64,000 nt of DNA from contig JADJGV010000034.1 of assembly GCA_016707895.1 (NCBI GenBank), positions 693,625 through 757,624 on the forward strand, read 5' to 3'. Within the stretch, counting starts at the first letter, position 1, and each line of letters begins with the position of its first letter. Under the pieces are notes generated by a model that worked only from the letters and a program-made list of their open reading frames with translations, did no database searches and had not been told where the DNA came from. This DNA comes from Myxococcales bacterium (GTDB lineage: Bacteria > Myxococcota_A > Polyangia > Haliangiales > Haliangiaceae). Both the position numbers and the translations under genes were made by a program. Below, one piece after another: positions 1 through 64,000 of this stretch.

Positions 1-1029
1 ATCGTCGTCGTCCTTGGCGTACGACTGCATCGACACGCCGATCGCGCCGACCAGGCCGACGAACAGCATCGCCAGCACCGCGTAGTGGCGGCGCGGGCGC
101 CCGGGGCGGCCGTCGAACAGCGGCACCGCGGCGAGCACGCCGAACACCACCAGCGGCAGGCCCAGCGCCATGAACGTGCGCAGCGAGCCGAAGGTGTTGA
201 CCAGCGCGAACAGCGGCCGGAAGTACCACTGCGGGCGCGCGTCGTAGGCCGCGGTCGGGTCGGCCGGCCCGTCGAGCCCGGCGCCGCCGGCGTGCTCGCT
301 CCACGCCACCAGCGCGATCAGCGCCAGCGCCGCCACCACCCAGTTGCGCAGGCTCTGGTACGGCCACGCCGCGCGCGCCGGCCCGCCGGTCGGCAGCACG
401 CCGTGGCGCCGGGCCTGGGCGCGGAGCGCCCACGCCAGCAGCAGCGTGACGATCGGCAGCACCACCGCGTGCAGCGCGTAGAAGTGGGTCAAGGTCAGGT
501 TGCCGAACTCGTTGCCGCCCTGGACCGCCTGCACCAGCTGCCGCCCCGGGCCGGGCGCGTCGTTGACGTAGGCCAGCTCGACCTTGGTCGCCCAGTAGCC
601 GTACTGATCCCAGCGCAGCACGAAGCCGGTCACCGAGTACAGCGTGATGACGCCGATCAGCCCGAGCCCGAGCCACCACTGCAGCTCGCGCGGCCGGCGG
701 TAGCCGCCGCGCAGCGCGGTCACCACCAGGTGCAGGCCGGCGACGATCACCACCGCCGACATGCCCCAGCGGTGGACGCCGCGGACGACGCTGCCCATCG
801 TCACCTGGTCCTCGATGTACGCGACCGAGGCCCACGCCGCGCCGGTCGACGGCGCGTAGTACAGCGCGAGCAGCGCGCCCGACGCCGCCTCGATCACCAG
901 CAGGAACGCCACCAGGAACGACAGCGTGTGGGCGAACGACGCGCCGCCCGCCACCGGGCGCTGCCACTGCGCGAGCACCTCGCGGTGGCCGATGCGCTCG
1001 TCGAGCCAGTCGCCGATCCGCGCGCGCAT
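1..1029 (-). CDS. cytochrome b (bc1/b6f-type), C-terminus cut by window edge
   Basis: Not in the ORF track because it runs off the window start. My translation of the minus strand from the ATG at 1029..1027 gives MRARIGDWLDERIGHREVLAQWQRP...HRWGMSAVVIVAGLHLVVTALRGGYRRPRELQWW...YWATKV, which are cytochrome b haem-binding helices. The start overlaps the Rieske stop (TGATG), so the two genes are translationally coupled. Confidence 0.8.
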   Translation of the reverse strand, partial: MRARIGDWLDERIGHREVLAQWQRPVAGGASFAHTLSFLVAFLLVIEAASGALLALYYAPSTGAAWASVAYIEDQVTMGSVVRGVHRWGMSAVVIVAGLHLVVTALRGGYRRPRELQWWLGLGLIGVITLYSVTGFVLRWDQYGYWATKVELAYVNDAPGPGRQLVQAVQGGNEFGNLTLTHFYALHAVVLPIVTLLLAWALRAQARRHGVLPTGGPARAAWPYQSLRNWVVAALALIALVAWSEHAGGAGLDGPADPTAAYDARPQWYFRPLFALVNTFGSLRTFMALGLPLVVFGVLAAVPLFDGRPGRPRRHYAVLAMLFVGLVGAIGVSMQSYAKDDDD

Positions 1030-1589
1030 CACGCCGGCTTCCGATCGGCGCCGCCGGGCTGGTAGCGCACCCAGGTCACCTTGACCCGGCCGCGCTCGAT
1101 CACCACCGGCAGCGGATCGAGGCCGCGCTCGGCGGGGCCGCTCAGGCGCGCGCCGTCGAGATCGAAGGTCGCGCTGTGGCACGGGCACTCGAACCGCTTG
1201 GCGCCCTCGGCGAACCCGATCGCGCAGCCCTTGTGCGGGCACACCGACGACAGCGCCGCGATCTGGCCGTCCTTGCCGCGGCGCAGCCACGCGGCGCCGA
1301 GCACGACGTTGGCGGTCGACGCGTAGGCGTCGCGCACGCTGGCGGCGACCAGCGGCACCCGCACCGGCAGGTCGCCGACCTGATCGGCGGCGATCGCGTC
1401 GATCGGATCGGTCGGCGACGAGACGACGACCGCGCCGACCGGGTGGCCGACCAGCCGCGCCACCGGCACCAGCAGCGCCGCCCCGACCCCGCCGCCCACC
1501 GCGCAGGTCGCGACCTGCAGGAACCGGCGACGGGTGGCGTCGCCAGCAGAGGAGGAGGGCGGATCGCCGGTCGGGTCCTGTTCGCTCAC
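1029..1589 (-). CDS. Rieske [2Fe-2S] iron-sulfur subunit (cytochrome bc complex), Tat-exported
   Basis: Track ORF 1029..1589. It has a twin-arginine motif (RRRFLQ) and the two Rieske cluster boxes CPHKGC and CPCHSATFD. It sits directly upstream of cytochrome b. Confidence 0.9.
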   Translation of the reverse strand: MSEQDPTGDPPSSSAGDATRRRFLQVATCAVGGGVGAALLVPVARLVGHPVGAVVVSSPTDPIDAIAADQVGDLPVRVPLVAASVRDAYASTANVVLGAAWLRRGKDGQIAALSSVCPHKGCAIGFAEGAKRFECPCHSATFDLDGARLSGPAERGLDPLPVVIERGRVKVTWVRYQPGGADRKPA

Positions 1590-1702
1590 CGGCGCAGTCT
1601 ACGCCGCGCCCCCGGCGCTGGTAACCGAGCGACCGCGCGAAGCGAGCGGCGCCATGCCGCGGCGCACGGCGCGTCCCCGCGCGGCGCGGCCCGCGCGGGC
1701 CA

Positions 1703-2107
1703 TCACCCCATCGTGCGCTCTTCGCGCTCCTGGTCTTCCTTGCAGCGGATGCACAAGCTCGTCTCGGGGCGCGCCTCGAGCCGCTTCTTGCCGATCGGCT
1801 CGTCGCACGACTCGCAGTTGCCGAACGTGCCGTCGTCGATCTTCTTGATCGCGAGATCGAGCTTCGACAGCAAGCTCTTGTCGCGGCCGCGCAACCGGAA
1901 CTCGAACGACTGGGTGTACTCGGCCGAGGCCAGGTCCATCTCGTCGGGCAGGTCGCTCGGATCCAGCGTCATGTTCTCGGTGAGCGTCTGCCGAGCGCGA
2001 TCGACGACGTCGCGACGCTTGCCCTCGAGCAGCTCCTTGAACTTCTGCAGTTCTTTCTTGGTGAGCGGCTTGGCCGCCGGCGCTGCAGTGCTGCTCGTGG
2101 TCGACAC
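1703..2107 (-). CDS. dksA: DksA/TraR-family RNA-polymerase-binding transcription factor (C4 zinc finger)
   Basis: Track ORF 1703..2263 contains LDPSDLPDEMDLASAEY...CESCDEPIGKKRLEARPETSLCIRCK (DksA coiled coil plus CxxC-N17-CxxC). A GTG at 2107 (residue 52 of the track ORF) preceded by AAGGGG gives a 134-aa product of typical DksA size. The upstream 52 codons look non-coding. Confidence 0.75.
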   Translation of the reverse strand: MSTTSSTAAPAAKPLTKKELQKFKELLEGKRRDVVDRARQTLTENMTLDPSDLPDEMDLASAEYTQSFEFRLRGRDKSLLSKLDLAIKKIDDGTFGNCESCDEPIGKKRLEARPETSLCIRCKEDQEREERTMG

Positions 2108-2264
2108 GTCGTGCCCCTTCGTGAAGATCGGGAAGCCGGAGCGTCCGGCGCGAAAGGCCGCATACCATAGTGGCGGCGCGGCTGCCTGACAACCCCTGGG
2201 CCTGGCTACCCACACCGGGCGTCGCCGATCTCGACTCGCACGTGTGGGGGAGGCCGTCCACACC

Positions 2265-2294
2265 TTGACACCGTGTAGGTGAACCGCCGAGAAT
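2265..2294 (+). promoter_or_regulatory. putative sigma70-type promoter (TTGACA, 17-18 nt spacer, GAGAAT) for the small RHH gene
   Basis: TTGACA at 2265..2270 and an AT-rich hexamer at 2288..2294. The predicted TSS would lie at or after the first ATG (2296), which favours the second ATG (2305) as start and a leaderless mRNA. Confidence 0.25.
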
Positions 2295-2304
2295 CATGTG
2301 CACA

Positions 2305-2505
2305 ATGTCCGGCTCCGACAAGCGCAAGCAGTCTCTCTACTTCCCTGAGGACATGCTCAAAGAGATCCAGGACGAGGCGGCCCGGCAGGACCGGTCGCTC
2401 TCGTGGATCGTCCAGAAGGCCTGGAAGATCGCGCGCAAGGAGATCATGAAGTACCCGTCCGTGAACGAGTTCCCGGGCGAGGACGATCCCCGCGAGAACC
2501 CTTGA
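2305..2505 (+). CDS. small ribbon-helix-helix (Arc/MetJ/CopG-like) DNA-binding protein
   Basis: Track ORF 2296..2505. SLYFPEDMLKEIQDEAARQDRSLSWIVQKAWKIA matches an RHH beta-strand plus two helices. Third-position GC is strong. Confidence 0.5.
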   Translation: MSGSDKRKQSLYFPEDMLKEIQDEAARQDRSLSWIVQKAWKIARKEIMKYPSVNEFPGEDDPRENP

Positions 2506-2508
2506 TTC

Positions 2509-3393
2509 GTGCGCTGGGGGTACGCCGCGTCGCCGTGCGATGGGACGCGGCTGTTTTACGAGGATGAAGATCGTGGGGATCCCCGGACGCCGGTGATCCT
2601 CTGCGACGGGATCGGGTGCGACGGCTACGTGTGGCGCCACCTGCGCGCTGCGCTGGAGCCGCGCCGCGTGATCCACGGCCACTACCGCGGGCACGGTCGC
2701 TCCCAGCCGCCGCGCCGGGCCGGCTGCCTGGAGATCGAGGACCTGGCCGACGACGCGGTGGCGATCCTGGACGACGCCGAGATCGGCTGCGCCGTGTGGA
2801 TCGGCCACTCGATGGGCGTCCAGGTCGCGCTCGAGACCTGGCGCCGCCACCCCGATCGGGTGGCGGGGCTCGTGCTGGTGTGCGGGGCGCCGGGGCACCC
2901 CCTCCGCACCTTCCATGGCGCCGACACCTTGGAGCACCTGCTGCCGACCATCGAGCGTTGGGTCGTGAAGGTGCCGGGTGTGGTCAACCGCCTCACCCGC
3001 AACCTGCTGCCGACCCGGCTGGCGCTGGAGATCGCCGGCCGCCTGGAGATCAACCGCGAGCTGGTCGACCCGGACGACTTCATGCCCTATCTCGAGGGCA
3101 TGGCGCGCATGGACGTGCGCACCTTCGTGGCCATGCTGGCGGCGGCCGGCCGCCACTCGGCCGAGGACCTGCTCGCCGCGATCGACGTGCCGGTGTTGGT
3201 GGTGGCAGGTGGGCGCGACGGCTTCACGCCGCCCGAGCGCAGCCGCTTGATGATCGAGCAGGTGCCCGGCTGCCAGGGCCTCGAGATCGAGGATGGTTCG
3301 CACACGGCGCCCATCGAACGGCCCGAGCGAGTGAACGGCGCGATCACCTCCTTCCTCACCGATCGAGTCGACACCAAACTGCCACTTACCTGA
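2509..3393 (+). CDS. alpha/beta-fold hydrolase
   Basis: Track ORF 2509..3393 (GTG start). It has the nucleophile elbow GHSMG and the typical alpha/beta hydrolase layout (LVLVCGAPG, catalytic His near the C-terminus EDGSHTAPIE). Confidence 0.8.
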   Translation: MRWGYAASPCDGTRLFYEDEDRGDPRTPVILCDGIGCDGYVWRHLRAALEPRRVIHGHYRGHGRSQPPRRAGCLEIEDLADDAVAILDDAEIGCAVWIGHSMGVQVALETWRRHPDRVAGLVLVCGAPGHPLRTFHGADTLEHLLPTIERWVVKVPGVVNRLTRNLLPTRLALEIAGRLEINRELVDPDDFMPYLEGMARMDVRTFVAMLAAAGRHSAEDLLAAIDVPVLVVAGGRDGFTPPERSRLMIEQVPGCQGLEIEDGSHTAPIERPERVNGAITSFLTDRVDTKLPLT

Positions 3394-3597
3394 AGTGTTA
3401 CTGGCAATTAGATGCTGTCATGAGGTGGCCTCAGGGTGGGTCGGAGGTGCGACGGATTTTCCGTAAAAAGTCGTGGCATTTCGATCGGTGTTGGTGCAAG
3501 GTGCGCTCCCACGCAGCAAGCCATTTTGGGGGCTTAGCCGCGGGTTGTGCGTTTTGCCGCGTCCTTTCGACACGGCGGCGCGAGAAAGAGTGAGGAA

Positions 3598-3993
3598 ATG
3601 ACCCGTCCCGTCCTGCGCCGCCCTGAGGATGATAACGATGGCCTCGTCGCCCTGCCGCCGATCACGGTGGTCCGGCAGCGCCTGCGCACCACGGTCAAGG
3701 AGTTCGCGACCGCCGCCCCCGGCCGTCGCGCCGCCGCGCTCGCCGCGGTCTGGATCGCCGCCACCGGCTGCGAGGCCGACCTCAACCACTACGATCCCGA
3801 AGAGGCGCTGCGCACCTACCGCCTGATCGAGAGCGAGCTCCGCGCCGAGCTGCGCATCAGCGTCGGCCGCGGGATCACCAACGAGCCGCACACCGCGACC
3901 CGCAACACGATGATCCAGATGCTCGAGCACCTCGAGGAGCTCGAGGCCGCCGCCGTGGCGCCCCGTCCGGCGCGCCGCCGCCGCCGGCGTTGA
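3598..3993 (+). CDS. hypothetical protein
   Basis: An internal ATG at 3598 (residue 17 of track ORF 3547..3993) is preceded by GAGTGAGGAA (SD). Third-position GC is high. A low-GC intergenic region lies upstream (3394..3597) and a terminator-like hairpin downstream. Confidence 0.5.
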   Translation: MTRPVLRRPEDDNDGLVALPPITVVRQRLRTTVKEFATAAPGRRAAALAAVWIAATGCEADLNHYDPEEALRTYRLIESELRAELRISVGRGITNEPHTATRNTMIQMLEHLEELEAAAVAPRPARRRRRR

Positions 3994-4004
3994 TCGTAAC
4001 CTTA

Positions 4005-4062
4005 GAGGGTCTTTCGCAAAGACCCTCGCTGGTTTTTGGAGGGTCTTTCGCAAAGACCCTCC
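4005..4062. terminator. tandem copies of a perfect palindromic hairpin (GAGGGTCTTT-CGC-AAAGACCCTC); first copy plus T5 run is a probable intrinsic terminator
   Basis: Hairpin 1 is at 4005..4027 and is followed by GCTGGTTTTTGG. Hairpin 2 is at 4038..4062 with no T-run. Both lie directly after the stop of the 3598..3993 gene. Confidence 0.4.
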
Positions 4063-4287
4063 CCCACAAGACGTGGGGCCCCCACCCGAAACGCGAGAGC
4101 GCTGCGCGGGCCGGCCACGGCGAGGCTCGGCGGCGTGGCGGTGGCCACCAGGCGGGCCTGTCCGGGAGCGGCCGGATTCCGGCCATCCCGGACACGTTCT
4201 GGCCGGATTTCCGGCCAGCCGGACACCGCAAGTAGCTGAGATCGCGTGGGGTGGGTGGACGGCATCGGCGTTGCTCTACGCGCGCGC

Positions 4288-4794
4288 ATGCGCGTGGCGT
4301 TGATGGTGCTGGTAGCCGTGGTGGTGCCGTCGTTGGCCGCTGCCGATTGTCCGTCGCTCGACGCCATCCAGCGCAGGGCCGAGGCGTTCGCCGGGCTCGA
4401 TGGCGCGCCGACCTGGCGGGCGCGCTCGCGGTGGTCGGCGGTGGTGCCGGTGATCAGCGCCCGCGCCACCACCGACACCGGCTGGGAGGAGGGCGGGCCC
4501 GCCAGCCGGGCGACGGTCGGGCCCGTGGAGCGGCAGCAAGCCTTCGACGTGCGGCTGACCTGGCGCCTCGAGCGCCTGGTGTTCAGCCCCGACGAGCCCC
4601 GGCTGTTCGAGTCGGAGCGCCGCGCCCGCCGCGATCGCATCGCGCTGCGCCAGGAGGTGGCGACCGCCTACTACCGGTGGCGCCGGGTCGCCGCCCAGGC
4701 CGGGACCGACGACGGCGCGCTGGCGGCGGCCGAGGCGTTCGCGCAGGTCGACGCGTTCACCGGCGGCTGGCTGGCCAAGGTCGGCTGCCCGTGA
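4288..4794 (+). CDS. secreted hypothetical protein (signal peptide)
   Basis: Track ORF 4246..4794. The internal ATG at 4288 gives MRVALMVLVAVVVPSLAAADCPS, a signal peptide. Its stop overlaps the GTG start of the PilZ gene (GTGA), indicating an operon. Confidence 0.55.
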   Translation: MRVALMVLVAVVVPSLAAADCPSLDAIQRRAEAFAGLDGAPTWRARSRWSAVVPVISARATTDTGWEEGGPASRATVGPVERQQAFDVRLTWRLERLVFSPDEPRLFESERRARRDRIALRQEVATAYYRWRRVAAQAGTDDGALAAAEAFAQVDAFTGGWLAKVGCP

Positions 4795-5234
4795 TCGCCG
4801 AGAATTTGCGGTGGCGCCGGTCCGCCGGCGACAATGTCGGTGTCGTGGCTTCGCTCCCCAGCTCCGAGCGCGCGTTCCCGCGCCACGCCGTCGACGCCGC
4901 GATCACGCTGGCGCGCGGCGGCGAGGTGGTGGCCCGCGGCCGCACCCGCAACCTGTCCCGGGGCGGGCTGTGCGCGGTGGTCGGGGCCGCGGTCCCGCGC
5001 GGCGCGGTGGTCGACGTCGGCATCTCGCTGGTGTTCTCGACCGACGGCGTCTCCGAGCCGCTGACCCTGCCGGCCCGGGTGGTCTGGTGCACGAGCTTTT
5101 CGGACGCCGAGCAGATCGGCCTGTCGTTCCTGCCGCTCGATCCCACCCAGGCCGCGTACCTCGACATGTTCATCCGCTACCTGGTCACCCACGACGACGA
5201 CGGCGGACCTACATCCGACGATCCGTTCGGCTGA
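4791..5234 (+). CDS. PilZ-domain protein (c-di-GMP receptor)
   Basis: The C-terminal 147 aa of track ORF 4251..5234 match the PilZ fold with the RxxxR ... D/NxSxxG signature (RHAVDAAITLARGGEVVARGRTRNLSRGGLCAV). The GTG at 4791 overlaps the upstream stop. The N-terminal 180 aa of the track ORF is an R/G-rich artefact. Confidence 0.8.
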   Translation: MIAENLRWRRSAGDNVGVVASLPSSERAFPRHAVDAAITLARGGEVVARGRTRNLSRGGLCAVVGAAVPRGAVVDVGISLVFSTDGVSEPLTLPARVVWCTSFSDAEQIGLSFLPLDPTQAAYLDMFIRYLVTHDDDGGPTSDDPFG

Positions 5235-5358
5235 GTGATCCATCGTCGTGGGCGTCGGCGCTTTCGCTGGGCCGACCGTTTCGACTACCATCGCCACAAC
5301 GGGGACGCGCACGGTCACGGGAGCGTCTCCCGCGGCTCGGCGCGCCCGGGAGTGATCC

Positions 5359-8300
5359 ATGCGCCGTCGCTTGCGCCGCTTGTCTACCTTCATCGGGTTC
5401 GTCGTCGCGCTGGGCCTGACCACCCACGCCCACGCCCAGCCGGTCAAGCCCCGCATCTCGGTGATGGTGGACTCGTCGGGGTCGATGCTGCTGACGCCGG
5501 AGATCGTCACCATCGCCGAGACTTGCGTCGCGCAGGGCTGGAACGGCTGCACGAGCAGCGGCAACCCCACCGCCGCGCAGGAGACCTGCAACGCGTGCAT
5601 GGCCTGGACGACCCGCGTGTCGCCGACCTGCGCGAGCAGCTTCACGGCGACCTGCCGGTCGACCTACACCAACTGCTACCGCTTCTTCTACGGCTCGACC
5701 GCGACCTGCGGCCAGTCGCTGAACCTCTCCGAGGGCGTGCCGACCCGCGGCGACGGCACCGCGCTGACGCCGGGTTGCGACGTCGACGGCGACGGCCAGG
5801 CCAACGACAGCCGCATGTACCAGGCCAAGGAGGCGGTCAACAACGTCGTCGCAACGTTCGGCGAGGTCGAGTTCGCGCTGTGGCGCTACGCCCAGGTCGA
5901 GGGCGGGCAGACCTGCGCCTCCGACGCGTCGTGCCCCGACACCCCCGGCGGCTCCAGCGTCCTCACCTGCGAGAACGTCGCCGGCGCCAACGTCTGCGCG
6001 CTCGACGCCGCCAACATCGGCTCGGCGACCGGCCAGTGCAACATGTTCACCTGGAACGGCGCCGACAACACGTTCGCGTGCTCGCAGTGCAACGACGGCG
6101 GCGGCAGCGCCGAGCGCCTGCTGTGCGAGGCCTACCAGCTCGATCGCATCCGCACCGGCGGGTCGAGCCCGCTGGCCGGCACCGTCAACTGCGCGCTGCC
6201 CAGCACCAACCACCCGTTCATGATGAACCACGGCGGCTGCGATCCCTCGGGCGGCGAGCGCCTGGTCGACTTCCCGGCCACCGGCTTCGACGACAACTAC
6301 GCCCAGATCCGGCAGTGGATCGATCACCAGCAGCCCAACGTCTCGACCGACGTCGAGATCAACGCCCAGGGCGGCACGCCGATCGCCGCGTCGCTGCGCG
6401 ACATGCGCACCGCGGTCTTCAACTCGGCGCGGCTCGACACCCGCACGCCGTGCCGCAAGCACCAGGTCATCTTCCTCACCGACGGCGGCGAGAGCTGCGA
6501 GACCGTCGCGGCGGCGGTGACCGCGGCCGGCACGTTCCAGAACATGTCGTTCACCAACGCGGCCGGCACCGTCGTCCCCGACTACGACGTGCCGGTCTAC
6601 GTCATCGGCTTCGCGGTGTGCCCGCCCGGCCAGCCCAACTGCCAGACCCGCCAGGACCTCAACTCGATCGCCGCCGCCGGCGGCACCGGCACCGCGATCC
6701 TGGTCAACAACCAGCTCGAGCTGCAGCTGGCGCTGGCGCAGATCGTCGCCAACTCGGTGCTGGCCGAGCGCTGCAACAACCTCGACGACGACTGCGACGG
6801 CGCGGTCGACGAGGACTTCCCCGGTCGGGGCGCGGCGTGCTCGGCCGGCGTCGGCGCGTGCTTCGCCAACGGCACGGTCGTCTGCACCGCCGATCAGACC
6901 GGCCTGGCGTGCAACGCCACCGCCGGCGCGCCCAGCCCCGAGGTGTGCAACGGCCTCGACGACAACTGCGACGGCCTGATCGACAACGGCATCAGCTGCA
7001 CCGGCTGCGTGCCGGTGTGCACCGACGCCGCGCACTGCGACGTCTGCAACAACATCGACGAGGACTGCGACGCCGTGATCGACGAGGACTTCGTCGCGAC
7101 CTCGTGCGGCGTCGACACCGGCGCGTGCGCGCCCGGCGCCACGGCGTGCGTCGCCGGCACGCTGTCGTGCACCGGCGGCGTCGGCCCGGTCAGCGAGACC
7201 TGCAACAACGTCGACGACGACTGCGACGCGATCGTCGACGGCATGACCCAGGCCTGCTACCCGCCGGCCACCGCCGGCTGCAACCCGATGACCGGCGTAT
7301 GCCAGGGCGTGTGCCGGCTCGGCACCCAGACCTGCACCACCGGCAGCTTCGGCGCCTGCACCGGCGCGCGCACGCCGGGCCTCGAGATCCCGTGCAACGG
7401 GCTCGACGACGACTGCGACGGCCTGGTCGACGAGGGCGGCGGCGTCGAGCAGTGCAACGGCCTCGACGACAACTGCAACGGCATGGTCGACGAGGGCGTC
7501 GCCACCACCGACCCCGACATCGGCGACGCCTGCGGCACGCCGCCGTTCGTCGGCGCCTGCCGCCAGGGCGCGATCGCCTGCGTCGCCGGCGCCGAGGTGT
7601 GCCAGGGCGAGATCAACCCCACCGGCGAGGTGTGCGACAACGTCGACAACGACTGCGACGGCACCGTCGACGACAGCGTGCCCGGGTTCGGCGGGCCGTG
7701 CGGCTCGAGCGTCGGCCGCTGCGATCCCGGCACGCTGCAGTGCGTGGCCGGCGCGCCGGTGTGCGTCGGCGCGGTCGGCCCGTTCGCGGAGGTGTGCAAC
7801 AGCCAGGACGACAACTGCAACGGCGCGACCGACGAGACCGACCCGATGCTCGGCGACACCTGCGCCACGCTGCCGGGTGGCGGCACCGTGCCCAGCGAGA
7901 CCGGCGAGTGCCAGTTCGGCGTGCTGGCGTGCCAGGCCGGCGGCCTGACCTGCGTCGGCGCGATCGGCCCGGTGGTCGAGCGTTGCAACGCGCTCGACGA
8001 CGACTGCGACGGCCTGGTCGACGAGACCTTCCCGACGCTGGGCACCGCCTGCGACAACGGCGCGCTCGGCGTGTGCCGCCAGACCGGCGTCGTGGTGTGC
8101 TCGCCCAGCGGCGGCACCACCTGCACCGCGCCGCCCGGCGTGCCCGGCACCGAGACCTGCAACGGCCTCGACGACGACTGCGACGGCACCGTCGACGACG
8201 GCCCGCTGCCGCTGGTCGGCACCGAGTGCGCGCCGGCCACCGGCGTGTGCGCGCCCGGCCTGTGGGCCTGCACCGCCGGCGTGCTCACCTGCGGCCAGCC

Positions 8301-9405
8301 CAGCTCGGGCTCGCCCGAGGTCTGCAACGCGTCGGACGACGACTGCGACGCGCAGGTCGACGAGAGCCCGCCCGGGTCGCCGCTGCCCGGCGAGGAGGAG
8401 CCGTGCGTCGAGCCCGGCTTCGAGGCGAACATGGACATCGGCGAGTGCGAGTTCGGCCAGACCGAGTGCGTCGCCGGCGGCCTCGACTGCATCGGCTACC
8501 AGGGCCCCAGCCCGGAGATCTGCGACGGCCTCGACAACGACTGCGACGGCAACGCCGACGACCTGGCGACGTGCCCGGGCCCGACCGACGCCTGCCACGC
8601 CGGCACCTGCGTCCAGCCGTGCGGCGCCGGCGAGTTCCCGTGCGGCGGCGGCTTCATCTGCGAGCACCTCGACGACGTGCCGGTGCCGGGCAACTACTGC
8701 GTGCCCGACCCGTGCAACGGCGTGACCTGCGCCGCCGATGAGGTGTGCGACCCGGCCACGCGGATGTGCCGCAACCTGTGCGACGGCGTCACCTGCCAGA
8801 CCGGCGAGCAGTGCCAGCTCGGCACCTGCGTCGACTGCTTCGACGTGCCGAGCCTGTGCATGCCGGGCGAGCTGTGCGTGCGCGACGGCCAGGGCGTCGG
8901 CCAATGCCAGGACAACCCGTGCGACCCCAACCCGTGCCAGGTCGACGAGACCTGCGTCGAGGGCGTGTGCATGGGCGGCTGCGGCGCCGGCTGCCCCGAC
9001 GGCCAGGCCTGCGTCGGCGGCACCTGCGTCAGCGACCCGTGCGACGGCGTCACCTGCCGCACCGGCGAGGTGTGCGACCCGGCCACCGGCGACTGCGTGA
9101 ACCAGATGTGCAGCGGCGTGCAGTGCCGCCCGGGCGAGGTCTGCGTCGAGACCACCGGCGACTGCATCGCCGATCCGTGCGTCACCACCAACTGCCCGAT
9201 GGGCCAGACCTGCAGCGTCGATCCCGGCGGCCGCCCGGTGTGCGCCGATCCCGACGCCCCGACCGTGGATCGCGTGACGGCGGCCGGCGGCGGCTGCGCG
9301 GCCGGCGGCGGTGGCGGTGGCGGCGCGGGCGCGGCGATCGGCCTCGCGCTCGTGGCCTGGACGCGACGCCGGCGCCAGCGCCGCGCGGCGGGAGGTGCGG
9401 CGTGA
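5359..9405 (+). CDS. giant cell-surface protein with an N-terminal VWA domain, 12 Myxococcus-type cysteine-rich repeats, further DPC/GVxC repeats and a MYXO-CTERM sorting tail
   Basis: Track ORF, 1348 aa, with a signal peptide (MRRRLRRLSTFIGFVVALGLTTHAHA). The VWA fold has an intact MIDAS (VMVDSSGSM ... VIFLTDGGE). There are 12 repeats of the C-N-x-[LV]-DDDCDG-x-[VI]-DE type (TIGR02232). The C-terminus [33 protein letters not shown] is a MYXO-CTERM signal (Cys, Gly-rich stretch, TM helix, Arg cluster). Confidence 0.85.
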   Translation: MRRRLRRLSTFIGFVVALGLTTHAHAQPVKPRISVMVDSSGSMLLTPEIVTIAETCVAQGWNGCTSSGNPTAAQETCNACMAWTTRVSPTCASSFTATCRSTYTNCYRFFYGSTATCGQSLNLSEGVPTRGDGTALTPGCDVDGDGQANDSRMYQAKEAVNNVVATFGEVEFALWRYAQVEGGQTCASDASCPDTPGGSSVLTCENVAGANVCALDAANIGSATGQCNMFTWNGADNTFACSQCNDGGGSAERLLCEAYQLDRIRTGGSSPLAGTVNCALPSTNHPFMMNHGGCDPSGGERLVDFPATGFDDNYAQIRQWIDHQQPNVSTDVEINAQGGTPIAASLRDMRTAVFNSARLDTRTPCRKHQVIFLTDGGESCETVAAAVTAAGTFQNMSFTNAAGTVVPDYDVPVYVIGFAVCPPGQPNCQTRQDLNSIAAAGGTGTAILVNNQLELQLALAQIVANSVLAERCNNLDDDCDGAVDEDFPGRGAACSAGVGACFANGTVVCTADQTGLACNATAGAPSPEVCNGLDDNCDGLIDNGISCTGCVPVCTDAAHCDVCNNIDEDCDAVIDEDFVATSCGVDTGACAPGATACVAGTLSCTGGVGPVSETCNNVDDDCDAIVDGMTQACYPPATAGCNPMTGVCQGVCRLGTQTCTTGSFGACTGARTPGLEIPCNGLDDDCDGLVDEGGGVEQCNGLDDNCNGMVDEGVATTDPDIGDACGTPPFVGACRQGAIACVAGAEVCQGEINPTGEVCDNVDNDCDGTVDDSVPGFGGPCGSSVGRCDPGTLQCVAGAPVCVGAVGPFAEVCNSQDDNCNGATDETDPMLGDTCATLPGGGTVPSETGECQFGVLACQAGGLTCVGAIGPVVERCNALDDDCDGLVDETFPTLGTACDNGALGVCRQTGVVVCSPSGGTTCTAPPGVPGTETCNGLDDDCDGTVDDGPLPLVGTECAPATGVCAPGLWACTAGVLTCGQPSSGSPEVCNASDDDCDAQVDESPPGSPLPGEEEPCVEPGFEANMDIGECEFGQTECVAGGLDCIGYQGPSPEICDGLDNDCDGNADDLATCPGPTDACHAGTCVQPCGAGEFPCGGGFICEHLDDVPVPGNYCVPDPCNGVTCAADEVCDPATRMCRNLCDGVTCQTGEQCQLGTCVDCFDVPSLCMPGELCVRDGQGVGQCQDNPCDPNPCQVDETCVEGVCMGGCGAGCPDGQACVGGTCVSDPCDGVTCRTGEVCDPATGDCVNQMCSGVQCRPGEVCVETTGDCIADPCVTTNCPMGQTCSVDPGGRPVCADPDAPTVDRVTAAGGGCAAGGGGGGGAGAAIGLALVAWTRRRRQRRAAGGAA

Positions 9406-12353
9406 GCCGGCTCGCGGTGGTGGCGCTGGCCGCGTTCGCGCTCGCCGGCTGCGACGTCAACCCCTACAACCTCGGCGGCGGCGGCAACCGCGACGCCGGC
9501 CTCGACGCCAGCGGCGACGGCGGCGGCATCGACGGCGCCGTCGGCGACGACGCCAGCATCGACGCGCCGATCGACGGCGCCAGCTGCGTGCCGCGCACCG
9601 AGGTGTGCAACAACGCCGACGACGACTGCGACACCGTCGTCGACAACGGCTTCAACCTGCAGGCCGATCCCAACAACTGCGGGGTGTGCGGCCGGCAGTG
9701 CACGTACCCGCACGCGTTCGGCACCTGCGACATGGGCACCTGCACGCCCGGCGCGTGCCAGCCGGGCTGGAACGACACCGACGCGACGATGGCCGGCTGC
9801 GAGTACTTCTGCATCCCGACCAACGGCGGCGTCGAGGTCTGCGACGACCGCGACAACGACTGCGATACCCGGATGGACGAGGACTTCAACCTCGCCACCG
9901 ACGAGAACAACTGCGGCCGGTGCGGCAACGTCTGCAACCTGCTCCACGCCAGCGCCGACTGCCAGGCCGGCGTGTGCGAGGTGGCGATGTGCGACCCGGG
10001 GTTCGTCGACGTCGACGCCGCGGTCCCGGGCTGCGAGTACCAGTGCACGCCCAGCGGCGGCGGCGTCGAGACCTGCGACGGCGTCGACAACGACTGCGAC
10101 GGCGCGGTCGACGACGGCAACCCCGGCGGCGGCGCCAGCTGCGGCACCGACACCGGCGTGTGCATGGCCGGCACGACCCAGTGCCAGAACGGCGTGCTGT
10201 TCTGCGTCGGCGCGACCAGCGGCGGCGCCGAGTCGTGCAACAACCTCGACGACGACTGCGACGGCGCGATCGACGACGGCTACGACAAGCAGAACGATCC
10301 GCTGCACTGCGGCGGCTGCTCGCCGTGCAGCCTGCCGCACGCGGTCGAGGGCTGCGCGCTCGGTGCCTGCACCGTCGCGTCGTGCGACTTCGGCTTCGTC
10401 AACCTCAACGGCAGCCCCGCCGACGGCTGCGAGTATGGCTGCATCAACACCGGCACCGAGCGCTGCGACACGACCGACAACAACTGCAACGGCACGGTCG
10501 ACGAGGGCTTCAACACCGCCACCGATGCCGCCAACTGCGGCAGCTGTGGCCACGCCTGCGCGTTCGCCAACGCCGGCGCGCTGTGCGCCGCGTCGACGTG
10601 CGTGATGGGCGCGTGCAACCCCAACTTCTACGACGTCAACGGCAACCCCGCCGACGGCTGCGAGTACGGCTGCGTGCCCACCAACGGCGGCGTCGAGGCC
10701 TGCGACGGCGTCGACAACGATTGCGACGGCCTGATCGACGACGGCAACCCCGGCGGCGGCGTCACGTGCGGCGTCAACACCGGCGAGTGCACCGCGGGCA
10801 CCACCACCTGCGCGTTCGGCGCGATCGACTGCGTCGGCGACGTCGGCGCGGCCGCCGAGACCTGCAACAACCTCGACGACGACTGCAACGGCACCGTCGA
10901 CAACGGCTTCGACAAGCTCAACGACCCGCGCTACTGCGCCAACTGCGCCGGCTGCAACCTGCCGCACGCGGTGGCCGGCTGCAGCGCCGGCGGCTGCACG
11001 GTCGCCGGCTGCCTGGGCGGGTTCGTCAACCTCGACGGCCTCGCCGCCAACGGCTGCGAGTACGGCTGCACGTTCTCGGGCCAGGAGGTGTGCGACGGCG
11101 TCGACAACGACTGCGATGGCCTGGTCGACAACGCCGACCCGACGCTGATCCGCCCGGCCAACTTCTGCAAGACCGCCGGCGAGTGCGCCGGCACCACCCC
11201 GACCTGCACCGGCGCCACCGGCTGGGACTGCGTCTACACGGACCCCGACGTCGAGACCGTCGGCGGCGATCCGGCGCTCGAGGAGACGCGCTGCGACGGC
11301 AAGGACAACGACTGCGACGGCGGCGCCGACGAGGTCTACCCGCTCAAGGGCAGCGCCTGCGGCGAGGACGGCACGTTCGGTACCACCCGCCGGCTGGGCG
11401 CGTGCCGGGGCACCGGCGCGCTGGTGTGCAACGCCGCCCAGACCGGCCTGCGCTGCAACGTCACGACCGCTGGCGCCGCGGCGGCCAACGAGACCTGCAA
11501 CAACCGGGACGACGACTGCGACGGCCACACCGACGAGCCGTACGACTCGGGTGGCTTCAACGGCGTGCGCGACGTGACCGTCGGCCCGCTGACGGTCAAC
11601 GGCGCGAGCGTGGTGATGTACCGCTACGAGGCCAGCCGGCCCGACGCCACCGCCGCCGCGCCCGGCATCGTCGGCAGCCGCGCGTGCTCGGTCGCCAACC
11701 GCGTGCCGTGGGCGACCGCCAACTTCGCCACCGTGCAGGCGGCGTGCGCCGCGGCCGGCATGCGCCTGTGCCGGGTGACGCGCAACGGCAGCGGCGTCGT
11801 GACCAGCGACGAGTGGGGCCGGTTCTGCGAGGGCGCGGCCAACCGCCTCTACCCCTACGGCAACAGCTACGTCGCCGCGACCTGCAACGGCAGCGACTAC
11901 GACCCGGTGGCCGGCGGGGTCAACGAGGATCAGGCGGTCGCCACCGGCGCGCTCGCGGGCTGTCAGTCGCAGGACCTGGCCAACGACATGTCCGGCAACC
12001 TGAAGGAGTGGGTCAACGATCCGCGCGTGGTGTCCGGCCAGACCGTCCACACGCTGCGCGGCGGGTCGTTCGACAACTACGCGAGCGGCATGACCTGCGA
12101 CTTCGACCTGACCGTCGTGCCGACCGCCTACTCCTTCGCCAACGCCGGCTTCCGCTGCTGCGCGCTGTCGTGCGCGGCGGGCCAGGTCGAGTGCAGCGGC
12201 ACCTGCGTCAACACCGCCAGCAGCAACACCAACTGCGGCGCGTGCGGCGTGACCTGCGGCGGCGGCCAGGCGTGCTCGAACGGCTACTGCTGCCCGACCG
12301 GCACCCGGGCCTGCGGCGACGTCTGCGTCGCCAACGCCACGCCGTGCCCGTGA
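9402..12353 (+). CDS. cysteine-rich repeat lipoprotein with a C-terminal formylglycine-generating-enzyme (FGE/SUMF1)-like domain
   Basis: This is the in-frame tail of track ORF 8745..12353. The GTG at 9402 overlaps the upstream stop (GTGA). It has a lipobox (AAFALAGC). There are 10 CxxxDNDCDGxxDD repeats alternating with NNCGxCGxxC...GCEYxC modules. The last 250 aa (MYRYEASRPD...GSRACS...RGGSFDNYASGMTCDF...FANAGFRCC) match the FGE-sulfatase fold (PF03781). Confidence 0.85.
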   Translation: MSRLAVVALAAFALAGCDVNPYNLGGGGNRDAGLDASGDGGGIDGAVGDDASIDAPIDGASCVPRTEVCNNADDDCDTVVDNGFNLQADPNNCGVCGRQCTYPHAFGTCDMGTCTPGACQPGWNDTDATMAGCEYFCIPTNGGVEVCDDRDNDCDTRMDEDFNLATDENNCGRCGNVCNLLHASADCQAGVCEVAMCDPGFVDVDAAVPGCEYQCTPSGGGVETCDGVDNDCDGAVDDGNPGGGASCGTDTGVCMAGTTQCQNGVLFCVGATSGGAESCNNLDDDCDGAIDDGYDKQNDPLHCGGCSPCSLPHAVEGCALGACTVASCDFGFVNLNGSPADGCEYGCINTGTERCDTTDNNCNGTVDEGFNTATDAANCGSCGHACAFANAGALCAASTCVMGACNPNFYDVNGNPADGCEYGCVPTNGGVEACDGVDNDCDGLIDDGNPGGGVTCGVNTGECTAGTTTCAFGAIDCVGDVGAAAETCNNLDDDCNGTVDNGFDKLNDPRYCANCAGCNLPHAVAGCSAGGCTVAGCLGGFVNLDGLAANGCEYGCTFSGQEVCDGVDNDCDGLVDNADPTLIRPANFCKTAGECAGTTPTCTGATGWDCVYTDPDVETVGGDPALEETRCDGKDNDCDGGADEVYPLKGSACGEDGTFGTTRRLGACRGTGALVCNAAQTGLRCNVTTAGAAAANETCNNRDDDCDGHTDEPYDSGGFNGVRDVTVGPLTVNGASVVMYRYEASRPDATAAAPGIVGSRACSVANRVPWATANFATVQAACAAAGMRLCRVTRNGSGVVTSDEWGRFCEGAANRLYPYGNSYVAATCNGSDYDPVAGGVNEDQAVATGALAGCQSQDLANDMSGNLKEWVNDPRVVSGQTVHTLRGGSFDNYASGMTCDFDLTVVPTAYSFANAGFRCCALSCAAGQVECSGTCVNTASSNTNCGACGVTCGGGQACSNGYCCPTGTRACGDVCVANATPCP

Positions 12354-12543
12354 CCACGTGAGCGCGTCGCTCGCGGCGCGGCGTTGCGCGCGGGCGATCG
12401 GTCCAGCCATCGACCCGTCGTGTGCGTAGCGGCTTGCGCACGCGGTGCGAGGTTACGCACGCGATCCTGCGAAACGATGCAGATCTCGGAGGTGATTCCG
12501 CATGGTTGTCGCTGGCACACGAGGTGCTGAGGCTGGCTCCAGC

Positions 12544-12726
12544 ATGAAGAGCCACAGTGCTGCGGAGCGTCAGAAGGCGGTGCGGATCCTGGCCAAGTCG
12601 CTGTACCGCGATCTCACGGCGCAGGGCTTCGACGAGAAGCAGATCGTCTCGCTCGCGACCGAGCTGATCAGCGAGGTCACGCACAAGATGGCCACTGACG
12701 GCGGTCGCGCGGTCCACGCGCCCTGA
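12544..12726 (+). CDS. small hypothetical protein (60 aa)
   Basis: An internal ATG at 12544 of track ORF 12502..12726 gives MKSHSAAERQKAVRILAKSLYRDLTAQGFDEKQIVSLATELISEVTHKM. Third-position GC is high. It is followed by a canonical intrinsic terminator. Confidence 0.45.
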   Translation: MKSHSAAERQKAVRILAKSLYRDLTAQGFDEKQIVSLATELISEVTHKMATDGGRAVHAP

Positions 12727-12793
12727 GCGCGAGGGCGCAGCGCTGTCGACAAACGCAACGCCGGCGCGACGCGCCGTCGCTGATCGCAACCGC

Positions 12794-12825
12794 CGCGGCC
12801 CCATCGGGGGCCGCAGGTGTTTTCG
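12794..12825 (+). terminator. rho-independent terminator
   Basis: GCGGCCCC-ATCG-GGGGCCGC is a perfect 8-bp GC stem. It is followed by AGGTGTTTTCGG. Confidence 0.6.
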
Positions 12826-12906
12826 GCGGGCCACCCTTCGCCGCGCGGGGTCGACAGCGGCGGCCCCAGGCGTTAGGGTGCGCGCGACTTCACCCCGGAG
12901 ACTTCC

Positions 12907-13911
<1,005 letters not shown>

Positions 13912-14008
13912 CTCCTTGGAGGGCCTGTCGCCAGGCCCCCCGGGAGGACCAGGCGGAGGCCTGGGCCCCCCCCGCCGGGGCGGCGCCCCAGCGAGACAAG
14001 AGATCGCC

Positions 14009-15208
<1,200 letters not shown>

Positions 15209-15244
15209 GCGGGCGCCAGCCGCGCGCGCCGGGCCGGTTGTCGA

Positions 15245-15250
15245 TACAAT
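15245..15250 (+). promoter_or_regulatory. TACAAT -10-like hexamer 7 nt upstream of the GTG start of the GGDEF-kinase gene (possible leaderless transcript)
   Basis: This low-GC patch TCGATACAATTTGGTCC sits in the 50-bp pgk-kinase spacer. There is no SD before the GTG at 15258. Confidence 0.25.
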
Positions 15251-15257
15251 TTGGTCC

Positions 15258-18110
<2,853 letters not shown>

Positions 18111-18204
18111 GCCCGGGCTCGTCCTGGGCGCACGCCCGACGCGGGTCACGCGGTGTCGGCGCCGGGGTGACGCCGCCCGCGGCCTGGGGGTAGAGTCGCG
18201 GCCG

Positions 18205-18963
18205 ATGCGCACCCCGTTCGTCGTTGGCAACTGGAAGCTGCACAAGCACGTCGGCGATGCCCTGGCCCTGGTGACCGAGCTGAAGAACCAGCTGGCCGCG
18301 GTCAAGGGCGTCGCCGTCGGCGTGGCCCCGCCGTTCACGGCGCTGTACCCCGTGGCCAAGCGCCTCGAGGACTCGCCGATCGCGGTGGCGTCGCAGGACT
18401 GCTACTGGGAGGAGAAGGGCGCGTTCACCGGCGAGGTCGCGCCCGGCATGCTCAAGGACGTCGGCTGCACCTGGGCCATCATCGGTCACAGCGAGCGCCG
18501 GCAGTTCTTCGGCGAGACCGATGACACCGTCGCCAAGAAGACCCGCGCCGCGCTGGCCGCGGGCCTGGGCGCGATCGTGTGCGTCGGCGAGACGCTGGCC
18601 CAGCGCGACGCCGGCACCACCACCGCGGTGGTCGAGACCCACCTGGGCGCGCTGCGCGGCCTGGGCGTCGACGTGGCCGAGCGGCTGGTGATCGCCTACG
18701 AGCCGGTGTGGGCGATCGGCACCGGGCGGACCGCGACCCCGGGGCAGGCGCAGGAGGTCCACGCGTTCATCCGCGGCTGGCTGGCCAAGGAGCTCGGCGC
18801 GGCGATGGCGGCGGCGGTGCGCATCCAGTACGGCGGCTCGGTCAAGGCCGACAACGCCGCCGAGCTGATGCGCCAGCCCGACATCGACGGCGCGCTGGTC
18901 GGCGGCGCCTCGCTGCAGGCCGCCGACTTCGTCGCGATCTGCAAGGCCGCGCGCCCGAGCTAG
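18205..18963 (+). CDS. tpiA: triosephosphate isomerase
   Basis: It has VVGNWKLHK, AIIGHSERR, VCVGETL and AYEPVWAIGTG, which are canonical TIM motifs. Confidence 0.95.
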   Translation: MRTPFVVGNWKLHKHVGDALALVTELKNQLAAVKGVAVGVAPPFTALYPVAKRLEDSPIAVASQDCYWEEKGAFTGEVAPGMLKDVGCTWAIIGHSERRQFFGETDDTVAKKTRAALAAGLGAIVCVGETLAQRDAGTTTAVVETHLGALRGLGVDVAERLVIAYEPVWAIGTGRTATPGQAQEVHAFIRGWLAKELGAAMAAAVRIQYGGSVKADNAAELMRQPDIDGALVGGASLQAADFVAICKAARPS

Positions 18964-18970
18964 CGCGCCG

Positions 18971-21900
18971 TCACGCCGACGCGGCGGGGCTGCCCGCGCG
19001 CACCAGCGCGTCGCCGACCCGCGCCGTCAGCACCTTGAGATCGAACGGCTTGCGCAGGAACTCGCGCTCGAGCACCCCCAGCCGCGCCAGCGCGTCGTCG
19101 GTGTAGCCGGACATGAAGATCACCGCGAGGTCGGGGTTGCCCTGGCGCAGCTCGTCGACCAGCGTCGGTCCGTTGGGGCCCGGCAGGATGACGTCCGACA
19201 GGATCAGCCGCAGCCGACCGCCGAGCTGGCTGGCCTGCGCGCGCGCCTCGTCGGCGTCGGCCGCGAGCGCGACCTCGTAGCCGGCCCCGGTCAGCACCCG
19301 CCGGATCACGTTGCGCAGCGCCGCCTCGTCCTCGATGACCAGCACCGCGCCATGCCCGCGCGGCGCCCGGGCCGCCGGCCGCAGCAGCTCGTCGGCGCTG
19401 GCGGCGGCGTGGGTCGGCAGGTAGATCCGGAACCGCGCGCCGCGCCCGGGCTCGCTGTCGACGGTGATCGCGCCGCCGCTCTGCCGGACGATGCCGTAGA
19501 CCATCGACAGGCCGAGCCCGGTGCCCTTGCCGACGCCCTTGGTGGTGAAGAACGGCTCGAACACCCGCGCCCGCACCGCCTCGTCCATGCCGACGCCGGT
19601 GTCGGCCACGCTCAGCTCGAGGTACGTGCCGGGTGACAGCTCGAGCGCGTGGGCGGTCGGCGCGTCGAGCTCGACCGCGCGGGTGGCGATCGTGACCCGG
19701 CCACCGTCGGGCATCGCGTCGCGCGCGTTGACCACCAGGTTCATGATGACCTGCTCGACCTGGCCGCGGTCGATCAGCGTCTGGGCGCTGGGGTGGTCGC
19801 GCTCGATGACCAGCTTGACGTCCTCGCCGATCAGCCGCTGCAGCATGCGGGCGATGCCGGTGACCAGCTCGTACAGGTCGCACGGCTCGGGCGACAGCAC
19901 CTGCTTGCGGCTGAAGGCCAGGAGCTGCCGGGTCAGGCCCTCGGCGCGCCGCGCCGCCGCCTGCACCTCCTTGAGGTCGGCGCTGAGCGGATCCTCCTGG
20001 TGCAGATCGGCGATGGCCAGGTCGGTGTACGACATGATCACGCTGAGCAGGTTGTTGAAGTCGTGGGCGACGCCGCCGGCCAGCCGCCCGACCGCCTCCA
20101 TCTTCTGGGCGGCGCGCAGCTGCTCCTCGATCTCGCGGCGGGCCGTGAGATCGACGATCACGCCGGTGACGCCGACGAAGGCGCCGGCCTCGCGGGTCGG
20201 ACGCAGCACCACGCGCACCGGGCGGGCGCGGCCGCTGGCGTCGACCGCGCGCAGCTCGCGCGGCGGGCGCTCGGCGCCGTCAGCGATCAGGGCCAGCGCC
20301 ACCACGTGATCGGTGGGGAACAGGCGTTCGAGCACCGGCTGCCCGAGCAGCTCGTCGGGCGTGAAGCCGAAGCTCTCGACCGCGCGGTTGACGAAGGTCA
20401 GCTGCAAGGCGGCGTCGAGCGTGAAGACGACGTCCTCGAGGTTGTCGACCAGCGTGCGGTAGCGCCCTTCGCTGGCGCGCAGCGCACGCTCCGCCTCGCC
20501 GCGCCGGGTCACGTCTTGCTTGATCGCCACCAGGTGGGTGACCTGGCCGGCGCCGTCGCGGACCGGCGTGATGGTCATGTCCTCCGTGTACAGCCCGCCA
20601 TCCTTCCGGCGGTTCACCAGCTCGCCGTGCCACACCTGGCCCTCCAGCACGGTCTCCCACAGCGTCCGGTAGAAGGCGTCGGACTGCCGCCCCGACCGGA
20701 ACAGCCGCGGGTGGCGGCCGATCAGCTCGTCTGGCGTGTAGCCGGTGAGGGCGTGGATCGCCGGGTTGCAGGCCATGATCGTGCCCTGCGGATCGGTGAT
20801 GACGATCGCGTTGGCCGCGGCGAAGAGCGCGCTGGTGTAGACCTGCAGCCGCGCCTCGCGGTCGCGGCGCTCGGTGATGTCTTCGATGATCGCCAGCGTC
20901 CGGGTGAGCTGGCCGGCGGCGTCCCGGCTCAGGCACAGGGTCACGCTGACCCAGACCGTGTGGCCATCCTTGTGCAAGTAGCGACGCTCGCCGCGGTGGC
21001 TGCGCAGCTCGCCCGCGAGCAGCCGCCGCATCGCCGCCTCGAGCTCGGCGCGATCGTCGGGGTGGGTCAGCTCGTCGACCACCGAGATCGCGCACAGCTC
21101 GTCGGCGGTGTAGCCGGTGATCGCGCACAGCTGCGGGTTGACCCGGATCATCCGGCGGGCGATGACGTCGCCCTCGGCGATGCCGATCGGCGCGAGCGCG
21201 AACATCGTCGCCAGGCGCTCCTCGCTGGCCCGCAGCGCCTCCAGCGCCGCCCGCGGCGCGGTGATGTCGTCGAACATCCCCAGGAGCCGGGGTGGCGCGG
21301 GCGCGTCCAGGCACGTCACGCGCAGGCGCCCCCACCCGAGCTCGCCGCTGGGGTGGCGGTAGCGCAGCTCCCGCGTCAGGGTCCTCGCCGCGCCCGTCAA
21401 GATTGGCGCCAGGAACGCGTGGATGCCGGCGATGTCCTCGGCCGGGGTCAGGTCGCTCCACCCGAGGCCGAGCAGCTCCTCGCGGGTGCGGCCGAGGATC
21501 GCGCACAGCTGGTCGTTGACCGTGAGGAGCTGGCCGCTGGCCGGGTCGACCAGCGCCATCCCGATGTCGGCCTGTTCGAACACCGCGCGGAAGCCGTCGG
21601 GCGTCGTCTGGCTCGTCGCGCGCGCCTTCAGCCCGAGCGCGATGACGTCGCGGAGCTCGACCAGGGCGGCGCGGACGTCGTCGCGCGGCGGCACGCCGGC
21701 GATGGTGAGCGCGCTGACGAGGGGATGGCCCGGCAGCGGCAGCGACACCACGTCGGGCCCCGGGGCGATCGCCGCCGCGTCCGTCGGCTGACGGCGCTCG
21801 CCCACGTCCAGCTGGACCGGCCCCAACCCGCACGCGGCCAGCTCGTGGATCGCGAGGGTCGCGAACTCCACGGGCGAGTCGTCAGCGGGGGCCGCCAGCA

Positions 21901-21994
21901 AACGCCGTCGGGCCGTCTCGAGCGCGAGGAGCATCCGATCACCGACGCCAAGTTCCACGGGCGGCGAGCCGAGCAAGGGTGGTGCCAGCGTCAA
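18971..21994 (-). CDS. hybrid sensor histidine kinase with multiple PAS domains and a C-terminal receiver domain
   Basis: Track ORF, 1007 aa. There are several PAS/PAC-like segments. The HisKA H-box is VAHDFNNLLSVIMSYTDL, with HATPase_c G-boxes (GTGLGLSMVYGIV). The C-terminal REC is VLVIEDEAALRNVI...LILSDVILPG...IFMSGYTD. Confidence 0.9.
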   Translation of the reverse strand: MTLAPPLLGSPPVELGVGDRMLLALETARRRLLAAPADDSPVEFATLAIHELAACGLGPVQLDVGERRQPTDAAAIAPGPDVVSLPLPGHPLVSALTIAGVPPRDDVRAALVELRDVIALGLKARATSQTTPDGFRAVFEQADIGMALVDPASGQLLTVNDQLCAILGRTREELLGLGWSDLTPAEDIAGIHAFLAPILTGAARTLTRELRYRHPSGELGWGRLRVTCLDAPAPPRLLGMFDDITAPRAALEALRASEERLATMFALAPIGIAEGDVIARRMIRVNPQLCAITGYTADELCAISVVDELTHPDDRAELEAAMRRLLAGELRSHRGERRYLHKDGHTVWVSVTLCLSRDAAGQLTRTLAIIEDITERRDREARLQVYTSALFAAANAIVITDPQGTIMACNPAIHALTGYTPDELIGRHPRLFRSGRQSDAFYRTLWETVLEGQVWHGELVNRRKDGGLYTEDMTITPVRDGAGQVTHLVAIKQDVTRRGEAERALRASEGRYRTLVDNLEDVVFTLDAALQLTFVNRAVESFGFTPDELLGQPVLERLFPTDHVVALALIADGAERPPRELRAVDASGRARPVRVVLRPTREAGAFVGVTGVIVDLTARREIEEQLRAAQKMEAVGRLAGGVAHDFNNLLSVIMSYTDLAIADLHQEDPLSADLKEVQAAARRAEGLTRQLLAFSRKQVLSPEPCDLYELVTGIARMLQRLIGEDVKLVIERDHPSAQTLIDRGQVEQVIMNLVVNARDAMPDGGRVTIATRAVELDAPTAHALELSPGTYLELSVADTGVGMDEAVRARVFEPFFTTKGVGKGTGLGLSMVYGIVRQSGGAITVDSEPGRGARFRIYLPTHAAASADELLRPAARAPRGHGAVLVIEDEAALRNVIRRVLTGAGYEVALAADADEARAQASQLGGRLRLILSDVILPGPNGPTLVDELRQGNPDLAVIFMSGYTDDALARLGVLEREFLRKPFDLKVLTARVGDALVRAGSPAASA

Positions 21995-22079
21995 GCTCGC
22001 GGTCCGTGGTCGGGCGCCGCGCGGTGATGCGCAAGCGCTGCGAAGTGAGATGCAGGATATGCGCGGTCTGCGTCGTCCA

Positions 22080-23324
22080 TCACGCCGCGGCGGCGTCGAT
22101 CGTCCGGATCAGGTCGGCGCGCCACGCGGCGGCCTCGCGGGCCCGGGGCATCGCGGCGAAGCCGATCATGACGCGCTGGAACTCGACCCGCTCGCTCCAC
22201 GGACCGAAGTCGATCGCGCCGGGGCCGGGTTGGAGCTTGGCCGCGTGGGCCGCGGACCACAGCTGCGGGCCGTTGTAGTAGTAGGCCGGCAGCGCCGGCG
22301 TCAGCGGGGTGACGCGCGCGGCGTGGTCGCGGGCGAAGCGCTCGCACCAGCCGCGGATCGCGGCGCTGACCGCGCGGCCGCGGGTGCGCGCGCTCTGATG
22401 CCAGCGCGCCAGGTGCGGCGGCGCGCCGTCGACGAGGGGCTGGGTGGTCGGCTGGTCGCGCCGCGCGCCGTTGCCGGGCGCGAGGTCGAAGCCGTGGTGC
22501 ACCGCCAGCCGGAACTCCCAGCCCGGCCCGGCGCCGGCCAGGTCGTCAGCGGTCACGCCCGGCGGCAGCATCAGGTAGACATCGTCGTTGGCGTGGACCC
22601 CGGCGATCGGCTCGGCGAACGTCGGGCCGGTACCGATCAGCCCGCCGGCGCGCGCGAGGTCGACGAAGTCACCGATCGGTCCGCGCGTCGTCGTCGCCGG
22701 CGTGGCCAGCGCCAGCGCCGGGTCGGGCTGGAAGTAGATCGTGTGGTCGAACGCGGCGGTGGCGGGCAGGTCGTCGCCGTGGACGTGGGTGGTGGGCACG
22801 TACAGCGCGGTCGGATCGCGGCGCGGGAACGTCAGCGCGATCGGGTGGACGCGCTCGCGGCGGACGCTGGCGAGCTGCACGACGGCGTACGACCAGCCGT
22901 CGCGCCCGCGGGTGACCGCGGCCCGCGCCGCGGCCGACAGCCGGAACTGCGGATCGAGCCGATCGAGATCGGCCGCGGTCGGCGCGAACGACGCGACGAA
23001 GGCGCCGACCTTGTGGACGACCAGGGTGGCCGGCGGCGGCGCCGCCCCACGCCCGACCCCTTGCGGTGCGAAGCCGAGCGACAGCTCCAGCGCCGGGAAC
23101 GCCCGGTCGAGGTCGTCGAACAGCGACGGATAGCGGGCCAGCGACACGAACGTCACCGCGTCCTCACCGCCGCCCGCCGGCGTCGGCAGCGGCAACACCA
23201 TCGCGGTCGGCGCGGTCAACTCGACCTCCATCGCGTAGATCAGCGCCTGCCGCCCGTCGGCGCGATCGCCGACGAAGATCCGCGTCGCCCCGACGTGGCG
23301 CACGCCGCGCGAGAAGATGCACAT
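22080..23324 (-). CDS. hypothetical protein (414 aa)
   Basis: This is the C-terminal 414 codons of track ORF 22080..24482, beginning at MCIFSRGVRHV. Third-position GC is strong and the amino-acid composition is normal. The upstream 385 codons of the track ORF are R/A/G-rich artefact. Confidence 0.55.
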   Translation of the reverse strand: MCIFSRGVRHVGATRIFVGDRADGRQALIYAMEVELTAPTAMVLPLPTPAGGGEDAVTFVSLARYPSLFDDLDRAFPALELSLGFAPQGVGRGAAPPPATLVVHKVGAFVASFAPTAADLDRLDPQFRLSAAARAAVTRGRDGWSYAVVQLASVRRERVHPIALTFPRRDPTALYVPTTHVHGDDLPATAAFDHTIYFQPDPALALATPATTTRGPIGDFVDLARAGGLIGTGPTFAEPIAGVHANDDVYLMLPPGVTADDLAGAGPGWEFRLAVHHGFDLAPGNGARRDQPTTQPLVDGAPPHLARWHQSARTRGRAVSAAIRGWCERFARDHAARVTPLTPALPAYYYNGPQLWSAAHAAKLQPGPGAIDFGPWSERVEFQRVMIGFAAMPRAREAAAWRADLIRTIDAAAA

Positions 23325-23338
23325 GCGGCGAGGGTAGC

Positions 23339-23989
23339 TCAGCGCGCCGGACGCTGACGGTCGATCGCGATCGACGCGCCGACCACGACCACGAGCAGGC
23401 CGGCGACGGTGATCAGCAGCGCGTCGATCGACGACGGGGGCGGGCCGACGGTGGCGCTGACGAAGCCGCCGACCAAGAGCAGCGCGAGGATCGGCCAGCC
23501 CCAGCGGCCGACCGGCCCGGTCGCGCGGGTGGACCGCGTGTAGAGCGCGGCGCCGATCGCGAACATGCCGAGCTCGACCGCGAGCGTGCCTGGCACCGAG
23601 CGCCACAGGCCCAGGCCGTAGCGCGCGCTGCCGGGCCATAGCGGCATGTCGTGCTCGTGGGCGATCCAGTCGAGCAGCCAGTGGCCGACCACCAGCGCGG
23701 CGCCGACCACCGCGCCGCGGCGATCGCGGGTGATGGCGAGGTAGCCCAGCGCGAACAGCAGCGCCCAGCCGAGCGCGAACACCAGGCTGTGCGAGTACGG
23801 CATGTGCTCGAGCACCAGCGGCGACGCGGCCAGGTGGCCGCGCTCGAGGTGCGCGTGCTCGACGCCGGTGGCGACGAACACCGGCCACGCCAGGTCGAGC
23901 ACCTGCGGCGCGATCAGCAGCGCCGGCAGCGACGCGCGCGGCGCCAGCGGCTTGGCCGCGAGGCCGGTGGCGAAGTGGCCGAGGAACAT
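23339..23989 (-). CDS. membrane-bound metal-dependent hydrolase (YdjM/DUF457-like)
   Basis: The internal ATG (residue 20 of track ORF 23339..24049) gives MFLGHFATGLAA.... There are 5 or more hydrophobic helices and His-rich loops (EHAHLERGH, HEHDM). Confidence 0.6.
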   Translation of the reverse strand: MFLGHFATGLAAKPLAPRASLPALLIAPQVLDLAWPVFVATGVEHAHLERGHLAASPLVLEHMPYSHSLVFALGWALLFALGYLAITRDRRGAVVGAALVVGHWLLDWIAHEHDMPLWPGSARYGLGLWRSVPGTLAVELGMFAIGAALYTRSTRATGPVGRWGWPILALLLVGGFVSATVGPPPSSIDALLITVAGLLVVVVGASIAIDRQRPAR

Positions 23990-34937: not shown

Positions 34938-36739
34938 CGGGAGGCTCCTTGGGACGACAGGCTCTTGATGCGCAGCGCGAGGATCGGCGACGGCACGCTG
35001 GGATCGACGCGCACGTCGATGACGACCGGGCCCGGCGTCGCCAGCGCGGTGGCCAGCGCCGCGGCCAGCTCGGCCTCGGTGTCGACGGTGAGGCCGACCG
35101 CGCCCTGGCTGCGCGCGAACGCGGCAAAGTCGGTGCGCGGCAGCTGGGTCTCGACCGGCGTCATGCCCAGCGCGCCCATGCCGTGCTGGTTCAGGCCGAG
35201 CTGCGCGTCGTTGAGCACCAGCCACACCACGTCGGCGCGGTACGCGACCGCGGTGTTGATCTCGTTGTTCATCAGCATCGCGCCGTCGCCGACCACCGCC
35301 ACCGCGCGCCGGCCGCTGGCCAGCGCCGCGCCGACGCCGCCGGTGGTGAAGTGGCCCATCGAGCCCCACGCCGCGCTGGTGCGGTAGCGATCGGGCGCGT
35401 CGAAGCGCAGCGCGTAGTTGCACCACGTGAACGAGTTGCCGGCCTCGCTCATGACGATCGCGTCGGTGGCGTCGACGACCTGGGTCTGCACGGCCTGCAT
35501 CACGTACGCCGGCCGCACGTCGCCGGCCCGGGGCGCCAGCGGGGCGGGGCGGCCCAGGCTCGGCACCGCCATCGCGCGCCGCGTGGCGTACCAGCCGGTG
35601 GCGCGGGCCCGGGCGTCGAGCGCGGCCAGGAACATGCGGCAGTCGGCGACCACGCCGAGGCCGGGCACGCCCGGGAACGCCGCCGCGAACGCGCGCGGGT
35701 CGACGTCGACGTGGATCCACCCGGCGGCCGGCGTGGCGGTGGGCGCGAGGAACGAGGTCACCTCGCCCAAGCGAGTGCCCAGGACCAGCAACGTATCGGG
35801 CCGGGCGGTGGCAAACATCGCCATCACCGAGGCGTGGCCGCCGGCGCCGGAGACGCCGACGAACTGCGGGTGCGACTCGGGGAACACGCCCTTGGCCCGC
35901 GGCGACGCGATCACCGGCAGCCGCGCGGCCTCGGCGAACGCGCGCAGCTCGGCGGCGGCGTGGCGGCAGCCGTGGCCGATCCAGATCGCCGCGCGGCCGG
36001 TGGCCAGGCGGTCGAGGGTCGCGTCGAGCGCCTCGAGGGGCGGCGCCGGCGCCGCCACCGACCACGCGGCGGCCCGCGGCGCGGCGGCGGGATCGCACAG
36101 CTCGGCCTGCAGCGACCACGGCAGCGCCAGGTGCGCGACGCAGCCGCCAGGGCTGGCCCAGCCCAGCGCGAGCTGCTGCAAGAAGTGCCCGAGCTCGGCG
36201 ATCGACTCGGGCTGCGCCGCGAGGTGGAACAGCGGGCCGGCGGTGGTGAGGCCGGCGGGCGCGCTGGCCGGGCCGGTCTCCTGCACCGCGCCGCGCCCGA
36301 GCTGGGCCCGCGACGTGGCGCCCGAGATCAGCAGCAGCTTGGCGCCGTCGGCCCGCGCCGCCATCGCGCCGTTGAGGGCGTTCCACAGGCCGGGGCCGGT
36401 GGTGGTGACGACCAGCGTCGGGCGGCCGGTGGCGAAGTGGGCCTCGACGGCGGCGAACGCGGCGCCGGCCTCGTGGCGGGTGTGGAACAGCCGGATCGGG
36501 CTCTTGCGCAGGCCGTCGGCGAACGCCGCGATGCCGCCGCCCAGCACGCCGAAGCCGTGGCGCACGCCGAGCGCGGCCAGCTCGCGGGCGATCAGCGCCG
36601 AGGCGGTGAACGCGGTGGCGTCGGACCAGCGGGCCTTGCCGCCCCACCCGACGACGTCGCCCTCGGACGGCGCGGGGGCGGCGGGCAGCGGGACGGTCGC
36701 GGCGGGCTGGTACGGATGGGCGGGGGTGTCCTTGGACAT
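34934..36739 (-). CDS. thiamine-diphosphate-dependent enzyme (acetolactate synthase / benzoylformate decarboxylase / sulfoacetaldehyde acetyltransferase superfamily)
   Basis: Track ORF 34934..36751. Start MSKDTP at 36739 is preceded by GGTGGAG. The TPP-binding motif is GSMGHFTTGGVGAALA...VVGDGAMLMNNEINT (GDG-x25-N). The N-terminal Pyr domain and central domain are present. Confidence 0.8.
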   Translation of the reverse strand: MSKDTPAHPYQPAATVPLPAAPAPSEGDVVGWGGKARWSDATAFTASALIARELAALGVRHGFGVLGGGIAAFADGLRKSPIRLFHTRHEAGAAFAAVEAHFATGRPTLVVTTTGPGLWNALNGAMAARADGAKLLLISGATSRAQLGRGAVQETGPASAPAGLTTAGPLFHLAAQPESIAELGHFLQQLALGWASPGGCVAHLALPWSLQAELCDPAAAPRAAAWSVAAPAPPLEALDATLDRLATGRAAIWIGHGCRHAAAELRAFAEAARLPVIASPRAKGVFPESHPQFVGVSGAGGHASVMAMFATARPDTLLVLGTRLGEVTSFLAPTATPAAGWIHVDVDPRAFAAAFPGVPGLGVVADCRMFLAALDARARATGWYATRRAMAVPSLGRPAPLAPRAGDVRPAYVMQAVQTQVVDATDAIVMSEAGNSFTWCNYALRFDAPDRYRTSAAWGSMGHFTTGGVGAALASGRRAVAVVGDGAMLMNNEINTAVAYRADVVWLVLNDAQLGLNQHGMGALGMTPVETQLPRTDFAAFARSQGAVGLTVDTEAELAAALATALATPGPVVIDVRVDPSVPSPILALRIKSLSSQGASR

Positions 36740-36814
36740 CTCCACCCCCACAGCGCGCGCCGCGGCGTTTGTTCCGGAGGATTCGGCGGCGGCTCACCCC
36801 GCGGCGGCGGCCGA

Positions 36815-38491
<1,677 letters not shown>

Positions 38492-38578
38492 GCGCGGCGC
38501 CGACTATACGGCACGATACCGAATTGTCCCGTCGTGAAGGTCGTCGTCTCGCGACCGGCCCAACGTCGACGGCGCGCG

Positions 38579-38584
38579 TATACT
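38579..38584 (+). promoter_or_regulatory. TATACT -10 hexamer 6 nt upstream of the GTG start of the HD-GYP gene (leaderless-type arrangement)
   Basis: GCGCGCGTATACTCGACCCGTG. There is no SD. The arrangement is the same as upstream of the GGDEF-kinase gene. Confidence 0.25.
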
Positions 38585-38590
38585 CGACCC

Positions 38591-39691
38591 GTGCCTCGGT
38601 TCCGCGCGCTGGTGCTGCACCCCGATCGCGCCGCGATCGGCGAGCTCACCGAGCTCCTGGCGCACCTCGACCTCGCGGTCGAGGCCACCGGCTCGGCGAC
38701 CGACGCCGCGCGCCGGCTGCGCCAGCACGCGCCGCACGCGATCCTGGCCGGGCACGATCCGCCGGGGCTCGACGGCATCGGCTTCCTCGACGCCAGCGTC
38801 GCCGCCGCGCCCGACGCGCTGCGGGTGCTGCTGGTCGAGGCGCCCGGCGTCGGCGCCGAGCTCGAGCACCGCGCGCCGACCGCGCCGGCGATCGTCCGCT
38901 TCATCGCCCGCGCCGGCCAGCGCTCGCACCTGACCGCGCTGATCGGCGAGGCGATCAAGCTGCTCGGCCTGGTCGAGGAGCAGCGCTCGCTGGTGGCCCG
39001 GCTGGCCGGCGAGCACGAGCGGCTCAAGCGCCGCGGCACGCTGCTCGACGTCGTCGTCAAGGAGCGCACCAAGGAGCTCGAGGACAGCTACCTGCGGCTC
39101 AAGGAGGCGCACCGGCAGGCGCTGTTCGGGCTGGCCGAGGCGATCGAGGCCAAGGACCCCTACACCAAGGGCCACTGCGGCCGGGTCGCGGCGTACGCCT
39201 TGGTGTTGGCCAAGGAGGCCGGCTACCCGGCCGAGGGCCTCGAGACGCTGGAGTTCGGCGCGTTCCTCCACGACATCGGCAAGATCGGCATCCGCGACGC
39301 GGTGCTGCTCAAGCCGGGGCCGCTCGACGACGTCGAGTGGTCGCACATGCGCGAGCACCCGGTGAAGGGCTACGAGATCGCGCGCCGGATCGAGATCCTG
39401 CACCCGATCATGGCCGCGGTGCGCAACCACCACGAGCGCTGGGACGGCACCGGCTACCCCGATCGGATGAAGGGCGACGCCATCCCGCTGGCCGCGCGCA
39501 TCGTCGCGATCGCCGACGCCTACGACGCGATGTCGACCGATCGCCCGTACAAGGCCGGCCTGCCGCTGGCCGAGTGCGAGCGGCTGCTGCGCAAGTGCGC
39601 CGGGACGATGTACGACCCCGAGCTGATCGAGCTGTTCGTGACCCGCCGGATCGGCGCGATCTACGAAGACGAGCTGGCCGCCGGCGAGTGA
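38591..39691 (+). CDS. response-regulator receiver + HD-GYP domain protein (c-di-GMP phosphodiesterase, RpfG-like)
   Basis: The in-frame tail of track ORF 34949..39691 from the GTG at 38591. The HD domain has HCGRVAAYA and FLHDIGKIG. The HD-GYP signature is NHHERWDGTGYPD. The receiver-like N-terminus includes ALVLHPD...ILAGHDPPGLDG. Confidence 0.85.
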   Translation: MPRFRALVLHPDRAAIGELTELLAHLDLAVEATGSATDAARRLRQHAPHAILAGHDPPGLDGIGFLDASVAAAPDALRVLLVEAPGVGAELEHRAPTAPAIVRFIARAGQRSHLTALIGEAIKLLGLVEEQRSLVARLAGEHERLKRRGTLLDVVVKERTKELEDSYLRLKEAHRQALFGLAEAIEAKDPYTKGHCGRVAAYALVLAKEAGYPAEGLETLEFGAFLHDIGKIGIRDAVLLKPGPLDDVEWSHMREHPVKGYEIARRIEILHPIMAAVRNHHERWDGTGYPDRMKGDAIPLAARIVAIADAYDAMSTDRPYKAGLPLAECERLLRKCAGTMYDPELIELFVTRRIGAIYEDELAAGE

Positions 39692-39704
39692 CCGGCGCGC
39701 GCGG

Positions 39705-42700
39705 TCACGTCGGCGGCTTGGGATCGTCGAGCGCGGTGAGCGCGATCGCCAGCGCCTTCTTGGCCCGCAGCACGGTGGCCTCGTCGGTCTTGATCCGCTG
39801 GTAGGCCTTGAGCACCTGCTCCTGGTAGGTGGCGTTTTCGCGCTCGACCTCGTCGAGCTGCGCCGCCTGCTCGGCCAGGCGTTGATCGCGCGCGGCGATC
39901 GCGGCCTGGTGCTCGGTGAGCGCGACGTCGCGCGCGGCGATCGCGGCCCGGGCCGCGGCCAGCTCGTCGTCGGTGCGCTTGAGCTGGGCCCGGGCCGAGG
40001 TCAGGCCGCGCTCGAGCTCGCCGCGTTCGCGGTCCAGCTCGTCCTTGGCGGCGCCGGCGGCGGCCAGCTCGCCGCGGGTGGCGGCCAGCTCGCCGCGCAC
40101 GCGCTCGAGCTCGCCGCGCAGCGTGGCCAGCTCGCCGGCGAGCTGATCGCGGGTGGCCGCGGCCGACGCCAGCTCGGCGGCGACCGCGTCGCGGCCGGCC
40201 TGGACCTCGGCCAGCGCCGCGGCGTGGCGGCGCGCGTCGTCGTCGCGCTCGCCGGCCAGCCGGGCCTCGAGCGCCTGCTGCTCGCCGACCAGCCGGGCCT
40301 CGAGCGCCCGCAGCGCGGCGGCCTGGGCGGCGACGGCCTCGGCGCGCGCCGCGGCCAGCTGCTCGTCGTGGCCCTCGCGCTGCGCGGTCAGCGCCTGGGC
40401 GTGCTCGTCGCGCTGCGCGGTCAGCGCCTGGGCGTGCTCGCCGCGCAGCCCGGCCAGCGCCTGCTCGTGCTCGCCGCGCAGCCGCGCGACGTGATCGCCG
40501 CGCACCGACTCGGCCTCGGCGCGGACCTCCTCGAGGGCGGCCTGGTGGTCGGCGGCCAGCTTGGCCACCGCCTGCTCGTGCAGCGCGCGGACGTCGTCGA
40601 GCTCGGCGCGCGCCTGCTCGGCCCGAGCGGCCACCGCGCGGCGGCCCTCGGCCTCGGCGGCGGCCACCGCCTCGGAGCGCTCGCGCGCGACCTCGGCCAG
40701 CGCCGCGTGGTGGCGCTCGCCGGCGGCCTGCAGCGCGTCCTCGTGCTGGGCCAGCGCCGCCGACAGCTCGGCGGCGCGCTCGCCGGCCAGCTGGGCCAGC
40801 GCGGCGTCGTGGCTGGTGCGCAGCTCGGCCAGCGCGGTCTCGGCGCGCTGGCGCTCGGCCGCGACCGCGGCGTCGAGCGCGGCGGCGTGCTCCGCGGCCC
40901 GGGCGGTCTGCCGCGCGTCGTGCTCGGCGGCCGCGACCGCGATCGCGCCGGCGTGCTGGGCGGCGGCCTCGGCCTGCACCGCGAGCAACGCGGCCTCGCG
41001 CTCCTGGGCCGCGGCGTGCTGGGCGGCGGCCAGCGCCTGCGCGGCGTCGGTCTGGGCGGCGGCAAGCGCCTGGGCGGCCTCGGCGCGGGCGGCGGCCAGC
41101 GCCTGCTCGGCCTCGGCCTTGGCGCGATCGCGCGCGGCGGCGTGCTCGCGCTCGAGCTTGGTCAGCGCCGCCTGCTGCGTCGACGTGAGGTTGGCGACGG
41201 TGGCCTCGGCGTCGCGGCGCGCCGCGGTGGCCTCGGCCAGCTGGGTGCGCGCGGCCTCGGCGTCGGCCGCGAGCTTGCCCAGCCGCGCCTCGAGCGCGGT
41301 GATGCGCTGGCGCGCCTCGAGCGTGGCCTGCTCGGCGGCCTCGACCCGCTCGCTGTCGCCGAGCAGCCGCGACTCCATCTCGAGGTTCTTGGCGTCGACC
41401 GCGGCCTTGGCGTGCTGCAGCTGCCGGGTCTTCTCGCGCGCGTCGAGCAGCTCGCGCTCCTTGTGCGAGAGCTCGTCGCGCAGCCCCAGCAGCTCCTTGT
41501 CCTTGGCCGCGAGGCTCTCGCGCAGGCTCAAGAACTCGCGCTCGCGGCTGACCGGCTTGGCCACCGGCTCGGCGGACTTGGCCTTCTCGAGCTCGGCGCG
41601 CAGCCGCTGGTTGTCGCGCTCGAGCAGGTGCAGCTTCTGCAACGACTTGCGATCGTGGAGGCCTGACTGCTCGGCGTCGGCGCGCGCGGCGATCTCGTCG
41701 AGGCCGAGGTCGACCGGGCCGGCGGGCTCGGCCGGCGGCGACGACGTCGTCGCGCCGCCGCGGCGCCGCGGCAGCTCGGCGGCGGCGTGGATCGACGGCA
41801 GCGGCGCGGCCACCGGCTCGGGCGGCGGCGCGATCGGCTCGGGGGGCGGCGCGGGCGGCGCGATCGGCTCGGGGGGCGGCGCGATCGGCTCGGGCGGGCG
41901 CGCGGCGATCGGCTCGGGCGCGGCGACCGGCGCAGGGGCCGGCTCGGGCGTGGCGATCGGCTCGGGCTCGATCGCGACCGGCGGCGGCAAGGTCGGCGGC
42001 ACCGCGCGCTCGGCGGCCGGCGGCGGCGGCGGCGGTGGCGGCATCGTCCCGCGTTGCCGCGGCGGCGGCGGCGTGGTGGGGCGCCCGCGCGGCGGCGGCG
42101 GCGGCGGCGGCGCGGCGGCCGGGGGCGCCGGCTCCTCGAGCGGCGGCAGCTCGATCGCGGCGTCGCTGGCCGGCAGCGGCTCGAGGTCGGTGAGGCTGAG
42201 CGAGGCGCTGACCGACTCGAAGGTCTCGAGCGACTCGAGCGGCTCGAGCGGCTCGATCGCCTCGGGGATCACGCCGTCGGCCAGCGGCAGCGGCGCGGGC
42301 GCGGCGATCGGCTCGGGGATCGCGGCCTCGACCTCGACCTCGACCGACGGCTCGACGATCGCCGCCTCCACCACCGGCGCGATCGGCGGCGCCGGCGTCG
42401 GCGCCGGCGTGCGCGCGAGCGCGGCCTGGGCGGCCTCGATCGGCATCGCGTCGGTCAGCGCCGCGAACGCCGCGTCGGTCTCGGCGTCGATCAGGTCGTC
42501 GAAGCCGGTCGACGAGTGCACGGTGTGGGCGCCCTCGTTGAAGTCGTCGCCGTCGCCGAGATCGAGCGCGGCGCTGTCGACCTCGTCGACCAGCACGTCG
42601 TCGTCGATCGACACCTCGTCGACCTCGACCGGGATCGCCAGCTCGCCGTCGCTGGTCAGCTCGCCCAGCCCGAACAGGTTGTCGAGCTTGCCGAGCAGCT

Positions 42701-43037
42701 CGGCGGTCGAGAGCCCGCGCTTGTCGAGGTACTCGTCGGCGTGGACCTTGAGCTTGCGGTGCGCCGCGAACGCGTCGATCGCGACGCTGCTGGTGACCAG
42801 CACCACCGGCAGGTTGGCGGCCACGCCCTTCTTGGCCTTGTTGAACGTCGCGTAGCCCTTCTTGTCGGGTTCGTCGACGGCGATCACCACCGCGACCACG
42901 CCGAGCTTGGCGACCTGGGCCAGCGCGTCGGCGGAGGTGTCCTGCACGACCTGGAACCCGTAGGGCCCCAGCTCGCGGCTGAGCAAGGCGTGGAACTCGC
43001 GGTCCGGATCGACAAGCAGGATCTGGCGCTGGCTCAT
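39705..43037 (-). CDS. AglZ/FrzS-like protein: N-terminal receiver domain, Pro/Glu-rich linker, about 650-aa coiled coil
   Basis: Track ORF, 1110 aa. The receiver is ILLVDPDREFHALL...VVAVVIAVDEPD...PVVLVTSS. The low-complexity linker is PEPIAPPPEPIAPPAPPPEPIAPPPEP. The long heptad-rich region is dominated by A/E/R/L/Q. Confidence 0.7.
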   Translation of the reverse strand: MSQRQILLVDPDREFHALLSRELGPYGFQVVQDTSADALAQVAKLGVVAVVIAVDEPDKKGYATFNKAKKGVAANLPVVLVTSSVAIDAFAAHRKLKVHADEYLDKRGLSTAELLGKLDNLFGLGELTSDGELAIPVEVDEVSIDDDVLVDEVDSAALDLGDGDDFNEGAHTVHSSTGFDDLIDAETDAAFAALTDAMPIEAAQAALARTPAPTPAPPIAPVVEAAIVEPSVEVEVEAAIPEPIAAPAPLPLADGVIPEAIEPLEPLESLETFESVSASLSLTDLEPLPASDAAIELPPLEEPAPPAAAPPPPPPPRGRPTTPPPPRQRGTMPPPPPPPPAAERAVPPTLPPPVAIEPEPIATPEPAPAPVAAPEPIAARPPEPIAPPPEPIAPPAPPPEPIAPPPEPVAAPLPSIHAAAELPRRRGGATTSSPPAEPAGPVDLGLDEIAARADAEQSGLHDRKSLQKLHLLERDNQRLRAELEKAKSAEPVAKPVSREREFLSLRESLAAKDKELLGLRDELSHKERELLDAREKTRQLQHAKAAVDAKNLEMESRLLGDSERVEAAEQATLEARQRITALEARLGKLAADAEAARTQLAEATAARRDAEATVANLTSTQQAALTKLEREHAAARDRAKAEAEQALAAARAEAAQALAAAQTDAAQALAAAQHAAAQEREAALLAVQAEAAAQHAGAIAVAAAEHDARQTARAAEHAAALDAAVAAERQRAETALAELRTSHDAALAQLAGERAAELSAALAQHEDALQAAGERHHAALAEVARERSEAVAAAEAEGRRAVAARAEQARAELDDVRALHEQAVAKLAADHQAALEEVRAEAESVRGDHVARLRGEHEQALAGLRGEHAQALTAQRDEHAQALTAQREGHDEQLAAARAEAVAAQAAALRALEARLVGEQQALEARLAGERDDDARRHAAALAEVQAGRDAVAAELASAAATRDQLAGELATLRGELERVRGELAATRGELAAAGAAKDELDRERGELERGLTSARAQLKRTDDELAAARAAIAARDVALTEHQAAIAARDQRLAEQAAQLDEVERENATYQEQVLKAYQRIKTDEATVLRAKKALAIALTALDDPKPPT

Positions 43038-43151
43038 GGGGCGAAGATAAAATTGTATCCGCTCCCACGGGGGCGCGCGCGCCGCGACGCCAATGTTTCC
43101 TGAGCCGCGCCCCGGTTCCCGCGGCCGGGCGGGCCGCGCGGCCCGCGGACG

Positions 43152-43895
43152 CTACCGGCGCGGGTCGTCGGCGCCGATGCGCGCCACCAGCTGGGTGCCG
43201 CGCACCAGCACCTTCAGCGCGTCGGTCCCCAGGAGCGGCGACGACAGGCGGATCGCCCGGGCGCCGTCGCGCACGATCACCAGGTCGGGCAGGGTCCAGG
43301 TCTCCCAGCCGCCGAGCACCACCCGGCTGCTGGGGTCGAGCTCGAGCCGCGCGGCGTCGTGCACCGTCGCGTAGACCGGGTAGCGGGCGCCGTCGGGCGC
43401 GACCGCCCAATAGGTCAGGTTGGCGACGTCGGCGCCGAGCAGCTCGGTGCCGGTGCGCTGCAGCACCACGTCGTGGACCGCGGCGCCGTCGCGGAACGTG
43501 ACGCGGGCGGTGGGCAGCGGCGCCCGCTCGACGGCGGCGGCCGGCCTGGCGGTCGGGCGCGCCGGGCCGTCGCCGACCACGACGAACACCACCAGCGCGG
43601 CGGCGGCGGCGACGGCGGCGACGCCGGGCAGCGCCAGCGCGCGCCACGACGGGCGGGCCTCGCGATCGACCGCGTCGAGCGAGCGGCCCAGGCGCTGGCG
43701 CAGCAGGTCCGGCGCGCGGGGCGGCGCGAGGCGCTGGCGCAGCTCGCCGAGGAAGCCGCGGTCGCGCTCGACGTGGGCCCGGCAGGCGTCGCAGTCGATC
43801 AGGTGCAGCTCGACGTCGCGCAGCTCCTGGTCGGCCAGCTCGCCGTCGCACAGCATCAGGGACAGCGTGTCGATGTCGTCGCAGAGCTTGAGCAT
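43152..43895 (-). CDS. anti-sigma factor (zinc-finger type, single TM, periplasmic C-terminal domain)
   Basis: The C-terminal 247 codons of track ORF 43152..44780. The ATG at 43895 lies 2 nt after the sigma stop. MLKLCDDIDTLSLMLCDGELADQELRDVELHLIDCDACRAHVE is a putative zinc-finger anti-sigma N-domain. The TM segment is LALPGVAAVAAAAALVVFVVV. Confidence 0.7.
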   Translation of the reverse strand: MLKLCDDIDTLSLMLCDGELADQELRDVELHLIDCDACRAHVERDRGFLGELRQRLAPPRAPDLLRQRLGRSLDAVDREARPSWRALALPGVAAVAAAAALVVFVVVGDGPARPTARPAAAVERAPLPTARVTFRDGAAVHDVVLQRTGTELLGADVANLTYWAVAPDGARYPVYATVHDAARLELDPSSRVVLGGWETWTLPDLVIVRDGARAIRLSSPLLGTDALKVLVRGTQLVARIGADDPRR

Positions 43896-43897
43896 GG

Positions 43898-44542
43898 TCA
43901 CGACTTCTTGCGGCGGTAGGCGGCCAGGTCGATCGGCGCCGCGGCCTCGGTTGCGGGGGGAGCGGCCTCGTCCTTGACGTAGCCCTCGGCCACGGCGAAC
44001 GACCGCAGCTGGGCTTCGAGCAGGCGACGGCCACGGAACAGGCGGCTCATGACGGTGCCGACGGGACAGTCCATCGCGTCGGCGATCTCCTTGTACGACA
44101 GGCCCTCGACGTCGCACAGCACCACCGCCATGCGGAAGTCGGCCGGGAGCGCCTCGAGCGCGCGCTGCACGTCGTCGGAGACCGAGCGCTCGATCAGCGC
44201 CTTCTCCGGGCTCTGCTGGCTCGGCCGCAGCTCGTGGTGCAGCACGCCGTCGACCGCGTCTTGCTCGGCGGTGGCGGCGTCGAGCACCTCGCGCTGGCGG
44301 CGCTTGCGCTGGTACTCGTTGATGAAGGTGTTGGTCAGGATCTTCAGCAGCCACGCCTTGCAGTTGGAGTTCTGCTCGAACGTGTCCCAGAAGCGGTAGG
44401 CGCGCAGCAGCGCCTCCTGGACCAGGTCCTCGGCGTCCCGCGGGTTGCGGGCCAGCCGGAACGCGGCGCCGTACATGGCGTCGAGGTGGGGCAGGGCCAC
44501 CGCCTCGAACTCGGCTCGGCGCGCGGGTTTCTTCGCCAGCAT
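43898..44542 (-). CDS. ECF (group IV) RNA polymerase sigma factor
   Basis: Region 2 is [28 protein letters not shown]. Region 4 is [44 protein letters not shown]. Confidence 0.9.
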
Positions 44543-44667
44543 GGGGAACGCTGCCTACTCTACCGGTCGGCCGCCCGGCCGCATTCCCGGCCGCGCGCAA
44601 ACGCGCGGGCCCGGGTCGGGCCGAAGATCGCCCTGGCACCCCCGGCGCCGCGGGGTAGACTGGCGCC

Positions 44668-45009
44668 ATGGCGGCTTCGCTCCAGGTTGCTCCGTGGTTC
44701 CAGCCCGCGCGGCGCACGATCGTCGCGCTGGCGCTGGTCGGCACCGTCGCCGCGGGCGCGTTCGCGCTGCTCCGGCCCACCCCGCACCAGGCCCGCTCCG
44801 AGCGGACCTCGCACTGCCAGAAGGGTCGGCACCACGGCTGGCACCGGTCGCCGCCGCCGCCGCGGCACCACGACGACGACGAGGACTGCGCCGCCGCGCT
44901 GGCCGCCCACGCGGCCGCCCGCCGGGCCTCGCCCGATCACGTCGCGCCGGGTGGCCCGCGCGATCAGGCGCTCGGTGCCTGCGCCGCCCGCCACCCGCAC
45001 CGCTACTAG
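44668..45009 (+). CDS. small His-rich exported protein (hypothetical)
   Basis: A signal-like segment is TIVALALVGTVAAGAFALL. His/Cys/Asp-rich stretches are HCQKGRHHGWH, RHHDDDEDC and RHPHRY. It is divergent from the ECF sigma gene. Third-position GC is high, but the ORF is short. Confidence 0.3.
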   Translation: MAASLQVAPWFQPARRTIVALALVGTVAAGAFALLRPTPHQARSERTSHCQKGRHHGWHRSPPPPRHHDDDEDCAAALAAHAAARRASPDHVAPGGPRDQALGACAARHPHRY

Positions 45010-46116
45010 CTACGCCTTGTAGGGCGTGTGGGCCACGCCGAGCGCCTCGGCGACGGCCTTGTGCGGGACGGTGCCGCGGAAGGTGTTGAGGCCGCTCTCG
45101 AAGACGTGGTCCTCCTTGATCGCGCCCTCGAGGCCGCGGTCGGCCAGCTTGACCGCGTAGCGCATCGTCGCGTTGGTCAGCGCGTAGGTCGACGTGCGCG
45201 GCACGGCGCCCGGCATGTTGGCCACGCCGTAGTGGATGACGTCGTGGACCACGTAGGTCGGCTTGTCGTGGTAGGTGACGCGCGCGGTCTCGACGCAGCC
45301 GCCCTGATCGATCGACACGTCGACGATCACCGAGCCGGGCTCCATCGCCTTGACGTGGGCCTCGGTCACCAGCCGCGGCGCGCGGGCGCCGGGCAAGAGC
45401 ACCGCGCCGATCACCAGGTCGCTCTCGAGCACCGCGCGCTCGATCGCCATCGGATCGGAGTACTGGGTCGACACGCGGCCCATGTAGATGTCGTCGAGGT
45501 ACGCCAGCGTCTTGAGGTTGACGTCGAGCACCGTGACGTTGGCGCCCAGGCCGACCGCGATCTTCGCCGCGTTCGAGCCGACGACGCCGGCGCCGATGAT
45601 CGTGACGCGGCCGCGGCGCACGCCGGGCACGCCGCCGAGCAGCACGCCCTTGCCGCCGCGCTCGCGCTCGAGGTAGGTCGCGCCGGCCTGGACCGCCATG
45701 CGGCCGGCCACCGCGCTCATCGGGGTCAGCAGCGGCAGATCGCCGGGGGTCGGCTCGATGGTCTCGTACGCGACGCCGTCGACGCCGCGCTTGAGCATCT
45801 CGTGGCCCAGCTCCTGGGCCGCGGCGAGGTGCAGGTACGTGAAGAGGATCTGGCCCTTCCGCATCAGCGGATACTCGGGCGCGATCGGCTCCTTCACCTT
45901 CACCACCATGTCGGCCTCGCCCCACACCTCGTCGCGGGTGGCGACGATGCGCGCGCCCGCCTTGATGTAGTGATCGTCGGGGATGCTCGAGCCGAGGCCC
46001 GCTCCCTGCTCGACGAGGACGGTGTGACCACGGCCGGTGAGGATGGCCACGCCAGCCGGGGTCATGCCGACGCGGAACTCTTGGGTCTTGATTTCCTTGG
46101 GGACGCCGATACGCAT
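45010..46116 (-). CDS. ald: alanine dehydrogenase
   Basis: The internal ATG gives [24 protein letters not shown]. The NAD-binding motif is [13 protein letters not shown]. The product is 368 aa. Confidence 0.95.
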
Positions 46117-46258
46117 GTGGCGCGCACTATCGAACCGCCGCCGCGGTGGAGTCAATGCCATCGCTCGACGGCGCGCAGCGCGATCGCGTGATCCGTCGCG
46201 CTGCGATGCGTCATGGCGGCGCCGGGCGCGGCACGTGGTCGCGGGGACGATCGAGGCG

Positions 46259-46914
46259 TCAGTACCAGCTGCGGACGCCGAGCAGGTAGCGCAGCGCGCC
46301 GACCGGCTCGGTCTCGACGCCGAGCGTCGCCGACCAGATCCGCGGATCGTCGATCGCCTGGGTGGCGGTGGCGACGACGCGCACGCCGATCATGTAGCGG
46401 GTGGCGCCGTGGCGCGGGCGCATCAGATCCCACGGCGCCTGGTAGCCGTAGGCGATCGCGGCGGTGGCCAGGTCGCGGTTGCCGCCGGCGCGCAGCGCGA
46501 GCACGCCGCGCCCCTCGTACCAGAACATGTCGAGCTTGCGCGGCAGGCCGGTGATCTGCAGCTCGCCGCCGATCATCGCGTCGCTCGACGTGCGCAGCTC
46601 GACCCACGGCCCCAGCCGCAGGTCGCCGTCGGCGCCGATGTCGACGGTCGCGTCGGCGCCCAGCGCCACCTCCCAGCCGTGGTCGCGATCGGCGCGGGAT
46701 CGATCGGGCCGACCACCCGCGCGGCGGCGCTGGTCGGCGCCGGGGCCGAGCCGTAGGCGACCCGCAGCCACGACGACCACTCGAGGCGGGCGCGGCGCGG
46801 CGTCGCCTCCTCCTCCGGCGGCGGCGGCGGGTGGGCGAGGGCGGTGGCGGTCGAGGCGAGGACAGCGAGGAGGGCGAGGCGCGCGCGCATGGGGGCAGGG
46901 GTGAAACGCGCCAT
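46259..46914 (-). pseudogene. small outer-membrane beta-barrel-like protein with internal frameshift
   Basis: The signal peptide is MARFTPAPMRARLALLAVLASTATALA (frame of track ORF 46573..47400). The coding signal continues in a second frame (track ORF 46259..47086: ...DRDHGWEVALGADATVDIGADGDLRLGPWVELR...IGVRVVATA...[12 protein letters not shown], with a C-terminal aromatic). The frame switches near 46690..46740. Confidence 0.4.
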
Positions 46915-47011
46915 CGCGCGGATCGACCCAATCGAGCGGCGATCGCCGGGGTCGCGGTGCGCGGGCGCACACCCGCCGCGGGGCGGGCCCCGGCGGTATG
47001 CTGCCCGGCTG

Positions 47012-48389
47012 ATGCGGTGCGCGATCGCGATCGGTCTGGCGCTCGGCGCGTGCGGCGACGCCGCGCCGCCGCGCGTGCTGGCGCACCTCGCGGGTGAGCT
47101 GGTCGAGGGGCAGGGCTGCGCGCCCGACGGCTGTGTCGCGGCGTGCGTCGCCGCCGGCTGCGACGACGGCCGCCGGCCCGGCCTGGTGGTGATCGACAGC
47201 GACCAGCCGCTGACCGCGGCGCGCGCGACGCTCGGCGGCGCCGACGTGCCGGTGACCGTCGAGCTGCTCGCCGAGCGCACTGACGGCGCCGTCGTGCGGA
47301 CCGCGCTCGCCGTGCGCGTCCCGGTCGCGGTCGGGCTGACCGCGCGGACGTATCCGCTCGCGCTCACCGTCGCCGGCGCCAGCGGCGAGGCCGTGCTCAC
47401 CGTCGACGCGATCGGCCTGCCCGAGCTGGTGATCGCCGACGGCCCCGCGCCGGCCGACGGCCGCTATTCATCGATCGTGTTGCCGACCGCGATCGCCGCG
47501 CGGCTCACCGGCGCCGCGCCGCTGCGGCTCGAGGCCACCGGCGACATCACGCTGGCCGGCGCGGCCGATCTCGGCGGCGACCCGCTCGGCCCTGGGCCCG
47601 GCGGCTGCGCCGGCGCCGCGCCGTCGACCACCGCCTCGCCGTGCGGCCCGGGCGGCGGGCTGGGCGCGGTCGCGGTCTACGGCGGCAGCGGCGGCTACGG
47701 CACCGCCGGCGCGGACTCGGGCGACGGCCCCGGCACCGGCGGCGCCATCACCGGCAACCCGACCGCGGTGCCGCTCGGCGCCAGCGCCGATCCTGGCCGA
47801 CGACAACCGCGGCCACGGCGGCGGCGCCCACGGCGACAGCCGCGGCGGTCACGGCGGCGGCGCGGCGTACCTCGGCACCGCCGGCAAGATCGCCGTCGGC
47901 CAGTACGCGCAGCTCAGCGCGCGTGGCGGCGCCCCCGGCCCGGGCAGCTCGGCGCAAGAGGGCGGCGGCGGCTCGGGCGGCGCGCTCATCCTCGCCGCCG
48001 GCGCCGGCTTCACGATCAGCCCGGCGTCGACCGCGGCGCTCGACGCCACCGGCACCCGCGGCGGCGGCGACGGCCGCATCCGCGTCGACGGCCCCGGCCC
48101 GCTGCCGGCGGCGACGCCGGCGCCGTGGCTCGGCCCGCGCTGGGTCGACGCGCCGCTGGTGCTCGGCGATGGCGCCGCGCTCACGCTCGCCGTCGATCCC
48201 CGCGCCACCGCGCCGCTGGCCGTGACGATCAGCGGGGCGGTGATCGCCACCTGCACGCCGGTCGCCGGCGCCTGCACGATCACGCCCGCGCTCGCCCCCG
48301 GCGTCACCCGCCTGTGCGTGCTGGCCCGCGCCGACGCCGACCCCACGCTGCCCGAGAACCGCGCCTGCATCGACGTCGCGCGGCTGTGA
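47012..48389 (+). pseudogene. Gly-rich lipoprotein with internal frameshift near 47790
   Basis: Frame 1 (track ORF 46844..48427 from the ATG at 47012) gives MRCAIAIGLALGACGDAAPP...GGSGGYGTAGADSGDGPGTGGAITGNPTAVPLGASAD. The +1 frame then continues as ILADDNRGHGGGAHGDSRGGHGGGAAYLGTAGKIAVGQ...RIRVDGPGPLPAATP...CTPVAGACTITPALAPGVTRLCVLARADADPTLPENRACIDVARL, ending at 48389 (track ORF 48159..48389 is its tail). Confidence 0.5.
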
Positions 48390-48404
48390 TCGCCGCGCGC
48401 CGCC

Positions 48405-49583
48405 TCAGCTGCGGTAGTCGGCGTTGATCGACACGTACTCGTGCGATAGGTCGCAGGCCAGCACGCGGGCGCGGGCCTTGCCGCCGCCGAGGTCGGCGGT
48501 GATCGTGTACGCGGGCGTCTGCATCACGGCGGCGGCGGCGGCCTCGTCGTAGCCGGGCGCGACGGCGCCGCGCTTGACGACCTCGACGGGGCCGATCCGC
48601 AGGCCGAGGCGCGTCGGATCGATCGGCACGCCGGCGTTGCCGATCGCGCACAGCACGCGGCCCCAGTTGGGATCGCCGCCGGCGATCGCGGTCTTGACCA
48701 GCGGCGAGGTGGCGATGCGCCGCGCGACGGCGGCGGCGGCGCGCTCGCTGGCGGCGCCGCGCACGTCGATCGTGACGACGTGGTGCACGCCCTCGCCGTC
48801 CTTGATGAGCTGGGTCGCCAGATCGGCGAGCAGCTCGGTCAGCGCGGCGGTGAAGCCGGCGACCGCGCGGCCGGCGAGCGCCGGGCCGGCGGCGCCCGAG
48901 GCCAGCACCGCGAGGGTGTCGTTGGTCGAGGTGTCGCCGTCGACGATCAGGCTGTTGTAGGTGGGGCCGACCGCGGCCCGGGTGGCGCGGGCCAGGAGCG
49001 CGGGCGCGATCGCGGCGTCGGTGCACACGAACGACAAGGTCGTGGCCATGTTGGGCGCGATCATGCCGGCGCCCTTGGTGCAGCCGACCAGCGTCACGCG
49101 CGCGCGGCCGAGCTTGACCGTGCGGCTCGCCACCTTGGGCCCGCGATCGGTCGTGAGGATCGCGTCGGCGAAGTCGGCGAAGCCATCGGCCGACAGCGCG
49201 GCGCCGGCGGCGGCGACCCCGGCCTGCACGCGATCGATCGGCAGCGGCTGGCCGATCACGCCGGTCGAGGCCACCAGCTGCTCGCCGGGCTTGCCGCCGA
49301 TCGCGGCGGCGGCGGCGGCGGCCATTGTCCGCGCGTCGGCGGCGCCGGCGGCACCCGTGCACGCGTTGGCGTTGCCGCTGTTGACGACGACGCCGCGCAG
49401 CCGGCCGCGGCTGGCCTTCAGGTGGGCCGCCGACAGCAGCACCGGCGCGGCCTTGACGCGGTTGCCGGTGAACACCGCCGCGGCGGCGACCGGCGCGTCG
49501 GCGGCGATCAGCCCGACGTCCTTGCCGCCCTTCTTCTTGATGCCGGCCGCGACGCCGGCGAAGCGAAAGCCCGCGACCTTCAC
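48405..49583 (-). CDS. argJ: bifunctional glutamate N-acetyltransferase / amino-acid acetyltransferase ArgJ
   Basis: The GTG at 49583 overlaps the upstream stop (GTGA). The N-terminus is VKVAGFRFAGVAAGIKKKGGKDVGLI. The ArgJ autocatalytic site is in TLVGCTKGAGMIAPNMATTLSF (the ATML-type Thr). The product is 392 aa. Confidence 0.9.
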   Translation of the reverse strand: MKVAGFRFAGVAAGIKKKGGKDVGLIAADAPVAAAAVFTGNRVKAAPVLLSAAHLKASRGRLRGVVVNSGNANACTGAAGAADARTMAAAAAAAIGGKPGEQLVASTGVIGQPLPIDRVQAGVAAAGAALSADGFADFADAILTTDRGPKVASRTVKLGRARVTLVGCTKGAGMIAPNMATTLSFVCTDAAIAPALLARATRAAVGPTYNSLIVDGDTSTNDTLAVLASGAAGPALAGRAVAGFTAALTELLADLATQLIKDGEGVHHVVTIDVRGAASERAAAAVARRIATSPLVKTAIAGGDPNWGRVLCAIGNAGVPIDPTRLGLRIGPVEVVKRGAVAPGYDEAAAAAVMQTPAYTITADLGGGKARARVLACDLSHEYVSINADYRS

Positions 49584-50029
49584 GGCGCGACGCCCTGGGC
49601 CATCGCCGCGCAGCGCTCGGCCTCGGTGGCCTCCCACACCGGCCCGGCGGAGGCCCGCGCCCGCGCCTCGGCGGCGTCGCCGTCCCAGCCCGGGGTCGGG
49701 GCCGCCGGCGTCCACGCCGCGGCCCGCGCCGCCAGCATCGCCGCCTCGGCCGCGTGGACCGCGCGCTTCAGCGCGACCAGGTCCTTGGTCACGCCCGCCG
49801 ACTCGTCCCACGACAGCCAGGCCTTCTCGATCGCCGGCGCCGCGGTCGCCGAGGCCTGCGCGGCGCGCGCGACGTCGCCGTCGACCAGCCACTGCTGCGC
49901 CGCCGCCAGCGCGGCGTCGGTGGGCGCCACCAGCGTCGGCAACGCCGTCGCGCGCAGCGTCAGGATCGGTCGCGCCTTCACCGCCGCCGCCACCGCCCGC
50001 TCGACCAGGGCCCGCTTGGGATCGCTCAT
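49580..50029 (-). CDS. hypothetical Ala-rich protein, translationally coupled to argJ
   Basis: The internal ATG at 50029 gives MSDPKRALVERAVAAAVKARPILTL.... Third-position GC is high. The stop overlaps the argJ GTG. Confidence 0.45.
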   Translation of the reverse strand: MSDPKRALVERAVAAAVKARPILTLRATALPTLVAPTDAALAAAQQWLVDGDVARAAQASATAAPAIEKAWLSWDESAGVTKDLVALKRAVHAAEAAMLAARAAAWTPAAPTPGWDGDAAEARARASAGPVWEATEAERCAAMAQGVAP

Positions 50030-50093
50030 GGCCGAGAGTCTCGCACAGCCGCCGGCGATCGTGTCACCGGCCGCCGCGCTCACGCCACCGCGG

Positions 50094-53288
<3,195 letters not shown>

Positions 53289-53442
53289 GGTGCTTCCGAT
53301 CGTGTGCGGCCCGGCGACTGACCCGGGCCAAGGCGGCGTGTCTTAGCACAGCCAAACACGCGGAAGCTAACCATCCCCGCCGCCACGTCAATCGCCCAAG
53401 GCCAGGAAGTTCGCGGACCTAGCCCGTCGGGCAGGTGACCGA

Positions 53443-54158
53443 GCGTCGTGGGGAGGCTCGATCCCGGCTCCGCCGGGGGCGAGGGGGGCTCGGCGACGAG
53501 CCCCCTGGAACACGGGCGATCACGCCAGGCGGAACGAGCGCGCGAAGGCGATCGAGTCGCCGCGCAGGTCGAAGCGGGTCAGCGCGGTGCCGATGACCAT
53601 GCCGACGCCGTCGCTCAGCTGGCCCGGCAGCTCGGTCCAGGTGCGCAGCGGATCGAGCCAGCGGATGTCCTTCTGGCCGGCGAACGAGTAGGGCAGGCCG
53701 TCGTCGCCCTGGAACTCGAACTGGTAGCGGATGATCCGGCGCAGCCACGGCCGCAGCTCCATGGTGCCCGTGATCGGCCGGGCCCGGGCCAGGCCGTCGG
53801 CGTCGACGGTGCCCTCGATCGCCGCCAGCCGCGACTTGCGGAACTCGAGCAGCGAGCCGGCGCGGGCGGTGACGGTGAACTCGAAGCGGCCGCCGCCGCG
53901 CCCGCCGTCGGTGCGCGCCCAGGTGCCGCGCATGGTCTCTCGGAAGCCGAAGCCAGGCATGGGCACAATGTACCGCAATCCGCGGGCGCGGCTGCGCCGG
54001 CGATTTCCCGTCGGTCGCCGCACTTGGGAATTGACGGCGGCCGTCGCGCGCTTTAGTACGCCCCTCATGGCGCACGCCGCGCGTCACGTTTCCAGGGGGC
54101 TCGTCGCCGAGCCCCCCTCGGTGGGGCCAGGTCCCCGCCGAGCCTCCCCCCACGACGC
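53443..54158. mobile_element. about 716-bp cassette bounded by about 70-bp imperfect inverted repeats (MITE-like / small non-autonomous element candidate) carrying one ORF
   Basis: IR-L is at 53443..53510. IR-R is at 54089..54158. The inner 31 nt are identical in inverted orientation (CGAGGGGGGCTCGGCGACGAGCCCCCTGGAA vs TTCCAGGGGGCTCGTCGCCGAGCCCCCCTCG). The outer 18-20 nt are near-identical (GCGTCGTGGGGAGGCTCG vs CGAGCCTCCCCCCACGACGC). No transposase is present. Confidence 0.4.
53520..53960 (-). CDS. hypothetical protein (146 aa) inside the IR-bounded cassette
   Basis: The internal ATG at 53960 (residue 36 of track ORF 53520..54068) gives MPGFGFRETMRGTWARTDGGRGGGRFEFTVTARAG...IRYQFEFQGDDGLPYSFAGQKDIRWLDP. 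Third-position GC is strong. No family is confidently recognised (possibly a lipocalin/nitrobindin-like beta-barrel). Confidence 0.55.
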   Translation of the reverse strand: MPGFGFRETMRGTWARTDGGRGGGRFEFTVTARAGSLLEFRKSRLAAIEGTVDADGLARARPITGTMELRPWLRRIIRYQFEFQGDDGLPYSFAGQKDIRWLDPLRTWTELPGQLSDGVGMVIGTALTRFDLRGDSIAFARSFRLA

Positions 54159-54219
54159 GAGCCGCCCGCCACGCGCCGATCCGCGCCCGAGGCGCGGTTC
54201 GGCCGCGCACCCGTGGACC

Positions 54220-55611
54220 GTGGCCCCGACGCTAGGGGTGTTCGCTGCCGCGCTGGCTGCCGCGGTGTTCCTCGCCGACGGCGACCTGCGCGCGCTGCGC
54301 GGGCTGCCGACCCGGCGCCCGCCGGCGCCGCCGGCCGCGCCCGCCACCCCGGCCGCCCCCGAGGCGATCGAGGGCGCGCCCGGCGAGGCGGCGCCGCCGC
54401 TGCCGCCCAAGCCCGACCTCGCGCCCGAGCGGGTGGCCGGCGGCCACGCGCCGTCGGTCCCGGGCAAGACCGTCGAGGACACCTGCCTGGCCCCGGCCGG
54501 CGCGACCACCGGCTGCACCCGCTGGGCGCTCGACGACTTCTACGCCGCGCTGGCCGCGACCGAGCAGGGCACCGCGCGGCGGCCGGCGCGGCTGTCGTGG
54601 TACGGCGACTCGGTGTCGGCCACCGACGCGCTGCCCGGGCGCATCCGCGCGCGGCTGCAGGACGTGTTCGGCGACGGCGGCCCCGGCTTCGTCCACGCGG
54701 TCGCGCCGCACCGCTTCAACCACAGCCTGGCGGTCGCGCGCACCGCGTCGGGCTCGTGGCGCTCGTTCGGCGTGTCGTTGGCCAACGTCGGCGATCACCT
54801 CTACGGCCTGGGCAACGCCACCGCCGAGGGCCAGGGCACGATCAAGCTGTCGGCCAAGACCCCGAGCGGCAAGCTGACCTCGGTCGACGTCTACTACCTG
54901 GCCCAGCCCAGCGGCGGCACCGCCGAGCTCGACGTCGACGGCGAGGTCAAGGCGACGATCGACACCAGCGCCGAGAAGAAGACCGCGCGCTTCGAGACGG
55001 TGCGGGTGCCGGACGGCGACCACCAGATCCAGCTGAAGGCCACCGGCAAGGTGCGGCTGTTCGGGTTCGCGCTCGAGCGCGACGCCGGCGTCGTGGTCGA
55101 CAACATGGCGCTGGTGTCGGCCACCGCCAAGAACATGCTGCTCAACCAGGCCGACCACTGGAAGGCGCAGCTGGCCCACCGCGCGCCCGACCTGGTCATG
55201 ATCATGATCGGCACCAACGAGGCGCAGTGGCTGTCGGGCAGCGAGCGCTCGATGGCCGAGTACGAGGAGATCTGGCGGAAGCTGCTGACGCCGGTGCGGG
55301 CGGCGCGGCCCACCGGCGCGTGCCTGGTGGTGTCGCCGCTCGATCAGGCCGAGGCCGACGGCGACGACCTGCGGGCCCGGCGCGGCATGCCGGCGATGGT
55401 CGCGACCCAGCGCAAGGTGGCGTTCGAGCTCGGCTGCGGGTTCTGGGACACGTTCACCTGGATGGGCGGCTCGGGGGCGTCGATCAAGTGGCGCAAGCGC
55501 GGCCTGGTGGGCACCGACTTCGCCCACCTGTCGGGCCGCGGCACGGCGATGGTCGCCGACGGGCTGGCGGACGCGCTGGTCGCGGGCTACAAGGCCTACA
55601 AGGGTCGGTGA
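54220..55611 (+). CDS. SGNH/GDSL-hydrolase-like polysaccharide O-acetyltransferase/esterase (AlgX/AlgJ/PatB-like), membrane-anchored
   Basis: Tail of track ORF 53731..55611. The GTG at 54220 (VAPTLGVFAAALAAAVFLA is a signal anchor) is preferred over the ATG at 54067, because 54067..54158 is the right inverted repeat. Block I is WYGDSVSA, block III is IMIGTNEA, and block V is DFAHLS (DxxH). Confidence 0.65.
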   Translation: MAPTLGVFAAALAAAVFLADGDLRALRGLPTRRPPAPPAAPATPAAPEAIEGAPGEAAPPLPPKPDLAPERVAGGHAPSVPGKTVEDTCLAPAGATTGCTRWALDDFYAALAATEQGTARRPARLSWYGDSVSATDALPGRIRARLQDVFGDGGPGFVHAVAPHRFNHSLAVARTASGSWRSFGVSLANVGDHLYGLGNATAEGQGTIKLSAKTPSGKLTSVDVYYLAQPSGGTAELDVDGEVKATIDTSAEKKTARFETVRVPDGDHQIQLKATGKVRLFGFALERDAGVVVDNMALVSATAKNMLLNQADHWKAQLAHRAPDLVMIMIGTNEAQWLSGSERSMAEYEEIWRKLLTPVRAARPTGACLVVSPLDQAEADGDDLRARRGMPAMVATQRKVAFELGCGFWDTFTWMGGSGASIKWRKRGLVGTDFAHLSGRGTAMVADGLADALVAGYKAYKGR

Positions 55612-57011
55612 TCGCTCCGCGCTTCATAGCCGCGCTGTTCGCGCTCGGCGCCTGCAGCAGCACGTCGTCGGACGCGATGCCGCGCAGCCCGTCGACCGCC
55701 GAGGCCGCGCCGCCGCCCGCGCTGACCGACGCCGGCGTCGACGACGCGCCGCCCGACGCCGCCGCGATCCTGCCGGTCTTGACCGCGCCGGCCGGGGCCC
55801 TCGACGGGTTCCACGCCGCGCTCGATCGCGCCGCGGCCAAGGATCCCGGCGGCCGCGCGCTGGTGCTGGTGTTCGGCGACTCGCACACCGCCGGCGATCA
55901 GCTGACCGGCACGCTGCGCCGCGAGCTGGGCAAGCACTTCGGCCAGGGCGGGCGCGGGTTCGTGCTGCCGGGCAAGCCGGCGATCCGCCACTACTACCTG
56001 CGCGACGTGGCCTACGGCTCGAGCGGCAAGTGGCAGGCCGAGCTGGGCGGCAAGCGCGACAACCTCGAGCCGTTCGGGCTGGCCGGCGTGCGCAGCCACA
56101 CCGCGGACAAGAAGGCCACCGCGTGGGTCGCGACCTGCGGCAGCTGCCCGGTCGACAAGGTCGCGCGCTTCGACATCTTCCACCTGCGGACCAAGGCCTC
56201 GGGGGCGTTCAGCTACCAGGTCGACGACGGCGCGTGGATCAAGGTCGCGACCAAGCTGCCGGCCAGCGCCGCCGAGGCCCAGCTGCCGGCGGTGACCTCG
56301 GTCGACGTGCCCGACGGCCGCCACAAGCTGGCGCTCAAGCCGGCCGGCGGCGGCCCGATCGAGCTGTTCGGCGTGGCGCTCGAGCGCACCACGCCCGGCG
56401 TGGTGGTCGACGCGCTCGGCGTGGTCGGCCGCCGCCTGACCCACCTGCGATCGTGGGACTGGTCGGTCATCGGGCCCCAGGTGTCGGCGCGGGCGCCGGC
56501 GCTGGTGATCCTGCAGTACGGCACCAACGAGGCCGACGACCCGAAGCTCGACCTGGCGGCGCTGGCCGCCGCCTACGACGAGGTGATCGCCGACGTCCGG
56601 GCCGCCGCGCCCGGCGCGTCGATCTTGATCCTGGGGCCGCCCGACATGGGCGAGCGCGACGCCGGGGCCGCCTGCGACAAGCTGCGGCCGCCGCCCGACG
56701 CCGACGCCGGCGTGCCGTACGAGTGCCAGTGGCACACCCCCGGGGTGCTGCCGCTGGTGATCGACGTGCAGCGCCAGGCCGCCGCGCGCAACCAGGTCGC
56801 GTTCTTCGACACGTTCGCCGCCATGGGAGGCGGCAACCTGATGGACACGTTCTTCCACGCCGATCCACCGCTGGCGTACTCCGACCACATCCACTTCACG
56901 CAGGCCGGCTACGAGCAGTGGGGGCGCGCGCTCGGCGCGGCGCTGCTCGACGATCACGCCCGCTGGACCCAGACCGACCCGACCGCGCGCTCCTCCGGCC
57001 ACCGGCCGTAG
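55608..57011 (+). CDS. second SGNH/GDSL-like lipoprotein (AlgX/AlgJ-like)
   Basis: The GTG at 55608 overlaps the upstream stop (GTGA), in the frame of track ORF 54213..57011. The lipobox is FALGACSS. Block I is VFGDSHTAGD, block III is LQYGTNEAD, and block V is YSDHIHF. Confidence 0.7.
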   Translation: MIAPRFIAALFALGACSSTSSDAMPRSPSTAEAAPPPALTDAGVDDAPPDAAAILPVLTAPAGALDGFHAALDRAAAKDPGGRALVLVFGDSHTAGDQLTGTLRRELGKHFGQGGRGFVLPGKPAIRHYYLRDVAYGSSGKWQAELGGKRDNLEPFGLAGVRSHTADKKATAWVATCGSCPVDKVARFDIFHLRTKASGAFSYQVDDGAWIKVATKLPASAAEAQLPAVTSVDVPDGRHKLALKPAGGGPIELFGVALERTTPGVVVDALGVVGRRLTHLRSWDWSVIGPQVSARAPALVILQYGTNEADDPKLDLAALAAAYDEVIADVRAAAPGASILILGPPDMGERDAGAACDKLRPPPDADAGVPYECQWHTPGVLPLVIDVQRQAAARNQVAFFDTFAAMGGGNLMDTFFHADPPLAYSDHIHFTQAGYEQWGRALGAALLDDHARWTQTDPTARSSGHRP

Positions 57012-57014
57012 GCC

Positions 57015-59360
57015 ATGCTCTTCTCGAGCCCGCAATACCCGCTGTTCCTGGCAGCGGTGTTCTTCCTGTACGGCCTGGCGCGCACCGGGCGGTGGCCGGC
57101 GTCGATCGCGCGCGTCGCGCTGATGCTGCTCCTGGCCGACGTGGTCTACGTGCTGCTCACCCACGACGTGGGCACGCTGTGGGATCCGGTCGGCGGCACG
57201 GTGCTGGCGTGGATCACCGACTCGCCGGCGCCGTCGGCGTGGCGCTGGCCGCTGGGGCTGATCGTGGTCGGCGGCGCGTTCCGGCTCGGGCACGACCTGG
57301 CCGGCCGCCACCGGGCGGTACCGACCACCGTCGCGCCCGTGGCCCCGGCCCGGGCCGCGGCGCCGCGGGCGGTCGCGCGCAAGAAGGGCAAGGGCAAGAA
57401 GCAGGGCAAGCGCGGGCCGTCGCCGCGGCCGGTCGCGCCGACCACCGTCGCGGTCACCGGCGATCCGATCGCCGCCGAGCGGGTCAGCGCGTGGACCGGG
57501 CACGCGCTGGCCGGCGCGCTGGTCGCGCTCGGGCTGATCGTGCTGATCGGCGGCCGCACCGGCACGCTGCCGGCGTTCACCAGCGCGTTCGCCCACGTCG
57601 GCCACCTGATCTACCTGTGCGGCGTCGGCTTCGCGCTCGGCGCGGCGCAGACCGAGCGCGGCCGGCACCTGGGCCGGGTGCTGATCCTCGGCCTGGTCAG
57701 CGCGGTCTTCTACCACGCGTGGGCCGCGGGCCAGCACGGCGCCTACCAGTACCTGCTGGCGCTGATCGCCGCGACGATCGTCCTCGACTTCTACCTGGCG
57801 CGCGCGATCGAGGCCAGCGAGCGCCACGGCGTGCGGCTGACGCTGCTGATCGTCTCGCTGGTGTCGAACCTCGGCATCCTCGCGGTGTTCAAGTACGCCG
57901 ACTTCCTGCGGCTCGACGTGCTGCACACCGGCGGCGCGCCGTGGAAGCTGATCCTGCCGGCCGGCATCTCGTTCCACACCTTCCAGTCGCTGAGCTACAC
58001 CGTCGACGTCTACCGCCGCGAGATCCGCGCGACCCGCTCGGTGATCGAGCTGGCGACGTTCGTGCTGTTCTTCCCGCAGCTGGTGGCCGGCCCGATCGTC
58101 CGCGCCACCGAGCTGTTGCCGCAGCTGCGCGACCTGCCGCTGTTCGATCACGGCCGCGCCGCCGACGGGCTGTTCCGGATCGTCGTCGGGCTGGCCAAGA
58201 AGATCGCGATCGCCGACTTCCTCGGCGACGCGCTGGCCGATCGGGTGTTCGCCCACCCCGAGCTGTACTCGTCGGCGGAGGTCGGCGCCGGCGTGGTCGC
58301 CTACGCGTTCCAGATCTACCTGGACTTCTCGGCGTACTCCGACATCGCGATCGGCTCGGCGCAGCTCCTGGGCTTCACGCTGCCCGAGAACTTCCGCACG
58401 CCGTACCGCTCGGCGTCGCTGCAGGAGTTCTGGCGGCGCTGGCACATCTCGCTGTCGTCGTGGCTGCGCGACTACCTGTACATCCCGCTGGGCGGCAACC
58501 GGGGCGGCGAGCTGACCACCTACCGCAACCTGATCCTGACGATGCTGCTGGGCGGGCTGTGGCACGGCGCCAGCTGGACGTTCATCGTCTGGGGCCTGCT
58601 GCACGGCGGCGGGCTGGCGGTGACGCGCATCTACCAGCGCGCCGCGCGGCGCGGGCGGGTGCTGGCGATCGCGGCCGCGGCGTTCGGGCTCGGCGTCGGC
58701 GTCGAGCTGCTCGGGCTGGCGCCGAGCCGGCCGTGGGCGCACCTGGCGTTCGCGTGGGCGTTCACGGTGCCGCTGTGGGCGGCGTTGACCGCGATCCTCG
58801 AGGGGCTGCCAGCGCCGACGATCGTCGGCCGGCCGCGGCCCGCGCTGGCGCTGTGGCTGCGGCTGGCCGCGGCCGCGCAGGTCGGGGTCGCGCTGGCGGC
58901 GCTGCAGTGGGGGCCGAGCGCGCTGGTCATCCCGCTGATCATCCTGATCGCGGCGCTGACCTGGGCCGCCGACGCCGCCGAGGTCGGGCCGACCGTCGAC
59001 GCGGCGCTGCGCTGGCTCGGGTGGGCCGCGGCGCGGGGCGCGGCGGTGGTGCTGGTGTTCGCCTACGTGTGCCTGGCGTGGATCTTCTTCCGCGCCCAGA
59101 GCTTCGCGCAGGCGCTGGCGGTGCTGCGCCGGCTGGGCGCGCACGAGTACGATCACCCCAACCTGATCCGCGTCGTCTTGACGGCGCTGGTGGCGGCGCT
59201 GGTCGCGCACTGGTTCGCGCCGCGGACGTTCGCCGAGCTGCGCCGGCGGTTCGTCGCCGCGCACCCGATCGTCCAGGGCCTGGCGCTGGCGGCGGCGGCG
59301 CTGGTGCTACGCGAGCTGGCCCACCCCAAGATCGTGCCGTTCATCTACTTCCAGTTCTGA
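57015..59360 (+). CDS. MBOAT-family membrane-bound O-acyltransferase (AlgI/DltB/PatA-like) with N- and C-terminal extensions (781 aa)
   Basis: Track ORF. The MBOAT core is FHTFQSLSYTVDVYRREIRATRSVIELATFVLFFPQLVAGPIVRATELLPQL and WRRWHISLSSWLRDYLYIPLGGNRGG (with the conserved His). A Lys-rich insert RKKGKGKKQGKRGP is present. The start is 3 nt after the SGNH-2 stop. Confidence 0.85.
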   Translation: MLFSSPQYPLFLAAVFFLYGLARTGRWPASIARVALMLLLADVVYVLLTHDVGTLWDPVGGTVLAWITDSPAPSAWRWPLGLIVVGGAFRLGHDLAGRHRAVPTTVAPVAPARAAAPRAVARKKGKGKKQGKRGPSPRPVAPTTVAVTGDPIAAERVSAWTGHALAGALVALGLIVLIGGRTGTLPAFTSAFAHVGHLIYLCGVGFALGAAQTERGRHLGRVLILGLVSAVFYHAWAAGQHGAYQYLLALIAATIVLDFYLARAIEASERHGVRLTLLIVSLVSNLGILAVFKYADFLRLDVLHTGGAPWKLILPAGISFHTFQSLSYTVDVYRREIRATRSVIELATFVLFFPQLVAGPIVRATELLPQLRDLPLFDHGRAADGLFRIVVGLAKKIAIADFLGDALADRVFAHPELYSSAEVGAGVVAYAFQIYLDFSAYSDIAIGSAQLLGFTLPENFRTPYRSASLQEFWRRWHISLSSWLRDYLYIPLGGNRGGELTTYRNLILTMLLGGLWHGASWTFIVWGLLHGGGLAVTRIYQRAARRGRVLAIAAAAFGLGVGVELLGLAPSRPWAHLAFAWAFTVPLWAALTAILEGLPAPTIVGRPRPALALWLRLAAAAQVGVALAALQWGPSALVIPLIILIAALTWAADAAEVGPTVDAALRWLGWAAARGAAVVLVFAYVCLAWIFFRAQSFAQALAVLRRLGAHEYDHPNLIRVVLTALVAALVAHWFAPRTFAELRRRFVAAHPIVQGLALAAAALVLRELAHPKIVPFIYFQF

Positions 59361-59478
59361 TCGCGTCACGACGCGGCCACGCGATCGTCGAGCTCGACCT
59401 CGACGGCCGCGGCGCGCGCGAGCGGCTGGTGCCGACCGCGTGCGACGGCGACGGCACCTGCGGTGAGCCCGGTCGCCG

Positions 59479-64000: not shown

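Follow-up and report, generated by a model that had tools for sequence, protein, structure and literature searches.

Bacterial genes lying between MITEs are known from integron mobilisation units and from MITE-flanked integrons in Enterobacter and Acinetobacter. The known MITE families (Correia/NEMIS, ERIC/IRU, RUP, and YPAL) are for the most part A+T-rich sequences that terminate in TA and show clear terminal inverted repeats (Delihas 2008, PMC2229807). In one known case, a MITE partly forms a signal peptide, and some MITE copies are joined, in frame, with open reading frames (ORFs) (PMC2229807). Here, we describe a myxobacterial locus in which two inverted copies of a G+C-rich repeat bracket a single gene and look like the ends of such a unit. 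The two arms probably represent separate insertions of small, non-autonomous mobile elements that belong to one family, and neither of them is a cassette end.

Within the window (the whole 64-kb stretch of DNA that was analyzed), a repeat finder and direct reading of positions 53200-54500 identify a perfect 31-nt inverted repeat, CGAGGGGGGCTCGGCGACGAGCCCCCTGGAA, at 53480-53510 and 54090-54120, the two cores being separated by 579 nt. At up to 3 mismatches, this core has exactly 2 matches in the window, as opposed to 0.00 expected from 100 shuffles. Each core forms a 9-bp hairpin (GGGGGCTCG-GCGA-CGAGCCCCC). Both arms also contain an outer block, GCGTCGTGGGG(GG)AGGCTCG, at 53443-53460 (plus strand) and 54139-54158 (minus strand), in which two extra G residues are the sole difference; the 18 to 19 nt of spacer between outer block and core are unlike in sequence between the arms, and overall, 56 of the 77 columns in the alignment of left and right arms are identical. 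These results confirm several claims of an earlier note on this DNA, namely, an inverted repeat upstream of secA, a near-identical outer block, and the absence of a transposase between the arms. Its coordinates for the left core are also correct, but the right core, which it placed at 54089..54119, is one base off, and the right-hand element reaches 54207, past the end it had claimed. The features of the locus are as follows:

50094..53288, minus strand: secA, the downstream neighbour of the 146-aa gene (Pfam SecA domains)
53445..53512, plus strand: left arm, 68-nt short form with a type-A middle hairpin (nhmmer profile match, E 2e-15; absent in L007, L008, and L002)
53457..53483, plus strand: middle hairpin of the left arm, CTCG-ATCCCGGC-TCC-GCCGGGGG-CGAG (predicted fold; stem types and compensatory variants in the family)
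53484..53505, plus strand: terminal hairpin of the left arm, GGGGGCTCG-GCGA-CGAGCCCCC (repeat finder, predicted fold)
53520..53960, minus strand: resident 146-aa gene (43 homologues; conserved upstream of secA)
54067..55611, plus strand: first SGNH/GDSL gene, from the ancestral ATG at 54067 (Pfam PF13472; start as called in five relatives)
54085..54087, no strand: first copy of the target-site duplication (TSD), CAC on the plus strand, equal to GTG in element orientation (filled/empty alignment)
54088..54207, minus strand: right arm, full-length 120-nt long form with a type-B middle hairpin and a 5' module with its own hairpin (filled/empty alignment, BLAST breaks, length, three-hairpin fold)
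54095..54116, minus strand: terminal hairpin of the right arm (repeat finder, predicted fold)
54117..54142, minus strand: middle hairpin of the right arm, reading CTCG-GTGGGG-CCAGGT-CCCCGC-CGAG on the plus strand (predicted fold, stem types)
54208..54210, no strand: second copy of the TSD, CAC (filled/empty alignment)
55608-57011, plus strand: second SGNH/GDSL gene
57015-59360, plus strand: MBOAT gene
3996-4110: copy of a sister-family repeat, with the same layout and different stems

The single well-coded ORF between the arms proved to be a real gene. Its 146-aa product has 43 homologues, mostly 142 to 149 aa in length, with conservation of start, length, and C-terminus; some carry a Kofleriaceae label, and that of Pendulispora is the most distant. 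Identity to the window protein is 94% in L007/L008, 79% in L001-L003, 68% in L005, and 63% in L006. The gene lies directly upstream of secA in L001-L003, L006, L007/L008, and apparently L005 (whose downstream ORF is cut), with four genes intervening between the two in L004. Because five related contigs keep the gene order SGNH <- | -> 146-aa gene -> secA but lack both arms, the gene is resident at this position; L002, like the window, also has two divergent SGNH genes. No match to the protein was obtained in Pfam, NCBIfam, or PDB sequence searches, and an exact-protein look-up returned no record; a fold search gave weak matches to generic beta-barrels only, and the prediction for the product is a small beta-barrel. 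As judged from these sequence comparisons, the 146-aa gene is an ordinary, conserved neighbour of secA that is neither cargo nor part of any mobile unit.

A composite mobile cassette, in which the two inverted copies form the ends of a unit that carries the 146-aa gene as cargo, would agree with the bracketing of one gene without a transposase, as well as with the fact that both outward-facing ends are 5' ends of the element. This reading, put forward in the earlier note, is nevertheless highly improbable: the eight related loci (L001-L008) have the gene upstream of secA and, by profile search and alignment, contain no copy of the repeat; the right copy has its own CAC duplication; the outer triplets of the pair differ (AGC at 53442-53444 versus CAC at 54208-54210); and the arms are of different subtypes. 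The same note envisaged relatives in which secA adjoins the SGNH gene without the cassette. None of the eight loci has this arrangement, the 146-aa gene being always retained.

Perfect inverted identity over 31 bp at a distance of 579 nt would, in principle, be enough for homologous recombination, and the pair could be read as an invertible 579-bp segment (with the 146-aa gene, the promoter region between the divergent genes, and codons 1 to 7 of SGNH) or as a locus-specific, long-range RNA or DNA stem, the latter also having been proposed in the earlier note. Either is scarcely credible, given that the arms reside on opposite, divergent transcription units, with no normal transcript containing both, and that each arm is absent in close relatives and its sequence occurs singly at ~70 other loci. 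In addition, no recombinase gene is adjacent, and no inverted allele was seen among the relatives.

Independent insertion of the two arms is best seen at the right-hand site. BLAST high-scoring pairs (HSPs) of L007, L008, L002, L001, and L003 against the window are collinear and break at 54087|54204. Alignment of this site (alignment A2) reads GCGCGT-CAC-[120 nt]-CAC-CCGTGG in the window, GCGCGT-CAC-CCCTGG in L002, and GCGCGT-CAA-CCCTGG in L007/L008, such that the right arm is flanked by a perfect 3-bp TSD (CAC, at 54085-87 and 54208-10), represented by a single CAC (L002) or CAA (L007/L008) at the empty sites. Empty-site alleles, whose existence had been raised as a check on mobility, are thus present, with L007, L008, and L001-L003 collinear in the absence of both arms.

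In the SGNH gene, the right arm follows codon 7: codons 8-47 derive from the element, and codon 48 is the second TSD copy. Because the insertion amounts to exactly 123 nt (120 + 3, or 41 codons), it is in the SGNH frame, and it contains no stop. The N-terminus that reads MAHAARQPWTVAPTLGVF in relatives reads MAHAAR-H-VSRGLVAEPPSVGPGPRRASPHDASRPPRADPRPRRGSAA-H-PWTVAPTLGVF in the window; the conserved SGNH start and protein sequence (MAHAAR..PWTVAPTLGVF) persist outside the insert, the element-encoded peptide of the window SGNH protein is HVSRGLVAEPPS..., and the 41 codons fall within the positively charged tail that precedes the hydrophobic anchor. The SGNH start is called at the same ATG (window 54067) in all five relatives, around which the 29 nt before and 18 nt after are nearly invariant. 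From this conservation, a promoter may lie just upstream of the ATG; a sigma-70 promoter scan of 53200-54400 returned no sites. The claim that the right repeat encodes the extra N-terminal residues of the SGNH protein therefore stands, these residues being repeat-encoded and in frame, but the accompanying proposal of a start at GTG 54220 lacks support: no sequence feature requires that GTG. The sequence favours ATG 54067 as the ancestral start, with the insert translated through, and the SGNH protein most likely keeps this ATG and gains a 41-residue, Arg/Pro-rich N-terminal extension before its membrane anchor.

The left arm (~68 nt, 53445-53512) is inserted 7 nt past the TGA of the 146-aa gene (alignment A3), with its hairpin end facing that gene and the C-terminus of the encoded protein unaltered. 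This site is empty in L007, L008, and L002 (alignment A3), and the L007/L008 BLAST HSPs break at 53437|53520; alignment A3 shows no recognisable target duplication at this arm. The stop of the 146-aa gene is 14 nt from the hairpin, in the usual orientation, and matches the stop-codon pattern of the family (described below) loosely. The arm is situated upstream of a conserved secA leader/promoter block, GGTCCGCGAACTTCC..., that is present in all relatives. With it, the 146-aa gene gains two strong GC hairpins in its 3' untranslated region; the arm may affect read-through or mRNA stability.

Differences in middle-hairpin type and in form (type A and short in the left arm, type B2 and long in the right arm) indicate that the arms have separate origins. 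Their inverted arrangement arises because each arm points its hairpin end at a gene that reads toward it, and these two genes diverge. Since the split from the L007/L008 lineage, the locus has undergone two events: the insertion of a short copy 7 nt beyond the 146-aa gene's stop, and that of a full-length copy at a GTG/CAC within the divergent SGNH gene, after its seventh codon, with duplication of the CAC.

Copies of the repeat are dispersed well beyond this locus. A scan of 185,579 species-representative genomes for the exact hairpin pattern GGGGGCTCGKCGMCGAGCCCCC returned 32 loci, 19 of which are from Myxococcales bacterium MAG-81 (20 copies on 17 contigs); the matches in Nocardia, Kribbella, Streptomyces, and Fimbriiglobus consist of the bare hairpin only. 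Copies from MAG-81 are 86 to 95% identical to the window arms across the whole unit, and their flanks are unrelated apart from the sister-family repeat, which shows that the window belongs to another genome than MAG-81. A 27-mer scan of metagenome contigs yielded 52 further copies on 51 contigs from at least 8 assemblies, one of which also contains the empty-site relative L007. Since copies were collected by an exact match to the terminal hairpin, the apparent invariance of this hairpin is an artefact of collection and no sign of constraint. The expectation of extra copies and target duplications is therefore borne out by dozens of copies in related myxobacteria and by the TSD of the right arm, but not by the 64-kb window itself, in which a profile search found no third copy of the family, nor by the left arm, which lacks a clean TSD.

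Rfam contains no relevant match to positions 52800-54800 at E values up to 5 and none to the whole window at gathering score, and the 120-nt consensus has no BLAST match among plasmid and phage records. In the literature, we found no description of the family, of its core sequence, or of myxobacterial MITEs or REPs. Kofleriaceae-like myxobacteria appear to harbour a family of small, G+C-rich mobile repeats not described before, accompanied by a sister family.

Elements of the family range in size from 68 to 120 nt, have a G+C content of ~75 to 80%, contain two or three hairpins, and possess no ORF of their own. The short form (~68 to 78 nt) begins GTCSYGGGGGG and consists of a G-run/GGCTCG motif, a variable middle hairpin, the terminal hairpin, and then TGGAACT. 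The long form (120 nt) is the short form plus a 5' module with a third hairpin; its consensus is AGCCTGTGAGTCTTTCGGTCGAGCACCGGTCGACGCGYCGGGAGTCTCGCGTCGCGGGGGGAGGCTCG - middle hairpin - CGAGGGGGGCTCGGCGACGAGCCCCCTGGAACT, its termini are AGCCTG... and ...CAGGAACT, and other full-length copies likewise measure 113 + 7 = 120 nt. Terminal inverted repeats are short and imperfect, pairing AGCCTG with AGTTCCAG in the long form and GTCCTGGGGGG with GTTCCAGGGGG in the short form (for which the pair can also be read as GTCCTGGGGGGAGGCTCG and GTTCCAGGGGGCTCG). One deletion form (L033:7898-7937) has the first GGCTCG motif fused to the last.

The middle hairpin occurs as type A (ATCCCGGC-TTN-GCCGGGAT), type B1 (GCGGGG-GCATGA-CCCCGC), and type B2 (GCGGGG-ACCTGG-CCCCGC), with further stem variants ACGGGG..CCCCGT, TCGGGG..CCCCGA, and ACCTTGGC..GCCGAGGT. 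Compensatory double changes in several of these variants imply that the middle stem is conserved and that its sequence is not; stems were analyzed directly and not on the MAFFT alignment, in which those of type A and type B are offset by one column. When folded as single strands, both arms behave as predicted and form two or three hairpins, at z-scores from −3 to −5.4 (−3.0 and −5.4 for the three-hairpin fold of the right arm). The sister family, also represented in the window, shares this layout and has different stems.

In size (below ~300 bp), copy number, duplication at the target, and presence or absence at orthologous sites, the family behaves like a bacterial MITE. The label "MITE-like", which the earlier note applied to the whole arrangement, is appropriate for each arm (small, non-coding, dispersed, with empty sites and, on the right, a 3-bp TSD) but not for the arm-gene-arm whole.

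Among the 17 long-form copies with a readable left end, flanking triplets are CAG...CAG in 11 and CGG...CGG in 1, making 12 of 17 with identical triplets, and in four copies the two triplets have a single mismatch. CT usually stands before the left CAG, and this CTCAG context reads C-TGA-G on the gene strand; tandem copies have one TCAG in common. In element orientation, the right window arm is flanked by GTG...GTG, with a single GTG at the empty site. These flanks, together with copies L085 and L033, establish that the duplication is 3 nt and exclude the [TCA] register. The latter, a TNA-type register ([TCA]G...[TCA]G) of the kind used by some IS5-group elements, was rejected given that the window copy, L085, and L033 fit only CAG/GTG.

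These flanks also bear on whether the repeat could be REP/REPIN-like or derived from IS200/IS605 elements (PATE-like), with an HUH/Y1 transposase that reads the hairpins and inserts the element beside a fixed TCAG. Much of the architecture would suit such a mechanism: hairpins dominate, terminal inverted repeats are vestigial, the middle stem is kept through compensatory changes and whole-stem swaps (A, B1, B2, and others), the sister family has the same architecture with different stems, and orientation just 3' of genes is fixed, as in many REPs. The single TCAG of tandem copies, and the presence of the same tetranucleotide at the left flank and right end, would fit a target/cleavage-site model. 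The reading is a serious competitor yet an unlikely one, because the right window copy (GTG...GTG, against a single GTG when empty) displays a true duplication and not a fixed element end, and because L085 and L033 conform to a 3-nt CAG register and not a 4-nt one. Moreover, there is no GTAG-type REP signature, and no RAYT or TnpA gene was seen in the collected loci. The definition of a REP/REPIN with a RAYT, which calls for one imperfect palindrome of 20-40 nt with a conserved 5' tetranucleotide and for the absence of target duplication, was likewise rejected, since the unit spans 68-120 nt with two or three hairpins and has a 3-bp TSD verified against an empty site.

Copies of this family are associated with stop codons. 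In 36 of 71 copies (51%), the distance from hairpin to stop is exactly 6 nt, and in 48 of 71 (68%), it is no more than 16 nt, where the 71 sequence-distinct copies include the same locus in different samples and the counts are not fully independent; at random positions in the same sequences, the corresponding values are 0.125% and 2.0%, a very large difference. For this count, we considered ORFs of at least 60 codons with a GC3 of at least 0.85 that read toward the hairpin end. Stop-associated copies always have the same orientation.

Some copies reside inside genes. The 120-nt consensus has no stop in any of the three gene-sense frames, and at two further loci, each present in two samples, the element lies in frame in long, high-GC3 ORFs, in the same frame each time (in-frame peptide ..SRGLVAEPPSIPA.PGSSLPPRRET.. 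[..SRGLVAEPPS..]; element-encoded peptide SSRGLVAEPPSIPAKPGSSLPPRRET...). One of these hosts (L014/L065) is an AlaX/AlaRS-editing-like protein. Its residues 2-57 and 89-407 align with the solved homologues 3wqy and 3kew, the element-encoded segment being skipped; those structures have only 2 to 4 residues at the position of the element.

Association with stop codons raises the possibility of a host-selected 3'-end module, compatible with mobility, whose hairpins, placed 6 nt after stops, would serve in transcription termination, in the protection of mRNA 3' ends, or in modulating the release of ribosomes. The frequency and single orientation of stop-associated copies and the very high predicted stability of the hairpins speak for such a role, and E. 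coli REPs located no more than ~15 nt from a stop reportedly lower expression of the upstream gene through ribosome stalling (Liang, Rudd, and Deutscher, Mol Cell 2015). Against it, no U-tract follows the hairpins, and a terminator scan of 53200-54400 found no terminator-like site; copies are absent at orthologous sites in close relatives, where they must be dispensable; some copies lie within coding regions; and G-T and A-C mismatches in the stems number 6 versus 4, with no strand bias that would single out the RNA strand. On balance, we hold a host-selected module to be possible but doubtful. It is plausible that the elements could affect termination, the stability of mRNA, or the release of ribosomes at stop codons. 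An intrinsic (Rho-independent) terminator was considered and rejected, since no such site was detected in the scanned interval and the sequence after the hairpins is C/G-rich.

A bolder reading combines these traits into a frame-neutral mobile element that targets stop codons: its enzyme would recognise CTGAG at translation stops, mis-targeted copies would survive in genes as 41-residue inserts thanks to a 120 + 3 nt design without stops in any of the three frames, and stop-flush copies would have acquired roles, across a myxobacterial lineage, in modulating 3' ends or ribosome release. We consider this quite unlikely; if true, stop-codon targeting would be a new way of target choice, and the family would be more than another MITE.

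Returning to independent insertions of a small, non-autonomous element, we envisage the following mechanism. An element that encodes nothing would have to be moved in trans, most likely by a DDE-type transposase acting through cut-and-paste with a 3-bp staggered cut and, as the typical CAG...CAG flanks suggest, with a preference for CTCAG. Because this target reads C-TGA-G on the gene strand, most copies would come to lie flush with a TGA stop, the terminal hairpin starting 6 nt after it. Purifying selection would then leave mainly stop-codon and in-frame insertions, and copies beside two divergent genes would end up inverted and mimic terminal inverted repeats. A search of ~525 kb of collected loci for a transposase, an autonomous partner, or orphan ends recovered one rearranged fragment only (L046:8207-8246), and we know of no parent insertion sequence for the family.

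Several consequences follow for annotation and for the study of mobile elements. The annotation of the locus is corrected, in that there is no mobile cassette, and the long SGNH N-terminus is a repeat-derived, in-frame insertion behind the ancestral start, not a mis-called start. Such repeats mislead gene callers in high-GC genomes and yield false inverted-repeat "cassettes", and they can change the 3' ends and N-termini of real genes. Uncommon traits of the family are the fixed 6-nt spacing of half of its copies from a stop and the maintenance of frame by in-gene copies. The repeats could be used as strain-typing markers and to study target choice by myxobacterial mobile elements.

Among known systems, bacterial MITEs resemble the family in their length (70-200 nt), lack of protein, many dispersed copies, TSDs, and presence/absence polymorphism, as well as in transcripts that fold into stable stem-loops (predicted in the present case) and in-frame fusions to ORFs. 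Unlike them, the family is ~75 to 80% G+C, has an imperfect terminal repeat of 6 to 11 nt, duplicates 3 bp (CAG), and lies flush with TGA stops. The REP/BIME/REPIN sequences associated with RAYTs (Nunvar et al. 2010, PMC2817692) are similarly G+C-rich hairpins located just 3' of genes, tandem or mosaic in arrangement, and with conserved stems; the family differs in its verified 3-bp TSD, its larger unit of two or three hairpins, and its lack of a GTAG-type head. With MITE-bounded gene units, the locus shares two copies of one MITE around a gene and no transposase between them, but here there is no duplication around the pair, the gene is resident and syntenic, and the copies were inserted separately. 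Finally, the Rickettsia palindromic elements (RPE) also insert in frame into conserved genes without destroying them, to which the in-frame hosts of the present family (the SGNH N-terminus, the AlaX-like protein, and a third ORF) can be compared. RPE differ in that they are unrelated in lineage and sequence, whereas most copies of the present family are extragenic and associated with stop codons, and its frame neutrality follows from its 120 + 3 nt.

Besides those that abut stop codons, copies of the element lie in frame inside genes and, at one locus, within a hairpin loop (L numbers denote fetched loci of other genomes or metagenome contigs):

L014, 5893-7356, plus strand: AlaX/alanyl-tRNA-editing-like ORF with an in-frame short-form element; orthologue in L065
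L022, 933-5822, minus strand: long ORF with an in-frame element; orthologue in L064
L066, 1049-1126, plus strand: element copy within an A/T-rich hairpin loop

The AlaX-like protein has about 31 to 37 residues where its solved homologues (3wqy and 3kew) have 2 to 4. Across the element, the long ORF of L022 reads ..VVWGVKL-NSRGLVAEPPSIPAEPGSSLPPRRETGRGPAL-SWELYVYDPGG.., and a single frame with a GC3 of 0.98 is maintained on either side. The net insertion, however, is estimated at 101 nt (its boundaries being approximate), a length not divisible by three; inexact boundaries or a compensating indel may account for the mismatch. The copy in L066 differs from the usual arrangement in that its target is not a stop codon: the insertion site reads CCCCCGAAAAAAAT, element, ATTTTCGGG, and the A/T-rich hairpin that it splits looks like a terminator stem.

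Four further features belong to the window itself:

3996-4110, minus strand: copy of a sister-family repeat, with the layout of the studied element
52521-52607, plus strand: tRNA-Ser(TGA), as called by ARAGORN
53520-53960, minus strand: gene for the 146-aa protein
54067-59360, plus strand: two tandem SGNH/GDSL genes followed by an MBOAT gene (Pfam domains)

The sister-family copy consists, in order, of CTCTCGCGTTTCGGG, a G-run, a middle hairpin and a terminal hairpin (GGAGGGTCTTTG-CGAA-AGACCCTCC), with an additional partial hairpin at ~4007-4026. Copies in L013, L046 and L057 are 94 to 98% identical to it, and those in L021 and L055 are more divergent; the two in L021 are arranged in tandem, with the TCAG end at a gene stop.

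The 146-aa protein had no match in Pfam, NCBIfam or PDB sequence searches. Its AlphaFold2 model (pLDDT 82) predicts a small all-beta barrel, for which designed barrels and nitrobindin are weak structural matches (TM of roughly 0.4 to 0.5). Kofleriaceae-like genomes keep the gene immediately upstream of secA, and Pendulispora has a homologue (38% identity). In L006 (Kofleriaceae MAG GCA_041389965.1), the stretch just upstream of this gene's homologue (about 5770-5900) holds four tandem ~37-nt units (CCACTGCCAGTAGCCTCGCCGACGGCGGCTGGCGA), which have no relationship with the studied element.

The tRNA-Ser(TGA) call lies within secA, on the strand opposite to its coding sequence, and is almost certainly a false positive. 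On the evidence of Pfam domains alone, the SGNH/GDSL–SGNH/GDSL–MBOAT order resembles that of AlgX/AlgJ/AlgI-type polysaccharide O-acetylation operons.
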